Assembly: GCA_964202905.1 (NCBI GenBank)
Contig: CAXNJO010000001.1
Span: 384,001-448,000 of the forward strand
DNA: 64,000 nucleotides
Direction: 5' to 3'
Origin: Polyangiales bacterium
Lineage (GTDB): Bacteria; Myxococcota_A; Polyangia; Polyangiales; JADJQN01
Below the pieces are notes generated by a model, which saw only the letters and a list, made by a program, of their open reading frames with translations, was not told where the DNA came from and did no database searches. The position numbers and the translations under genes are program-made. This document shows positions 1-64,000 of this stretch, piece after piece. Numbering within the stretch: position 1 is the stretch's first letter; each line of letters starts with the position of its first letter.

Positions 1-630
1 GGCGAAGGCCTCGACGTCGGCACGCGTGACGCGACCGTTCGCGCCGGTGGGACGCACATGCCGCAGATCGACGCCGGCGTCGCGCGCGAGCTTGCGCGTC
101 GCGGGCGTCGCGAGCGGCTTCTCCGCGAAGTACGCGGGCGCAGCGGCCACGGCGGGCGCAGCAGACGCCGCGGGTGCGGCCGCAGCGGGCGCCTTCTTCG
201 CGAAGAAGCTCGAGCCGGGCAGCGACTCGCGGATGTCACCGACGGCCGTCGCCGCGGGTCCATCCGACTTCGCGGCGGGCGCCGCGGGCACACCGGCGGC
301 GACGCCCGTGTGCATGGCCGCAGGCGCGGCGGGCTGCGCGTGATTCGCCGCAGGCGCTGCAGGCGCCGTGTGGGTCGCGGCGCCTGCGCCACCGAGCTCG
401 ATCTGCACGAGCACCGCGCCGACCTTCACGACCTGCCCGACGGCCCCGCCGAGCGACGCGATGGTGCCCGCCTTCGGCGCGCCGATCGTGACGGTCGCCT
501 TGTCGGTCATGACCTCCACCATCGGGTCGTCTTCCTTGACGACGTCGCCCGTTTTGACGCTCCAGGCGACGATCTCGCCCTCGGTCACGCCCTCGCCGAT
601 GTCCGGAAGTCTGAAGTCGAAGATCGCCAT
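1..630 (-). CDS. Dihydrolipoamide acyltransferase (E2) of a 2-oxoacid dehydrogenase complex; 5' part only, runs off the window
   Basis: My translation from ATG 630 gives MAIFDFRLPDIGEGVTEGEIVAWSVKTGDVVKEDDPMVEVMTDKATV, a lipoyl domain with the TDKA lipoyl-Lys, then an Ala/Pro linker and an E3-binding-like segment. It follows E1 beta. Not in the ORF track because there is no stop in the window. Confidence 0.93.
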   Translation of the reverse strand, partial: MAIFDFRLPDIGEGVTEGEIVAWSVKTGDVVKEDDPMVEVMTDKATVTIGAPKAGTIASLGGAVGQVVKVGAVLVQIELGGAGAATHTAPAAPAANHAQPAAPAAMHTGVAAGVPAAPAAKSDGPAATAVGDIRESLPGSSFFAKKAPAAAAPAASAAPAVAAAPAYFAEKPLATPATRKLARDAGVDLRHVRPTGANGRVTRADVEAFA

Positions 631-660
631 GGTCTGCTGGTCCTCAAAAATGGGGGCGAC

Positions 661-1638
661 TCAGAACTTCGCCGTCTCGATGAGCGCCGGCGTGATCCGA
701 TGCTGGAGCGGCAGGTAGTCCGTCTCGAGCGTGTAGGGGAACGGGGTGTCCCAGCCCGTGACGCGGACCGGCGGCGCCTCGAGGTGGAGGAAGGCCTTCT
801 CGCTGATGAGCGTGAGGATCTCCGCGCCAAAGCCGCAGGTCTTCGGGGCCTCGTGCACCACGACGACGCGGCCCGTCCTCTTCACGCTCTCGACGATCGT
901 GTCGAGGTCGAGCGGCCAGAGCGTGCGCAGGTCGATGACCTCCGCCTCGATGCCCTCGCGCGCGGAGACCTCCTCGGCCGAGGCGAGCGCCTCGTAGAGC
1001 ATCGCGCCCCACGCGACGACCGTGACGTGCTTGCCCTCGCGCACGACCTTCGCCTCCGAGAGCGGGATCGTGTACTCGCCCTCGGGCACCTCGCCCTTGG
1101 CCGCGCGGTACACGCGCTTCGGCTCGAAGAAGAGGACCGGATCTTCGTCGCGGATCGCGGAGAGCAGCAAGCCCTTCGCGTCGTAGGGATTCGACGGACA
1201 CACCACCTTCAATCCCGCGGTGTGGATGAACAGCGATTCAGGCGACTGCGAGTGGTAGTGACCGCCGCGGATGCCGCCGCCGACCGGCGTGCGGATCACC
1301 ATCGGGCAGGTGTACTCGCCGCCCGAGCGATAGCGGTATTTGGCCGCCTCGCTGACGATCTGGTCGAAGGCCGGGAAGATGAAGTCGGCGAACTGGATCT
1401 CGGGCACCGGGCGCAGCCCGTAGAGCGCCATGCCGATCGCCGCGCCGATGATGCCGCCCTCGGCGAGCGGCGTGTCGATCACGCGGTCGTCGCCGAACTC
1501 GTCGTAGAGCCCCTGCGTCACGCGGAAGACGCCGCCGACCTTGCCGACGTCTTCGCCGAGCACCACCACGCGGTCGTCACGGCGCATCTCGAGGCGCAGC
1601 GCGTCGTTGATCGCCTGCACCATGTTCATCTCGGTCAT
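661..1638 (-). CDS. 2-oxoacid dehydrogenase E1 beta subunit (branched-chain type likely)
   Basis: GEDVGKVGGVFRVT, DTPLAE, EIQFADF, GGHYHSQSPE and IDLRTLWPLD motifs. Confidence 0.95.
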   Translation of the reverse strand: MTEMNMVQAINDALRLEMRRDDRVVVLGEDVGKVGGVFRVTQGLYDEFGDDRVIDTPLAEGGIIGAAIGMALYGLRPVPEIQFADFIFPAFDQIVSEAAKYRYRSGGEYTCPMVIRTPVGGGIRGGHYHSQSPESLFIHTAGLKVVCPSNPYDAKGLLLSAIRDEDPVLFFEPKRVYRAAKGEVPEGEYTIPLSEAKVVREGKHVTVVAWGAMLYEALASAEEVSAREGIEAEVIDLRTLWPLDLDTIVESVKRTGRVVVVHEAPKTCGFGAEILTLISEKAFLHLEAPPVRVTGWDTPFPYTLETDYLPLQHRITPALIETAKF

Positions 1639-1714
1639 CGGGCTCTTCTCCGGATCTCTGAAACGAACGGTCTCTGACTCGAACGATCGCGGGATGGGAA
1701 CGCGGGAAACAGGC

Positions 1715-2866
1715 TCAGTGGTGCGCCTGCGGGCGCGGCCCCTCGAGGCACTCGCGCTCCTGCTCGATCAGGTACTTCGGCTTCTCGGCGAAGACGTCGT
1801 CGAAGAGCGTGGAGAGCGCGGGGCGCGGCGTCGCCTCGGCCACCTCGATGCACGCCTTCAGCTCGGCGTCGACGTCGGCGCGGAGCTTCGCGTCCTCTTC
1901 GTCGCTGATCGCGCCGAGCGTCTCGAGGTGCTTGCGCAGGCGGAGGATCGGGTCGGCCTTGCGCCAGTGCGTGACCTCGTCCTCGACGCGGTAGGCGCGC
2001 GGATCGTCGGAGGTCGAGTGGCCGCTCAGGCGGTAGGTCATCATCTCGATGAGCGTCGGGCCACCGCCCGCCGCGGCGAACTCGACCGCCGCGCGCGCCG
2101 TCTTGTAGACGGCGAGCACGTCGTTGCCGTCGCAGCGGACCGCGGGGACGCCGTAGGCGACGCCCTTCTCGGCGAAGGTGCGCGTCGCGGTCTGCTTCTC
2201 GCTCGGCACGCTGATCGCCCAGCCGTTGTTGCGGCAGAGCATCACGGTCGGCGTCTTGAACACGCCCGCGAAGTTCATCGCGGTGTGGAACTCGTTCGAC
2301 GAGGTCGCGCCCTCGCCGAAGTACGCGCTCGTGACGAGGTCGTCCTTCTTGAGCTTCGCGGCCCAGGCGAAGCCGACGGCCTGCGTCATCTGCGTGCCGA
2401 TGGGCGAGCTGACCGAGCCGAACTTGTACGGCTTGCCGGTGTAGTGGTCCGGCATCTGCCGGCCCTTGGCCGGGTCGTTCGCGTTGCCGAACATGTTGTC
2501 GACGTAGGCCTGCAGCGGCATCCCGCGCCAGAGCAGCGCGCCGAACTCGCGGTAGCAGGGGAAGATCCAGTCCTGATCGCGCATCGCCGCGGCGCTCGCG
2601 AGGATGCACGCCTCTTCGCCGAGCGAGCCGATGTGGAAGCCGATGCGGCCCTGCCGCTGCAGCGTCACGAGGCGCTCGTCGATGACGCGCGTGCGCACCA
2701 TCGCGACGTAGAGCTTCTTGACGAGCGCGAGCGGGAGGCGCGGATCCTGCGCGGGATCGGCGGTGCCGTCCGCACGGATCACGCTCGCGATGCCCTCGAG
2801 GCTGCGCTCCGGCGTGCGGATGCCCGCGCCGCCGTGGATGGCCTTCACGTTGGTTTCGACCTGCAT
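1715..2866 (-). CDS. 2-oxoacid dehydrogenase E1 alpha subunit (branched-chain type likely)
   Basis: C-terminal part of ORF 1715..3667 from MQVETNV (ATG overlaps the lipA stop). Motifs LQRQGRIGF, GRQMPDH, TPP motif FGEGATS...NN, HSTSDDPRAYR. Confidence 0.93.
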   Translation of the reverse strand: MQVETNVKAIHGGAGIRTPERSLEGIASVIRADGTADPAQDPRLPLALVKKLYVAMVRTRVIDERLVTLQRQGRIGFHIGSLGEEACILASAAAMRDQDWIFPCYREFGALLWRGMPLQAYVDNMFGNANDPAKGRQMPDHYTGKPYKFGSVSSPIGTQMTQAVGFAWAAKLKKDDLVTSAYFGEGATSSNEFHTAMNFAGVFKTPTVMLCRNNGWAISVPSEKQTATRTFAEKGVAYGVPAVRCDGNDVLAVYKTARAAVEFAAAGGGPTLIEMMTYRLSGHSTSDDPRAYRVEDEVTHWRKADPILRLRKHLETLGAISDEEDAKLRADVDAELKACIEVAEATPRPALSTLFDDVFAEKPKYLIEQERECLEGPRPQAHH

Positions 2867-3819
2867 CACGTCACCACCTTCAGCGAGTGCTTCTGCCGTT
2901 TGCCGTACTTGTCTTCGAACGTGCGCGGCACGCCGCGGAGGATGCCCTTCAGGAACGCCTCCGCCGCGCGGTAGCTCGAGCGCACGAGCGGGCCCGACGC
3001 GACGAAGCGGAAGCCGAGCGCGCGGCCCGCCTCCTCGTAGCGCGCGAACTCCGCGGGCTCGACGTAGCGCACGAGCGGCGCGTGCTTCGGCGTCGGGCGG
3101 AGGTACTGCCCGATCGTCACGACGTCGACGTCGGCGGCGCGCAGCGACGCGAGCGCCTCGAGGACTTCGTCTTCCGTCTCGCCGCAGCCGACCATGAGCG
3201 ACGACTTCGTGTAGGCGGCGCCCGCTTCGCGCGCGACGCGCAGGACGTCGATCGAGCGCTCCCAGCTGCAGCGGTGATCGCGCATCGCCCTCTGCAGGCG
3301 CGGCACGACCTCGACGTTGTGCGCGAAGACGTCGGGGCGGCCCTCGGCGACGACCGTCTCGACGTCGGCGCGCACGCCCGCGAAGTCGCCGACGAGCGTC
3401 TCGACGAGCAGCTCGGGCGCGTGGTGTTTGATGCGCTGCACCGTCTGCGCGACGTGCGCCGCGCCGCCGTCGAGGAGGTCGTCGCGGTCGACCATGGTGA
3501 GCACGACGTACGCGAGGTCGAGCTCGCCGAGCGCGCGGCCGACGTGCTCGGGCTCGCGCGGGTCGTAGGCGCCGCGCGGGTTGCCCGTCTGCACGGCGCA
3601 GAAGGAGCAGCCCCGCGTGCAGGTGTCGCCGAGGATCATCAGCGTCGCGGTGCCCTCGCCCCAGCACTCACCGATGTTCGGGCAGCGCGCCTCCTCGCAG
3701 ACCGTGTGCAGGTCGAGGCGGCGGAAGGTGTCCTTCAGCTGCGCGTAGCGCTCCCCGCCCGGCATGCGGACCTTGAGCCAGTCGGGCTTCTTCGGGGGGG
3801 TCGGCGTGGGCTGCGTCAT
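2866..3819 (-). CDS. lipA: Lipoyl synthase
   Basis: KPDWLKV, CEEARCPNIGEC auxiliary-cluster motif, radical-SAM CTRGCSFC, and GPLVRSSY. Confidence 0.97.
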   Translation of the reverse strand: MTQPTPTPPKKPDWLKVRMPGGERYAQLKDTFRRLDLHTVCEEARCPNIGECWGEGTATLMILGDTCTRGCSFCAVQTGNPRGAYDPREPEHVGRALGELDLAYVVLTMVDRDDLLDGGAAHVAQTVQRIKHHAPELLVETLVGDFAGVRADVETVVAEGRPDVFAHNVEVVPRLQRAMRDHRCSWERSIDVLRVAREAGAAYTKSSLMVGCGETEDEVLEALASLRAADVDVVTIGQYLRPTPKHAPLVRYVEPAEFARYEEAGRALGFRFVASGPLVRSSYRAAEAFLKGILRGVPRTFEDKYGKRQKHSLKVVT

Positions 3820-4051
3820 GGGTCGTACGTCGGGCCGGCGTGCGTCGGCGTAAAGCCCGGGCAGGCGCGAAACCTAGTCGGGCGCAGGGTGCCGTGTCAA
3901 CCGTCCGCGCGCGCCGTGCGTGCACGCCGCACCGCGTTTTTCCCCGGAAAGGTCGGGGCCAGCGACGCAATGCGTCAAGGTCGTTGACGTATCGGCGCCG
4001 CGGCCGACGCACGCGGACGCAGCAAGGACCTTGAGCCTTTCCGCTGACCGC

Positions 4052-4096
4052 GTGGTGGCCCGCCGCGGAGGGCGTGTGGTTGACCGCCGCGGAGGG
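4052..4096. repeat. Imperfect 21-bp direct repeat x2 (GTGGTKGMCCGCCGCGGAGGG, 24-bp period) in the divergent lipA/DUF2330 intergenic region
   Basis: gtggtggcccgccgcggaggg at 4052-4072 and gtggttgaccgccgcggaggg at 4076-4096. Confidence 0.6.
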
Positions 4097-4153
4097 GGCG
4101 TGGTGTGCTGGCGGACGATCCGCTTCGCTTCCCTGCCACGCTCCGGAGGTCCC

Positions 4154-5452
4154 ATGTCGTCGAAGATCGCCACGGCGCTGCTCGCGCTGTCGTTGCTCAC
4201 TGCGGCCCCGCTCGCCGCGCCGCGCGTCGCCTCCGCCTGCGGCGGCTGCTTCGCCCCGATGGGCACGCCGAACATCGTCACGCAGCACCGCATGGCGGTC
4301 GCCCTCTCGGGCCGCGAGACGACGCTCTGGGACCAGATCCAGTACGCAGGCGCGCCGGAGGACTTCGTCTGGGTGCTGCCGGTGAGCGCGGGCGTCGAGG
4401 TGGAGCTCGCGGACAACGCGTTCTTCGAGGCGCTCGCGGCCGGGACGCAGATCACGATGACGGCGCCGCTGCCCCCGCTGCCCTGCTTCTGCGCCGACAG
4501 CGGCTTCGGCTGCGGCATGGCCGCCTCGGACTCGGTGGCGCGCGGGGCCTTCCCGCCGTCCGTCGAGGACGACGGCGGCGTCACGGTCTTTCACGAGGGC
4601 AACATCGGCCCTTACGAGACGGCCACCGTGCAGTCGGACGACGCGATGGCGCTCGTCGACTGGCTGCAGTCGCGGGGCTACGGCGTGCCCGACCAGATCG
4701 TGCCGACGATCGCGCACTACAGCGACCTCGGCCTCGCGTTCGCGGTGCTGCGTCTGCGGCCGAGCGTCGGCGTCCAGCAGATGCAGCCCGTGCGCATCAC
4801 GGTGCCCGGGCTCGCGCCGACCTTCCCGCTGCGCATGGTCTCGGCGGGCGCGACGGAGACGCTCGCGCTCGAGCTCTACGTCTTCGCCGAGGGGCGCAGC
4901 CAGACCATGAACATGGAGACGCTGGAGCTCGATCGGGCCGCCATCACCTTCGACTGGGCGACGGGCGCCTTCGACTACGATGCGCGCTTCGACGCCGCGA
5001 TCCGCGACGCGGGCGGGCGCGCGTGGGTGGCCGAGTACGCGGGGCCGCTGCCGGCCATCACCTCGGCGTACGCGAGCCTCGACCCGGTCGACGGCACGTC
5101 GCACACGCCGACCGACGACCTCGAGCGCGTGCGGCGCGGGCTCCCCGCGCAGCTCGTCCTGACCAAGCTGCGCACGCGCATGTCGCCGAACCTGCTCGAC
5201 CGCGACCTCGTGCTCGGCGCGGCCTACACGGAAGCGGAGCTCAGCACGCGGATCGACGTCACCCGCGAGCTCAACCGCGCGCCCGACCCGGACTGCGCCA
5301 CCGCGTGCGGCGACGGCCCCTCCGAGTTCGAGGGCTGCAGCGTCCACGACGAGGCCCACCGCCCGCGCCGCGATCGCGGGCTGCCGCTCGCGCTCGCGCT
5401 GCTCGCCGCGCCGCTCGCCTTGTGGCTGCGCCGCCGTGGGCGTCGGCGCTGA
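4154..5452 (+). CDS. DUF2330-like secreted protein with a MYXO-CTERM-like C-terminal anchor
   Basis: GGAGG precedes ATG 4154. Signal peptide, then ACGGCF, TTLWDQIQYAG, FVWVLPV, WLQSRGY and PLRMV. C-terminal GCSV..., hydrophobic helix and RRRGRRR. Confidence 0.75.
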   Translation: MSSKIATALLALSLLTAAPLAAPRVASACGGCFAPMGTPNIVTQHRMAVALSGRETTLWDQIQYAGAPEDFVWVLPVSAGVEVELADNAFFEALAAGTQITMTAPLPPLPCFCADSGFGCGMAASDSVARGAFPPSVEDDGGVTVFHEGNIGPYETATVQSDDAMALVDWLQSRGYGVPDQIVPTIAHYSDLGLAFAVLRLRPSVGVQQMQPVRITVPGLAPTFPLRMVSAGATETLALELYVFAEGRSQTMNMETLELDRAAITFDWATGAFDYDARFDAAIRDAGGRAWVAEYAGPLPAITSAYASLDPVDGTSHTPTDDLERVRRGLPAQLVLTKLRTRMSPNLLDRDLVLGAAYTEAELSTRIDVTRELNRAPDPDCATACGDGPSEFEGCSVHDEAHRPRRDRGLPLALALLAAPLALWLRRRGRRR

Positions 5453-5558
5453 GCGGCGACACATCAACCTCTTTGATATGTTGGCCGCGACGCGTCGTGC
5501 GACCGCGCAGCGCGCGGCCCTGCGTGCACCGGCGCGCGGCTCGCGTATCCTCGCGCGC

Positions 5559-6614
5559 GTGACCAAGCTGGCCGAGCGATGGACGGGCCTCGCGGCGGTG
5601 CCGCGGATCGCGCTCGCGACCCTGCCGACGCCGGTCGAGCGGCTCGCGCAGGTCTCCGAGCGGGCGGGCGCCGAGGTCTGGGTGAAGCGCGACGACCTGA
5701 CCTCGCCGGCCTACGGCGGCAACAAGGTGCGCAAGCTCGAGTACCTGCTCGGCGCGGCGCGCGCGGCCGGCGCCGACACGCTGATCACCGTGGGCGCGCT
5801 CGGCTCGCACCACGTGCTCGCGACCTCGATCTTCGGCGCGCAGGAGGGCTTCGACGTGCACGCGGTGCTCGGCCCGCAGCCGGGCACGGCGCACGTGATC
5901 GAGAGCGCGCGCTGCGACCTCGCCGCAGGCGCGACGCTGCACGCGGTGCCGACCTTCGCGCTCGTGCCCGTCGCGGCGCATGCGCTCGCGCTGCGGCTGC
6001 GGCTGCAGGGGCGCACGCCGTTCGTGATCCCCGCGGGCGGCTCGTCGGAGGTCGGCGCGCTCGGCTACGTCGAGGCGGGCGTCGAGCTCGCCGCGCAGCT
6101 CGACGCCCGCGCGCTCCCGGAGCCGCGCGCCATCCACATCGCGCTCGGCACGGGCGGCACCGTCGCGGGCGCCGCCGTCGGGCTCGCGGCGTGCGGCGTG
6201 ACGGCCGAGATCGTCGGCGTGCGCGTGACGGATCCCGCGCTCTCGAACCGCGTCGTGCTCGGGCGGCTCGTGCACCGCATGGTCGCGCGCCTGCGCACGC
6301 TCGACCCGCGCTTCCCCGACGTCGCGGACCTCGCGCTCTCGCGCATCCGCATCGAGCCGCGCGAGCTCGGGCGCGGCTACGGCGTCGCGACGGACGCGGC
6401 GCGCTTCGCAGACGGGCTCGCGCGCGTGGACGGGATCGCGCTCGAGACGACGTACACCGCCAAGACCCTCGCGGGCCTCATGCGCGACGCCGCGGGGCGC
6501 GCGCCCCGCACGCCGCTGCTCTACTGGCACACGCTCTCGAGCGCGGACCTCGCGCCGCTGCTCGCGCGCGCTCCCTCGGCCCTGCCGCGCACGATCGCGG
6601 CGCTGGCGCGCTGA
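5559..6614 (+). CDS. PLP-dependent D-cysteine desulfhydrase / ACC deaminase family protein
   Basis: LPTPVERL, VKRDDL, GGNKVRKLEY, PAGGS, GTGGT and YTAK. Start GTG 5559 chosen; the ORF is open from 5436. Confidence 0.88.
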   Translation: MTKLAERWTGLAAVPRIALATLPTPVERLAQVSERAGAEVWVKRDDLTSPAYGGNKVRKLEYLLGAARAAGADTLITVGALGSHHVLATSIFGAQEGFDVHAVLGPQPGTAHVIESARCDLAAGATLHAVPTFALVPVAAHALALRLRLQGRTPFVIPAGGSSEVGALGYVEAGVELAAQLDARALPEPRAIHIALGTGGTVAGAAVGLAACGVTAEIVGVRVTDPALSNRVVLGRLVHRMVARLRTLDPRFPDVADLALSRIRIEPRELGRGYGVATDAARFADGLARVDGIALETTYTAKTLAGLMRDAAGRAPRTPLLYWHTLSSADLAPLLARAPSALPRTIAALAR

Positions 6615-6620
6615 GGCGCG

Positions 6621-7523
6621 ATGCACGCGCTCCTCGAGGCCCTCCGCGGCTCGGACGCCCCGCTCTGGCAGTGGGCCGCGCGGATCGGCGGCACGCTGGT
6701 GGTACTCGTCGGGGCCGCGATCGCCTGGAAACTCGTGGGTTTCGCGGTGCGCGCGATCGAAGCCCGCGCGACGGCGGAGGGCTCGGACCCGCAGCGCGCG
6801 CGCGGCGTCGTCACCCAGGCGAAGGTGCTCGGGCGCGTGCTGCACATCGCGGTCGTGGTCGTCGGCGGCGCGCTCGTGCTCGTGCAGTACGACGTGCTCC
6901 GCACCGTGGGCGTCTCGTTGCTCGCGAGCGCGGGCGTCGCCGGCATCGTGCTCGGCGTCGCGGCGCAGCGCCCGATCGGCGCGCTGCTCGCGGGCTTGCA
7001 GCTCTCGTTCACGCAGCCCGTGCGCATCGGCGATCAGGTGGTGGTCGAGGGCGAGTTCGGCACGGTGGAGGAGCTCACGCTGAGCTACGCGGTCGTCAAG
7101 CTCGGCGACCAGCGCCGGCTCGTGGTGCCGGTCACGCATTTCCTCGAAAAGCCCTTCGAAAACTGGACGCGCATGGACCCGGCGCTCGTCGGCGCGGTGG
7201 TCCTGCACGTGGACTTCAAGGCCCCGATCGAGACGCTGCGGCGCGAGGCGCTCGCCTTCATCGAGACGCACCCGTGCTGGGACGGCGTGACCCGCACGCT
7301 CGCCGTGAGCGAGATGGGACCGCGCACCATGACGCTGCGCGCCAGCGCGAGCGCGGCCGACGCCGAGCGCATGTTCACGCTGCGCAACGACCTGCGCGAA
7401 CACCTCATCACGTGCCTGCAAGACCTCGACGGCGGCGCGTATTTGCCGAAGGATCGCATCGGCCACGCGGACGACATGCCACCCCCGCAGCTCGAGGGCG
7501 GCGATCCCTTCTCTCGCAACTGA
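6621..7523 (+). CDS. Small-conductance mechanosensitive channel (MscS family)
   Basis: N-terminal TM helices, SLLASAGVAGIVLGVAAQ, QPVRIGDQV, GTVEEL and PFENWT. Confidence 0.9.
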   Translation: MHALLEALRGSDAPLWQWAARIGGTLVVLVGAAIAWKLVGFAVRAIEARATAEGSDPQRARGVVTQAKVLGRVLHIAVVVVGGALVLVQYDVLRTVGVSLLASAGVAGIVLGVAAQRPIGALLAGLQLSFTQPVRIGDQVVVEGEFGTVEELTLSYAVVKLGDQRRLVVPVTHFLEKPFENWTRMDPALVGAVVLHVDFKAPIETLRREALAFIETHPCWDGVTRTLAVSEMGPRTMTLRASASAADAERMFTLRNDLREHLITCLQDLDGGAYLPKDRIGHADDMPPPQLEGGDPFSRN

Positions 7524-7586
7524 ATTGCAGAAAACGGCCGCGTTGGGACGCCGGTTCGCGGCGCGGCCGGGCTACGCTGCGTGGCC

Positions 7587-8795
7587 ATGATCCCCCCGCT
7601 GTCGCCGCACGCCGAGGAGTTCCACGCCCGCCTGCTCGCCTTCATGGACGAGCACGTCTACCCCGCCGAGCGCACGCTCGCCGAGGCCCCGCGGCCACAC
7701 GGGGAGCGCTGGCACCCGCTGCCCGTCGTCGAGTCGCTCAAGCAGGAGGCGCGCGCGCGGGGGCTGTGGAACCTCTTCCTCCCCGAGTCGGCGCACGGCG
7801 CGGGCCTCACGAACCGCGACTACGCGGCGCTCTGCGAAGTGATGGGCCGCTCGCCGCTGCTCGCACCCGAGGCGTGCAACTGCTCGGCGCCCGACACCGG
7901 CAACATGGAGGTGCTCGTCCGCTACGGCACCGAGGCGCAGAAGGCGCAGTGGCTCACGCCGCTGCTCGCGGGCGAGATCCGCTCCTGCTTCGCGATGACC
8001 GAGCCCGACGTCGCCTCGTCGGACGCGACGAACATCGCCTGCCGCATCGCGAAGGACGGCGACGACTACGTGATCGACGGCCGCAAGTGGTGGACGACGG
8101 GCGCGCCCGATCCGCGCTGCGCCGTCGCGATCGTCATGGGCCGCACGCGCGAGGACGGGCCGCGGCACCTGCAGCAGTCGATGGTGCTCGTGCCGATGGA
8201 CGCGCCGGGCCTGCGCCTCGTCCGGCCGCTCACCGTCTTCGGCTACGACGACGCGCCGCACGGCCACGCGGAGCTCGTCTTCGAGAACGTGCGCGTGCCG
8301 CGCGCGAACGTGCTGCTCGGCGAGGGGCGCGGCTTCGAGATCGCGCAGGGCCGCCTCGGGCCGGGCCGCATCCACCACTGCATGCGCCTCGTCGGCATGG
8401 CCGAGCGCGCGCTCGAGCTGATGTGCGCGCGCGTGAAGGCGCGGGTCGCCTTCGGCATCCCGCTCGCCGAGCAGGGCACCATCCGCCGCGACATCGCGCG
8501 CTCGCGCGTCGAGATCGATCAGGCGCGCCTGCTCACGCTGCACGCCGCGCACCGCATGGACACGGTCGGCAATCAGGTCGCGCGCGCCGAGATCGCGATG
8601 ATCAAGGTCGTCGCGCCGCAGATGGCGCTCGACGTGCTCGACCGCGCCATCCAGGCCTTCGGCGGCGCGGGCGTCAGCCAGGACACCCCGCTCGCGCACA
8701 TGTGGGCCGCGGCGCGCACCCTGCGCCTCGCCGACGGCCCCGACGAGGTGCACCTCGAGTCGCTCGCGAAGCTCGAGCTCAAGAAGGGCGGCTGA
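7587..8795 (+). CDS. Acyl-CoA dehydrogenase (ACAD10/11, FadE2-like)
   Basis: [49 protein letters not shown] and [11 protein letters not shown]. Confidence 0.95.
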
Positions 8796-9275
8796 GCGCG
8801 CGGCGGGCGCGGGCCGCGCGGCGGGTCGCACCGAGCACGACGAGCAGCGCGAGCCACGCGTAAACCATCGAATTTACGGCTGATCCGCGCGCGATGCGGC
8901 AGCCGCAGCCGCCGTCGTCGGGCGCGTCGTGTCGCAGAAATCTTCACCATCGTATTCGATGGCGCCGATGTCCGACCTCGCGGCGTCGCGGGCGTTGCCG
9001 CAGCAGTCGTCGACGACCTCGGCGAGGGGTGCGCGTTGGTCGATGAACGCCGTCCCGTCGCGCAGCGTGAAGTCGGCCGCGCCCGGGTCCGCGAACCACG
9101 CGGCCCAGTCGCCATCCGCGAGCACGATCACGTCGCCCGCGACGGCCGCGTCGAGGGCGGCCCGCAGCGACGCGACGTCGGTCACGGGCACATCGCGCGC
9201 CGCGGCGAACGAGGGCACGGTGAGTGTCGCTGCGAGCACGAGGAGCGGGGCGACGAGGCGCGGGGACGCATGCAT
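8779..9275 (-). pseudogene. Internally deleted, frameshifted remnant of a secreted beta-helix-type protein with a MYXO-CTERM tail
   Basis: Signal peptide and VTDVASLRAALDAAVAGDVIVLADGD join directly to WFADPGAADFTL...DIGAIEY. A shifted frame at 8919-8779 reads [46 protein letters not shown]. Confidence 0.7.
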
Positions 9276-9307
9276 CCCTCGAAGGTCAGGCAGAGCAGGC
9301 GCAGGGG

Positions 9308-10276
9308 TCAATCACGCGCGTCGACGCGCTGCGCGAGCACGAGCGCCGCGAGCGCGCGGCCGCTCTCCCAGGCGGCCTCGATGCGCGGGCCGAGCATCCC
9401 ATCGCCCGCGACGCCGAGGCCGCGCGCCGCGTCGTAGAGCGCGGGCACGCCGAGCGGCGCGACGACGCGCGCGAAGCGCCAGCGGTGCGCCTGCGCGAAG
9501 CGGACGCGCAGATCGCCGAAGCCGGGCCACGCGCGGAGGGCCGCGACGAGGGCCGAGGACACGGCTTCGTCCGAGTCTTCGAGGTGCGCGACGGAAAACG
9601 CGCTCGACGCATGCACCACGAGACGCACGAGCGCGTCGTCGGGCAGGCGCCCGGGCTTGTGGCCCTCGCGGACGAGCAGCGAGATGGCGTCGCGGTCCGC
9701 GCCATCCGTGAAGGTGCGCGCGGGCCACGCCACGCCCTCCGCGTCGCAGAGCAGGAGCAGGGCCCACGTCGGCGCGTATTGCACGCGTGCGAGCGGCTCC
9801 TCGAACACGCCATGCGGCGCGAGCAGCGCGGCGCTCTGCGGCGCGGGCGCGGTGAACAGGACGACGTCGAAGGGGCCGGGATCGTCGCCGCCCTCGAGCG
9901 CGAGGCGCCACGCGCGCTTCGCGCGGCGCAACCCCGTCACGCGCGTCGAGACGCGCACCTCGAGCCCCACGGCGAGCGCGCGCGCGAGCGCGTTCGCGTC
10001 GGGCTGCGGCAGCCACCACGGCTCGTACGACACGGACTCGGTCCGCGCGACGACGCCCGCGCGCTCCCAGGCCGCGACCTCCGCGCGGAAGGCCTCCCCG
10101 CGCGCGCTGAAGCGCTGCGCGCCATGGTCGAACGCGCCCTGTTCGCGGCGTCGCGTCGCGACCCGCCCGCCCACGGTGCGCCCCTTGTCGAACACGGCGA
10201 CCTCGCAGCCCGCGTCGCGCAGCGTGCGCGCAAGCACGAGCCCCGAGACCCCGGCTCCGACGACCGCCGCGCGCAT
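9308..10276 (-). CDS. Renalase-like FAD/NAD(P)-dependent oxidoreductase
   Basis: MRAAVVGAGVSG, DKGRTVGGRVATRR, FDHGAQRF, HRWRFA and AGDG...IEAAWESG. Confidence 0.88.
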   Translation of the reverse strand: MRAAVVGAGVSGLVLARTLRDAGCEVAVFDKGRTVGGRVATRRREQGAFDHGAQRFSARGEAFRAEVAAWERAGVVARTESVSYEPWWLPQPDANALARALAVGLEVRVSTRVTGLRRAKRAWRLALEGGDDPGPFDVVLFTAPAPQSAALLAPHGVFEEPLARVQYAPTWALLLLCDAEGVAWPARTFTDGADRDAISLLVREGHKPGRLPDDALVRLVVHASSAFSVAHLEDSDEAVSSALVAALRAWPGFGDLRVRFAQAHRWRFARVVAPLGVPALYDAARGLGVAGDGMLGPRIEAAWESGRALAALVLAQRVDARD

Positions 10277-10358
10277 GACCGTGGGCTTAGCAGGTGTCCC
10301 CCTCTCACTCACCACGGCGAACTTCGAAAACGCGCCGTGTCGATGGCAACCTCGGCCC

Positions 10359-11555
10359 ATGTCCAAGCAGGAAGCCTCGCCGGTCGCAAAACTCGAGAAG
10401 CTCACCACCGGCCACGGCGCGCTCGAGCCCGGCAAAGGCCTCGCGAGCGGCGTCGTCGCCCTCTGCCTCGCGGTCCTCGCGCTGCTCGCGGTCATCGCCT
10501 TCCACTTCCCCGCGTACACGAGCACGCCCGAGTTCCGGAAGGTCTACGACGTCGGCACGCTGCGCGTCGTGCTCTTCGTGGTGATGCTCGTGTCGGGCGT
10601 CATCTCCGTGTTCAACAGCGTCTTCGGCCGCGCGCGCTGGCTCTCGCTCACGGCCTTCGCGGTGCTCGCGGTCGCGCAGCTGCTCGGCGGCGCGACGGTG
10701 CCGGTGGGCGACTTCGCGGATCACACGCCGTACATCGGCCTCGATTTCCTGCTGCTCGATCTGCTCGGCTCGACGCTGCTCTTCGTCTTCCTCGAGAAGC
10801 TCTTCCCGCTGCGGCGCGAGCAGCCCGTGTTCCGCCCCGAGTGGCAGGTCGATCTGCAGCATTTCCTGCTCAATCACCTCTCGGTCGGCCTCGTGCTCGT
10901 CGTGGTGAACCGGGCCGTACACGCCGCGTTCTCGTGGGCCGAGAGCGACACGGTGCAGCACTTCGTCTCGACGATCCCCTTCGTTTTGCAGCTTTTTCTC
11001 TGCATCCTCGCCGCCGACCTCGTGCAGTACTGGCTGCACCGCGCCTACCACGAGGTGGGCTTCCTCTGGCGCTTCCACTCGGTGCACCACAGCGCGAAGG
11101 CGATGGACTGGCTCGCGGGCTCGCGGCAGCACCTGCTCGAGCTGATCGTCACGCGCATCCTCGTGCTCGCGCCGATCTTCGTGCTGGGTTTCTCGCAGCG
11201 CGTCGTCGACGCCTACGTGCTCGTCGTGGGCTTTCAGGCCGTGTTCAACCACGCCAACGTGAGCGCGCGGCTCGGGCCGCTGCGCTACGTGCTCGTGACG
11301 CCCAACTTCCACCACTGGCACCACTCGCGCGACACCGAGGCGATCGACAAGAACTACGCCGCGCACTTCGCCTTCCTCGACTACCTCTTCGGCACCGCCG
11401 TCACGGCCGACCGCAAGTGGCCCGATCGCTACGGCGTCATCGGCGACTACGTGCCCGCGAACCTGCTCGGGCAGATCGCGTTCCCGTTCACCGGTTCCAC
11501 GGAGAGCCGCGAAGAGCGCCGCGCCTCGCGCGCACCGATGCCGCCGGGCGCGTGA
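10359..11555 (+). CDS. Sterol desaturase / fatty acid hydroxylase superfamily membrane protein
   Basis: Multiple TM helices and His boxes YWLHRAYH, FHSVHHS, FNHAN, FHHWHH. Confidence 0.9.
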   Translation: MSKQEASPVAKLEKLTTGHGALEPGKGLASGVVALCLAVLALLAVIAFHFPAYTSTPEFRKVYDVGTLRVVLFVVMLVSGVISVFNSVFGRARWLSLTAFAVLAVAQLLGGATVPVGDFADHTPYIGLDFLLLDLLGSTLLFVFLEKLFPLRREQPVFRPEWQVDLQHFLLNHLSVGLVLVVVNRAVHAAFSWAESDTVQHFVSTIPFVLQLFLCILAADLVQYWLHRAYHEVGFLWRFHSVHHSAKAMDWLAGSRQHLLELIVTRILVLAPIFVLGFSQRVVDAYVLVVGFQAVFNHANVSARLGPLRYVLVTPNFHHWHHSRDTEAIDKNYAAHFAFLDYLFGTAVTADRKWPDRYGVIGDYVPANLLGQIAFPFTGSTESREERRASRAPMPPGA

Positions 11556-11591
11556 TCGCACCGCGCGCGTCGCGTGCGCAGGGCGCGCCGC

Positions 11592-12635
11592 TCAGGTCGC
11601 GAGCCAGCGCGCGAGCTCGCCCGTGACGAAGCGCGGCGCGGTGCGCAGCGCGGCGAGATCCTTCGCGCCGACGAGCACCATCACCGCGCGCAGCGTCTGC
11701 TCGACGCCGTCGAGGAAGGCGTCCGCCCCCTCGCGCCCGCCCGCCGTCAGCGCCTGCAGACACGGCCGCGCGATGCCGCCCGCGCTCGCGCCGAGCGCGA
11801 TGGCCTTCGCCACGTCGAGCCCCGTCTTGAGCCCGCCCGTCGCGATCACGGTGAGGTCTTCGCGTGCGACCAGCCCGACGGACGCGGCCGTCGGGATGCC
11901 CCAGTCCCACAGCACCTCACCGAGCGCCTTCGCCGCGCCCGACGCGCGCAGCGTCTCGACGCCCACCCACGAGGTGCCGCCCGCGCCGCTCACATCCACG
12001 TGCCGCACGCCGCACGCGCGCAGCTTCCGCGCGAGCTCGGCGCTCACGCCGTTCCCCGTCTCCTTGGCGATGACCGGGACGGGCAGCTCGCGCACGAGCC
12101 GCTCGAAGGTCGCGAAACCACCGCGGAAATCGCGATCGCCGCCCGGCTGCACGAGCTCCTGCGCGGGGTTCATGTGCACGCAGAGCGCGTCGGCGCCGAT
12201 GTCGCCGAGCATCTGCGCGATCTGCGCGCTCTCCCAGTCGCGCGCCTGCACCACGCCCACGTTGCCGAAGACGAGCGTCGTCGGTGCGGCCTCGCGGATC
12301 TGGTACGTCCACGCGGTGTCGGGCCGCCGCACCATCGCGCGCTGGCTGCCGAGGCCGAACGCGTAGCCGCGCGCCTCCGCGACCGCCGCGAGCTCGCGGT
12401 TGATCTGCGCCGCGCGCTCGGTGCCGCCCGTCATCGACGCGATCACGATCGGCGCGCGCAGCCGCTTGCCGAGCAACGTGAGCGAGGTGTCGACCTCGTC
12501 GGCGTGCACCTCGGGGAGCGACTGGTGCACGAGCCGCACGTCCTCGAAGAGCGTGGTGCGCTCGCGGAAGGCGACGGCGTCCGTCGCGCACAGGTCGAGG
12601 TGGTCTTCCTTGCGCCGTTGGAGGTCGGTGCTCAT
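11592..12635 (-). CDS. fni: Type 2 (FMN-dependent) isopentenyl-diphosphate delta-isomerase
   Basis: RRKEDHL, SMTGG, GLGSQR, HMNPAQE, KETGNG, GAGGTSW and WGIPTA. Confidence 0.95.
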   Translation of the reverse strand: MSTDLQRRKEDHLDLCATDAVAFRERTTLFEDVRLVHQSLPEVHADEVDTSLTLLGKRLRAPIVIASMTGGTERAAQINRELAAVAEARGYAFGLGSQRAMVRRPDTAWTYQIREAAPTTLVFGNVGVVQARDWESAQIAQMLGDIGADALCVHMNPAQELVQPGGDRDFRGGFATFERLVRELPVPVIAKETGNGVSAELARKLRACGVRHVDVSGAGGTSWVGVETLRASGAAKALGEVLWDWGIPTAASVGLVAREDLTVIATGGLKTGLDVAKAIALGASAGGIARPCLQALTAGGREGADAFLDGVEQTLRAVMVLVGAKDLAALRTAPRFVTGELARWLAT

Positions 12636-12725
12636 GATGGCCGCCGCCTTGTAGGACCGCCGGCGCACACGGGCAATCAGCTGCGCGCGACGGGTCTTGC
12701 TGGCCGGAACGACGGAGCAGCGCGC

Positions 12726-13754
12726 ATGGAGTGGATGGCGGAGGTGCGGTCGCGCGTGGACGCGCGGCTCGCGCAGTACCTGAGCGACAAGCACGCATCC
12801 GCGGCGCGGCTCGGCGAGGACGCCGCCGTGCTCGTCGACGCGGTGCGCGGCCTCACGATGCGTGGCGGCAAGCGCCTCCGACCGGCCGTGATCGTCGCGA
12901 CCTACGACGCCGTGCGCGGCGACGACGCGCCCGACGACCTCACGCCCACGCTCGACGTGTGCGCCGCGCTCGAGGTGCTGCAGACGTACCTCCTCATCCA
13001 CGACGATTGGATGGATGGCGACGCCGAGCGGCGCGGCGGCCCCTCCGTGCACACCGCGCTCGCAGCGCGCTACGGCAGCACGCACCTCGGCGCCGCCGTC
13101 GCCGTGCTCGCAGGCGATCTCGCGTCCGCCTATGCCTGGGAGCTGCTTTGCCGGGCCACCTTCCCCGAAGGCCGCCTCGGCGACGCCATCACGGCCTTCC
13201 GCGTCATGCAGGAGGAGGTCGTCATCGGACAGCACCTCGACCTGCTGGGCGCCGCAGACGTATCACTGATGCAACATCTCAAGACGGGCAGCTACACGGT
13301 GCGCGGGCCCCTCGCGCTCGGTGCGCTGCTGGGCGGGGCGCGCCCGGAGCATGTATCGAGCTTGAATCTGTTCGGCGATCCGCTCGGGGTGGCCTTCCAG
13401 CTCCGCGACGATCTGCTCGGCACGTTCGGCGACCCGCGCACGACGGGCAAGCCCGCCGGCAACGACCTTCGCGCGGGCAAGCGCACGGCGCTCGTCGCCG
13501 CGGCCGAGCGCCTGCTCGAGCGCGACGCGCGCGGGCCGCTCGACGCGGTGCTCGGGCGCGCGGACGCGAGCAGCGCGGACGTCGAGGCGGCGACGCGGCT
13601 CCTCGAGACGTCGGGCGCGCGCGCGGACGTCGAGGCGCAGCTCGTCGCGCACCGGCGCGCGGCGCGGGAGGCCCTCGCGGCGGCGCCCATCTCGGAGCGC
13701 GGCCGGGCGCGGCTCACCGACCTGCTCGCGCTGCTCACCGAGCGGGATCACTGA
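12726..13754 (+). CDS. Trans-polyprenyl diphosphate synthase (short chain, GGPP/FPP synthase-like)
   Basis: GGKRLRP, first Asp-rich motif YLLIHDDWMD...RRG, GQHLD, KTGSYT, and second motif FQLRDDLL. Confidence 0.92.
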   Translation: MEWMAEVRSRVDARLAQYLSDKHASAARLGEDAAVLVDAVRGLTMRGGKRLRPAVIVATYDAVRGDDAPDDLTPTLDVCAALEVLQTYLLIHDDWMDGDAERRGGPSVHTALAARYGSTHLGAAVAVLAGDLASAYAWELLCRATFPEGRLGDAITAFRVMQEEVVIGQHLDLLGAADVSLMQHLKTGSYTVRGPLALGALLGGARPEHVSSLNLFGDPLGVAFQLRDDLLGTFGDPRTTGKPAGNDLRAGKRTALVAAAERLLERDARGPLDAVLGRADASSADVEAATRLLETSGARADVEAQLVAHRRAAREALAAAPISERGRARLTDLLALLTERDH

Positions 13755-13758
13755 CCCC

Positions 13759-14694
13759 ATGGCGCAGGCGTCCGGCAAGGTCATCCTGCTCGGCGAGCAC
13801 GCCGTCGTGTACGGGCACCCGGCGATCGCCGCGGGCCTCTCACGCGGCGTGACGGCGGAGGCCTCCCCGACGCCCGGCGCGCTCGACACGCTGTACGTGC
13901 GTCCCTGGGACGTGACGTTGGAGCTCCCCGCGGAGGGGCCCGGCGACGACGCGCCGCCGCTCGCGCGGGCCTTCGGCGAGGCGCTCGCGGGGCGCGACCC
14001 GGGCCGTCCGCGCGTGCGCGTCGAGGCCACCGTGGCGATCCCCGGCGGCAGCGGGCTCGGCTGCTCCGCGGCGCTCGGTGTCGCCGTGATCCGCGCCCTC
14101 GACGACGCCCTCGGCGCGTCGCACGACGCCGCCTCGCTGCTCGCGCGCTCCCTGCGCTGGGAGCGGGTGTTCCACGGGCAGCCATCGGGCGTCGACAACG
14201 CGATGGCGGCGTCGGGCGGGCTCGGCTGGTACGTGAAGGGAGAGCCGCTCACGCCGATCCGCGCACGCACGCCGCTGCACCTGGTCGTCGGCGACAGCGG
14301 CGAGTCGAGCGCCACCCGCGCCACCGTCGAGGCGATCGCGCGGCTGCACGCGCGCGCGCCCGACAAGACCTCGCAGACCATGGCCGCGATCGGGTCGATC
14401 GCGCGGAACGGGCGGCTCGCGATCGAGGCCGGCGACGCCCGGGCGCTCGGCCAGCTGATGGACATGAACCAGTGGTTGCTCGCGGCGCTCATGCTCTCGA
14501 CGCCGCGCCTCGAGGAGATGTGCGCGACCGCGCGCGCGGCCGGCGCACTCGGCGCGAAGCTCACGGGCGGCGGTGGAGGCGGCTGCATGATCGCGCTGTG
14601 CGCCGACGAGGCGGCCGCCGAGCGGGTGCGCGCCGCGCTCGTCGGGCTCGGCCGCGAGGCGTTCCAGGTGACCGTCGCGGGCGACGCGCCATGA
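13759..14694 (+). CDS. mvk: Mevalonate kinase
   Basis: GKVILLGEHAVVYG, IPGGSGLGCSAA, HGQPSGVDN and GAKLTGGGGGGC. Confidence 0.92.
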   Translation: MAQASGKVILLGEHAVVYGHPAIAAGLSRGVTAEASPTPGALDTLYVRPWDVTLELPAEGPGDDAPPLARAFGEALAGRDPGRPRVRVEATVAIPGGSGLGCSAALGVAVIRALDDALGASHDAASLLARSLRWERVFHGQPSGVDNAMAASGGLGWYVKGEPLTPIRARTPLHLVVGDSGESSATRATVEAIARLHARAPDKTSQTMAAIGSIARNGRLAIEAGDARALGQLMDMNQWLLAALMLSTPRLEEMCATARAAGALGAKLTGGGGGGCMIALCADEAAAERVRAALVGLGREAFQVTVAGDAP

Positions 14695-15677
14695 GCGGAG
14701 GCACCGCGCGCGCGGTCGCCCGCGCGAACATCGCGCTCGCGAAGTACTGGGGCAAGAGCGATGTCGCGCTCAACCTGCCCGCGGTGCCGAGCCTCTCGAT
14801 CACGCTCGACCCGCTCACGACGGAGACCACCGTCACGCTCGAGCGCGGCCTCGAGCGCGACGTGCTGGTCCTCGGCGGACGCGTCGCGGGGCCGACGGAA
14901 ACGGGCCGCGCCGCGCGCCTGCTCGACGGGCTCCGCGCCCGCAGCGGCGAGACGCGCTTCGCCCGCGTCGAGAGCGTCAACCACTTCCCGACGGCGAGCG
15001 GGCTCGCGTCGAGCGCCTCGGGTTTCGCCGCGCTCGCGGGCGCCGCGCAGGCCGCGATGGGCCTCGCGCTCGACGCCGCGGACATCAGCGCGATCGCGCG
15101 GCAGGCGAGCGCCTCGGCCGCGCGCAGCGTGTACGCGGGCTTCGTCGAGCTGCAGGCCGGGGTCCCCGGCGACGCGCGACTCGCCGCGCGGCCGCTGCAC
15201 CCGGCCGCGTTCTGGGACGTGCGCATCGTCGTGGCGGTCGCCGACGAGGGCCCCAAGGGGACGGGCTCGACCGACGGCATGGAGCACACGCGCCGGACCT
15301 CGCCGTACTACGACGCGTGGGTCGCCGCGGCGCCGGCGCTCGCGGACGCGGTGCGGGACGGACTCGCGGCGCGCGACCTGACGCGCGTCGGCGAGGCGAT
15401 GGAGCAGAGCACCCTCGCCTTCCACGCGTGCGCGATGGCCGCGGGCCCCGCGGTGCTCTACCTGCAGCCCGTGACCCTCGCCGCGCTCGCGACGGTGCGG
15501 AGGCTCCGCGCGGAGGGCGTGCCGGTCTACGCCACGATGGACGCGGGCCCCCACGTGAAGGCGCTCTGCGCGGCCGAGGATGCGCCGCGTGTCGCCGAGG
15601 CGCTCGGCGCGACCCCGGGCGTGCTGCGCACCCTGCTCGCCTCGCCGGGCAGCGGGCTCCTCGTGGACGATCGGTGA
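14691..15677 (+). CDS. mvaD: Diphosphomevalonate decarboxylase
   Basis: NIALAKYWGK, NHFPTASGLASSASGFAAL, SASAARS and TMDAGPHVK. ATGA overlap with mvk. Confidence 0.93.
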   Translation: MSGGTARAVARANIALAKYWGKSDVALNLPAVPSLSITLDPLTTETTVTLERGLERDVLVLGGRVAGPTETGRAARLLDGLRARSGETRFARVESVNHFPTASGLASSASGFAALAGAAQAAMGLALDAADISAIARQASASAARSVYAGFVELQAGVPGDARLAARPLHPAAFWDVRIVVAVADEGPKGTGSTDGMEHTRRTSPYYDAWVAAAPALADAVRDGLAARDLTRVGEAMEQSTLAFHACAMAAGPAVLYLQPVTLAALATVRRLRAEGVPVYATMDAGPHVKALCAAEDAPRVAEALGATPGVLRTLLASPGSGLLVDDR

Positions 15678-15765
15678 TGTGTCTTGATCGATACTTCCCG
15701 CCGACGCGGGGACGTTTGGTGCATGGCGCTCGCATGACGGGATCCGCACGCAGCGGGGCGCGGCC

Positions 15766-16776
15766 ATGAGCACGCCGCGCGGCGCGAGCGCGCCCGGGAA
15801 GCTCATGATTTCGGGCGAGTACGTCGTGCTCGACGGCGCGGTCGCCGTCGTCGCGGCGGCGGATGCGCGGGCGCAGGTCTGGTGGCCTGGCGCCGCGGAA
15901 ACGTCGGGGATCCAGGCGCGGGGGACGGCGACGGGCGCGCTGCCCCCCGAGGTCGCCGCGACGCGCGTGATCGCGGAGGCGCAGCTTGGCGTGACGGCGA
16001 GCACGTCCGACGACCCACTGCGGCTCGATGTATCGGCGCTGAGACGCGGCGATCGCAAGCTCGGGCTGGGCTCCTCGGCGGCGGCCGCGGCGGCGACCGC
16101 GGGGGCCGTCTTCGCCCGCGCCGGGCGGTCCCTCGAGGACGCCGACACGCGGCGCGCGCTGCTCGAGATCGCGCTCGAGGGGCACCGGAGCGTCGCCCCC
16201 GAGGGCAGCGGCGCCGACGTCGCGGCCTCCGTGCTCGGCGGCCTGGTGCGCTTTCAGCGGGATCCGGCGAGCGGTGCGGTGCGCGAGGCCGCGTCTATCG
16301 CGCTGCCGCCCGGCGCGCACCTGCGCGTGGTTTGGACGGGCCGCGAGGCGCGGACGAGCGAGCTCGTGCGGCGCGTGCGGGCGCTCGCGGCGACGGCGCC
16401 GGGTCTGTACGCCCGGGCGATGGGCGCGCTCGGCGAGGCGGCGGCGCGGATGGCCGAGGCGTTCGTGCAGGCCGACGCGCGAGCGCTGTTGGAGGCGGTC
16501 GCCGCGCACCACGCCGCGATGGCCGCGCTCGGGGAGGCGGCCGGGGCGCCCATCGTCGAGGACGGGCTGCGGCGCGCGGCGACGCTCGCGGGCGCGCACG
16601 GCGGCGCCGCGAAGCCCTCGGGCGCGGGCGGCGGCGACGTCGCGCTGGCGTTCTTCGACGACGCCGCGGCCGCGGACGCGTTCGAGCAGGCGTGCGCGGC
16701 CCACGGCCTCGAGCCTGTCGACGTCGCGCTCGGCGCGCCGGGTGTCCGCGCGGAGCCCGCCGCGCCGCGCGGCTGA
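15766..16776 (+). CDS. GHMP kinase, probable phosphomevalonate kinase
   Basis: APGKLMISGEYVVL, KLGLGSSAA, GSGADVAAS and KPSGAGGGD. Lies between mvaD and HMG-CoA reductase. Confidence 0.85.
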   Translation: MSTPRGASAPGKLMISGEYVVLDGAVAVVAAADARAQVWWPGAAETSGIQARGTATGALPPEVAATRVIAEAQLGVTASTSDDPLRLDVSALRRGDRKLGLGSSAAAAAATAGAVFARAGRSLEDADTRRALLEIALEGHRSVAPEGSGADVAASVLGGLVRFQRDPASGAVREAASIALPPGAHLRVVWTGREARTSELVRRVRALAATAPGLYARAMGALGEAAARMAEAFVQADARALLEAVAAHHAAMAALGEAAGAPIVEDGLRRAATLAGAHGGAAKPSGAGGGDVALAFFDDAAAADAFEQACAAHGLEPVDVALGAPGVRAEPAAPRG

Positions 16777-16917
16777 CGCGGAGCGTCACCGTTCACCCCG
16801 CGGGGCGCGCCGCTCGCTGCACGCGGACGACGGCTCGGCCCCCCCGTCGGGCGGCTCACCGAAAATCGCCCCCGGCTGCCGTGGTCGCCTGCTACCTCCG
16901 GCCCGAGACTTCGCCCC

Positions 16918-18222
16918 ATGACCAACTCGCGCTTGCCCGGGTTCTACAAGCTGTCCGTCGAAGAGCGCCGCCGCGTGGCCGCCGAGGCGCTCGGTGTCGA
17001 CGTCGCCGACCTCGCGCGGGCGCTCGGTGGCGGCGGCATGGACTGCGCCACCGCGGACAAATCCGTCGAGAACGTCATCGGCATGTACGCCCTGCCCTTC
17101 GCGGTCGGGCTGAACCTGCAGATCAACGGCCGCGATCACCTCGCGCCGATGGTCGTCGAGGAGCCGTCGGTGGTCGCCGCGGCCTCGAACGCGGCGCGCA
17201 TCGTGCGTGCTGGCGGCGGATTCCAGGCCGAGACCGACGCGCCGATCATGATCGCGCAGGTGCAGCTCGACGAGGTCCGTGACCCGGCCGCGGCCACCGC
17301 GGCCATCCTCGCCGAGCGCGCGACGATCCTCGCGGAGGCCGACGCCTCCGTGCCCGGGCTGGTCGCACGGGGCGGCGGCGCGCGGGACCTCGAGGTCCGC
17401 GACCTCGGCGACGGCATGCTCGTCGTGCACGTCCTCGTCGACTGCCGCGACGCGATGGGCGCGAACCTCGTGAACACCATCGCCGAGGAAGTCGCGCCGC
17501 GCATCGCGCACCTCGCCGGAGGCCGCATCGGGCTGCGCATCCTGTCGAACCTCGCCGACCGGCGCTGCGTGCGCGTGCGCGCATCGATCCCCGTCGAGGC
17601 GCTCGCGTTCGAGGGGCGCAGCGGCGAGAGCGTGCGCGACGGCATCGTGCGGGCGTCGCGCTTCGCCGAGAAGGATCCGTACCGCGCCGCGACGCACAAC
17701 AAGGGCGTCATGAACGGCGTCGACGCGGTGGTCATCGCGACGGGCAACGACTGGCGCGCGGTCGAGGCCGGCGCGCACGCCTACGCGGCGCGCAACGGGC
17801 GCTACGAGCCGCTCTGCACCTGGCGCGTCGGCGACGACGGCTCGCTCGTCGGCGAGCTCGCGATGCCCCTCTCGCTCGGCATCGTCGGCGGCCCGATCCG
17901 CATCCACGGCGGCGCGCGCCTCGGCCTCGCGATGACGGGCGTCGCGTCGGCGAGCGAGCTCGCGATGCTCGTCGGCTGCGTCGGCATGGCCTCGAACCTC
18001 GCCGCGCTGCGCGCGCTCGCGACGGACGGCATCCAGCGCGGCCACATGCTGCTGCACGCCCGCACGGTGGCGATCGCGGTCGGCGCGCGCGGACCGCAGG
18101 TCGAGGCCATCGCGGCCACCATCCACGCGCGCGGCAACGTCACGCTCGACGCCGCGCGCGAGGCGCTCTCCCGCCTGGTCGCGACGCAGGGCGACGCGGC
18201 GCTCACGCTCGGCGGCGAGTAG
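16918..18222 (+). CDS. mvaA: Class II HMG-CoA reductase
   Basis: ENVIG, EEPSVVAAAS, DAMGANLVNT, RAATHNKG, GNDWRA and GIQRGHM. Confidence 0.95.
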   Translation: MTNSRLPGFYKLSVEERRRVAAEALGVDVADLARALGGGGMDCATADKSVENVIGMYALPFAVGLNLQINGRDHLAPMVVEEPSVVAAASNAARIVRAGGGFQAETDAPIMIAQVQLDEVRDPAAATAAILAERATILAEADASVPGLVARGGGARDLEVRDLGDGMLVVHVLVDCRDAMGANLVNTIAEEVAPRIAHLAGGRIGLRILSNLADRRCVRVRASIPVEALAFEGRSGESVRDGIVRASRFAEKDPYRAATHNKGVMNGVDAVVIATGNDWRAVEAGAHAYAARNGRYEPLCTWRVGDDGSLVGELAMPLSLGIVGGPIRIHGGARLGLAMTGVASASELAMLVGCVGMASNLAALRALATDGIQRGHMLLHARTVAIAVGARGPQVEAIAATIHARGNVTLDAAREALSRLVATQGDAALTLGGE

Positions 18223-18423
18223 GCGCCGCGGTCCTGCGCATCGCCCATGCGACGGGCCTGAACGCCCGCGCGAAGTCAGACGCGTGCCCGTGACTCCGCG
18301 CGTCGACGCGGGCGCGCTCCACGGTGAATTTTCGCCTCGCCGCAAGCCCGCGCGGCGTGCGGTGCGGTGGGCGCGATGTAAGCTGCGCCCCGCTGCGCGA
18401 CGCGCGCGCGGGGGAGCCGACGC

Positions 18424-18984
18424 ATGCTGTTTTACGGATACGTGTTTGCGCTCATCGCCGGGGGCATCCTCCTCGGCGCCTCGGTTGTCCTCGGCGGGGG
18501 CGGGCACGACGCGGACGTGCACGCGCAGGGCGAGGTCCACGACGCGGACAGCGAGCTCGCGGCGAGCGCCTTCGGGGCGCTCTCGATGTTGGTGTCGCTT
18601 CGATTCTGGACGTTTTTTCTCGCGTTTTTCGGGCTCACGGGTGTGGTGCTCACGCTCTTCGAGCTCGCCCCCGCGTGGGTCACTGGGCTCGCGGCCGCCG
18701 GGATGGGCGCCGCGGCCGGGGTGGGCGCCGCGCTCGTCGTGCGCAAACTCTCCGGCCGCGACTCGAACAGCGCGGCGAGCTCGGCGGACTACGTCGGCAA
18801 GACGGCGCAGGTGATGGTGCCCGTCGGCCCCGCGCAGCTCGGCCGCGTGCGCCTCACGCTGAGGGGAAGCACGGTCGACGTCCTCGCCGCGACGGACGAC
18901 GCGCAGCCCTTCGCGACCGGCGAGGAGGTCCTCGTCGTCGAGATGGACGGAACGACGGCGCGCGTCGCGCGCCTCGAGCGTTAG
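18424..18984 (+). CDS. NfeD-like membrane protein (short, C-terminal OB fold)
   Basis: Hydrophobic N-terminal half, then YVGKTAQV...GRVRL...GEEVLVVE. Directly upstream of the SPFH genes. Confidence 0.8.
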   Translation: MLFYGYVFALIAGGILLGASVVLGGGGHDADVHAQGEVHDADSELAASAFGALSMLVSLRFWTFFLAFFGLTGVVLTLFELAPAWVTGLAAAGMGAAAGVGAALVVRKLSGRDSNSAASSADYVGKTAQVMVPVGPAQLGRVRLTLRGSTVDVLAATDDAQPFATGEEVLVVEMDGTTARVARLER

Positions 18985-19050
18985 GCGCGGGCACGGCCCG
19001 CAGGACTCCACGCGCGACCGGAGGGGTCGCGCTCGAAAGGGATCGACGCC

Positions 19051-20430
19051 ATGTCACAACCGTACAACCCCTACGGCGCGCCGTCTTCCGGCGTGCCCGA
19101 GATCCCCGAGGCGGGGGGCCTCGCTTCGTTCGTCGGGAGCGAGCAGACGCTCTGGGCCGTCGTCGCGATGGCCGTCGGCGTCGCCTTCGGGATTCTCCTG
19201 TTCGTCTGGATCGCGCGGCAATTCCTCTACATCGCGCGGCCCAATCAGGCGCTCATCTTCAGCGGCAAGAGCTACGAGTCCCCCGATGGCACGAAGCTCG
19301 GCTACCGCACCGTGACACAGGGTCGGCGCGCGTTTCGAATCCCGGTGCTCGAGCGCGTCGACACGATGGACATGCGCCTCGTGCCGATCGACGTGGTCGT
19401 GCAGAACGCCTACTCGATGGGGAACATCCCCTTGCAGATCCACGCGATCGCCAACGTGAAGATCAACGGCGATCCGCGCCTCCTGCCGAACGCGATCGAG
19501 CGCTTCCTCGGCCGCTCCATCCAGGAGGTGCAGACGGTCGCGCAGCAGACGCTCGAGGGCGCGCTCCGCGAGGTGCTCGCACGCATGACGCCCGAGGAAG
19601 TCAACGAAGACCGCCTCAAGTTCGCGGAGAACCTCGCGCACGCGGCCGAGGCCGACTTCGACAAGCTCGGCCTGCAGCTCGACACGCTGAAGATCCAGAA
19701 CGTCGCCGACGAGACGGGCTACCTCGACTCGCTCGGCCGCCCGCGCATCGCCGCCGCGCTCCGCGACGCGGAGAACGCCGAGAACCAGGCGATGCAGGAG
19801 ACCGCGCAGGCGCAGGCCACCGCGCAGCGACGCGCGGAGGTCGCGCGGGAGATCGGCGAGACCGCCGTCGCGCAGAAGCGCAACGAGGTGCGCCGCGTCA
19901 TGGCCGAGCTCGACGGCAACGCGACGGCCATCGAGCGCGAGGCGGAGGCCGCCGCGAAGACGGCGCGCGCCGAGGCGGAGAAAGACCTGCAAGCCATCCG
20001 CAACGAGCTCGAGCAGCGCCGCCTCCAGGCGGACGTCGTCATCCCCGCGGAGATCGAGCGGCAGGCGCGCGAGCTCCTCGCGAAGGGCGAGGCCGCGCCC
20101 ACCCTCGAGAACGGCGCCGCGCAGATCGAGGTGCTCCGCGCGATGAGCGACGCGTGGCGCTCCATGGGCGACAAGGCGAAGGAGCTCTACGTGATCCAGC
20201 ACCTCGACGAGATCGTGGGCACGGTGGTCACGCAGCTGCGCAACATCGAGGTCGGCGAGGTCAACGTGCTCGACCAAGGCGACGGGCGCGGGCTCTCGAG
20301 CTACGCGGCGAGCTACCCGCAGATGATCGCGGCGGTACTGCACGCGCTCCGCGAGACGACGGGCGTGGACGTCCCGGGGATCCTCGACGTCGATGGTCGG
20401 CGGGCCGACGCCGCGAAGGGGGGTGCGTGA
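19051..20430 (+). CDS. Flotillin-like SPFH domain protein 1
   Basis: TM helix, PNQALIFSG, IPVLERVD, AIERFLG, TLEGALR, LDTLKIQNVAD..GYL, and an Ala/Glu coiled coil. Confidence 0.92.
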   Translation: MSQPYNPYGAPSSGVPEIPEAGGLASFVGSEQTLWAVVAMAVGVAFGILLFVWIARQFLYIARPNQALIFSGKSYESPDGTKLGYRTVTQGRRAFRIPVLERVDTMDMRLVPIDVVVQNAYSMGNIPLQIHAIANVKINGDPRLLPNAIERFLGRSIQEVQTVAQQTLEGALREVLARMTPEEVNEDRLKFAENLAHAAEADFDKLGLQLDTLKIQNVADETGYLDSLGRPRIAAALRDAENAENQAMQETAQAQATAQRRAEVAREIGETAVAQKRNEVRRVMAELDGNATAIEREAEAAAKTARAEAEKDLQAIRNELEQRRLQADVVIPAEIERQARELLAKGEAAPTLENGAAQIEVLRAMSDAWRSMGDKAKELYVIQHLDEIVGTVVTQLRNIEVGEVNVLDQGDGRGLSSYAASYPQMIAAVLHALRETTGVDVPGILDVDGRRADAAKGGA

Positions 20431-21818
20431 TGGGAGCCCTCGTCGCGCTCGCGGCCATCGCGGCCGTCTGCTTCCTCACGATCCTGATGGTCGTGAAGAA
20501 CGTCCTTTACGTCTGCCAGCCCAACGAAGTGCTGATCTTCTCGGGGCGCCCGCGCACGACGGCGCAGGGCGTCGTCGGCTACCGCATCGTCAAGGGCGGC
20601 CGCACGTTGCGCGTGCCGCTGATCGAGGTCGTCGACCGCATGGACCTCACGAACATGACGATCGAGGTCTCGGTGCGCGGCGCGTATTCGAAGGGCGGGA
20701 TCCCGCTCTCGGTGCAGGGCGTCGCGAACATCAAGGTTCCGGGCGAAGAGCCGCTCATCCACAACACGCTGCAGCGCTTCCTCGGCTACACGCGCGCGCA
20801 GATCATGCAGGTCGCCCAGCAGACGCTCGAGGGCAACCTGCGCGGCGTCCTCGCGACGCTCACGCCCGAGCAGGTGAACACCGACAAGGAGGCGTTCGCG
20901 AGCAAGCTGACGGAAGAGGCCGAGCAGGACCTCTCCAAGATCGGCCTCGTGCTCGACACCCTCAAGATCCAGAACGTCACCGACGAGGTCGGCTACCTCA
21001 GCTCGATCGGGCGGATGCGCAGCGCGAAGGTACGCCTCGCAGCCGTCGTCGCGGAGTCCGAGGCGCAGGCCCAGACGGCCGAGCAGAAGTGGCAGAACAC
21101 GATGAACGCCGAGATCTCGAAGCTCGAGGCGCAGATCGCGGTCACGACGCAGCGCAACCATCGCCGCATCGTCGACGCGCAGTCGCGGCGCGAGGCGCTG
21201 ATCGCCGAGCAGCGCGCCGAGGTGCAGGCCGACATCGCGCAGGCGCAGGCCGAGGCGCAGCTGCAGCTCGCGCGCATCGAGCAGGTGAAGCTGCAGCTCC
21301 TCGCGGAGGTCGTGCAGCCCGCCGAGGCGCAGCGGCGGCGCGCGGAAGAGGCCGCGAAGGGCGCCGCAGCGACGATCGTCGAGCAGGGACGCGCGACCGC
21401 GAGCGTGCTCGCCGGGCTCGCGAAGCAGTACCAGGCGAGCGGCGCCGCCGGTCGCGACGTGCTGCTCATGCAGAAGCTGCTCCCGCTGATCGGCCGCCTC
21501 ACGCAGCCGCTCAGCGATCTGCGCGTCGACCGGCTCACGGTCATCGGCCCGGCGCCCGCAGGCGCGACGGGCGGCGACACGCCGCTCGCCACGAAGCTGC
21601 TCGGCGCGAGCGAGCAGATCCGCGCGGCGACCGGGCTCGACGTACCGAAGATGCTGAGGGAGCGCTTCGACGGCCCCGCGGGCACCGCCGGCTCCGCGAG
21701 GCCCGCGAGCAGCGCGCCCCGAACGCCGTCACCCGCCCCTGCAGCAGGCGTATCAACCCAGACACCTCCCGGTGGTTTCGCACCCTCGGGCGAGCGTGGC
21801 CCGGTGCGGCGGGGCTGA
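20430..21818 (+). CDS. Flotillin-like SPFH domain protein 2
   Basis: Start overlaps the upstream stop. PNEVLIFSG, TLEGNLRGVLA, LDTLKIQNVTDEVGYL, and a coiled coil. Confidence 0.92.
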   Translation: MGALVALAAIAAVCFLTILMVVKNVLYVCQPNEVLIFSGRPRTTAQGVVGYRIVKGGRTLRVPLIEVVDRMDLTNMTIEVSVRGAYSKGGIPLSVQGVANIKVPGEEPLIHNTLQRFLGYTRAQIMQVAQQTLEGNLRGVLATLTPEQVNTDKEAFASKLTEEAEQDLSKIGLVLDTLKIQNVTDEVGYLSSIGRMRSAKVRLAAVVAESEAQAQTAEQKWQNTMNAEISKLEAQIAVTTQRNHRRIVDAQSRREALIAEQRAEVQADIAQAQAEAQLQLARIEQVKLQLLAEVVQPAEAQRRRAEEAAKGAAATIVEQGRATASVLAGLAKQYQASGAAGRDVLLMQKLLPLIGRLTQPLSDLRVDRLTVIGPAPAGATGGDTPLATKLLGASEQIRAATGLDVPKMLRERFDGPAGTAGSARPASSAPRTPSPAPAAGVSTQTPPGGFAPSGERGPVRRG

Positions 21819-21830
21819 GCCCGGGCGGGC

Positions 21831-22418
21831 GTGCGGCTCACTCCTCGGACGCGCCGCGTGCTCCTGCTGAGCGTCGCCGCGCTCCTCGTCGCTTGGGGGC
21901 TCGGGGCGCTCGCGCTCGACGCGTACGGGAGACGCGCGGCGCCGTCGAGCGGGCAGTGGGACGCAATCGTCGTCGCGGGCTGCCGGGTGATGCCGGACGG
22001 TCGGCCGAGCCCGGCGCTCGAGCGGCGCGTCCGTGCGGCCGTCGCGCTCTGGAAGGCGGGGCGCGCGCCGCTCGTCGTGATGACGGGCGGCGTCGGCGAG
22101 CACCCACCTTCCGAAGCCGAGGCCGCCGCGCGACTCGCACACGCGCTCGGCGTGCCCGAGTCGGCGCTCGTGCGGGAATCGCAGTCGACGACGACGGCCG
22201 AAAACGCGCGCTTCGCGGCCCGCGTCGTCGACGCGCGGCGCGTGCTCATCGTGAGCGACACCTACCACGTGCTCCGCTGCGAGTGGCTCTTCGGCCGCCA
22301 CTTCGCCGAGGTGCGCGGCGTCGGGTCGACGCCCGAGCCGTGGCCGCGCGTCCGCTTCGCGCTGCGCGAGGTGGGCGCCGTGCTCGTCGAGGCCGCGCGC
22401 GCCGCTACGCGCCCATGA
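21831..22418 (+). CDS. YdcF/DUF218 (ElyC/SanA-like) envelope protein
   Basis: TM anchor, DAIVVAG, MTGGVG, SEAEA, ESQSTTTAENA and VSDTYHVLR. Confidence 0.88.
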   Translation: MRLTPRTRRVLLLSVAALLVAWGLGALALDAYGRRAAPSSGQWDAIVVAGCRVMPDGRPSPALERRVRAAVALWKAGRAPLVVMTGGVGEHPPSEAEAAARLAHALGVPESALVRESQSTTTAENARFAARVVDARRVLIVSDTYHVLRCEWLFGRHFAEVRGVGSTPEPWPRVRFALREVGAVLVEAARAATRP

Positions 22419-23223
22419 GCGCGCGCTTGCCGAGCGCGTCGATGGCCTTCGCGTAGAGCCACGGCGAGGCGCGTTTGAGGCGCCAGATCCAGCGCGAGTC
22501 GGCGTGCGGCAGCACGTAGAACGTGTCGCTCTCGACGGCGTCGAGCGCAATGCGCGCGATGTCGTCGGCCGACCACTTCGAGCGCTGCATCAGCTTCTCG
22601 GCGAACTTCGCCTTCTTCGCGTCGACGACCCCGCGCCCGCTCTTGACGATGTCGGTCGGGAAGAAGCTCGGGCAGAGGCAAGTCACACCGACGCCGCGCC
22701 CACGCACCTCGCCGACGAGCGTCTCCGAGAGCGAGATGACGCCGGCCTTGGTCACGTTGTAGGGCGCCATCCCGGGGACCGAGACGATGCCGGCCATCGA
22801 GGCGACGTTGAGGATGTGGCCCGAGCCGCGCGCGACCATCTCCGGCACGAAGCTGTGGCAGCCATGGATGACGCCGAAGAGATTGACCTCGAGCTGGAAG
22901 CGCCAGTCGGAGAGCGCGACCTCGCCGATCGGCCCCGAGACCGCGACGCCCGCGTTGTTGATGAGCAGATCCGTGCCGCCGAGCTCCGACTTCGCGAGCA
23001 CGGAGAGCGCCTCGAGCTCCTCGGGGCGCGTGACGTCGCAGCGCGCCGTGACGACGCGGCCGCCCGCCTCGCGCACGAGGCGCGCCGTCTCCTCGAGCCC
23101 CGCCGCGTTCACGTCCGAGAGCACGACGTGCGCCCCGCGACGCACAAGCTCGCGCGCGAACGCGCGCCCGAGTCCACTGCCCGCCCCCGTGACGACCGCC
23201 CGACTGTTGCCGTTGATCTTCAT
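22405..23223 (-). CDS. Short-chain dehydrogenase/reductase
   Basis: VVTGAGSGLG, LINNAG and YNVTK. GAGGAGG lies upstream of ATG 23223. Confidence 0.93.
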   Translation of the reverse strand: MKINGNSRAVVTGAGSGLGRAFARELVRRGAHVVLSDVNAAGLEETARLVREAGGRVVTARCDVTRPEELEALSVLAKSELGGTDLLINNAGVAVSGPIGEVALSDWRFQLEVNLFGVIHGCHSFVPEMVARGSGHILNVASMAGIVSVPGMAPYNVTKAGVISLSETLVGEVRGRGVGVTCLCPSFFPTDIVKSGRGVVDAKKAKFAEKLMQRSKWSADDIARIALDAVESDTFYVLPHADSRWIWRLKRASPWLYAKAIDALGKRALMGA

Positions 23224-23366
23224 CCTGCCTCCTCGCGGCTGGCGCCGAGCATAACCGCGCACGCGCGCCGGCGGGCGACGATCGCGGCCCTGCACCGCGC
23301 GCGACCTGTGCGCGAAGTCCGCGCGCCGCCGGAGAACGCGGCCGCTTTCGGGTATCCTCGCGCATC

Positions 23367-26177
23367 ATGCACGTCGCCCGCTCGCTCCGCGCCCGCGCGC
23401 TCGGCTTCGCCCTCCCCTTGCTGATGCTCGCCGGCTGCGGCGACGACGACGACACGCCGCCGCCGCCACCGTCTCCCGACGCCGGGCCCTCGGCTTGCGG
23501 CGCGACCACGCCGCTGCCCTCGCTGCGCTGGATCCGCACCACGCTCGGCACCGCGCCGGGCCTCACGCGGCAGAACGCGCTCGGTCTGGGGCGTGATTTC
23601 TGCGAGGACCTCGTCATCACGCTGAGCTCGTCGGACCCCGCCGTCGCGACGGTGCCCGCGTCGCTCACGATCGCCGCGGCCAAGAGCGACGTCGAGACGA
23701 CGATCACGCCCGTCGGCGAGGGCACGACGACCATCACCGCGTCGGTCACACGCAGCGGCGTCACCGAGACGGCGACCTTCACCTTCGACGTCGCGGCAGC
23801 GACGCTGCCGGCCTGCGCGGGCACGGCGAGCGGGCGCGTGACGCCCGGCGCGCGCGTGACGGTCGCGGCGGGCAGCACGCTCGCCGGCAGCGAAGTGCAC
23901 GTGCAGCCCGGCGCCTCGCGCGACGACTTCTTCCGCGTCGATCCCTTCGACGCGACGATCGCCTGCGCGCCGGACCAGGTGCCGGCCGGCTACCGGGCGC
24001 TCGGCCCCGCGGTGACCTTCGGGCCCACGGATTTCCGCTCGAACCGCGAGATCGAGGTCGCGATCCCCGTCTCGCTCGCGCTGCTCCCCGCCAACGCGAA
24101 CCGCAGCCACGTGCTCATCAGCTACTCGAGCGCGCGCGTGTCCGAGCCCACGATCGTGCCGTTCGCGCGGCCGTCGTTCGAGGGCGGCTGGGGCAAGGGC
24201 CTGCTCCGCTTCCAGACGCCGCGCCTCGGCACCTTCCAGGCCGTCGTCGCCGACACCTCCGGCAGCTCGCGCATGCGCGAGTACAAGTTCCGCGGCGTCA
24301 CGGGCTTCTCGATGGGCGCGATCGGCAGCGCGCAGCTCGGGCTGCGGCACCCGGAGCGCTTCGACTTCAGCGCGCCGCTCGGCGGGCCGACGGACTTCGT
24401 CCAGACCATCCACTACTTCCGCGAGTACAACTTCGGCGGCTTCTGCACCGAGGAAGATCGCGCGGTGCCGGGCAACACCTGCGACGAGGGCGCGTCGCTC
24501 GCGAACACGCCGCCGAACGACGAGCTCTACCAGACGGTCCAGGACTTCGAGCACTGGTACTACGAGGACGACTACGGCGGTCAGGGCGGCACGTTCGATC
24601 GGCGCGAGTGGATGCAGATCTTCCGCGACCTCTCGTTCATGTACGGCAACCCGGCGACGAACCGGACCGACGACCCGACGCAGCCGAACATCACGCCGCC
24701 CGGCGTCCCCGACACCACGCGCATGATCCCCGATGCGACGCGGTGCGAGAACCCGATCGTCATCCCGCCCGAGGCCGGCGACACCGACCCGATGACGGGC
24801 TTCTTCGACGACGAGTTCAACCCCGAGGGCCTGCACCCGGTCATCACCTTCTGTGATGGGGCAGAGATCCGCGTGGACGGCCGCCGCGACATCGGTGTGT
24901 GGGATCCAGGCGGGCGCAACGACTACCCGGCCGAGCCCTTCCTCGCCGTCGACGTGAACGACAACGGCGTGCGCGACCCCGGCGAGCCCGTGGTCCGCAA
25001 CATGTGGGAGGCCTTCCGCGACGTCGGCCTCGACAACGTCGCGAGCGCCGACGAGCCCGGCTTCGACGCGGTCACCAACCCCGACCCGAACGGCGACGAC
25101 TACGACTTCCAGTTCAACCCGCGCGGCACCGAGGGCAACTGGTACCGCGACGGCGCGTCCGACGTCGCCGGCGCACCCGGCGTCGCGGAGCCCTTCGACG
25201 ACCTCGGCCTCGACGGCGTCGCGGGCACGCCGCAGCTCCGCGCCGGCGGCTACGACTTCGGCGAGGGCAACCGCCGCTACGACCGCGCGTCCGGCACCGA
25301 GCGGATGTTCGAGCGCAACCCGAAGCTGCTCGCGCTCACGATGGCCGACGACGCCCTCGCGGACCTCGACGTCTTCGCCGACGGCGGCATCCGCGACCTG
25401 CTCAACTCGCTGCCCTCGATGAACCACTTCATCGGCGCGTTCCAGGCGCGCGGCCGCGGCGTGCGGATGTACAACTCGCACGCGTCGCTCTTCTACACCG
25501 GCCGCACCGAGGACAACCTCTTCGACTTCACGACCATCCCCTGGGATGAGGTCGGCGGCTCGGTGCTCGTGCGCTACGGCGACCCCGACGCGACGCGACA
25601 GCAGCTCGTCGACGGCGACGGCGGGCACGTCGGCACGGGCGACCAGCTGCTCAACCGCGTGCTCTCGGCGCTCTCGTGGATGAGCGCGCGCTGGCCCGAC
25701 GGCGACCGCCGCGCGATCCGCGACCGCCTCTGCTCCCCCGGCGACTCGGCCTGCCCGAACCCCAACAAGCTCGTGACGATGTTCGAGTCGCCGACGACGG
25801 GCCGCGTCGGCCCCGCCGCGATCGTGCTCCCGCCCGGCTACTTCGCGCCGGAGAACGCGTCGCTGCGTTACCCGGTCGTCTATTTCGGGCACGGCTATGG
25901 GATGTCGCCCAACGACCTCATCGAGCTCGGCCTCATCTTCTGGACGTACATGACCGCGGGCACGATCCCCGAGGCGCACCGCCTCCAGAAGATGATCTTC
26001 GTCTTCCCGGACGGCCTCTGCCGCGGCGAGGAGTGCCTGCAGGGCACCTTCTACACCGACGCGCCGCAGGGCACGCCGAGCGGCGCGCAGATGGAGACCT
26101 GGCTGCTCGACCTGATGGAGTACGTCGACGCGACGTACCGCACGCGCTCACCCGAGACGTTCACGTACACGCCCTGA
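23367..26177 (+). CDS. Large lipoprotein: Ig-like N-terminal domains plus an apparently circularly permuted alpha/beta-hydrolase (esterase)
   Basis: Lipobox LAGC. GFSMG elbow (Ser about residue 315), DGGIRD, GGH, and C-terminal LPPGY / YPVVYFGHG / YVDATYRT. Confidence 0.75.
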   Translation: MHVARSLRARALGFALPLLMLAGCGDDDDTPPPPPSPDAGPSACGATTPLPSLRWIRTTLGTAPGLTRQNALGLGRDFCEDLVITLSSSDPAVATVPASLTIAAAKSDVETTITPVGEGTTTITASVTRSGVTETATFTFDVAAATLPACAGTASGRVTPGARVTVAAGSTLAGSEVHVQPGASRDDFFRVDPFDATIACAPDQVPAGYRALGPAVTFGPTDFRSNREIEVAIPVSLALLPANANRSHVLISYSSARVSEPTIVPFARPSFEGGWGKGLLRFQTPRLGTFQAVVADTSGSSRMREYKFRGVTGFSMGAIGSAQLGLRHPERFDFSAPLGGPTDFVQTIHYFREYNFGGFCTEEDRAVPGNTCDEGASLANTPPNDELYQTVQDFEHWYYEDDYGGQGGTFDRREWMQIFRDLSFMYGNPATNRTDDPTQPNITPPGVPDTTRMIPDATRCENPIVIPPEAGDTDPMTGFFDDEFNPEGLHPVITFCDGAEIRVDGRRDIGVWDPGGRNDYPAEPFLAVDVNDNGVRDPGEPVVRNMWEAFRDVGLDNVASADEPGFDAVTNPDPNGDDYDFQFNPRGTEGNWYRDGASDVAGAPGVAEPFDDLGLDGVAGTPQLRAGGYDFGEGNRRYDRASGTERMFERNPKLLALTMADDALADLDVFADGGIRDLLNSLPSMNHFIGAFQARGRGVRMYNSHASLFYTGRTEDNLFDFTTIPWDEVGGSVLVRYGDPDATRQQLVDGDGGHVGTGDQLLNRVLSALSWMSARWPDGDRRAIRDRLCSPGDSACPNPNKLVTMFESPTTGRVGPAAIVLPPGYFAPENASLRYPVVYFGHGYGMSPNDLIELGLIFWTYMTAGTIPEAHRLQKMIFVFPDGLCRGEECLQGTFYTDAPQGTPSGAQMETWLLDLMEYVDATYRTRSPETFTYTP

Positions 26178-26298
26178 TCCCCGGTCGCGCACGCCGCGCC
26201 CCGGCGCGGCCCCCCCGGACGCCCGCACGCGAGCCCTCCGCCCCACCGCGGAGGGCTCGTCGGGTTTCAGGCCACCGATCACGCGCAGCAGCGGGGGG

Positions 26299-26380
26299 CG
26301 CGGCGACACCGCAAGGGACTTGCGGTCTGCGGGGAGAGCACCGCGCGCCGCGGCGACACCGCAAGAGACTTGCGGTGTGC
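26299..26380. repeat. Two direct copies (50-bp period) of a ~32-bp element containing the hairpin ACCGCAAG-NNN-CTTGCGGT; REP-like or terminator-like
   Basis: cgcggcgacaccgcaagggacttgcggtctgc at 26299-26330 and cgcggcgacaccgcaagagacttgcggtgtgc at 26349-26380, between convergent genes. Confidence 0.8.
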
Positions 26381-26387
26381 AGCACGC

Positions 26388-28538
26388 TCAGCGCGGCGCG
26401 GGCGGCGCGGCGGGAACGAGCAGGAGCACCGCGTCAGGGGTGAGGAGGAAGACGCGATCGCGGCCGTCGAGGTCGACGTCGCGCAGGTCGTTCGTGGGCA
26501 GGCCGTTCTCCTCGGTGAAGCGCTGCCAGGTCGTGCCATCCGAGTGGACGACGCCGCGCGGGCCGGCGGCCCAGAGGTGACCGGCGCTGTCGACGGCGAT
26601 GGCGGTCGGGCGCGCGGCCTGCACCGTCGCGGGGAGCGTGAAGTCGAAGGCGCCGTCCGCGTAGACACCGAGCCCCTCGGCCGCGGCGACCCACACGCGC
26701 TCGCCCGGCGCGGTCGCGAGGTCGCTCACGACCTCACCGCGCACGCCGCGCGCCTCGCCGAAGACGACGGCCTGCGAGTTGCCCACGCGCGCCGCGCCCG
26801 AGAGCGTCGGGAACCACGCACCCGCGCTCGTGAAGTCGACGGCGGTGACCTCGTCGGGGAGCGGCGTCGCGCCGTTGCCGTCGGCCGCGGTCGCGCCGCG
26901 GTGGTGGTAGACGATCGTCTCCGTGTCGCGCGCGAGCATGACGGCGCCGCGCATGCGCGTGCCGGTGCCCGGGCCCTCTTCGCGCTCGATCTCGACGCCG
27001 AGCCAGAACGCGCCGTCGGGCGCGACGCCCAGGAAGGGGAGCGCCGTGATGCGCTGCGTGACGGCGCTCAGCGCGCGCTCGATCAGCTGCCGCCAGGTGT
27101 CGCCTTCGGCGCGGTAGATGCGGACCGTCGCCGTCGTGCCGACGCGCGCGCAGAGGTAGGCGCCGCCCTCGCCCGTCGCGATCGCCTGCGGCACGATGCC
27201 CTCGGGGAGCGCGACGCGGCGGAGCGCGCCGTCGTCGTCGAGGCGCAGGAGATCGCCGCGACGCGAGAGCACCCAGGTGCGCTGCAGGTTGTCGGTCGCG
27301 ACCTGGAAATCGCTGGGCGCGACGAGGTCGAGCGTGCGGAAGAAGCGCGGCGCGCCGTCCGCGCCGAGCAGCACGAGGCCGCGGTTGCGGTCCGCGACCA
27401 GCAGCGCGCCGTCCGTCGCGCGCCCGGCGTACGCGCCCTCGGGGATCGCGAGCCCGGTGGCGGGCGCGACCGCGAGCGGCGGCGCGTCGACGGTCGCGCG
27501 ACCCGCTTCGGGCTCCTCGAAGCGCGAGGGCGCGCGCGCGGCCTCGCCAGGCCCCGTCGGAGCGACGACGCGCGCCGCGGGCGTGAGGCGCGCGCGGTAG
27601 GTGCGCACGCCGTGGTGCTCGGTGTCGGCGCGCACCGCGAGGAGCGGCACGCCGTCGCCGCGGTCCCGGCCCGGCGTGATCGTGTACGCGCGCGTCCCGG
27701 TGAGCAGCAGCGCGCCGCCCGCGTGCGGGAGCAGGCCGAGGATCACGGGCGGGAAGTCCGCGAGCGTGTAGCCGTACCAGTGCGTGCCGTCCCAGTAGCC
27801 GAGCAGCGAACGGCCCGGTCCACGGAGCAGCGCGAGCACACGGCCTTCCGCGAGGGGCGCGAGGGCGGCGACGTACGGTTCGGGGATGCCGCGCGTCTGG
27901 GCGTGCTCGCGCACGACGTCCGCGCCCTCGATCCGCAACACGCCCTGCGTCGTGCCGACCCAGAGCGCGTCGCCGTCGGGCGCGAGCGTGGTGCACTGCA
28001 CGGGCTCGCCGAAGCCCTCCCAGACGCCGTCCTTCAAGCGCGCGAGGCCACCGCGGCCGCACGCGATGACGGTGCCGTCCGCGCGCGCGGCGAGGTCGAC
28101 GACGTCGCCCACGGGCGCGGGCGGGAGCGCGGGGTTCAGCGCGTCGCCGTCGATGGCCGCGAGGCCGGACGCGGTGGCGACGATCACGGACTCGCCGCTC
28201 CGCACGGCGATCGCCCGCACGTCGTCGCTCGGCAGGCCCTCGGCGCGCGTGATCCGGCGCGGCGCCGCGTCGCCCTCACGCGCGAACGTGAGCACGCCGC
28301 GGTCGGTGGCGGCCCACACGTGCGCGGGCGTCAGCGCGACCCCGCGCACGGTGTCCGCGTCGGTGAGCGTCACGACACGCCGCTCCGCGCCGCCGATCGT
28401 CAGCGTGCGGAACGTGCCGCCCGTCTGCAGCGCTGCGGGCCCGCAGGCGCCGGCGAGGAGGGCCGCGAGGACGAGCGAAAGCGCCGCCGCAGGCAGGCGG
28501 GACGCGGACGTGGGCGGGGGCGTAGCGCGTGTCGTCAT
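26388..28538 (-). CDS. Lipoprotein with ligand-binding beta-propeller (two-component regulator propeller-like) repeats
   Basis: Lipobox-like LAGAC. Repeats VWAATDRG, EGLPSDDVRAI, LWVGTTQG, VDSAGHLW and NGLPTNDLRDVDLDG. Confidence 0.75.
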   Translation of the reverse strand: MTTRATPPPTSASRLPAAALSLVLAALLAGACGPAALQTGGTFRTLTIGGAERRVVTLTDADTVRGVALTPAHVWAATDRGVLTFAREGDAAPRRITRAEGLPSDDVRAIAVRSGESVIVATASGLAAIDGDALNPALPPAPVGDVVDLAARADGTVIACGRGGLARLKDGVWEGFGEPVQCTTLAPDGDALWVGTTQGVLRIEGADVVREHAQTRGIPEPYVAALAPLAEGRVLALLRGPGRSLLGYWDGTHWYGYTLADFPPVILGLLPHAGGALLLTGTRAYTITPGRDRGDGVPLLAVRADTEHHGVRTYRARLTPAARVVAPTGPGEAARAPSRFEEPEAGRATVDAPPLAVAPATGLAIPEGAYAGRATDGALLVADRNRGLVLLGADGAPRFFRTLDLVAPSDFQVATDNLQRTWVLSRRGDLLRLDDDGALRRVALPEGIVPQAIATGEGGAYLCARVGTTATVRIYRAEGDTWRQLIERALSAVTQRITALPFLGVAPDGAFWLGVEIEREEGPGTGTRMRGAVMLARDTETIVYHHRGATAADGNGATPLPDEVTAVDFTSAGAWFPTLSGAARVGNSQAVVFGEARGVRGEVVSDLATAPGERVWVAAAEGLGVYADGAFDFTLPATVQAARPTAIAVDSAGHLWAAGPRGVVHSDGTTWQRFTEENGLPTNDLRDVDLDGRDRVFLLTPDAVLLLVPAAPPAPR

Positions 28539-28617
28539 GGGGGTGCCGCCGTGGTAGCGGGACGCCACGGAGGTGTCAACGGAGGCGCGGGAACGCGGCC
28601 GTGGCGCCCCCGCGCGG

Positions 28618-30157
28618 TCAGTCCGCGGTCGCCGCTGCGGCCGCCGCGCGCGCCCGCGCCACGAGCACGCGGGGCAGCGGCCGCAGGCGCTCGGGCGGCG
28701 ACGTCACGCGCCCGCGCACCGTGCCCTCGAGCACGCGCACCGCGACGGGCGGCGTGAGCTCCGTGCGCGCCCCGCGCGACGCGATCCGCAGCACGAAGGC
28801 GTGTCCCCGGGTGCGGAAGCGGCGCTCGTAGCGCACGAACTCCGGCCCGCGCCGCGCGTGGTCGCGGTGCGCGAGCAGGAAGCCCCCGAGCCGCACCGCG
28901 AGGTGGTTGAAGAGGCGGTGACAGCCGTGGCTCGAGCCGCGGAGGATCGATGGATAGCTCGCCGAGCCGTGCGTGCGGATCCCGCGGTCGACGTAGCGCG
29001 ACGCCCCGCCGGCGGGGCGGGCCGGGACCTCGACGTGGTGGATGAGCATCACGAGCCCGTAGGCGCTCGCGAAGCCGGGACCGAACGAATCACGATTGAT
29101 TCTCCAGCCGCGCAGCGCGTCCCGGCGCACCAGGTCCGCGTCCGGCGTCGAGGGCGGCGGCAGCCACGCGGGCGAGGCCACGAGGTCTCGCCACACGCGC
29201 GGCCCGACCTCGCTGTTCTTGTAGAGCAGCCCGACGTGGCCAGCTCGGCCGGAGCTCGGGCTCCCAGCCCCCGATGGTCGTCGGCCAGCGCACGAGCGCG
29301 ACCTCGCGGGCGCCGTCGCGCGCGTAGATCACGAGCCGCGCGCGCCGGTTCACCGACTGCGGGAGGCGACGCCCCGTGCCGTCGTAGGGGAAGTCGTACC
29401 AGACGTCGCCGCGGTCGATCTCGGCGCGGAGCGCCATGTTTCTCGAATGATACGATGGCGGCCGCGGCAGACGGACCGCCACGACGAGCCCGCTGGCGGT
29501 GTCCGCGCGGGCGTCGAAGAAGGAGCGCACCGACGCGACGTCGCGCCAGCCGAGCGCCTCGGCCGCACGCTCGGTCGCGGGGCTGATGGCGTCCGGGGCG
29601 GCCTCGGGCAGCGCTGGCTCCGACGCGAACGCATGAAAATCGGGGGCATCGAGCCCGCGCCCGAGCACCGTGCCCCACGCGGCGGCCGCAGAGCCGTCCT
29701 CGACGACGGTGAGCCCGCGCGTCTCCGCCTCGGTGCCCGTCATACGGCCGCGGTCGCGGCCCGCCTCGAAGTGCACCACCTCGGGGGGCAGCGCCACCTC
29801 GCGCTGCCGGGAGCCGTCCCGGGCGACGAGGCGTGGCGGCGCCGCGGGCCCGCCGTCGTCGGATGGCCCGGATGGCGGGTCGCGGCTCGGCCCGCCCGCC
29901 TCGGAGCCCGCTGCATCGGGTGGGACGAAGCGCGGATCGAGGGCGTCACGGGCGCGCGCGTCGGGCTGCAGGCTGCGCGGCGCCGTGTCGCGCGGCGACA
30001 GGTCGCGGGTCTGCGGGCTGCGAGTCTGTGGGCTGCGCGCATCGCCGGGCCCGCGCGCGCAGGTGGCCGCGAGGGCGCCGCAGAGCGCGAGGCACAGCGA
30101 CGCGGCCGGGCGTCGCACGGCGTCCATGCGCGCGAGGCGCCGGGCGGAGAGGCCCAT
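28618..30157 (-). pseudogene. L,D-transpeptidase family protein interrupted by a +1 frameshift near 29242 (pseudogene or sequence error)
   Basis: Removing one base joins ...WPTTIGGWEPELRPS to GHVGLLYKNSEVGPRVWRDLVASPAW. The catalytic motif IRTHGS...SSHGCHRL lies in the downstream frame. Start uncertain (30127 or 30157). Confidence 0.75.
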
Positions 30158-30262
30158 CGTCGACCGCCGCGTGGCGTCCGGTCGCGACGTGCCGCGCATG
30201 GCGGAGAAGTCGGCGCGCCACGCGCGTGGCGCAACCTCCGCGCAGCGGTCAGCGCGCGGCGG

Positions 30263-31204
30263 TCAGCGGGCGGCGCGCGTCTCGACCCACGCGATCACGC
30301 GCGCGGCGTGGTCGACACCGTCGAGCCGCGACATCTGCTGGATGCCCGTCGGGCTCGTCACGTTGACCTCGGTGAGCTTGCCGCCGATCACGTCGAGCCC
30401 CACGAAGTACAGGCCATCCGCGCGCAGACGCGCCGCGACGCCGGCGACGATCACGCGGTCGGCGTCGTCGAGCGCGGCGGCCTCGACGGTGCCGCCGACG
30501 TGGATGTTCGAGCGCAGGTCGTCCTTGCGCGGCACGCGCAGGATGGCGCCGAGCGGCTCGCCGTCGAGCAGCAGGATGCGCTTGTCGCCGCGGACCACGT
30601 CGGGCAGGTAGCGCTGCACCATCGCGACGCGTCGGCCGTTGTGCGTGGTCGCCTCGACGATCGCGTGGAAGTTCATGTCGCCGAGCGTGAGGCCCATGAC
30701 GCCCGCGCCGCCCGCGCCCGAGAGCGGCTTGATGACGGCGCGCCCGCCCACCTCGCCGACGAACGCCTGGATCCGCGCGGCGTCGTTGGTGACGAGCGTG
30801 TCCGTCATCAGCGCGGGGAAGTGGCAGGCGTAGAGCTTCTCGTTCGCGTCGCGCAGGCCGCGCGGGTCGTTCACGACGAGCGTGCGGCCGCGCAGCGTCT
30901 CGAGGATCTGCGTGCCCCAGAGGTACGCCTCGTCGAAGGGCGGATCCGTCCGCACGAGCACCGCGTCGACGTCGCCGAGGCAGACGTCTTCGAACTCACC
31001 GAGCGTGATCGGCCGCTGCGGGTCGCGCGCCATCGTCGCGCGCCGCAACTTCGCGTAGGCGACGCCCGCGCGGAGGTAGAGGTCGGTCATCAGGCAGTGA
31101 TCGACGCGATGACCGCGCGCCTGCGCCGACTCCATGAGCGCGAACGAGGTGTCCGCGTCGACTTGAACGGTGTGCGGCGGGTCCATCACGCAGACGAGAT
31201 GCAT
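30263..31204 (-). CDS. gshB: Glutathione synthetase (ATP-grasp)
   Basis: VMDP...DTSFALM, RTDPPFD, LRDANEKL, GDKRILL, RSNIHVGG and EVNVTSPTG. Confidence 0.95.
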   Translation of the reverse strand: MHLVCVMDPPHTVQVDADTSFALMESAQARGHRVDHCLMTDLYLRAGVAYAKLRRATMARDPQRPITLGEFEDVCLGDVDAVLVRTDPPFDEAYLWGTQILETLRGRTLVVNDPRGLRDANEKLYACHFPALMTDTLVTNDAARIQAFVGEVGGRAVIKPLSGAGGAGVMGLTLGDMNFHAIVEATTHNGRRVAMVQRYLPDVVRGDKRILLLDGEPLGAILRVPRKDDLRSNIHVGGTVEAAALDDADRVIVAGVAARLRADGLYFVGLDVIGGKLTEVNVTSPTGIQQMSRLDGVDHAARVIAWVETRAAR

Positions 31205-31272
31205 GGCGGGCCTCTATAGCGCCGCACGCCGCGCGCGAACAGGCGCGGCATCCGGCCCGGGACGAAGCACGT

Positions 31273-34130
31273 TCAGGGGACGGCGGTGCCGAGGAAGTGG
31301 GCGCGCGCGCGCGCGTACGCGTCCGTACCGACGTCGTGGCCGAGGCGGCGGCCGACGAAGTCGTCGGGCGAGATGTGGATGCCGCCCCAGATGCGCGACT
31401 GGCCCGCCTGGTCGGCGGCGTCCTGGTAGCTCGCCCACTGCAGGCGCACATCGGTCGTCGGGCCGCGCTCGAAGACGAGGTAGCGCGTCGCGGGCGCGAC
31501 GAACTCGTGGAAACCACCGGGGAAATAGGGGCTCCCGGTGAGCTGCGACATCACCTCGGCCGCCGCGCTGCTGAAGGTGCTGTGGCCCGAGATGAAGCCC
31601 GGGAACGCGGGCGAGACGAAGGTGCGGCGCTGGTAGGGCTGCCACTCGATGCCGCGCATCCAGCCGACGCCGCCCGTCTCCGTCGCGCGGTCCCCCGGTT
31701 CGCCGCGCCACGCGCGCACCGCGACCTCGCCGACGTGCAGCGCGAGGTGCGCGTGGCGCTCGCCGGGCGCGGAGCTCGCCTCGGTGACGACCTCGACGAG
31801 CCCCGGCTCGAGCGGCAGGCCCATGGCGTCGTACCCGGGGCCGCTCGGATCGCTCGACTGGCCGAGCTTCGCCATGTGCCGGATGAGCGTGATGGGGCGC
31901 GCGCAGGTGTATTCGCGCTTGATCTCCCAGGCGGTGATCGCGGCGTCGTGAGTCGCGGCGTTGAGCGCGAAGTAGACCTTCACATCCCACTCGAGCGGCG
32001 TGAGCTCCGGCCCCGCGCCCTCGAAGCGCCGCACGAGGCGCGTGTCGTCGGCGACCTCGTTGGCGAGCACGTCCCAGTGGCCGGGCGGCGTCTCCGACTG
32101 CGGCCCGTCGGCCCAGAACTCCGCGAGCACACGCCCGAAATCCGAGCGCTTCACCGCTTGCGGCGCATAGGGCGCACCGGTGATGGGGTTGGCCGCGAGG
32201 CCCGTGCCGTCGTTCGTGCCGAGCGTGTTGTTGCCATAACCGCCCGGCGAGCTGTCCATCATCGCGTCGTCGTTCGGGTCGAGGCGGCTCGAGAGGCGGA
32301 TGGCCTCGAGCACGAGCGGCTTCATCGAATCGTCGAAGCGGGGCGGCGTGCCGGGGTCGTGATGGAGCGCGTCGGGCGCGCTGCGCGACATCGCGAACGG
32401 CGTGACGTCGCGCCACGCGGAGCCGATGTAGCCCTGCACGCCGCTGCCGATCGGGATGCCGTTCTGCGTGACCGACACCGCGAGGTTGAGCGGCTGGTAG
32501 GCCGCCGGATCGGCCGCGAGCACGAACGGATCGTCGACGACGAGCGGCGCGTTGACGGACATGAACGGCATCGCGTCGTCGTAGTTCGTCGCCTCGCGCG
32601 CGCCGTCCGCCATGCCCGCGGCGATCACGGCCGCGCCGATGCGGTTGCCGAGCGCGCGCGGCGTGTCGCCGGTCGCCGTCGTGTCGTCGGGGTCGTAGCC
32701 GAGGCGACCCATCACGGCGCGGTAACAGGCGACGGAGAGCGCGCCGCCGATCGCCGGCGCGTAGCGGTGCGCGAGCACGCGGTAGGCCGCGTAGCTGATC
32801 GCCTCGGTGCGCGCGGCATCCACATCCGTCGCCGTGGGCTTCTCGCGCAGGAAGTAGCCGTCGGCCGTCGCGTCGTACGCCGCCCACGCGTCGTACATCG
32901 CGGCCGAGACGTGGAAGAGGTTGCGCGCGTGCACCGTCGGGCGCGGGATGTCGCGGCGGATCGACGCGAGCATCTGCTCGTTCCACTGCCGCGCGATCGA
33001 CTTGTCCGCGGCGCGCGTCACGACGTCGTCGGGACACACGGACGCGGGCGGCGGACCCGCATCGACGCCGCCATCGGCGGGCGGCATCGGCGACGCGATC
33101 GTCGCGATGGTCGGGCCGCGGTGCAGGATCGCGCCGCCGTCGAGCGCGGCGCCGAGCACGTTGCCGCCGACCGTCCACACACCGCCGCTCGGATCGACCC
33201 AGATCGCGTGGAGGGACTCGATCGTCGGCACCGCGCCGAGGTCCTCGCGCGTCCACGTCCCGCCGTCGCGGCGCGTGTAGACCTCGCCGCGCGCACCGCT
33301 CGCCCACGCCTCGGTCGGCGTCACGAAGGCGCCCTGCAGCAGCCCGACGGCGTCCGGCGTCTCGTCGCGCACCGCGTCGCCCGTCGCGGCGATCACCACG
33401 CAGTTGCTCGCGCCGCCGACGGCGACGAGCTCCGCGCCCGCGCCGTGCACGGTGAAGAGCGTGTTGTCGGTGGGCGTCGCGACGCGCGTCAGCGGCCCGC
33501 CCGCGCGCGAGACGAGCAGCGCGCCGCGGGAGCCCGCGACCCACACGGTGCCCGCGCCGTCGCCCCAGACCTTGAAGAGCCCGGCGACCTCGCCGTTGGG
33601 CAGGCGCGGCATGTCCGCGGGCAGGCGCAGGCTCGTCCACGCGGTGCCGTCGAAGCGCCAGACGAAGCCGCTTCGCCCCGCGCTGCTGCCGACGGCCCAG
33701 ACGTCGTCGTCGCCGCTCGCCCAGACGCCGAAGACGGTATCGCGACGCGACACCTGGTGTGGGAAGTCCGCGTGAAGTCCGTGCCGTCGTAGCGCAGCAC
33801 GGTCGCGTTTTCGCCACCAAAGTAGGCCGCGCCGCCCGGGAGCGCGTGCACCCACCAGAGATCGCCGCGCGTGCGCGTCAGCAGGCGCTCCCAGTTCGTG
33901 CCGTCGAAGTGCTGCACCACGGGCCCGCCCGCGCCGTCGGCACCGACGACCCAGACGTCGCGCTCGGACGTGCCGCCCACGGAGAGGAAGGCCTCGGGCT
34001 GCCGCTCGCCCACGACTTGCCAGCGCGCGGGGGCGGGCGGCTCGGGATCGTCGGGGCAGCCGGAGAGCGCGAGGAGCAACGCGGGGGCGAGCGCGAGGAG
34101 CGAGAACCGCGGGATGACCAAGAGGCGCAT
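31273..34130 (-). pseudogene. Lipoprotein with WxxDG-type propeller-like repeats fused to a vanadium haloperoxidase/PAP2-type domain; frame broken near 33745-33767
   Basis: Lipobox LSGC in ORF 33489..34130. Removing bases ~33767 and ~33745 restores DFTR-LPTPGVA-RDTVFGVW. C-terminal KREYTCARP, PGFISGHS and SRIWGGIHISPD. Confidence 0.75.
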
Positions 34131-34176
34131 GCGCCTGATTGTGCAAGCACCGGACCGACCCGCGCAAGGTACGGGG

Positions 34177-34689
34177 CTAGAGGCCCTTCTCGCGGATGAA
34201 GGCGTTCGTGAAGCGCATCGTCGCGTCGTAGGCGTCGCGCGTCTGCTTCTCGATGAAGGACTCGAGCGCGCCGCCGATGCCGAAGATCTTCGCCTCGAGG
34301 TCGACCGTGCAGATGCGCTCGATCGTCTTCTCGCCGCGCGCCTCGACCCAATATTCGCCGCGCGTCGTGAGCTTGTCGGCCATGCGGTTCGGCGTGATCG
34401 TGTAGCGCCAGCGCCGGCCGACGGGGTCGAAGCGGCCCTCCTCGGTGTAGGAGATCCCGTCGCCGATCGCCTTCTTCAGCAAGGCCGGCACCTCGAACGC
34501 GGGCTCCATCACGGCGCGCCGCACGATCGCGCCGTTGGGCTCCTCGCGCTGCTCCAGGAGCTCCCAGCGCTTGTAGCGGAGAGCCTCCGAATAGAGGCGG
34601 CGGTTGTACTCGGGGTCGAAGAACACCTTCGGCCAGAAGGTGGCCTCGTCGGTGTCGAAGAGATGCTTGAGGATGAGTTGGGTCGCCAT
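34177..34689 (-). CDS. DUF2505-like (SRPBCC/START-fold) protein
   Basis: 170 aa with good codon pattern. The YTEEG...W and ...KIFGIGGALESFI pattern resembles DUF2505 (from recall). Confidence 0.6.
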   Translation of the reverse strand: MATQLILKHLFDTDEATFWPKVFFDPEYNRRLYSEALRYKRWELLEQREEPNGAIVRRAVMEPAFEVPALLKKAIGDGISYTEEGRFDPVGRRWRYTITPNRMADKLTTRGEYWVEARGEKTIERICTVDLEAKIFGIGGALESFIEKQTRDAYDATMRFTNAFIREKGL

Positions 34690-34705
34690 CGGGGGGGCGA
34701 TCCTA

Positions 34706-35467
34706 TCAGGCCTCGACGGCGATCACGACGACGGTGACGTTGTCCTCGCCGCCGTGCTCGTTGGCGAGGCGCACCATCTCGCGCACGGCGTCCTCGATGC
34801 TGCCGTGGCCCAAGATGGCACGGATCTCGTCGTCGGTGATCATGCCGGAGAGGCCGTCGGAGCAGAGCACGTAGCGGTCGCCGGGCTGCGTCTGCTCGGG
34901 GACGAGGTCGACGACGACCGAGTCCTGCATGCCGAGCGCGCGGGTGATGACGTTCTTCGGCAGCTCGTCGCGCTGCTCCTGCGTCATCTCGGGCATGACG
35001 AGGAGGTAGTCGTTGAGCAGCGAGTGGTCGCGCGTGAGCTGCGTGATGTGACCGCCGCGGATGCGGTAGCAGCGGCTGTCGCCGACGTGCGCGACGTAGA
35101 CCTTCGAGCCGTCCTTCGAGAACAGCGCGCTGACGACGGTCGTCCCCATCCCGGAGACGGAGCGGTCGCGCGCGGAGGCCTCGTAGATCTGCTTGTTCGC
35201 GACCTTGATGCCGGTGACGAGTCGGTTCTCGTCGACGGTCAGGTGCGGGTCGAAGTGGAAGGGCCAGGTGGCGTCCTCCCCGGCCGTGGCCTGGAAGAAC
35301 GCCGCGATGGCATGCGTGGCCATCTTGCTGGCGACGTCGCCAGCCTTGTGGCCCCCCATGCCGTCGGCGACGACGAAGAGGTCGAACTCGGGGAGGATGC
35401 AGTAGCTATCCTCGTTGTGCTCTCGTTGCAGACCGACGTCCGAGAGCCCTGCGGCGGTGACGTTCAT
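34706..35467 (-). CDS. PP2C-type Ser/Thr protein phosphatase (Stp1/IreP family; myxobacterial Pph1-like)
   Basis: SDVGLQREHNED, VADGMGGH, GMGTT, HVGDSR, NVITRALG, LCSDGL and GGEDNVT. Confidence 0.95.
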   Translation of the reverse strand: MNVTAAGLSDVGLQREHNEDSYCILPEFDLFVVADGMGGHKAGDVASKMATHAIAAFFQATAGEDATWPFHFDPHLTVDENRLVTGIKVANKQIYEASARDRSVSGMGTTVVSALFSKDGSKVYVAHVGDSRCYRIRGGHITQLTRDHSLLNDYLLVMPEMTQEQRDELPKNVITRALGMQDSVVVDLVPEQTQPGDRYVLCSDGLSGMITDDEIRAILGHGSIEDAVREMVRLANEHGGEDNVTVVVIAVEA

Positions 35468-35610
35468 GGCGTCGAGCGCCCGACCTTTCAAGGAGAATGG
35501 GGAGGGCGAACGGTCATACGCGCGCGACCGCGTGTCAAGGACGTTCGCGGGCGCGCACCCGCGGACGCGCGTTGCCGCCCGTCGCGGGGCTTCTGATATG
35601 TTGCGCGCCG

Positions 35611-36675
35611 ATGAACAGCGGCACGAAGAAGATCGCGGTGATCCCGGGCGACGGCATCGGCACCGAGGTGGTGCGCGAAGGGGTGCGGGTGCTCGAGGCG
35701 CTGCGGGCGCTGCGCGGCTACCCGCTCGAGCTGTGGCACCTCGACCTCGGCGCGGACCGCTACCTCCGCGACGGCACGACCTTCCCGAAGGAGGTCGCCG
35801 AGACGATCCGCACCGAGTGCAGCGCCGTGCTGCTCGGCGCGCTCGGCGACCCGCGCGTGCCGAACCTCGAGCACGCCCGCGACATCCTCTTCGGCCTGCG
35901 CTTCGGGCTCGATCTCTACTGCAACGTGCGGCCCGTGGTCTGCCTCTCGGACCGCCTCATGCCGCTCCGCGGGAAGACCGCGAAAGACTGCAATTTCGTG
36001 GTGTTCCGCGAGAACACCGAGGGCATCTACGTCGGCATGGGCGGGCAGTTCAAGCGCGGCACGCCCGACGAGATCGCCATCAACGAAGATGTCAACACGC
36101 GCAAGGGCGTCGAGCGGATCATCCGCGCCGCCTTCGACTACGCCGTGGCGAACGGTCGCAAGCGCGTGCACATGGCCGACAAGTCGAACGCGATGAAGCA
36201 CGCGCACGAGCTCTGGTACCGCGTGTTCTTCGAGGTCGCGCGCGAGTACCCGCAGCTCGAGGCGAAGCACGTCTACGTCGACGCGATGTGCCTCTACCTC
36301 GTGCAGGACCCGGCGATGTTCGAGGTGGTCGTCACCTGCAATCTCTTCGGCGACATCGTCACGGACCTCGGCGCGGGCCTGCAGGGCGGCCTCGGGATGG
36401 CGGGCAGCGGCAACATCCACCCGGGGCGCGTGAGCATGTTCGAGCCCGTGCACGGCAGCGCGCCGCCGCTCGCGGGCAAGGACGTCGCGAACCCGCTCGC
36501 GACGGTGCTGACCATCGGCATGATGCTCGCGCACCTCGGCTGGCCCGAGGAAGAGGCGCGCCTCACCGAGCTGGTGCGCGAGGCCGTCGAGTCGGGGAAC
36601 TGCACGCGCGACGTCGGGGGCACGCTCGGCACGCGCGCGACGGGCGACTACCTCGTCGGGCGCCTGCGCGGCTGA
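35611..36675 (+). CDS. Isocitrate/isopropylmalate dehydrogenase family protein (3-isopropylmalate dehydrogenase-like)
   Basis: IPGDGIGTEV, FRENTEG, DKSNA, NLFGDIVTD and FEPVHGSAP. Substrate not resolved. Confidence 0.88.
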   Translation: MNSGTKKIAVIPGDGIGTEVVREGVRVLEALRALRGYPLELWHLDLGADRYLRDGTTFPKEVAETIRTECSAVLLGALGDPRVPNLEHARDILFGLRFGLDLYCNVRPVVCLSDRLMPLRGKTAKDCNFVVFRENTEGIYVGMGGQFKRGTPDEIAINEDVNTRKGVERIIRAAFDYAVANGRKRVHMADKSNAMKHAHELWYRVFFEVAREYPQLEAKHVYVDAMCLYLVQDPAMFEVVVTCNLFGDIVTDLGAGLQGGLGMAGSGNIHPGRVSMFEPVHGSAPPLAGKDVANPLATVLTIGMMLAHLGWPEEEARLTELVREAVESGNCTRDVGGTLGTRATGDYLVGRLRG

Positions 36676-36709
36676 CGACGCAACGGCCCAGCGCGCGGGC
36701 GCGCGGGGC

Positions 36710-39087
36710 TCAGCGCTCTTCGCCGACGCGGGTGCGATCGAGGGTGTCGGGCAGCGCGAAGGGCCAGCCGCGCGCGGGGTCGCGCAGGTAGCGATAGCGC
36801 GCGAGGTGCGTCGTCACGCGGCGCACGTAGTTGCGCGTCTGGTCGACGGGGATGCGCTCGACGAAGCGGGCGAGGTCGTCGTCGGGGATCGCGCGCAGCC
36901 AGCGGCGCACGCGCGGCCCGCCCGCGTTGTAGGCGGCGATCGCGAGCGGCCACTGCTCGCCGAACGCGCGCAGCAGCGACGCGTGGTACGCGGCCGAGAG
37001 GCGGATGTTCGTCTCGGGCTCGAAGAGGCGCGCGCGGTCGAAGGGCGCGAGGCCGATGCGCTCGGCCACGCGGCGCCCGGTCGAGGGCAGCATCTGGAGC
37101 AGGCCGATCGCGTCCGCGTAGGAGACGGCGTCGGGGTCGTAGCCGCTCTCCTGGCGCATGATCGCGTAGAGGTAGTCGTCGGGGAGCGTGTGCGCGCGCG
37201 ACGCTGCCTCGACGGCCTCGGCCCACGGACGCGGATAGGCCGCCTCCCAGAGCCATGCGTCCCCCGCATCGGGTGCACGGGCGAGGACAGCGCGCTGCGC
37301 GACGAGCCGATGGGCACGCGCGGCGTCGCCGAGACGCAGATACAAGGCCGAGAGCGCCTCGAGCTCACGGCCTGCGGGCGCGGCGCGGCGGAGCGCGTCC
37401 TCGTCGCGGCGCACGAGCGCGAGCGCGTCGGCGTCGAGACCGAGCGCGGCGTAGAGCGCGGCGGCCGCGGGCAGCGCGAGCGGCGGAATAGCCGATGGGA
37501 TGTCAAAAGATGGTGATTCCTCGGAACGGGCGGCCCGGCATGTTCGCCGAGCGACTCGAGCCGCGCGCGCGCGAGCAGCGCATACCAGTGCAGCGCCTCG
37601 GCCGCGATCGCGTCGCGGTAGTGACCGATGGCCGCGGCGCGATCGTCGGCGCGCTCGGCGGCGCGGCCCGCCCAGTAGTGCCCGCGCCCGCGGACGAGGC
37701 CGCCCGTGCCACTCGCGGCATAGGCCGTGAACGCCGCGCGCGCCTCGGCGAAGCGACCCGCATCCAGCCGCGCGAAGGCCAGCTCCGCGCGGGCCGCGCG
37801 CGCATCGTCGGGCGCACGCGCGGCGCGCGGACCGCGCACGAAGCGCTCGAGACGCGCGACGCCATCGGACGCACCGGAGCGCAGCGCGAGGAGCCCCGCG
37901 AGGTACTCCGCCTCGGCGGACTCGGGCGCGTCGGGGTGCGCGCGCACGAGCCGCGAATACGCGCGGATCGCGCCTGCGTCGTCGTCCGAGCGCGCGAGGG
38001 CGCGCGCCGCGTGGAAGGCGTCGGCCACGGCCGTCGGGCCACCGAGCGCGGCGGCTTGCGCGAGCACGCGCGCCGCCTCGGGATAACGCTCTCGCGTGCC
38101 GTAGAGCGCCATGCCCCGCACATGCAGCAGCCGGGCACGCAGCGCGCGCACCGCCGCGCCCCTCCCCGCCGGCGCGCGGACGCCCTCGAGCTCCGCGAGC
38201 GCGCGCTCGTGCTGGTGCGCGCGGGAGAGCTGCTCGGCCCGGGCGATGCGCTCCGAGACGCCGAGCCGGGCCGATGCCCCGGTGCCCTCGAGCTCGGCGA
38301 GGCGCGCGCGCGCGACGGCGTCCTTCGGGTGGTCGGGCCGCACGAGCACGAGCGCCCGCAGCACCCGCGCCGCCTCCCGACGCTCCCCCGCCTCGGTGAG
38401 CAGCGCGGCGAGCTGCAGACGCTCGGGAAACGCGTAATCTCCCGCTGCCTGCGCGGCCTGCCGCTGCGCCGCGAGCGCCGCCGCGAGGCGCCCCCCGAGC
38501 CGCGCACACACCGCCCGCTGCGCGTGCACCACGGCGCTCGGCATCGGCAACGCCTCGAGCAGCGGCGCGGCCTCGGCGCAGCGCCCCGCGCGCGCGAGCA
38601 GCAGCGCGTGGCGACGCGCGGCGTCCCGCGCGACCGGATCCGGCAGCCCACGCACGGCGGCGAACGCGTCGGCCGCCTCCCCCGCGCGACCGCGCCGCTC
38701 GAGCAGACGACCGCGCAGATAGCGCGCCGCGGGCGCGTCACGCTGCGCCTCGGGCAGCGCGACAAGCGCGGTGAGCGCGTCCTCGTCCCTCCCCGCGCGG
38801 ACGAGCGCCGCGATCGACGCGGGCACCGGCGCACCGTCCGTCGAGGCGCCCGCCTCCCCGGCCGGCGACCCACCCTCGTCATGCCCGCTGCCGGACTCCT
38901 GGGCGCACGCGCGCCCCACCCCGCCGAGACCCGCACCGCCGAGACCCGCACCGCCGAGACCCGCACCGCCGAGACCCGCACCGCCGAGTGACGTGCCCCA
39001 GATCCCCGCGCCGCAGAGCGCGAGCCGGCACGAGAGCACGAGCGCACGCGAGCGCGAACGAAGCACGCGCGCAGCCTGCGGGCGCAC
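36710..39087 (-). pseudogene. Soluble lytic transglycosylase (Slt-like, TPR superhelix plus SLT domain) with a frameshift near 37500-37530
   Basis: The TPR region in ORF 36814..39087 ends ...LESLGEHAGPPV. The SLT domain is in ORF 36710..38509: AIMRQES, AIGLLQMLPST, AAYNAGG, QTRNYV. Confidence 0.8.
38921..38988. repeat. 15-bp tandem repeat (CCGCCGAGACCCGCA) x4.5, encoding GGAGL repeats in the Slt N-terminus
   Basis: Four exact copies at 38921-38980 plus a partial CCGCCGAG. Confidence 0.95.
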
Positions 39088-39155
39088 GTCGGGCCGCGCA
39101 ACGGCGCCCGCGCTGCGTGGCGCGGCCGAGGCGCGTCGCGTACCCTGCGCGCCGC

Positions 39156-39548
39156 ATGCCGGGTCGCCGCCTCGCCCTCTCCGTCGCGCTGCTCGCGGCC
39201 GTCGCCCTGCCCTTCGCGGCGGGCTGCTCGCCGAGCATCGGCGATTCGTGCGGCGTCTCGACCGACTGCGACATCAACGGCACGCGCATCTGCGACCTCG
39301 CGCAGCCGGGCGGCTACTGCACGATCCAGGGCTGCGACGTCGGGACCTGCCCGGACGGCGAGGCCTCCTGCATCCAATTCCGCGCCGACGAGCCGCGCCT
39401 CGCGGAGTCCTTCTGCATGGCGTCCTGCGAGTCGGACTCCGGCTGCCGCACGGACGAGGGCTACCGCTGCGTGCAGGCCGCGCAGGTCGCCGGCGTCGTG
39501 CTCGACGGGCCCACGCGCTTCTGCGCGATCCCGCCCGCCGCGCCCTGA
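39156..39548 (+). CDS. Small Cys-rich lipoprotein
   Basis: Signal peptide with AAGC lipobox, then IGDSC...DC...C...PGGYCT..GC...CP...C...FCMASC...C...YRC...FC. Confidence 0.8.
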   Translation: MPGRRLALSVALLAAVALPFAAGCSPSIGDSCGVSTDCDINGTRICDLAQPGGYCTIQGCDVGTCPDGEASCIQFRADEPRLAESFCMASCESDSGCRTDEGYRCVQAAQVAGVVLDGPTRFCAIPPAAP

Positions 39549-39562
39549 CGGGGCGCACGCCC

Positions 39563-39598
39563 GCGGCCACGGAGCAGCGCGCGGCCACGGAGCAGCGC
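39563..39598. repeat. 18-bp tandem duplication GCGGCCACGGAGCAGCGC x2 (intergenic)
   Basis: Exact copies at 39563-39580 and 39581-39598. Confidence 0.85.
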
Positions 39599-39697
39599 CG
39601 GCCCGCGCGCGGCTGCGGGCGTGCGCACCCGCGCATCTGCGCCAACCATCCGAAAACTGGCGCATTTCCGCCCCTCGGCGTACTCCGCGAAGACACC

Positions 39698-40639
39698 ATG
39701 TCCGCGGGATTGCTCCGCTACCTCGGCGCCCGCTCCCTCCGCGCCCTGCTCACCGTGCTCGGCGTGGTGACGCTGGTCTTCCTGATCGTGCGCGCGGTGC
39801 CGGGCGATCCGGTCGACGCGATCCTCGGCGATCAAGCCTCCCCGGGCGATCGCGCCTCGCTGCGGGCCGCGCTGCACCTCGACGCGCCGCTGCTCACGCA
39901 ATACGCGATCTTCCTCGGCGAGGTGGGGGACGGCACGCTCGGGCACTCGTTCCGCCGCCGCGACGAGACGGTCGCCTCGCTCATCGCGCAGGTGTTCCCG
40001 GCGACGCTCGCGCTCGCGCTCGCCGCGTTCGCCGTCGCGTGGCTGCTCGCGCTGCCGCTCGGCTCGCTCGCCGCGGCGCGGCGCGGTTCCCGCTGGGATC
40101 TCGGCGCGCGCGCCATCGCGCTCTTCGGCCTCGCCGTACCCGGCATCTGGCTCGGGCCGCTGCTGATCCTGCTCTTCGGGGTGGTGCTGCGCGCGCTGCC
40201 TTTGCCGGGCGACGAGGGCGCGGGCGCGCTCGGGCTGGTGCTGCCCGCGCTCACCGTCGGCGCAGCGTTGTCGGCCGTGCTCACGCGGCAGACGCGCGGC
40301 GCGATGATCGAGGTCCTCTCCGAGCAATACGTGCTCGCGGCACGCGCGCGCGGTGTCTCCCCGCTGCGCGTCGTCGTCGTGCACGCGCTCCGCAACGCGC
40401 TGCTGCCGGTGCTCACGGTGGGCGCGGCGCAGCTCGGCGCGGTGCTCTCGGGCACGGTGATCACCGAGAAGATCTTCGAACGCGAGGGCCTCGGCTCGCT
40501 CTTCCTCGACGCGTTCTTCGCGCGCGACATCCCGGTCGTGCAGGGCTGCGTGCTCGTGGTCGCGCTGCTCTACGTCGCGGTGAACCTCGCCGTCGACCTC
40601 ACCTACGGGCTCGTCGATCCACGCGTGAGGCTGTCGTGA
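39698..40639 (+). CDS. Peptide/nickel ABC transporter permease (OppB/DppB-like)
   Basis: VPGDPV, LGHSF, EAA loop YVLAARARG...HALRNAL and RDIPVVQG. Confidence 0.93.
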   Translation: MSAGLLRYLGARSLRALLTVLGVVTLVFLIVRAVPGDPVDAILGDQASPGDRASLRAALHLDAPLLTQYAIFLGEVGDGTLGHSFRRRDETVASLIAQVFPATLALALAAFAVAWLLALPLGSLAAARRGSRWDLGARAIALFGLAVPGIWLGPLLILLFGVVLRALPLPGDEGAGALGLVLPALTVGAALSAVLTRQTRGAMIEVLSEQYVLAARARGVSPLRVVVVHALRNALLPVLTVGAAQLGAVLSGTVITEKIFEREGLGSLFLDAFFARDIPVVQGCVLVVALLYVAVNLAVDLTYGLVDPRVRLS

Positions 40640-41451
40640 GCGGCGCGCGCGCACGGCTCGCGAAGCTGCCGCTCGGCGTCGTGCTCGTCGGCGCGTTCGC
40701 GCTCGCGGCCGCGCTCGGACCGCTCGTCGCGCCGCACGATCCCGCGCAGATCGATCTCGACCACGAGTACGCCGCGCCCTCGCTCGCGCACCCGCTCGGC
40801 ACCGGCGACAACGGCACCGACGTGCTCAGCGTGCTGCTCCACGGCGCGCGCCTCGCGGGCACGATCGGGCTGCTCGTCGTCTCGCTCTCGGTCGTCGTCG
40901 GGACGCTCGCAGGTGCCTTCGCGGGCTACCGCGGCGGGCTCGTCGATCACGCCGTGACGGGCGTCGCGGACCTCGTGCAGTCGTTCCCGGCCGTCGTGCT
41001 GAACGTCGCGCTGCTCGCCGTCGTCGCGCGGCCCGGCGTGCCGCACCTCGTGCTCGCGCTCGTCTCGAACGGCTGGGTCCTCTACGCGCGCGTCGCCCGC
41101 GGCCAGACCCTCGCGATCCGCGAGCGCGAATACATCCAGGCCGCGCGCGCGCTCGGGATGGGTGACGCGCGCATCCTCTTCCGCCACGTGCTGCCGAACC
41201 TCGGCGGCCCGCTCGTGATCCAGGCGACGAGCGGCCTCGGCGCGGCGATCCTCGCGGAGTCGACGCTGTCGTTCCTCGGGCTCGGGCCGGGCAAGGCCGC
41301 GAGCTGGGGCGCGCTGCTCGATCAGGGCAGCGCGGTCCTGCTGCGCTTCCCGCACGTCGCGCTCTTCGCAGGGGGCACGATCGCGGCGACGGTGCTCGGC
41401 TTCAACCTCGCGGGCGACTGGCTCCGGGATCGCCTCGACCCGCGCCGCTGA
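40636..41451 (+). CDS. Peptide/nickel ABC transporter permease (OppC/DppC-like)
   Basis: HPLGTGDNGTDV, REYIQAARALG, RHVLPN and ESTLSFLGLG. GTGA overlap with the upstream permease. Confidence 0.93.
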   Translation: MSGARARLAKLPLGVVLVGAFALAAALGPLVAPHDPAQIDLDHEYAAPSLAHPLGTGDNGTDVLSVLLHGARLAGTIGLLVVSLSVVVGTLAGAFAGYRGGLVDHAVTGVADLVQSFPAVVLNVALLAVVARPGVPHLVLALVSNGWVLYARVARGQTLAIREREYIQAARALGMGDARILFRHVLPNLGGPLVIQATSGLGAAILAESTLSFLGLGPGKAASWGALLDQGSAVLLRFPHVALFAGGTIAATVLGFNLAGDWLRDRLDPRR

Positions 41452-41475
41452 TCGCCCGATGCGCGGACGACGCGC

Positions 41476-42009
41476 CTACTCGCGGAGCAGCCCGAACTGG
41501 CTCTGGAGGAGGTGAGACGTGACGTCGTCCCAGGCCTCGTCGCCCTCGTTCATCGCGACCGACGCGATGTGCACGTTGAGCACGACGCGCTCGACCTTCG
41601 AGGTGAGGCCCGCGGGCTGCGCCTTCTTACCGGGCCGCACGAAGATCGCCTCGGTGCCGGGCACCGGAAACGGCCGCGAGATGTGCATCGTCTGCGTGTA
41701 CTTGCGCTGCCCGCCGGCGAGGCTCGCGCCAAGCAGCGAGTGCGCCGCCTCCGGCCGGCCCGTGCGCCGGTCGATGACCTCGATGCACTCGAGCGCCGAG
41801 TCGACGACGTACACGCGGTTGCGCGTCCACACCTCGAGCATCCGATAGCGCTGCCCCGTGGCGCGGGCCTCGCTCGCGGCGAGCACCTGCGCCTGCCGCG
41901 ACAGCACCACCTCGATGGGTGGCGGCTCCCTCGGCGGCGACGCGGCGTCGGCGGAGATCATCGTCGGCTCGTCGTCGTCGTCGTGGAAAGAATCGCCCCG
42001 GCGCGCCAT
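41476..42009 (-). CDS. Hypothetical protein
   Basis: Acidic N-terminus (DDDDEPT) and a globular-looking YRMLEVWTRNRVYVVD... region. TAACGT lies 8 nt before ATG 42009. Confidence 0.7.
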   Translation of the reverse strand: MARRGDSFHDDDDEPTMISADAASPPREPPPIEVVLSRQAQVLAASEARATGQRYRMLEVWTRNRVYVVDSALECIEVIDRRTGRPEAAHSLLGASLAGGQRKYTQTMHISRPFPVPGTEAIFVRPGKKAQPAGLTSKVERVVLNVHIASVAMNEGDEAWDDVTSHLLQSQFGLLRE

Positions 42010-42051
42010 GGGCGCAGACGTTACCACGCCTTCCAACGAGCCAAGGCGCCC

Positions 42052-43233
42052 TCAGCCGGCGTGCGCAGCGAGGCGCACGCGACGCCGACGCCGCCAGCGC
42101 CAGAGGAGCGTGAGCGTGACGAGCGGCGTGACGGCCGCGGCCGCAAACGCCGCCGGATACAGGTACTCGCGGGCCTGCCCGAAGCGCACGCGCGGCGGGC
42201 GCGGACGCTCGACCACGACGACCGGACCGGACGGCGGCGTGGCCTCTCCCTGACGGGTCTCGGCGACCGTGGCGCGCGGCGGCGGCGCGACGATGCCGAT
42301 GTGGTTCATCACCTCGCGCTCGTTGCCGCGGACGAAGACCTCCTCGGCGCCGTCGCCGCGCTGCCGGACGCGCGCGCCCGTTTGCCGCGCACGCGCCTCG
42401 CGCGACTCGCGTGCGCCGAGCCCGAGCTTGGCCTCCCAGCGGCCCCCCGATGGCGAGTTCACGATGCCGCCCTCTTCGGCCACGAACATCGCGCTCGAGC
42501 CGCCGCCGTCGAGGTTGAGCGCGCGGTCCGCGCCGAACTCCACGAACATCCGCGCGAGCTCGTAGAGGGTCATGCCGTGGCTGTGACCCTGGCGTCCATC
42601 GACCACGATCAGGATGACCTTCTTGCCATCTCTGGAGATGCCCACGGAGGAGCGCGGGTGCCGCAGGTTCGCGCTGTCGAAGGCGTCGAGCGAGACGAGG
42701 TCGAGCCGCCCGTCGCGCACCAGCATCGGCTGCCCGCTCACGGCCTCGCTGACACGCTCGAGCGCGATGCGGTCCTCGTCGAGCTCCGGCGCGCTGATCC
42801 ACGCACGCCCGCCGCGCGTCACCGCGAAGAAGCCGATCTCCGTGTCGTCCTCGCCATCGGGCCAGCGCGCGCCCCCACCCGCCGTGACGCCTTCGGCGTG
42901 CTGGAGCATCCCCCAGAACCCGCCGTTGGTCGCGGCCGCGAGGCGGTTGCGCGTCGCGTACTCGCTCACCGTGCTCCAGCGCTCCTCGTAAGGCGTCGCG
43001 CGGATGCGGACGCCGGGGTGCGCGAGGTCGACGACGAGCGCGTGGATGGTGCTCGGCAGCGTCGTCGTGCGGACGAGGTGGCGGACGCCGGGGTTCGGGT
43101 CGAGCCAGCGGTCGGTGTGCGCGACCGGCGGGCGACGACGCTCCTGCGCGGCCGCGCGAGCGCCGGGCGCACCGCAGACGGCGGCGAGCGCAAGGACGAC
43201 GAAAAGCGCCTGTGAAATCGGCGTGTTGACCAC
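42052..43233 (-). CDS. Phosphodiester glycosidase (NAGPA / DUF2233) family protein, secreted with a C-terminal TM anchor
   Basis: AATNGGFW, HPRSSVGI, IVVDGRQGHSHGMTL, ALNLDGGGSS and NSPS. Signal peptide and a C-terminal TM followed by RWRRRRR. Start uncertain (GTG 43233). Confidence 0.88.
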   Translation of the reverse strand: MVNTPISQALFVVLALAAVCGAPGARAAAQERRRPPVAHTDRWLDPNPGVRHLVRTTTLPSTIHALVVDLAHPGVRIRATPYEERWSTVSEYATRNRLAAATNGGFWGMLQHAEGVTAGGGARWPDGEDDTEIGFFAVTRGGRAWISAPELDEDRIALERVSEAVSGQPMLVRDGRLDLVSLDAFDSANLRHPRSSVGISRDGKKVILIVVDGRQGHSHGMTLYELARMFVEFGADRALNLDGGGSSAMFVAEEGGIVNSPSGGRWEAKLGLGARESREARARQTGARVRQRGDGAEEVFVRGNEREVMNHIGIVAPPPRATVAETRQGEATPPSGPVVVVERPRPPRVRFGQAREYLYPAAFAAAAVTPLVTLTLLWRWRRRRRVRLAAHAG

Positions 43234-43439
43234 CGACGCACAGCCCGCGTGCGCTCCGCGGCGCGGGGCGCGGGTCACGCGGGACGGTGGCTCCTCCCGG
43301 CGGGCGCGGTGGGTACGGCGGCATGGACGCGGCGGATTATTCGCAAACGCGGCGTCCACGGCAAAGGAACCGCAGCCCGTGTCACTCTCTGGCCGCCGCC
43401 TGCGCGCCGGTGTACAGGCGAGCGCCTCGAGGCCCAAAC

Positions 43440-44798
43440 GTGCTTGCCGACGGAACCGCCCCACGCCCTGCACCGCGACGCGCGTCGCACCTCCGCGCCG
43501 CGCTCCTGCTCGCGCTCGGCGTCGGCGCCTGTGCCGGCAACTCGGGCGGCGGCGATCCCGGCCCCGCGCCCGCCGCGACACCGCGCGCACCGTCCCGCCC
43601 CGATCCCCGCGCCGCGGCCTCCCCCGCCGATCTCCCGGACGCGTCCCCCGCGGACGCCGCGTCTCAGGGCCCACACGACGGCGCGGCCGGCGGCGCGGAC
43701 GGGGGCGCGCTCGCAGACCCGCCCCCCGAGGGCCTGCGCGGCGGCGGCTGGTACTTCGAGGTCCCCGACGCCGACCTTCGCGAGCGCCTCGCGACGCAGC
43801 CGCTGCGCGAGGTCAAGCGCGGCTACGGCGGCCGCAGCGTCGCGTTCAAGATCACGCTCGAGGACGGCTCGCAGGGCTACTACAAGCCGGAGCAGCGCTT
43901 CTCGGCGGCGCACTGGTGGTCGGAGGTCGCCGCCTACCACCTCGACCGCGCGCTCGGCCTGCACCGCACGCCGCCCGTCGTCTCGCGCCGCCTGCCGTGG
44001 TCGGTGCTGCGCGCGGCGGCACCGGACGACGAACGCTTCGCGGAGGTGATCGTCGGCGACGACGGCACGGTGCGCGGCTGCTTCTCGTACTGGGTGCCCG
44101 ACCGCCTCGTGCCGATGCGCTTCGGGCGCGGCTGGGAGCGCTGGGTCCGCGTGCAGACGTGGCCGGAGACCGCCGTGTCCCCATTCCAGCGGCCGCGCGT
44201 CTACACGAACCGCCTCGCCGCGCAGCGCGCCGGCACGGACGCCGATGCAGGCGCGCCCCGTCCGGGCGCGGTGGGTCTCGCCCTGCCTTCGTCGCCGGAC
44301 GGCGAGAGCGAGCCCGGCTTCGCGACCACGACCGACCTCGCCGCCAACGAGCGCAACGACGAGGGGACGCAACTCCCGCTCGCGCCCGCGAGCCCCGACG
44401 AACCCGAGCGCGCCGCCGAGCTCTCCGACCTCGTCGTGTTCGATTACCTCACGCAGAACACCGATCGCTGGGGCGGCGGCAACGCGAACGTGCTCACGCG
44501 CGGCCACGGCGGCCGCATCGTCTTCCTCGACAACGCCGCGGGATTCCCCGACACGCCGAGCGTCTCGAGCGGCCTGATGGACGCGCGGCTCCGCGTGCTC
44601 CAGCGCTTCCGCCGACGCACGGTCGCCGCGCTCCGAGCGCTCGACGTCGCGCGGTTCGCGCAGCGCCTCGCGGGCGAACCGCTCGCGCCGATCCTCGGCG
44701 AACGCCAGATCGCGCAGCTCGAGACGCGGCGCCGCACGGTGCTCGAGCGCGTCGCCGAGCTCGAGGCGCGCTTCGGCAGCGCCGCGATCCTGCCCTGA
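43440..44798 (+). CDS. Lipoprotein with a Four-jointed/Fam20-like atypical kinase domain
   Basis: Lipobox VGAC. YYKP, EVAAYHLDRALG...PPVVSR, DLVVFDYLTQNTDR, IVFLDNAAGF, RFRRRT and PLAPIL. Start uncertain (ORF open from 43287). Confidence 0.75.
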   Translation: MLADGTAPRPAPRRASHLRAALLLALGVGACAGNSGGGDPGPAPAATPRAPSRPDPRAAASPADLPDASPADAASQGPHDGAAGGADGGALADPPPEGLRGGGWYFEVPDADLRERLATQPLREVKRGYGGRSVAFKITLEDGSQGYYKPEQRFSAAHWWSEVAAYHLDRALGLHRTPPVVSRRLPWSVLRAAAPDDERFAEVIVGDDGTVRGCFSYWVPDRLVPMRFGRGWERWVRVQTWPETAVSPFQRPRVYTNRLAAQRAGTDADAGAPRPGAVGLALPSSPDGESEPGFATTTDLAANERNDEGTQLPLAPASPDEPERAAELSDLVVFDYLTQNTDRWGGGNANVLTRGHGGRIVFLDNAAGFPDTPSVSSGLMDARLRVLQRFRRRTVAALRALDVARFAQRLAGEPLAPILGERQIAQLETRRRTVLERVAELEARFGSAAILP

Positions 44799-44846
44799 CG
44801 GCGGCGAGCGCTCGCCCGTCGCGCGGTGCGCACGCGCGGGGTGCGC

Positions 44847-45089
44847 TCAGTGCGCGGGCGGCGTGGGCTGCTCGGCGCGGGGCGTCAGGTGCATGCCGCA
44901 CACCGGACAATCGCCCGGCCCGACGTGCGAGTAGGGCGTCGCCTCGCCGGGCTTGATGCACTGCATCGGGCACTCGTAGACGCGCGTGTCGGCTTGCGCG
45001 GGGGCGGCCTCGGCCCCGCTCGCGCCGCCGCACGCCGCAGCCACCGGGAGCAGGATCGCGAAGAGGAATCGCATCGGGAGGCGGGACAT
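44847..45089 (-). CDS. Small lipoprotein with a heavy-metal-binding (YxCPM...CPxCGM) domain
   Basis: Lipobox AAAC, then YECPMQC...GPGDCPVCGMHL. Confidence 0.85.
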   Translation of the reverse strand: MSRLPMRFLFAILLPVAAACGGASGAEAAPAQADTRVYECPMQCIKPGEATPYSHVGPGDCPVCGMHLTPRAEQPTPPAH

Positions 45090-45343
45090 CCCGCGTGACT
45101 AGCACGACGCGCCCCGGCCAGGCGAGTCCGCCGGCGCGCCCCGACACGCCGGCCACCCGAGCCGCCACCGCCGCGGTCCACGGCGTCGGGCGCGGGCGGC
45201 GCCGTGGCGCGAACACCAAGAAAAGCGCCTACATTCGGGGACTTCGAGGATGTGATGCGGCCGCCGCGGAGCGCGTCCGATCCCCTCGTGGAGAGGCCGC
45301 CGACCCGCTACCCCGCGGCACGCCGCGTGCTCTCCACGGCGGC

Positions 45344-45607
45344 ATGACCCACGACGACGTCTACGACGACGACACCCAGGTCACCCCGGTCGGCCGGCCC
45401 GGCGAGGACGCGCCGCCCGCCCTCCCCTTCGCGCTCCGGCGCCGCGTGCGCGACGACGAGACCTGGCTCGCCTCGCTGCCCGACGCGGCGCGCGCGGTGC
45501 TCGAGGCGGCCCGCGACGCCTCGCACGTCGCACCGGCCGCAGCGCGACCTCCGGGATCCGTCGCGCGCCCACTGCCGCGCATCCCCTCGCTGCGCGCCCC
45601 ACGCTGA
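45344..45607 (+). CDS. Small hypothetical protein
   Basis: MTHDDVYDDDTQVTPV... fills the gap with GC3-rich codons. No recognisable motif. Confidence 0.4.
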   Translation: MTHDDVYDDDTQVTPVGRPGEDAPPALPFALRRRVRDDETWLASLPDAARAVLEAARDASHVAPAAARPPGSVARPLPRIPSLRAPR

Positions 45608-45623
45608 GGGCGCGTCCGCGCGG

Positions 45624-47519
45624 TCAGCGCCCCTGCGCGCGCCCGGCGTCCTCGACGCGCACCTGCACGGGCGCCGACATCGGATCGTCCGGCTCCGGCC
45701 GCGCCCCGCTCTGGCGCAGCACCCCGAGCCGCAGCCCGCGGGCGACGACGAGCGCGCGCAACCCCGGTTCGAGCGGGTGCACGCTTTGCGCACGGTCCCC
45801 GCGCCGCAGGTGCGCGGGGGAGAGCACGCCGTCCATCCACAGATCCACGCGGCGCGGACGCCAGCCGACACCGAGTCGCAGCACGAGGTCGCTCGGGCAG
45901 CCGCCGCGCGCCGCGAGATCGAGCGTCAGCACGTCGCCCCGCAGCGTCGCGGCCTCGACCGCGAGGCAATCGCAGAGCGCGACGCCGCCCTCCGGATCCG
46001 TGCGTCCGCGCAGGTAGCGCCCCGCCGCGCCGCCCCGCGGATCGGCCCCGCGCGCGAGCAGCAGCAGGGAGGACGTCGCGTGGACGACGCCGTACTTCTC
46101 CTTCGCAACCCAGTCCCGCACGAGCGGCTCCTCGTCGGTCCGGATGAGCGACTCCCGGTGACGGAAACGCGCGCGGTGCCGCACATCCAGCACGACGTAC
46201 TCGGCGGCGCGGTCGGGCGGCGGCCCGCGCAGCACGCTCCTGCGCTCCGCGAGGTGCGGGAGCAGCGCGTCGGGCGCCTGCACGCTGCGCGTCGCGGGGA
46301 TGCGCGCGACCACGCTCTCGGCATCGCGCGTGAAGGCATCCGCGCGGAAGGCCGACATGGGGAAATCGCGCGAGAGCGGCGTGCCCCCCGCGAGCACGTG
46401 GCCCAGCAGGGCCGGCACGCCGAGCAGAGCCGGCGCGAGGCGCGACGTCACTGCGCGCGACGCGCCCGGACGCGCTCGGAGACGCGCGACGAGGTGGGCC
46501 ATCCCCTCAATCGCCGCGGCGAGCACGAATGGCAGCGCGGGCGTGAGGTAGTGCGACGCGAGGTCGAGCGTCGTCGGGAAATGCGAGACGAGGTTCACGG
46601 CCAGCGCGGGGAGCGCGGGGATCAGCCAGCGCGGGCGCAGCAGCGGCCAGACCAGCCCGACGGGCGCGAGGACGGTGACGCCGTAGAGCAGCCGGCGCGG
46701 CGCGACGAGGTGCTCTGCGAGGTCGCCAGGGTGCGAGAGCAGGTGCCGCGCGACCTCCGGGAAGCTGTTCCCCCAGCGACCGAAGTGCAGCTGCAGGGAG
46801 CCCACCGGCGGTGCGTACCGCGGGTGCAGGACGAGCAGAAAGTAGAGCAGATACGCGGCGCTGCCGAGCACACCGGCGAGCGCGAGGCCGACCGCACGAC
46901 GCCGCTCGCCCGGCGGCACCGCGCCGCGCGCGAACGCCACCGCGCCGACGGCGCAGGCCGCGGCCGTCATCGTCGCGAGGTCTTCGCGGCACGCGAGCGT
47001 CGCCACCACGCAGGCGAGCGCCGTGCGCGGCGCGCCACGATCGAGCGCGTCGACGAGCCAGGCGAGGGGCAGGACGGCGAGCGTGCCGGGATGGAACTCG
47101 TAGGGCACCACGTGCCCGAGGTTCGGCTGCAGCAGCCAGGCGAGCCCCGCCGCGAGGTACGCCGGCGGTCCGAGCCGCCGCCCTGCGAGCCGCGCGAGCG
47201 GGAACGCCGTCGCCGCGTACGCAGCCGCCTGCGCGGCGAGCAACACCGGCACCGTCCCGAACGCACGCCCGAGCACGCCGAGCGGCAGGAGCACCACCGA
47301 GAGGTGCAGCCCTGCGACGTGCGCGCCCACGATCGACTCGCGCGGGTCGTACCGCACGAGCCCCCACGCGATGCGCGTGTAGAACGCGAGGTCGAAGGTG
47401 CGATTGTGATACGTCGCGTAGCGCTGCCAGGACAGCGCGAGCAACCCCACGCCCGCGGCCGCAGCGAGCGCCAGCAGGGCGCCGCGTGCGCGCCGCGCGA
47501 GCTGGGCGTCCGCATCCAT
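45624..47519 (-). CDS. DUF2079-like multi-pass membrane protein (putative GT-C glycosyltransferase)
   Basis: FDLAFY after the first TM, GLHLS, YEFHP, ACREDL, HYLTP and LLPHLAER. Many TM helices. Confidence 0.75.
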   Translation of the reverse strand: MDADAQLARRARGALLALAAAAGVGLLALSWQRYATYHNRTFDLAFYTRIAWGLVRYDPRESIVGAHVAGLHLSVVLLPLGVLGRAFGTVPVLLAAQAAAYAATAFPLARLAGRRLGPPAYLAAGLAWLLQPNLGHVVPYEFHPGTLAVLPLAWLVDALDRGAPRTALACVVATLACREDLATMTAAACAVGAVAFARGAVPPGERRRAVGLALAGVLGSAAYLLYFLLVLHPRYAPPVGSLQLHFGRWGNSFPEVARHLLSHPGDLAEHLVAPRRLLYGVTVLAPVGLVWPLLRPRWLIPALPALAVNLVSHFPTTLDLASHYLTPALPFVLAAAIEGMAHLVARLRARPGASRAVTSRLAPALLGVPALLGHVLAGGTPLSRDFPMSAFRADAFTRDAESVVARIPATRSVQAPDALLPHLAERRSVLRGPPPDRAAEYVVLDVRHRARFRHRESLIRTDEEPLVRDWVAKEKYGVVHATSSLLLLARGADPRGGAAGRYLRGRTDPEGGVALCDCLAVEAATLRGDVLTLDLAARGGCPSDLVLRLGVGWRPRRVDLWMDGVLSPAHLRRGDRAQSVHPLEPGLRALVVARGLRLGVLRQSGARPEPDDPMSAPVQVRVEDAGRAQGR

Positions 47520-47612
47520 CGGGGCGCGAGCATAGCGGCCGCGGCGTTCACGGCACGCCCTTCGCGCGCCGCGATTGACGCCATCGGTGCGTCGGCCTAT
47601 GCCGACGCCGCG

Positions 47613-48248
47613 ATGGATCCCGCCTCCTCCCGCGGCCTCTACGTGCTCATCGATCCGGAGCACACGCGCGGTCGCGACCCTGCGCAGGTCGCGCGCGCGG
47701 CGCTCGCCGGTGGCTGCGCCGTCCTGCAGCTCCGCGCCAAGCGCCTGCCCGACGCCGCGCGCCTCGCCCTCGCCGGCCAACTCCGCGCGCTCGCGCACGC
47801 CGCAGGCATCCCCTTCGTCGTGAACGATCGGGTCGATCTCGCGCTCCTCACGGACGCCGACGGCGTCCACCTCGGCCAGGACGACCTGCCCCCGGCGTTG
47901 GCGCGCCGCCTCGCGCCGCGGCTCTCGATCGGCCTCTCGACGCACTCGCTCGCCCAGGCGCTCGAGGGCGCGCGCGCCGGGGCCGCGCTGCTCGGTTTCG
48001 GGCCCGTCTTCGACACTCGCTCGAAGGAGCGCCCCGACCCGACGGTGGGCCTCGCCGCGCTCGCCGAGGTGGTGCGCCGGGTGGAGCTGCCGGTCGTCGC
48101 GATCGGCGGGATCCAGCTGGCCAACGCCGCCGCGGTGGCCGCGACGGGCGCGCGGTTCGGCGCGGTCATCGGCGCCGTCGGCGAGGCGGACGACCCGGAG
48201 TCCGCGGCCCGCGCGCTCCACGCCGCGCTCGGCGGACGCGCGCGATGA
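47613..48248 (+). CDS. thiE: Thiamine-phosphate synthase
   Basis: GLYVL, LQLRAK, VNDRVDLA, GVHLGQDD, GLSTHS, GPVFDTRSK and VAIGGI. Confidence 0.95.
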   Translation: MDPASSRGLYVLIDPEHTRGRDPAQVARAALAGGCAVLQLRAKRLPDAARLALAGQLRALAHAAGIPFVVNDRVDLALLTDADGVHLGQDDLPPALARRLAPRLSIGLSTHSLAQALEGARAGAALLGFGPVFDTRSKERPDPTVGLAALAEVVRRVELPVVAIGGIQLANAAAVAATGARFGAVIGAVGEADDPESAARALHAALGGRAR

Positions 48249-48838
48249 TCCTCGAGGTCCTCGCGGCCTCCGCCGGACTCGGCGCGCTCGCGTTCGTGAT
48301 CGGACGCCGCGCGCGCCAGCGGCGTCGCACGGCGGCACGCGCGGCCACGGCGCGCAGCGGCGCAGCCGGCACGGCGACACCGCGCGGTCTGCGCGTCGGC
48401 GATGTGCTCCTCGACGCCGACGCCGAACATTGGCTCGCAGGGGCCCTCCACCTCGAGGAGGACGGGCTCGTGATGCGCCTCTTCCGCTGCCCCGGGCACG
48501 CCACCGCGCCCTGGCTCGCGCAGCTCGACGCGGCGGGGGACGACCTCGCGCGCTTGCACCCGACGACCGAAGTCCCCGACGGCGCCGTGCCGGACGCCCT
48601 CCCTGTCGCCGGCCTGCGCTACGCGCTGCGACGGCGCGGCGAGGCGCGCGTCACGCGCGAGGGGAGCGATGTGCCCCGCGGCGTGTACCGCGCGCGATAC
48701 ATCGAGCTCCGCGGCCCAGGCGGTCGCGCGCTCCTCGTCCTCGACCTCGATGACGGCACGCGGCTCGCGTTGGTCGGCGAGCGCGTCGAACGCGAACGCC
48801 TCGACCTGCTCCCCGGCGGCGACGCCCCCGAGCGCTGA
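48245..48838 (+). CDS. Membrane-anchored hypothetical protein (DUF4178-like)
   Basis: N-terminal TM and an LRVGDVL... beta-rich domain. ATGA overlap with thiE. Confidence 0.5.
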   Translation: MILEVLAASAGLGALAFVIGRRARQRRRTAARAATARSGAAGTATPRGLRVGDVLLDADAEHWLAGALHLEEDGLVMRLFRCPGHATAPWLAQLDAAGDDLARLHPTTEVPDGAVPDALPVAGLRYALRRRGEARVTREGSDVPRGVYRARYIELRGPGGRALLVLDLDDGTRLALVGERVERERLDLLPGGDAPER

Positions 48839-48854
48839 CGCGCCGCGCGCGCCC

Positions 48855-49622
48855 TCAGGCGCTCTTGCGCGCCTGAATCCCCTCGAAGTGGCGCACCGAG
48901 CTCTCCACCGAGCCGACGAGCGCGTCGTGCACGAGGGTCGCGACGCCGTTCGGGTTGGACTTGAGCGCTTCGTAGTAGCGCTGCCGCTCGGTCGCGTGGA
49001 TCACCGCGGGCGGGTAGCCATGGCGCAACAGGATCAGGTTCATGAAGAGGCGCGCGACCTTGCCGTTGTGCTTCGGGAAAGGCGAGATCGCGAGGAGCTT
49101 GTGGTGCGCCTTCGCCGCGAGCCGCACGGGGTGCGTCTTCGCCTTCTTCTCTTCGTCGATCCACTTGAACAGCGCGACGATCGCCGGGGCGATCTTGTCG
49201 GGCGTCGCGATCTCGTGGAAGTAGATGCGGTGCACGGGCATGTCCTTGCGGTACTGGACCTTGCCCTTGTTCTGCTCGACTTCGTCCGGTGCGAGCGTGC
49301 CGTAGATGCGGCGCAGCGTCTCGAGATCGACGGGCAAGCGCTTCTTCTCGCCGAGCTCGCGCACGAGGTCGATCGCGGCCTTGTGCTGGCGGATCTCGTC
49401 GTAGGCGGGGAGGAGCGTGCTGTCCGACGCGAGCTTCGGGTCGAGGGCCACCGTCAGCTCCGGGAAGCTGTGCACGACGCCCTCGAGCGCGCTGTCGTGG
49501 TGGACCCACGACATGTCGAAGCGTTGCTGGAAGTCGTGCAGGTCCACCTCGTCGACATCGGCGAGGAGCTCGTTCAAGCGAGCGACCTTCTCTTCGATGC
49601 TACCCGTTCGTGGTGCCTGCAC
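48855..49622 (-). CDS. Fic-domain protein with a degenerate active site
   Basis: DSALEG inhibitory-type motif, HPVRLAA..HHKL, and SPFPKHNGKVARLFMN in place of HPFxxGNGRxxR. GGAGG precedes GTG 49622. Confidence 0.85.
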   Translation of the reverse strand: MQAPRTGSIEEKVARLNELLADVDEVDLHDFQQRFDMSWVHHDSALEGVVHSFPELTVALDPKLASDSTLLPAYDEIRQHKAAIDLVRELGEKKRLPVDLETLRRIYGTLAPDEVEQNKGKVQYRKDMPVHRIYFHEIATPDKIAPAIVALFKWIDEEKKAKTHPVRLAAKAHHKLLAISPFPKHNGKVARLFMNLILLRHGYPPAVIHATERQRYYEALKSNPNGVATLVHDALVGSVESSVRHFEGIQARKSA

Positions 49623-49725
49623 GTCTCGACCTCCGCCACCAGCAGCCGGTATCACGGCGAGCACCCCCGCCCACGCGTGAACACCCGCCAAAGAGGCCGA
49701 ACCGTGCGCCAACACAAAGGAAAAG

Positions 49726-50352
49726 TCAATGTTGCGGGCCCGCGGTGGGGGGCCGGGCAAGGAGCGCCTCGAGGCGCCGGACGAGCGCCGCTTCGTCGGG
49801 CACCCCCGTCTCGACCCCGCGCACGACGCCCTCCCGGTCGAGGAACACGAGCGTCGGCAGCGCCTCGACGCGGTAGGCCGCGCGCAGCGTGCCCGCGCGG
49901 TCGGCCACGCTCGGGAAGCCCGCGCCGAGGCGCCGGTGCGCGAGCCGCAGCGCCACGTCGGGCAACCCCGGCGCGTCGACGTCCACGCCCACGAAGGTGA
50001 CGCCACGCGCGCGGAGACGCGCCGCGACCCGGCCGAGGATCGGCGTCGACACCCGGCATGGACCGCACCAGGTCGCCCAGAAATCGAGCACGACGACCTC
50101 GCCTTGGAGGCCCGCGAGGTGGATGAGGTCGCCCGCCTCGGCGCCGTCTCCCGCGGCCACGGGCAGCGTGAAGTGCGGCGCCGCGAGCCCCTCGAGCGGA
50201 TGCCGGTTGCTGCATTGCGACACCCAGAGCGCGCCCACGCCGATCGCGAGAAGCGCGAGGAGCGCCTGCGCTCCGCGGCCACCGCCGCCCGTCTCGCCGG
50301 CTACGGGCGCCCGGCGCGGTCCATCCTCGGGGAGTCGAGGGGGCTCGGTCAT
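49726..50352 (-). CDS. TlpA/ResA-family thiol-disulfide oxidoreductase
   Basis: TM anchor, APHFTLP, VLDFWATWCGPC and YRVEALPTLVFLDREG. Confidence 0.92.
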   Translation of the reverse strand: MTEPPRLPEDGPRRAPVAGETGGGGRGAQALLALLAIGVGALWVSQCSNRHPLEGLAAPHFTLPVAAGDGAEAGDLIHLAGLQGEVVVLDFWATWCGPCRVSTPILGRVAARLRARGVTFVGVDVDAPGLPDVALRLAHRRLGAGFPSVADRAGTLRAAYRVEALPTLVFLDREGVVRGVETGVPDEAALVRRLEALLARPPTAGPQH

Positions 50353-51896
50353 CGCGCCCCGCGCAAGGGCAGCCGGATGCGGAAGCGCGCGCCCCCTCCC
50401 TGCGCCTCCTCACAGCGGATGTCGCCCTCGTGCTCGAGGACGATCTTCTTCACGATCGCGAGCCCGAGCCCCGTGCCATCCACGCGCGTCGTGAAATACG
50501 GGTCGAAGACCTGCGCGCGCGCGCCCTCGGGGATGCCCGGCCCATCGTCGCGCACCTCGAGCACCGCGTCGCCCGCGTCGCGGAACGCCGCGATCACCAC
50601 GCGACCGCCGCCGTCCGGTCGCGCCGCGTGCAGCGCCTGCACCGCGTTGCGCACCAGGTTGTCGACACAACGCTTGAGCATCATCGCGTCGATGCGGACG
50701 GGCAGCGGCCCGCCCAACGCCTCGGCGCGGATCGCGACGGCGTCCCCCGGCCCCGCGCTCTGCGCCGCCTCCGCGACCGCCGCGAGCGAGCGGCCCGCGT
50801 CGAGCACGAAGTCCGCGAGGTCCGCCGGCTCGAGCCGCGCCTCGGGGAGCTTCGCGAAGGCCGAGAACTCCGTGACGAGCCGGCGGAGCGTCGCGACCTC
50901 TTCCTCGACGATGGCGCGCGCCTCGCCGAGCGTGCGCCGGTAGCCGGCGTCCTGTCCTTTGTATCGTTCGTGAGCCTCCTGCACCGCGAGCTGGATCGGG
51001 GTCAGCGGATTCTTGATCTCGTGGGCGAGGCGCCGGGCGAACTCCTGCCACGCGCCGATGCGCTGGAGGTACTCGATGCGGTCGCGGGAGGCGCGCATGT
51101 CGCGGACCATCTGGTTGAAGGCCTGCGTCAGCTCGCCGACCTCGTCGCTCCCCTGCGCGGGCAGCTCCACGCCGAGGTCCCCCGCGCCGATGCGCTTGGT
51201 CGCGTCCGCGATGACGCCCACGCGGCGCGTCACGCGTCGCGCGAGCGTGCTCGCGACGACCAGCGCGAGGATCGTGAGCGTCACGACGAAGACGACGTAG
51301 ACCAGCAGGTACGTGCGCGAGACGTAGCCCTTGCTCGACTCGAGTTGCGCGAAGACCTCCGCCGTTTCGCCCGCGCGCTGGAAGTCCGCGAACGGTGCCG
51401 CCGGCACCGCGACGCCCACGGCGACCGCTGCGCCCGCGGCGGGCCCGGCGAGCGAGCGTGTCTCATCGACGATACGAGCGCGCGACGGGTCCAGACGCTC
51501 GACGCGCGCTGCGGTGAACGCGCGACCATCGGGGAGGCGGACGACGACGCGCGCGACGACGTCGTAGCGCGCGAGCGCGGCTTCGAGGGCGGCGCGGATG
51601 GCGGGCTCGTCCCCCGCGACGACCGCGTCCCGCAGCCCGGCACCGAAGGCGACGGCGTCCGCGGTGCGTGCCGCGTCCGCCCGGAGCGCGATGAAGTGCG
51701 TGCGGTAGAGCGCGAGCCCCTCCTCGAGCTGCGCGCCGACGCGTCGGTTCACGCCGACCTCGTAGGCCTCGCCGATCGCGACCAGCCCGAACGTCACGGT
51801 GCCGGCGAGGGGCAACAACGCGACCAGCACGATCGACCAGAGGATCCGCTGCTCGAAACGCGTGAAGCGGAACGTGTCGCGCGAGGGCCGCCACAT
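50349..51896 (-). CDS. HAMP-domain sensor histidine kinase (NtrY-like)
   Basis: Two TM helices, HAMP (DEVGELTQAFNQM), H-box AWQEFARRLAHEIKNPLTPIQL, NLVRNA, DDGPG and GTGLGL. Confidence 0.93.
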   Translation of the reverse strand: MWRPSRDTFRFTRFEQRILWSIVLVALLPLAGTVTFGLVAIGEAYEVGVNRRVGAQLEEGLALYRTHFIALRADAARTADAVAFGAGLRDAVVAGDEPAIRAALEAALARYDVVARVVVRLPDGRAFTAARVERLDPSRARIVDETRSLAGPAAGAAVAVGVAVPAAPFADFQRAGETAEVFAQLESSKGYVSRTYLLVYVVFVVTLTILALVVASTLARRVTRRVGVIADATKRIGAGDLGVELPAQGSDEVGELTQAFNQMVRDMRASRDRIEYLQRIGAWQEFARRLAHEIKNPLTPIQLAVQEAHERYKGQDAGYRRTLGEARAIVEEEVATLRRLVTEFSAFAKLPEARLEPADLADFVLDAGRSLAAVAEAAQSAGPGDAVAIRAEALGGPLPVRIDAMMLKRCVDNLVRNAVQALHAARPDGGGRVVIAAFRDAGDAVLEVRDDGPGIPEGARAQVFDPYFTTRVDGTGLGLAIVKKIVLEHEGDIRCEEAQGGGARFRIRLPLRGAR

Positions 51897-52579
51897 CAGG
51901 GCACCCGCACCGGCTGCGACTGGAAGCTCAACACGCGCTCGGCCGCGCCGATCCGCCGGTTGACGAAGAGGCTCACGAACGAACCGAAGAACGCGTCGTT
52001 CTGCACCGGCCCGCCCCCCGAGTCGGCGAGCCAGCGCCGGATTCGCCTGACGGTGTCCGGGGACAGCGGGTTGAACTCGACGAGCACCGCGAAATACACG
52101 CGCCCGCCGCGGTGCGCGGTCCATGCGCGCGCCCCGCCGACCGGGAGGCCGCGCACCTCGAGGCAGCGACGGAGCACGCCCTCCAGGGTCGCGATCGACT
52201 CCGTGCGGTCCCCCGAGGCCGACTGCAACTGGACGCGGTAGCGCTCTTCCAGGAAATCACGAGTGATACGGCAGGAGAGCGGGGCCACCGCGATCGGCGT
52301 TCGATTGTTGCTCGATCGATACGCGTACACACGCATCACGACGTTCTGCGGGAGGCCGCTGTCGAGCTTGCGGCGCAGGGCGGGTGTCGCGACGTCACGC
52401 GCGGAGAAGTGCAGCTCGGGCACGCCGCCCGACCAGCGCACGCCGAGGGTGCGGCCGGCGACGTCTTGCGCGCGGGCGCTGCGTGGTTGCATCCCCGCGA
52501 CCGCGGCGACGGCGAGCAGCGAGAGCAGCGCGACGCTCGACGCGCGGAGCACGGCGCGCCTGGACGTCCGGCGGCTCAT
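51896..52579 (-). CDS. DUF4390-like exported protein
   Basis: Signal peptide, LRRKLDSGLP...YRV...VEFNPL pattern, and position directly upstream of an NtrY-like kinase. Confidence 0.6.
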   Translation of the reverse strand: MSRRTSRRAVLRASSVALLSLLAVAAVAGMQPRSARAQDVAGRTLGVRWSGGVPELHFSARDVATPALRRKLDSGLPQNVVMRVYAYRSSNNRTPIAVAPLSCRITRDFLEERYRVQLQSASGDRTESIATLEGVLRRCLEVRGLPVGGARAWTAHRGGRVYFAVLVEFNPLSPDTVRRIRRWLADSGGGPVQNDAFFGSFVSLFVNRRIGAAERVLSFQSQPVRVP

Positions 52580-54201
52580 GGCTGCACGAAGCCGATCACG
52601 CTGGAGAAGCCGAGTTGGAACACGCCGACGTCGGTGTCCGCGCGCAGGCCGAGGTCGAAGGTCGCGTCGATCGGCACGCGGGAGAAGCCGTCGAAGCCCG
52701 GCACGCCGAGCTGGACGTCGCGCTGCGAGAACAGCGCGTAGACGCCCGCGGACACGTACGCGTCGACGGCGTAGAGCCCCGAGCTGCCGCGGTGCAGCGG
52801 CAGCGCGTACTCGACGTCGAGGCGCGCGGCGAGGTCTTCGGCGCGCATGAAGCGGATCGCGGTGCCGAACAGATCGGGGGGCGGGCGGCGGTCGAGGTTC
52901 AGCTCGAGCGCGCGCGAGGGGATGAGATCCGAGAGGTCGGACACGTAGAACTTGTAGAAAAACGGCGCTCGGCCGAACACGACCCCGGCGAACGCGCCGA
53001 AGCGCAGCACATGCCGCCAGGGGAGCGGCACGTAGTGCAGCACCGACGCCTGCACGCGGAGGAAGTGGTAGTCCGAGCCCAGGAGCTGCGTGCCGAGATC
53101 GCCGCGCACCTGCACGATCACGCCGCGCGTCGGGAGCGCGGGATCGTCGCGGCGGTCGTAGACGAAGCCGAGCTGCAGCGCCGACACCATGGAGATCCCG
53201 CGCTGGATCGAGAAGTCGATGGCGCGCGTGCTGCCGTTGCGCGACTCCGACGCGGCGGCGGGGACGCTGAACGCGTCGATGTACTCGCCTTGCCAATCGA
53301 GCGTGTAACGGGCGAACGCGCCGATGTCGTGGCCGGTGCCGAGGCTGCCGCCGAAGCGTCGGTAGAGCAGGACCGCGTTGCGCGCATCGAAATCGTCGGG
53401 GCAGTCGGCGGGATCAGGCGTGGTACATCCGGCGCGGGCGATCGAGACGTTCTCGCTGCCGAAGAAGTCGCGGGCGTTGTTGGCGAGCCCGCTCGCCGCG
53501 AACGTGTAGCCGCTGCCGAGGAAGTCGGGGTCGGCGAAGCGCAAGCGCGCGGCCTGTTGGGGCGCCGAGAAGAGGAACGCGCCGCCGAGCGTGATGCCCG
53601 TGCCGAGGAGGTTCGTCTCGGCGAGCTGCGCGCCTGCGTACCCGACGGCGTCCGCGCTGGGGTCGCCGCTGCGCAGGATGCCCTCCGACACGCCGCCGTA
53701 GAGCTGCTGGATGACGAGGGTGTTGCGCTCCTCGAGCTCGATCACGAGCCGCACGCGGCCGCGCTGGGAGCCGCGCTCGAGCGAGAGGTGCACGTCGCGG
53801 AACCAGCCCGTCCCGAGGAGGCGCCAGCGGATCGCCTCGATGCGCGGGTCGTCGACGTCGAGCACCTCGCCCGGCTCGAGCGGGACGAAGCGGCGCACCA
53901 ACCCCGGGCGTGTCCGCCCGTCGGAGCGCACGATCACGCGCTCGAGCAGGTAGCGGATGCGCGCGTCGGCCTCGTCCCCCGGCGTCGCCTCCACGATGAC
54001 CGCGTCCGCGGGCTCCGGGGACGCGGCCGCGGGCGCCGTGGGCGCCGCGTCGGGCGGTGCGTCCGTCTGAGCGTCGCGCTGCGCGTCGGGGGCCGCGGTG
54101 ACGTCCTGCGCACCCGCCGCGGACGCACTGATGGTGCCTGCGCACAGGGCGAAGGCGAGCGCCCACGTCGGCGTCGGTATGGCGGGGGAGCGTCGCGACA
54201 C
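52576..54201 (-). CDS. Omp85 (BamA/TamA-family) outer membrane protein with a single POTRA-like domain
   Basis: Signal peptide, POTRA-like RTRPGLVRRF...LLGTGWFRDV...IELEERNT, ETNLLGTG, YDRRDDPALPTRG, and amphipathic beta strands. Start 54201 (GTG) or 54210. Confidence 0.85.
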   Translation of the reverse strand: MSRRSPAIPTPTWALAFALCAGTISASAAGAQDVTAAPDAQRDAQTDAPPDAAPTAPAAASPEPADAVIVEATPGDEADARIRYLLERVIVRSDGRTRPGLVRRFVPLEPGEVLDVDDPRIEAIRWRLLGTGWFRDVHLSLERGSQRGRVRLVIELEERNTLVIQQLYGGVSEGILRSGDPSADAVGYAGAQLAETNLLGTGITLGGAFLFSAPQQAARLRFADPDFLGSGYTFAASGLANNARDFFGSENVSIARAGCTTPDPADCPDDFDARNAVLLYRRFGGSLGTGHDIGAFARYTLDWQGEYIDAFSVPAAASESRNGSTRAIDFSIQRGISMVSALQLGFVYDRRDDPALPTRGVIVQVRGDLGTQLLGSDYHFLRVQASVLHYVPLPWRHVLRFGAFAGVVFGRAPFFYKFYVSDLSDLIPSRALELNLDRRPPPDLFGTAIRFMRAEDLAARLDVEYALPLHRGSSGLYAVDAYVSAGVYALFSQRDVQLGVPGFDGFSRVPIDATFDLGLRADTDVGVFQLGFSSVIGFVQP

Positions 54202-54257
54202 GGCGGCCATCCTAGAGCACGGAGACGAACGAATCGCGGGTGTTCATTCGGGTTTTC

Positions 54258-54295
54258 GTGCCGTCGGCGGCACCTCGCGGCACGGGTGTGCCGCG
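54258..54295. terminator. Two adjacent GC-rich hairpins just downstream of the DUF4388 gene; possible terminator or processing site
   Basis: GTGCCG-tcgg-CGGCAC at 54258-54273 and CGCGGCAC-gggt-GTGCCGCG at 54276-54295. No U-tract on the minus strand. Confidence 0.3.
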
Positions 54296-54299
54296 CGAT

Positions 54300-55460
54300 T
54301 CAGCGCGCCCGGAGGAGGACGCCCGCGAACGCCGCGAGCGCCGCGAGCGCGAGGACCAGGCCACCGACGAAGCCGGCGAGCGCGCGGCGGTCGGTCGGCG
54401 CGGCGTGCGCACGGGGGCGCGCGACCTGCGACGGGATGGCTGCGACGCGGCGCGCATGCGCCCCGGCGAGCGGGGCGATCTCCTCTGTGACGTAAACGAT
54501 ACGTACGGTCGCCTCGCGGGGCGCGCGCGCCGGCGGCGGCACGGAAGGGGCCCGCACGGCGGGCTGCGCCTGCGGCGGCGAGGAGCGCGCCGGCGCGCGA
54601 CGCTTCTCCGCCTCGTCGACGATGGCGCCGAGCGTCGTCTCCACGACGCGCAAGAAACGCTGCCCGGTGTCGTCACGGCGGCGCGCGCGGGCATGCGGGA
54701 GCGGAACCGTCGCGTCCTCGCGACCGCGAGCGCGGCGCGCGGCGATCTCACCGCTGGCCACCTCGGCGGCCAGCGCGCCCTCCCCCGCGGCGCCCTCGCG
54801 AATCGCCGCGGCACCGTGGGCACGCGCGTCCGACGTCGCCGCCCGGAGCGCCCCTCGTGTCTCCGTCACAGCGCCCTCCGCGCCCGCCACGAACGACGGC
54901 TCGGCGTCGTCGGTGTCCCCCGCGCCGGGCGCCGGACGTGCGGGTTGCGCCGGACCGGGAGGGAGCTCGGCCTCGATGTGGAACGTGCCGCTCTCCCACG
55001 CGAAGACCGCGCTGAGATCGCCCTCGCCGCGCCCGACGAGCTGGATCTCGACGAGCTCGCCCCGCTCGTAGCGGGCCTCGGCGCGCTCGTCGGCGCGCGT
55101 GAGTGTGAGGCGCCCGCTGAGGCCAGCGCGCTCGCACCAGCCCATCAGATCGGCCGGGATGTGCACGGCGAGCGAACCGGAGCGCGTGCGCGCGTCGCCC
55201 TGCGACACGGGCAGCGACGGGAGCCGCTCCCGCACCTCGTAGCGCCCGCTCTGCGCGTCGAGCAGCGCCTCGAGCGGGTCGGGTTCACCCGGCGCCGACG
55301 CAGGCTCGACGAGGGCCCCCGCGAGCAGCGCGACCTCGCGCCAGGCGCCGTCGTGCTCGAAGCGCAGCACGCCCGAGATCCGCCGCGCTTCGAGGTCGCG
55401 CAGGAGCACGCCGACACCCCCGGCGGAGAATTCACCTTCCAGAACGACGTCGCCCGCCAT
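54300..55460 (-). CDS. DUF4388 (PatA-N-like) domain protein with a low-complexity linker and C-terminal TM
   Basis: LEGEF...LEARRISGVLRF and SGSLA...DLMGWCERAGLSGRLTL...YERGELV...FAWESGTF. C-terminal hydrophobic helix. Confidence 0.65.
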   Translation of the reverse strand: MAGDVVLEGEFSAGGVGVLLRDLEARRISGVLRFEHDGAWREVALLAGALVEPASAPGEPDPLEALLDAQSGRYEVRERLPSLPVSQGDARTRSGSLAVHIPADLMGWCERAGLSGRLTLTRADERAEARYERGELVEIQLVGRGEGDLSAVFAWESGTFHIEAELPPGPAQPARPAPGAGDTDDAEPSFVAGAEGAVTETRGALRAATSDARAHGAAAIREGAAGEGALAAEVASGEIAARRARGREDATVPLPHARARRRDDTGQRFLRVVETTLGAIVDEAEKRRAPARSSPPQAQPAVRAPSVPPPARAPREATVRIVYVTEEIAPLAGAHARRVAAIPSQVARPRAHAAPTDRRALAGFVGGLVLALAALAAFAGVLLRAR

Positions 55461-55535
55461 CGCCGACGAGTGTCGACGATGCGCGGGCGACAAGCAACGA
55501 ACCCGGAGCGCAGGGCCCATGCGGGCCCCGTCTGC

Positions 55536-56795
55536 TCACGGGAAGATGTCGCGCTCCTTGTAGGCCGCCGCGAGCTTCTGAAGCGCGAGGCCGTAGGCCG
55601 CGACGCGCATCGAGGTGCCATGCTCGCGCGCGAAGTTCCGTGTGCGGTGGTACGCGCGCTTCATCGCCGTCTCGAGCCGCGCGTCGACCTCCTCGAGCTC
55701 CCACGTCTCCGAGCGCTTGTTCTGGATCCACTCGTAGTAGCTGACCGTCACGCCGCCCGCGTTCGCGAGCACGTCCGGCAGGATGTCGATGCCGCGCTGG
55801 AGCAGGATGTTCTCGCCCTCGGGCGTCGTCGGGCCGTTCGCGCCCTCGGCGACGAGCCGCACCTGGAGCATCCGCGCCTCGTCGACGCCGACCTGGTTCT
55901 CGAGCGCGCAGGGCGCGAAGAGATCGGCCTTCACGGCGAAGAACTCCTCGCGCGTGACGGGCTGCCCGCCCTCGTAGCCCGCGATCGCGCCCGTGCGCTT
56001 CACGTGGTCCATGAGCTTGTGCGGGTTGAAGCCCTCGGGGTTGTAGAGGTAGCCGCTGTGATCACCGACGGCGATCGTCGAGACGCCGAGCTTCGAGAGC
56101 AGCAGGCCCGTGTGCCCGCCGACGTTGCCGAAGCCCTGGATGATCGCGGTCTTGCCCTCGAGCGGGAAGCTCTTCTCGCGCGCCCACTCGGTCACGCAGT
56201 GGATCAGGCCCTGCGCCGTCGCCTTCTCGCGGCCGTTCGATCCGCCGACGGCGAGCGACTTGCCCGTGACGACGCGCTTCTGCGCGTTCTTCTCCACGTG
56301 GCCGACCGTGTTCATGTACGTGTCCATCATCCACGCCATGATCTGGCCGTTGGTGCCGACGTCGGGCGCGGGGATGTCGTACTCGGGCCCGATGTTCGCG
56401 CCGAGCGCGTGCGTGAAGCGCCGCGTGACGCGCATGAGCTCACCGCTCGAGAGCTCGCGCGGGTTGAACTTCACGCCGCCCTTGCCGCCGCCGAAGGGGA
56501 TGTCCATCAGCGCGCACTTCCACGTCATCATGGCGGCGAGCGCCTTGGTGTCGTCGAGCGTGACGTTCTCGTGGTAGCGGATGCCGCCCTTGAAGGGCCC
56601 GAGCATGTTGTTGTGCTGGATGCGGTAGCCCTTGAAGAGCCGCACCTCGCCGTTGTCCATGCGCACCGGGAAGTGAACGATGATCTCGTTCTTCGGCTGC
56701 GAGAGAATCAGCGCGACGTGCTTCGGGAGATCGCACGCCTTCGCTGCCTGATCGAGATAGCCCTGGATGACCTTGAAAAACTCGAACTCGGCCAT
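55536..56795 (-). CDS. gdhA: Glutamate dehydrogenase (Glu/Leu/Phe/Val family)
   Basis: GPFKGGIRYH, MTWKCA, GGGKGG, DIPAPDVGT, QGFGNVG, EGANGP and NAGGVTVSYYEW. Confidence 0.93.
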   Translation of the reverse strand: MAEFEFFKVIQGYLDQAAKACDLPKHVALILSQPKNEIIVHFPVRMDNGEVRLFKGYRIQHNNMLGPFKGGIRYHENVTLDDTKALAAMMTWKCALMDIPFGGGKGGVKFNPRELSSGELMRVTRRFTHALGANIGPEYDIPAPDVGTNGQIMAWMMDTYMNTVGHVEKNAQKRVVTGKSLAVGGSNGREKATAQGLIHCVTEWAREKSFPLEGKTAIIQGFGNVGGHTGLLLSKLGVSTIAVGDHSGYLYNPEGFNPHKLMDHVKRTGAIAGYEGGQPVTREEFFAVKADLFAPCALENQVGVDEARMLQVRLVAEGANGPTTPEGENILLQRGIDILPDVLANAGGVTVSYYEWIQNKRSETWELEEVDARLETAMKRAYHRTRNFAREHGTSMRVAAYGLALQKLAAAYKERDIFP

Positions 56796-56950
56796 GGTGG
56801 TCCGGCTCCTTTGGGGCGCGCGCGCGGCAATCGCTGCCGGGCGGCGTCGGCGGCAGCTTGATGTCACGCGATTTCGGGGCGCGCCACGACGCAGCGCGTT
56901 GAACGGCCGGCCGCCGCGACACCCGTCGAACGGGTCGCGAGCCGGCGCGG

Positions 56951-57790
56951 TCAGCGCGCGTCGAGCAGCAGGGTAGCGTAGAGCCAGGTCGCGGCGCTCG
57001 TGAAGACGAGCGCGTCGACGCGGTCGAGGAGCCCGCCGTGGCCAGGCACGATGAAGCCGCTGTCCTTCACGCCGGCCGAGCGCTTGATGAGCGACTCGCA
57101 GAGGTCGCCCGCCTGACCGAGCGCGCCGGCGACGACCGCGAGCACGACGCCGTCGACGAGCGGCAGCGCCTGCAAATACCAGAAATGGGCGCAGAGCGCG
57201 CCGAGCACGCTGCCCGCGAGGCCGCCGATCGAGCCCTCGATCGTCTTCTTCGGCGAGACCTTCTCGTAGAGCTTGTGCTTGCCGAACGCGCGGCCCGCGA
57301 AGTAGCCGCCCGTGTCACCCCACCAGGCGAGCATCATCGTCAGCACCACCCAGCCGCCGCCGTTGTCACGCAGGTGCAGGCGACCGAGCGTCGCGAGCAT
57401 GCCGACGTAGAGCGGGCCGGCGATCGTCCACGCGATGCGCCGATCGGCCTCGTCGATCGGGTCCGGGCGCGCGAGCGAGAGCAGCAGCCCGCACATCGGC
57501 AAGAGCGCGAAGGTGGCGAGGAGCGCCGGCGCCGTCGGGGCGTAGAGCTGCACCAGCGCGACCCCGAGCGAGCTCACGACCCCGTAGGCCTCGAGCACGC
57601 GGTCCTTGCCCATCGTCATGGCGAAGAGCTCGTGCGCGGCGATGGCGACCGCCGTGAGCACGAGGGCCTGGAACCCCCACTTCGGGGCCCAGAAGAGCAG
57701 GTAGAGGATCGCCGGGGCCGCGACCGCCGCCGTCAGGAGCCGGACGAGGAGGTTCGAGGGGCCCTTCGCCGCCGCGTCCACGGCGCTCAC
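56951..57790 (-). CDS. cdsA: Phosphatidate cytidylyltransferase
   Basis: DTGGYFAGRAFGKHKL, SPKKTIEG, GDLCESLIKR and KDSGFIVPGHGGLLDRVD. Confidence 0.95.
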   Translation of the reverse strand: MSAVDAAAKGPSNLLVRLLTAAVAAPAILYLLFWAPKWGFQALVLTAVAIAAHELFAMTMGKDRVLEAYGVVSSLGVALVQLYAPTAPALLATFALLPMCGLLLSLARPDPIDEADRRIAWTIAGPLYVGMLATLGRLHLRDNGGGWVVLTMMLAWWGDTGGYFAGRAFGKHKLYEKVSPKKTIEGSIGGLAGSVLGALCAHFWYLQALPLVDGVVLAVVAGALGQAGDLCESLIKRSAGVKDSGFIVPGHGGLLDRVDALVFTSAATWLYATLLLDAR

Positions 57791-58608
57791 CGCGCCCCCA
57801 GCGCGCGCGCGGGCCACGCATCGACGGCGGAGCGCGTCTCGGAGACGGGCACCGCGGGCGGGCGGGCGGGTCCCGGCGGCGGGACGTCGACGCGGACCTT
57901 GCCGAAGCGCCTGTCTCGGTTTTGATACGCAGCGATCGCTTCGTAGAGATCGCTGTCGTCCCAGTCGGGCCAGAGCGTCGCGCTGAAGTAGAGCTCCGCG
58001 TACGCGGCGCCCCAGAGCATGAAGTTCGAGATGCGCTGCTCGCCGCCCGTCCGCACGAGCAGGTCCACCGCGCCGCAGGCCATCGACGGCAGGAGCGCCT
58101 CGATGGCCGCTTCGTCGATGCGCTCGGGCGCGAGCTCCCCGCGCGCGACACGCTCGCCGAGCACGCGCGCGGCGTCTGCGATCTCCTCGCGGCCTCCGTA
58201 CGAGAGCGCGAGCGAGAGCGTCATCGTGCGGTTGTCGCGCGTCGCCTCGACGATCTCGTCGAGCACCTCGCGGACGCGCGGCGGGAGCCGATCGGTGCGC
58301 CCGATGCCGCGCAGGCGGATGTCGTTCGCGAGCAGCTCCTCGCGCTCCGAGAGGAGGAACTCGCGGAGGAGGTCCATGAGCGCCTCGACCTCGGACTGCG
58401 GGCGCGCCCAGTTCTGCTCGCTGAAGGCGTAGAGCGTGAGCGCCGAGAGGCCGAGGCGGCGGCTCGCGCGGACGATGCGCCGGACGGCGTCGGAGCCGAC
58501 GCGATGTCCGTGCGTGCGCGGGTGGCCGAGCAGCTGCGCCCAGCGCCCGTTTCCGTCCATGACGATGGCCACGTGCGCGGGCAGCCGGCTGACGTCGACG
58601 AGGGGCAC
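57787..58608 (-). CDS. uppS: Undecaprenyl diphosphate synthase (cis-prenyltransferase)
   Basis: HVAIVMDGNGRWA, LYAFSEQNWARP, SYGGREEI, RTGGEQRISNFMLW and RDRRFG. Start uncertain. Confidence 0.95.
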   Translation of the reverse strand: MPLVDVSRLPAHVAIVMDGNGRWAQLLGHPRTHGHRVGSDAVRRIVRASRRLGLSALTLYAFSEQNWARPQSEVEALMDLLREFLLSEREELLANDIRLRGIGRTDRLPPRVREVLDEIVEATRDNRTMTLSLALSYGGREEIADAARVLGERVARGELAPERIDEAAIEALLPSMACGAVDLLVRTGGEQRISNFMLWGAAYAELYFSATLWPDWDDSDLYEAIAAYQNRDRRFGKVRVDVPPPGPARPPAVPVSETRSAVDAWPARALGAR

Positions 58609-58862
58609 GTCGCGCGAGTACCACGCGCCGCCGGCCGGCGGCAAGACGAGCAGGGCGAACCGCCGCAGGCGCAGGGCGAGCGGTCTCGCGGCGACGTCCG
58701 CGGGCGCGGGGGCGCGGGGGCGCGGGGGCGCGGGCGTGAGGCCGACGCCGCGAGCGGCGAGCGGCCGGCGCGCGAGGGACGTTTTTGCCGTGGGCGGCGA
58801 CATGCACCCCACACGACGGGCACCGTTGCGGCCGACGCGAGCAGGGCCTACGTCTGCACGTC

Positions 58863-59843
58863 ATGGCCGAGCGCGACCTGTACGGAATCCTCGGCGTCCC
58901 CCGCGACGTCACGCCGGACGCCCTGAAGAAGGCCTACCGCGCGCGCGCGAAGGATCTGCACCCCGACCGCAACCCCGGCGACAAACGCTCGGAGGAGCGG
59001 TTCAAGGACGTCACCTACGCCTACGACATCCTGTCCGACGCGAGCAAGCGCGCGTTGTTCGACGAGTTCGGGGAAGCGGGCGTGCGGGAGGGCTTCGACG
59101 CCAACGCCGCCCGGCAGATGCGGGCGTACCAGCAGTCCGCCGGCAGCGGTCGCGGACGCGGGGGCGGCTCGCTGGAGGACATCTTCGGCTCCATCGGGGG
59201 GGCGGGCCCAGGCGGATTTTCGTTCGACCTCGAGGACCTCCTCGGCGGCCGCAGCGGGAGCCGTCGCGCACGTCGGCCCACGCGGGGGTCGGATCTCGAG
59301 AGCGAGATCACCGTCACGTTCACGGACGCGCTGCGTGGCACGGAGCAGGCGCTCACCTTCCGGATGCCCGGCTCGGACGCGCCGGTCACCGTGCGCGCGC
59401 GCATCCCGGCCGGCGTCGCCGAGGGCAACAAGGTCCGGCTCCGCGGACAGGGCGCGCCGGGCGCAGGCGGTGGGCTCTCGGGCGACATCGTGCTCACCGT
59501 GCACGTCGAGCCGCACGAGTTCTTCCGCCGCGAGGGCGACGACCTCCACGTGACGCTGCCGATCACGGTCGGCGAGGGGCTCCGCGGCGCGAAAGTGCGC
59601 GTGCCGACGCTCGATGGCGACGTGCAGTTGCGCATCCCGCCACGCACGCAGGGCGGCGCGACGCTGCGCCTCCGCGGCAAGGGCGCGCCGGCGCGGGGCG
59701 GTGAACACGGCAGCGAGCGCGGCGACCTCTACGCGCACGTGCAGATCCGCTTGCCCGAGGGCGAACTGCCCGAGCTCGACGCGGCGCTCGACGCGCTCGA
59801 GGCCGCGTATGGCGGCGACGTCCGGGAACGCCTCGCGCTCTAG
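58863..59843 (+). CDS. Class B J-domain chaperone (CbpA/DnaJ-like, no zinc finger)
   Basis: DLYGILGV, HPD motif, G/F-rich linker, C-terminal DnaJ domain (LRLRGKG, GDLY), and no CxxCxGxG repeats. Confidence 0.93.
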   Translation: MAERDLYGILGVPRDVTPDALKKAYRARAKDLHPDRNPGDKRSEERFKDVTYAYDILSDASKRALFDEFGEAGVREGFDANAARQMRAYQQSAGSGRGRGGGSLEDIFGSIGGAGPGGFSFDLEDLLGGRSGSRRARRPTRGSDLESEITVTFTDALRGTEQALTFRMPGSDAPVTVRARIPAGVAEGNKVRLRGQGAPGAGGGLSGDIVLTVHVEPHEFFRREGDDLHVTLPITVGEGLRGAKVRVPTLDGDVQLRIPPRTQGGATLRLRGKGAPARGGEHGSERGDLYAHVQIRLPEGELPELDAALDALEAAYGGDVRERLAL

Positions 59844-59928
59844 TACGCGTCCTCGCTGGCGCAGCACCGAACGAGCGTGATGCGGCGTTGCGCCCACGCC
59901 GCCCGGGGCAATCGGTATCGAATTTGAG

Positions 59929-62718
59929 TCAGGAACCGCGGCGGATGCGCACGCGGACGAGCACGTCGTCAGGGAGGACCCCGTCGAGCAGGTCGAGGCC
60001 CCGCACGACACGCGCGAACGCCGTGTAGCGGCCGTCGAGGTGCGGCTGGGCCGCCTGCGCGATGAAGAACTGGCTCCCGCCGGTGTCGCGGCCCGCGAGC
60101 GCCATGCCGACGGTCCCGCGCTCGTAGCGGACGCGGTTGTCCTCGCAGCGCTGCGAGAAGCCGGGGCCTCCGTAGCCGTCGCCGCGCGGGTCGCCGCCCT
60201 GCACGACGAAGCCGGGCACGACGCGGTGCAAGCGCAGGCCGTCGTAGAAGCCGCGCTCCGCAAGCTGGACGAAGCGGGCGACGGTGGCCGGCGCCTCATC
60301 GGGCAGCAGCTGGAGCTCCACCTCCCCGGACGCGAGCGTGATCACCGCGCGGAGCCGCTCGTCGGCGCGCGGCAGGTCCGCGGCGGAGAGCGCGTCGCGC
60401 AAGGGGGGCGTCTCGCCGGACACGTCGGCGGCGTCGCCCGTGGAGGCATCGACGAACACGTCCGCGGCGGCGGCAGAAGCGGCCGATCCGCCCGCGTCCG
60501 GCGCGGTGGCCCCCGGCGCGTCCACCGCGTCCACCGGCCGAGCGGAGGCTGCGGACGCTGCGGAAGGCGCGGATGTGCCGGGGACGGCGGTGGGGCTGGG
60601 TGTGCGCGCCAGGGAGAGCGTCGCGAGCGTCTGCCGGGTCGTGGCCGCTTTGCGGCGCACCGCGACGTTGGTGTGGGCCTCGAGGGCGCGGACGGCGTCG
60701 CCGAGCGCGGGGTCCCGGAGGGCCGCGACGGCGTCGAGCCAGCCCTGCAATCCCTCGAGTTCGTCGGTGCGGCGGAGCAGGTCGTGCGCCGCGGAGAGCG
60801 CGGTACGCACCTCCGCGGAGAGCGGAGCGGCTGGGCGTTGGGCGCGACCGACCCCGGACGGCGGCGGTGGGGCGGGGCCACCCGATGGCAGCGCATCGAC
60901 CCAGCCGCGCAGCCGCGCCGGGCGCGCCACGACCGCCTCGAGCGCGCTCGTGACGACACCGGGATCCGACTCGCGCAGTCCCCGCAGCACGAGACGCACC
61001 GCGAGCACGTCCTCGACAGCGGGGGTCGCGGCGAGCACCGCTTCGCGCACGCGTGCATCCCCTCGCTCGTAGAGGCGGAGCAGGTAGCCCGCGCGCCCCG
61101 CCGGGTCGCCCGACGCGCGGGCGAGGACCTGTGCGGCGCGGACGTCGCGCTCGGCCTCGCCGACCAGACCATGTCCACAGCGCAGGACGCGCTGCGGCCA
61201 GCCGTGCACCGCATCCACGAGCCGCGCGGCGAGGCAGTGGGCCAGCCCGTCGGCACGCGTCGCGCGCGACGAGACGTCGCCGAGTCGACGCAGGGCTTCG
61301 TCCGCGAGGGGCGCGACGCCCACACCCGTCGCGACCGGCAGCGCCTCGTCGAGTGCCACGAGCAACACGTGCGCTGCCGGGAGGGAGAGCCCGGCCGCCG
61401 TCCCCACTGCGGCGTCCGTCGGAGCGCCCGCCATGCGCGCGTCGGATGACTGCGCATCGGGTTGCCTCGGGCCCTGCTGCGGGGGCCGCGCTGCGGGGCG
61501 CACGGGGATCTGCGCGTCGAGCACGGCGCGGAGGGCGTCCGCATAGGGGCCGTCGTGCGCGGGGTCGCTGCGCCGGGCGAGCGAACGAAAGGCCTGCGCG
61601 CCGACGCGCCAGTCGGGGTCGCCCGCGAGCGCGACGAGGTCGCCGACGCCCGTCGCCGGGTGTGCGCCGTACGCCCGCGCGGCCATCAAGCGCACTTCCG
61701 GGTCTGCGTCGCGCGCGGTGGCTCGGAGAGCGCGCTCGAGCGCTGCGTGCGTCTCCGCGCTCGACGGCGTGGGGGACGGCTGGCGGGCGAGCGCCCAGGT
61801 GCAAGCCAGGCGCACCGCGGGGGACGCATCCTCGGCAGCGTGCGATGCCACCGCAGCGAGCAGCGCCGCCTCGACTGCGCGTCCACGGAGCCCCGCGGCC
61901 CCGACGCCGCGGCACGCGCCTTCACGCACGGGCGTGTTGGCCGCGTCGTCCGGCGTCTCTGCGGATAGCGCGTCGCGCCACGCGGACTCGGCTTCCGGGC
62001 CAGCGACCCGCCCGAGATCGGCGAGCAGCACCCCGCGCGTACGCGCATCGGGCTCCGTCGCAGCGGCGCCGAGGAGCCGGGTCCGCACCTCACGGGGCGC
62101 GTCGTCCTCGAGTGCGGCGAGACCCAACGAGGCAGCGCGCCGAACCACCGGGTCGGGGTCCGCGAGCGCTGCAGAGAGCTCCGGCACGAAGCGTTCGGCG
62201 TGGAGACGGGCCACGGCGACGGTCGCGGCCGCGCGCGTCGGGGCCTCCGGTGCGAGGAGCGCGTCGCGGAGCGCGGGCGTGATCGCGCGGGCGTCCGCTG
62301 CGGCATGCAGCGCGCGGAGATCGGCCGGATTCGACGGGGGCAGCCCGCTGCGCGTCGCCCCGCCGGCAACCCGGCGTGCGCCGGGATCGTCCGTCCCCGG
62401 CGTCGGCCCCGCGGTGCCGGATGCCGGCGCGGAGGGGCCCGCACCAGACGAGCATGCGGAGAGGACGACGAGCGCGAGCCAGGGCGCGACGCGGGCGAGG
62501 AGGCGCTGACGGAGAGACCTGCGTGGGACCCGCGGTGTCGATGCGCGCAGCGCGCGGCAGCGCCGCCCGGGGGCGGGGGGGCGCGACGTGGGCGCGCTGA
62601 GGCGCAGCGCGCAGCCGCGCAGCGACAGGTGCAGATCGCATGGCGCAGGGCACGGCGCAGGGCTGGCGGGCCTTCCGGATCCGCCGCGCGACCGCGGTCG
62701 ATCCGACGTACCTGACAT
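59929..62718 (-). CDS. HEAT-repeat lipoprotein with a C-terminal cyclophilin-type peptidyl-prolyl isomerase
   Basis: Lipobox LSAC near 62450. HEAT-like repeats DPDPVVR, DADPEVR, DPDWRV. Cyclophilin FYDGLRLHRVVPGFVVQGGDP...DTGGSQFFI..PHLDGRYT. Start uncertain. Confidence 0.85.
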   Translation of the reverse strand: MSGTSDRPRSRGGSGRPASPAPCPAPCDLHLSLRGCALRLSAPTSRPPAPGRRCRALRASTPRVPRRSLRQRLLARVAPWLALVVLSACSSGAGPSAPASGTAGPTPGTDDPGARRVAGGATRSGLPPSNPADLRALHAAADARAITPALRDALLAPEAPTRAAATVAVARLHAERFVPELSAALADPDPVVRRAASLGLAALEDDAPREVRTRLLGAAATEPDARTRGVLLADLGRVAGPEAESAWRDALSAETPDDAANTPVREGACRGVGAAGLRGRAVEAALLAAVASHAAEDASPAVRLACTWALARQPSPTPSSAETHAALERALRATARDADPEVRLMAARAYGAHPATGVGDLVALAGDPDWRVGAQAFRSLARRSDPAHDGPYADALRAVLDAQIPVRPAARPPQQGPRQPDAQSSDARMAGAPTDAAVGTAAGLSLPAAHVLLVALDEALPVATGVGVAPLADEALRRLGDVSSRATRADGLAHCLAARLVDAVHGWPQRVLRCGHGLVGEAERDVRAAQVLARASGDPAGRAGYLLRLYERGDARVREAVLAATPAVEDVLAVRLVLRGLRESDPGVVTSALEAVVARPARLRGWVDALPSGGPAPPPPSGVGRAQRPAAPLSAEVRTALSAAHDLLRRTDELEGLQGWLDAVAALRDPALGDAVRALEAHTNVAVRRKAATTRQTLATLSLARTPSPTAVPGTSAPSAASAASARPVDAVDAPGATAPDAGGSAASAAAADVFVDASTGDAADVSGETPPLRDALSAADLPRADERLRAVITLASGEVELQLLPDEAPATVARFVQLAERGFYDGLRLHRVVPGFVVQGGDPRGDGYGGPGFSQRCEDNRVRYERGTVGMALAGRDTGGSQFFIAQAAQPHLDGRYTAFARVVRGLDLLDGVLPDDVLVRVRIRRGS

Positions 62719-62749
62719 GACGAGCCGTGGCCATACATGCAGCCGCTTG

Positions 62750-62765
62750 TGTTTCACGTGAAACA
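62750..62765. promoter_or_regulatory. parS: parS centromere site (ParB binding), perfect palindrome TGTTTCACGTGAAACA
   Basis: Exact match to the widely conserved bacterial parS consensus; an AT-rich palindrome in a GC-rich intergenic region. Confidence 0.93.
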
Positions 62766-63258
62766 TCCCTTTTCCCTGAGGAAACCGCCATTTTCGGCCG
62801 GTCGAGCGCGTGCGGCGGATGCCCACCCCGAACGCCCCGAGTCGAAGCCCCCGACCCGAACGCCACGCGGTCGCCCGCTCACCCGTCGCGCGTGAGGGCG
62901 CGCCGAACACACGGCGACGAGAACGCCGCCGCCGGGAGAGCCTACCAGCAGAGGGAGCGCGCGCTGAGGCCACCGCCGGCCGCCGCATCACGGCCTGCGC
63001 TCCCGGCGGCAGCGGCCCGATGCCCTCCACGGCCCCGCAGCGCCCCCCGCCCGCGTCCTGCCCCGCCGCGACGCGACACGGCCCTCTGCGGCGCCGACGC
63101 GACGCGACGCCGCCCGACGTGACGCGACCGCGGCGACGCCGCGGCGAGTGGCACGCGCGACATCCCTCGCGCCCCAACGCTCGAAGGCCCGCTCGCGCCC
63201 CAGCGCGGCACGGGACACCACCATGTCGGCGACGTCCGCCGACGCGTGCCCGCGGACC

Positions 63259-63274
63259 ACCGCCACGTGAAACA
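63259..63274. promoter_or_regulatory. parS: Degenerate parS site (ACCGCCACGTGAAACA)
   Basis: The right 11 bp (CACGTGAAACA) match the perfect site about 500 bp away; the left arm is degenerate. Confidence 0.5.
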
Positions 63275-63359
63275 AGCGCCCCCACGCCACACGCGCCGCC
63301 ACCCTCCCCGGCACCCCGTTCCGTGCCCGCCTCCGCGCGCCGTACTACGTTCCGGCTCC

Positions 63360-64000
63360 ATGTCCCTCGACGACGACGCGCGCCTCCGACTCGCTGCGCT
63401 CGAACGCGCAGGGCTGCTGCGGGCACCCGTCGAGGTCACCTCCCGACAGGGCCCGACGGTCCGTGTCGGTGGCCGAGACGTGCTCTGCCTCTGCGCGAAC
63501 AACTACCTCGGCCTCGCCGACCACCCCGACCTCGTCGCCGCCATGCGCGACGCCCTCGACACGCACGGCGCCGGCGCCGGGGCATCGCGCCTGATCAGCG
63601 GCACCATGACGCCCCACCGCGAGGCCGAACACGCGCTCGCCGCCTTCGTCGGTCTGCCTGCTGCGCTGCTCTTCTCGTCCGGCTACGCCGCGAACCTCGG
63701 CACCCTCCAGGCGCTCTACGACGCCGACGACGTCCTCTTCTCCGACGCGCTGAACCACGCGAGCCTCATCGACGGCTGCCGCCTCACCCGGGCACGCGTC
63801 CACGTCTACCCGCACCGCGACACGGCCGCCCTCGCGCGGCTCCTCGCGGTCCACCGCAGCGAGGGGCGCCGCGCCGCCATCCTCACCGAGAGCTTGTTTT
63901 CCATGGACGGCGACGAGGCCGACCTCCCCGCCTTCCGCGCGCTCGCCGACGCCCACGACGCCGCGCTGTACGTCGACGAAGCACACTCGCTCGGCGTCTT
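63360..64000 (+). CDS. bioF: 8-amino-7-oxononanoate synthase; 5' part only, runs off the window
   Basis: My translation from ATG 63360: MSLDDDARLRL...LCANNYLGLADHP...GAGASRLISG...FSSGYAANLG...DALNHASLIDG...ESLFSMDGD...VDEAHSLG. Confidence 0.9.
   Translation, partial: MSLDDDARLRLAALERAGLLRAPVEVTSRQGPTVRVGGRDVLCLCANNYLGLADHPDLVAAMRDALDTHGAGAGASRLISGTMTPHREAEHALAAFVGLPAALLFSSGYAANLGTLQALYDADDVLFSDALNHASLIDGCRLTRARVHVYPHRDTAALARLLAVHRSEGRRAAILTESLFSMDGDEADLPAFRALADAHDAALYVDEAHSLGV

Follow-up and report, generated by a model that had tools for sequence, protein, structure and literature searches.

Our analysis identifies, in the window (the whole 64,000-nucleotide stretch of Polyangiales DNA analysed here), a protein genuinely related to Fam20, the secretory-pathway kinases of animals. 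By its sequence and the predicted model of its fold alike, the resemblance is far above chance. Its N-terminus bears an export signal of lipoprotein type, from which phosphorylation of a protein or sugar outside the cytoplasm is predicted, and we regard it as probable that the protein acts as an exported, lipid-anchored, ATP-dependent kinase with an extracytoplasmic substrate.

The gene and its kinship with Fam20

The coding sequence and its domain layout are given in Table 1. The public gene call P0002 has the same start and the same length of 452 aa and is 100% identical to the window protein. Translation from the GTG at 43440 contains all the motifs quoted in the earlier note, from the Gly-rich loop to EPLAPIL, and includes LLLALGVGAC (with Cys31), GYGGRS, YYKP, SEVAAYHLDRALGLHRTPPVVSR, DLVVFDYLTQNTDR, RGHGGRIVFLDNAAGF, QRFRRRT and EPLAPIL. 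The AlphaFold model has a mean pLDDT of 75.7 and exceeds 80 across most of the domain. The linker varies in length and sequence in the alignment of homologues, and the insert of residues 275-305 is confined to the closest relatives, most sequences of homologue alignment A1 having a gap there. Possible transcript evidence consists of one 200-nt metatranscriptome contig on 44582-44781 with 2 differences and of five further pieces of 18-34 nt, all of which may stem from DNA carry-over.

Table 1. Coordinates in the window of the Fam20-like gene, its parts and its neighbours.
Feature	Coordinates	Strand	Basis
Fam20-like lipoprotein CDS, 452 aa + stop	43440..44798	+	ORF, translation, identical public gene call P0002
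Signal peptide closing in V-G-A-C lipobox; Cys31 codon 43530-43532	43440..43532	+	Sequence, model helix 15-26
Pro/Ala/Gly-rich linker, residues 32-94, predicted disordered	43533..43721	+	pLDDT <50 for residues 29-93
Kinase-domain N-lobe: Gly-rich loop GYGGRS (128-133), Lys149 (codon 43884-43886), alpha-C Glu162 (codon 43923-43925), HLDR	43722..44261	+	Invariant alignment columns, Fam20C/B alignments, pLDDT 80-98
Low-complexity insert, residues 275-305, predicted disordered	44262..44354	+	pLDDT <50
C-lobe: FDYLTQNTDRW (catalytic Asp342, codon 44463-44465), FLDNAAGF (metal Asp364, codon 44529-44531), QRFRRRT, EPLAPIL, terminal helix	44397..44795	+	Pfam Fam20C match residues 320-440; alignments to Fam20B Asp299 / DRH and LDN
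Exported NAGPA-type phosphodiester glycosidase, divergent neighbour, start approximate	42052..43233	-	PF09992, 120 bits
80-aa lipoprotein-like ORF, convergent neighbour	44847..45089	-	PF19335 heavy-metal-binding domain, 21 bits, cut-off 23.6
DUF2079 membrane protein, nearby, start approximate	45624..47477	-	PF09852, 135 bits

The likeness to Fam20 that the earlier note had proposed from motifs is borne out by Pfam, by single-sequence matches in the PDB, by the family profile and by the fold. The window protein passes the Pfam model of Fam20C (PF06702) marginally, with 28.9 bits against a cut-off of 26.8, and reaches the FAM198 model (PF15051) at 25.0 bits, exactly at the cut-off of 25, the match lying on the alpha-C block. 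Among the 120 homologues listed 110 have a precomputed PF06702 match, and some of the wider relatives score 55-75 bits with this model. A phmmer search of the PDB returned six sequences at E<=10, all six Fam20A, Fam20B or Fam20C (best 1.1e-8), and the family profile found Fam20 at 6.5e-23 (human Fam20C) to 1.3e-16, followed by a next match at 0.037. For competing families the scans gave little: no CotH family was among the Pfam matches of the window protein at E<=10, HipA_2 (PF20613) stayed below threshold (19.3 bits, cut-off 27), and an NCBIfam scan produced nothing above threshold (TIGR03843 18.9 bits, against 172.4).

The same order emerges from the predicted structure. When the AlphaFold model was searched with Foldseek, ranks 1-28 were all Fam20 (7.6e-16 to 3.8e-10), followed by PI4KII-alpha at 1.9e-5. 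VIA-align against 48,161 chains placed three Fam20 structures at Z 24.6, 24.5 and 23.8, then PI4KII-alpha at 15.8, CtkA at 14.6, CotH at 11.5 and the HipA structures at 10.0-10.7. Best matches to an unrelated fold or to HipA or PI4K kinases, which the earlier note had named beforehand as the outcome that would speak against it, were thus not obtained; both structural methods favour Fam20.

Catalytic residues, export and alternative readings

Lys149, Glu162, Asp342 and Asp364 align with the Fam20 beta3 Lys, alpha-C Glu, catalytic Asp and metal-binding Asp. The earlier view that these four are intact holds well beyond the window protein: among 121 close homologues they are kept in 120, 120, 121 and 121, respectively, and Asn340, Asn350 and Asn365 likewise in at least 120 of the 121. 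Across 147 cluster representatives the counts are 125 for the Lys (with Arg in 7), 126 for the Glu, and 131 and 133 for the two Asp, the remainder being mainly fragments.

Several specialities of animal Fam20 are missing. The second, Fam20-specific acidic residue, which pairs with the Lys in Fam20B/C, is absent from the bacterial family: Ala157 (Ala in 112 of the 121 close homologues) or an alignment gap stands opposite it, and when HMMER aligns Fam20C to the bacterial profile, the residue falls into an insertion. In PMC5865150 this residue is Glu213 in ceFam20, Asp152 in hydra and Gln in the pseudokinase Fam20A. The four conserved Fam20 disulfides listed in the same paper (PMC5865150) are absent as well, the sole cysteines of the window protein being Cys31 of the lipobox and Cys214. 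Residues of the Fam20B Gal-Xyl pocket are not kept either, His301 being replaced by Trp344 (121/121) and Lys321 by Ala367 (120/121).

One alternative reading is that the protein is an exported pseudokinase, or has some other non-kinase role, binding a nucleotide or ligand or, like Fam20A, scaffolding or activating a partner without phosphotransfer. Loss of the second acidic residue is described in PMC5865150, in the passage concerned, as part of the cause of Fam20A inactivity. Degenerate members of the family do exist, among them a further, more diverged paralogue encoded in the source genome, in which Arg takes the place of the Lys and RDHN that of LDN, and an established periplasmic supply of ATP is lacking. 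Against all this, the alpha-C Glu, which alone suffices in canonical kinases, is present, and the near-invariance of the whole catalytic set would be hard to account for without catalysis. We hold a non-catalytic role to be unlikely and prefer the reading of an active kinase.

The N-terminus, PRRASHLRAALLLALGVGAC, has a positively charged n-region, a hydrophobic h-region and a lipobox ending in Cys31, whose Gly at -2 is less usual. By a heuristic of our own making, not SignalP, 64 of 115 homologues with enough N-terminus have a lipobox and 38 another hydrophobic stretch (102/115 together); most of the 13 without a signal start just past the lipobox and resemble truncated gene calls. The lipoprotein signal with a VGAC lipobox proposed earlier is thus present at GTG 43440 and recurs in the homologues, and the Pro/Ala linker proposed to follow it is found, about 65 residues long and predicted to be disordered. 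Homologue N-termini show no consistent twin-arginine motif for Tat export. In distant relatives fused behind an MFS transporter, a K/R-rich loop is followed by one more transmembrane segment, so that their kinase domain would also face outside. In Myxococcus xanthus, according to the relevant part of PMC3222651, inner-membrane lipoproteins are marked by a Lys at +2; since the window protein has Ala there, sorting to the outer membrane is probable.

Two further readings concern where the protein acts. It could reside in the cytoplasm and work there as HipA and other atypical kinases do, the signal peptide being an artefact of the chosen start codon. The open reading frame indeed reaches upstream to 43287 (43287..44798, plus strand) and holds an alternative in-frame ATG at 43323, the annotated N-terminus of relative P0007 is longer and resembles this upstream stretch, and there is the sub-threshold HipA_2 match. 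Yet the hydrophobic stretch and the lipobox Cys are retained whichever start is used, GAGG stands 7 nt 5' of GTG 43440, the homologues carry the signal at their annotated starts, and Fam20 beats HipA by sequence and by fold (Z 24.6 versus 10.7), all of which makes a cytoplasmic protein very improbable. Alternatively, the producer might pass the protein on to other cells when it preys on or touches them, outer-membrane vesicles being one conceivable vehicle, and the protein would phosphorylate prey targets with prey ATP. In our search the close orthologues, one of them in a Sandaracinus-type MAG, turned up in Polyangiales/Sandaracinaceae-type Myxococcota alone, and the family in Myxococcota-type genomes alone; up to 8 matches occur in a single genome of the phylum, and a wider family comprises about 1,640 clusters (50% identity). 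A lipid anchor would suit vesicle loading, and the ATP problem would vanish, ATP being plentiful inside prey. However, the orthologue is single-copy in the source genome by the Pfam model, neither a secretion-system gene nor an immunity gene adjoins it, and its carriers are small-genome MAGs whose DNA was detected in lake-water and freshwater metagenomes. Orthologues from several families of the order, 40-50% identical, also keep a stable place amid housekeeping genes, which resembles a core function and not a fast-evolving effector. Delivery into prey accordingly seems quite unlikely to us, and a lipid-anchored kinase acting outside the cytoplasm remains the preferred reading.

Proposed function, ATP supply and gene context

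The protein would be exported by Sec, lipidated at Cys31 and then sorted, probably to the outer membrane, so that the kinase domain would dangle from its flexible tether, either inside the periplasm or at the cell surface. There, the Lys149-Glu162 pair would hold the ATP phosphates and Asp364 (LDN) the metal, and Asp342 (DRW) would serve as the base on the substrate hydroxyl. As to the substrate, an envelope or secreted glycan is the leading candidate, at a little under even odds, a protein is possible, and a lipid or small molecule is a less probable choice. Relatives of about 900-1,300 aa revealed no second informative Pfam domain.

We know of no classical supply of ATP to the periplasm. Candidate sources are periplasmic ATP arriving by some route, an unlinked TLC-family transporter, or lysed neighbouring cells. 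A TLC-family transporter is encoded in the same genome (43.8 bits, cut-off 21) at 292 kb from the kinase gene; in eight other genomes checked the distance is 5-14 kb. A TLC match occurs in 30 of 31 genomes with a strong orthologue, all 31 belonging to one clade, versus 159 of 401 genomes overall, and of the 34 genomes of family f20, 30 have a Fam20-like match and 5 a TLC match. The transporter was rejected as the assigned ATP supplier, since the wider Fam20-like family does not track TLC and the two genes lie far apart here. For E. coli, a section of PMC7432876 reports ATP in the periplasm and in vesicles, its route being left unexplained there.

Gene context was equally rejected as a guide to the substrate, the neighbours being inconstant, mostly housekeeping genes and naming no partner. 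In two overlapping sets of 15 and 80 loci, some of them with short flanks, the NAGPA-type gene adjoins the orthologue in 7/15 and 7/80, the DUF2079 gene lies within a few kb in 6/15 and 7/80, and among the 80 the small lipoprotein-like ORF adjoins it once and OppC lies directly upstream ten times. Most orthologues are embedded in an Opp / AguA-AguB / ThiE backbone. Two loci of this majority type were examined and have ORFs of identical lengths 3' of the kinase gene, which in locus L054 are AguA, AguB and ThiE, cytoplasmic housekeeping proteins. The context is thus best seen as a conserved backbone and not as a functional operon. A promoter-like minus-strand site was noted at 43364-43336, between the kinase gene and the NAGPA-type gene.

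Evolutionary meaning and comparison with known kinases

The literature searched treats Fam20 as animal-specific, save one 2026 preprint that names FAM20B among possible Myxococcota contributions. In the portions consulted, PMC7948968 describes a family spanning sponges to mammals, and a 2022 kinome survey (PMC9758233) a FAM20 cluster specific to eukaryotes or Metazoa. The bacterial branch is clear, its catalytic residues are intact and it has export signals; this bears on the origin of the animal secretory-pathway kinases. It also bears on whether Gram-negative bacteria use ATP to phosphorylate envelope or secreted molecules outside the cytoplasm; the periplasmic phosphate transfers known to us use lipid donors. 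If the kinase is active, the route of ATP into the periplasm, raised in the section of PMC7432876 cited above, becomes a more pressing question. Some members already bear an automatic pipeline label, 'Fam20 domain', and novelty would lie in the biology, not in detection. A far-reaching scenario, which we consider doubtful, is that exported Fam20-type kinases radiated long ago and extensively in Myxococcota, where they would use ATP to phosphorylate at the cell surface or within the periplasm, and that animal Fam20, Four-jointed and FAM198 (the Golgi kinases) descended from this radiation by gene transfer. If true, extracellular phosphorylation would have arisen in bacteria, together with an ATP supply of its own.

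The Golgi casein kinase Fam20C (human 5yh3_C, zebrafish 5yh0, C. elegans 4kqa) gives the best profile and Foldseek matches and Z values of 24.5 and 23.8. It shares with the bacterial protein, in this order and in Fam20C spelling, the FKP Lys, AEIAAFHLDR, FDFL..N.DR, LDN.xGF, R.R..T and a C-terminal APVL helix, and both have an N-terminal signal, by which the bacterial protein is predicted to enter an extracytoplasmic compartment as Fam20C does. The bacterial protein differs by a lipobox and predicted lipid anchor, where Fam20C is type II or has a cleaved signal, by lacking disulfides, the 11-residue insert between Lys and alpha-C and the extra acidic residue, and by DRW for DRH and Ala for the Arg of LDNGRGF; identity is about 17-22%. 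The glycosaminoglycan xylosylkinase Fam20B, represented by hydra Fam20 (5xom/5xoo), leads both the single-sequence PDB matches and the fold comparison, where it reaches Z 24.6 with an rmsd of 3.0 across 271 residues, and its Asp299 aligns with the catalytic Asp342. In contrast to Fam20B, the bacterial protein lacks an Asp152 equivalent and the four disulfides, and has Trp344/Ala367 for His301/Lys321. A passage of the review PMC7948968 regards the Fam20B glycan kinase as the likely ancestral form. FAM198 is touched at threshold on the alpha-C block. For Four-jointed/FJX1, whose ordered motifs presumably resemble those of the window protein, a likeness is plausible.

CotH, offered earlier as the nearest bacterial precedent, is a bacterial atypical kinase of shared fold (spore-coat kinase, 5jda); at Z 11.5 it is far more distant than Fam20, and it acts on the spore coat within the mother cell, where ATP is present. 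In the part of PMC12189002 concerned, CotH is said to have sequence similarity with Fam20C. Among the further structural neighbours PI4KII-alpha reaches Z 15.8, CtkA 14.6 and the HipA-type kinases 10.7, all clearly under Fam20.

Fam20 homology of the predicted kinase

Our analysis supports, as far as sequence and structure reach, the extracytoplasmic, membrane-tethered kinase proposed in the earlier note: Fam20 homology, a lipobox and the catalytic residues support a bacterial variant of the Fam20 kinase fold that is predicted to be exported and lipid-anchored. The window protein passed the Pfam cut-offs of Fam20C (28.9 bits vs 26.8, residues 320-440) and FAM198 (25.0 bits vs 25, residues 159-185); HipA_2 stayed under threshold (19.3 bits vs 27), and the NCBIfam scan returned nothing usable. 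A phmmer search of all PDB chains yielded six sequences at E<=10, all of them Fam20: hydra Fam20B (1.1e-8), human Fam20C (4e-8), two Fam20A sequences (1.4e-6 and 1.6e-6), zebrafish Fam20C (5.5e-5) and C. elegans Fam20 (3e-3). With A1, a profile of 32 family members, human Fam20C improved to 6.5e-23 and hydra Fam20B to 1.3e-16, the next entry following at 0.037.

An AlphaFold2 model based on A1 reached a mean pLDDT of 75.7 and a pTM of 0.72, with pLDDT below 50 only in residues 1-11, 29-93 and 275-305. Foldseek placed Fam20 chains at ranks 1-28 of the PDB (7.6e-16 to 3.8e-10), followed by PI4KII-alpha (1.9e-5) and CtkA (4.1e-4). VIA-align, which is independent of Foldseek, was run on 48,161 representative chains and ranked hydra Fam20 first (Z 24.6; 271 residues at rmsd 3.0), ahead of zebrafish Fam20C (24.5) and C. 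elegans Fam20 (23.8); chain 5yh3_D of the hFam20C/hFam20A complex scored Z 19.6, and after Fam20 came PI4KII-alpha (15.8), CtkA (14.6), actin-fragmin kinase (13.0), CotH (11.5) and HipA (10.7). The best match was neither an unrelated fold nor a HipA/PI4K kinase, and the Fam20 likeness claimed from the sequence stands by Pfam, phmmer, Foldseek and VIA-align.

Translation start, export and ATP supply

The open reading frame spans window 43287..44798 (+) and gives 452 aa when read from the GTG at 43440, a start common to the public gene call P0002 (identical sequence) and preceded by GAGG 7 nt upstream. Starting at the alternative in-frame ATG 43323 would do no more than extend the n-region; a promoter-like site of the divergent minus-strand gene (43364-43336) lies between the two codons, which fits an intergenic 43323-43440 stretch. 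From the GTG, the N-terminus (...PRRASHLRAALLLALGVGAC) has the layout of charged n-region, hydrophobic core and lipobox (Cys31), followed by a Pro/Ala/Gly-rich stretch. The frame, the lipobox and the motif blocks quoted in the earlier note were all recovered in the translated protein, in the order described there. One 200-nt contig of a freshwater-sediment metatranscriptome covers 44582-44781, towards the 3' end of the gene, and shows 2 differences; it is at most a weak hint of transcription given that DNA carry-over is possible.

Export signals were scored in 121 homologues (query included) by a simple heuristic, i.e. a hydrophobic stretch and a lipobox Cys with hydrophobic residues ahead of it. 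At least 15 residues precede the domain in 115 of these; the N-terminus is too short to judge in four and the anchor motif for the domain start is missing in two. A lipobox was found in 64 and another hydrophobic N-terminus in 38, several of the latter with Cys-containing ends that the pattern missed. Most of the 13 proteins with neither signal start directly after the Cys position (e.g. VEPARSAD...) and so look like truncated gene calls. Because the homologue N-termini (A1 and export scan) show no consistent twin-arginine motif, Sec is the likely export route. In Myxococcus xanthus lipoproteins, according to the available part of PMC3222651, Lys at +2 marks the inner membrane and Ala at +7 the matrix. 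The mature end of the window protein reads C-A-G-N-S-G-G, for which the rule, taken over from a distant relative, would favour the outer membrane as destination. One subfamily (P0026, P0030, P0031, P0036 and other proteins) carries a conserved C-[VI]-E-P-A-R-S-A-D-[VA]-P directly after the lipobox Cys, with a possible role in sorting or processing.

A kinase acting outside the cytoplasm would need ATP there. For E. coli, the accessible part of PMC7432876 reports that the periplasm holds and hydrolyses ATP and that vesicles contain it; the route across the inner membrane is described there as unknown, with no ATP/ADP translocase known in that membrane. The own genome has one TLC-family gene, 292 kb from the kinase gene. 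Counted among close kin, TLC matches occur in 30 of the 31 genomes whose orthologue is strong vs 159/401 of the phylum sample. A distance of 7-14 kb separates the TLC gene from the kinase gene in six genomes belonging to one genus; in two others, G059 and G360, it is ~5 kb and 11 kb. We regard this transporter as a lead to an ATP source and not as support, because the genomes are close kin and because genome family f20 has a Fam20-like match in 30/34 members and TLC in only 5/34.

Features of the kinase gene region and of the own genome (contig C1)
Feature	Location	Strand	Remarks
NAGPA-type phosphodiester glycosidase, exported	window 42052-43233	-	PF09992, 120 bits; upstream, divergent from kinase gene
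Kinase gene	window 43440-44798	+	
80-aa lipoprotein-like ORF (..PVAAAC)	window 44847-45089	-	downstream, convergent; heavy-metal-binding match, 21 bits vs threshold 23.6
Second, divergent lipoprotein-like Fam20-like paralogue	locus L029 1889-3820; C1:~786.9-788.8 kb	+	N-terminus ..ALAAC
TLC-family (ATP/ADP-transporter type) membrane protein	locus L110 1114-2964; C1:~134.8-136.7 kb	-	43.8 bits vs cut-off 21

Gene neighbourhood and relatives

The 80-aa ORF carries a CP..C....CP.CGM-type heavy-metal-binding motif; past it lie a DUF2079 membrane protein and ThiE, and Opp-type permeases are found further upstream of the kinase gene. GC content reaches 0.78-0.80 around window 38000-39500, upstream of the Opp permease genes, and a + frame at 38771-39700 would read as a run of PRPAPP repeats. 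In two overlapping sets of 15 and 80 loci, some with short flanks, NAGPA adjoins the orthologue in 7/15 and 7/80 and DUF2079 lies within a few kb in 6/15 and 7/80; OppC, scored in the larger set, is directly upstream in 10/80. The animal namesake of NAGPA is also a Golgi enzyme. Pairing with this sugar-phosphodiester hydrolase is suggestive of a glycan substrate, yet it is not general across loci. Among the lower-GC majority type, loci L054 and L088 show the kinase gene followed by same-strand ORFs of equal lengths, which in L054 are agmatine deiminase, N-carbamoylputrescine amidase and ThiE. A functional module was rejected on account of these downstream genes and of the minority of loci with adjoining NAGPA; the neighbourhood is conserved chromosomal backbone.

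The named homologue matches and all 80 GTDB loci are MAGs, labelled Polyangiales, Sandaracinaceae, Polyangiaceae, Polyangia, Myxococcales, Myxococcota or 'delta proteobacterium', a few generically ('uncultured bacterium', 'uncultured proteobacterium', 'Pseudomonadota bacterium'). Lake-water and freshwater metagenome assemblies from several studies contain DNA that closely resembles the kinase gene. A1 matched 111 of 401 sampled genomes of the phylum: 31, the own genome included, have a strong orthologue (E<1e-100), and the rest match at 1e-10 to 1e-33, values that mark more distant paralogue families. HMMER against 1.84 billion cluster representatives found 1,640 clusters at E<=1e-3, of which 771 reach <=1e-10 and 181 reach <=1e-30. 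In the ESM Atlas the closest clusters are bacterial without exception, Myxococcota being their most frequent phylum, and the first is auto-named 'Golgi casein kinase, C-terminal, Fam20 domain-containing protein'. Ten of 15 scanned representatives pass the Fam20C threshold, and several distant ones score far above the window protein (P0207 75 bits, P0177 69 bits), which assigns the latter to a fairly divergent lineage within a wider Fam20-like radiation.

The own genome has one PF06702 match. Its second paralogue, outside the window, has Arg for the beta3 Lys (FRP) and RDHN for LDN, gave no Pfam match at E<=0.001 and may be a pseudokinase. At loci L115-L118 (genomes G006, G381, G271 and G266) a Fam20-like catalytic-loop motif ends open frames of 918-1,292 aa, whose long N-terminal parts matched no informative Pfam family, a sub-threshold zinc ribbon in one being the sole match. 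The metagenome representatives P0268 and P0242 carry a distant Fam20-like domain, with Arg in place of the beta3 Lys, at the C-terminus of an MFS transporter, with an additional transmembrane segment behind a K/R-rich loop. Hydropathy detects 10 segments in P0268; with three further segments that we infer within long loops, the order would be 12 MFS helices, a loop that contains 9 Lys/Arg, a 13th helix and the kinase-like domain, which by the positive-inside rule would lie outside.

Comparison with animal Fam20 kinases

Our searches on Fam20 in bacteria, prokaryotes or myxobacteria and on CotH/HipA links found no published description of bacterial Fam20 kinases. The Fam20 evolution paper, in its available text, surveyed annotated animal genomes only and contains neither 'bacteria' nor 'prokaryot' (PMC5865150). 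In the parts available, a 2021 review lists orthologues from sponge to mammals and regards Fam20B as probably ancestral (PMC7948968), a 2022 survey treats the FAM20 cluster as specific to eukaryotes or Metazoa (PMC9758233), and a May 2026 preprint names FAM20B as one of up to five contributions that Myxococcota may have made to the endomembrane functions of eukaryotes, the Myxococcota signal being 'not always unequivocal' (10.64898/2026.05.08.723234).

Numbered from the GTG, Lys149 of YYKP aligns with the FKP Lys of Fam20C (phmmer and profile), Glu162 of SEVAAYHLDR with the Glu of AEIAAFHLDR, Asp342 of NTDRW with the Asp of NADRH/NMDRH, and Asp364 of FLDNAAGF with that of HLDNAKSF/HLDNGRGF. 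Conservation was scored in 268 proteins aligned to A1 (121 close homologues, 147 cluster representatives). As the earlier note had proposed, the Lys, Glu, catalytic Asp and metal-binding Asp are intact, each kept in at least 120 of the 121 close homologues (Lys149 120, Glu162 120, Asp342 121, Asp364 121). The representatives, in which gaps mostly reflect fragments, have Lys in 125 at position 149 (Arg 7, Glu 1, gap 14), Glu162 in 126, Asp342 in 131 and Asp364 in 133.

The animal enzymes differ in three respects, as far as the available part of PMC5865150 describes them. In hydra Fam20B, Asp299 is the catalytic base and His301 and Lys321 contact xylose. The D-R-H string in the phmmer alignment fixes the numbering offset, so that Asp342 corresponds to Asp299 and the xylose contacts become Trp344 (121/121) and Ala367 (120/121) in the bacterial protein. 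In Fam20 the Lys has an additional acidic partner (C. elegans Glu213, hydra Asp152) five positions ahead of the canonical alpha-C Glu, and Gln at this position partly makes Fam20A a pseudokinase; the bacterial family has no counterpart, the residue being placed by HMMER in a Fam20C insertion, and Ala occupies position 157 (112/121). Finally, the four disulfides common to Fam20B and Fam20C are absent from the window protein, since Cys31 and Cys214 are its sole cysteines. We lean slightly, on thin grounds, to a glycan substrate: the likely ancestral Fam20B sets a precedent, NAGPA and DUF2079 are neighbours in some loci, though a minority, and the Trp beside the catalytic Asp is invariant. In our reading of the alignments, the window protein would be a stripped-down Fam20-type domain, probably active, with a canonical Lys-Glu pair and with the catalytic and metal-binding apparatus intact.
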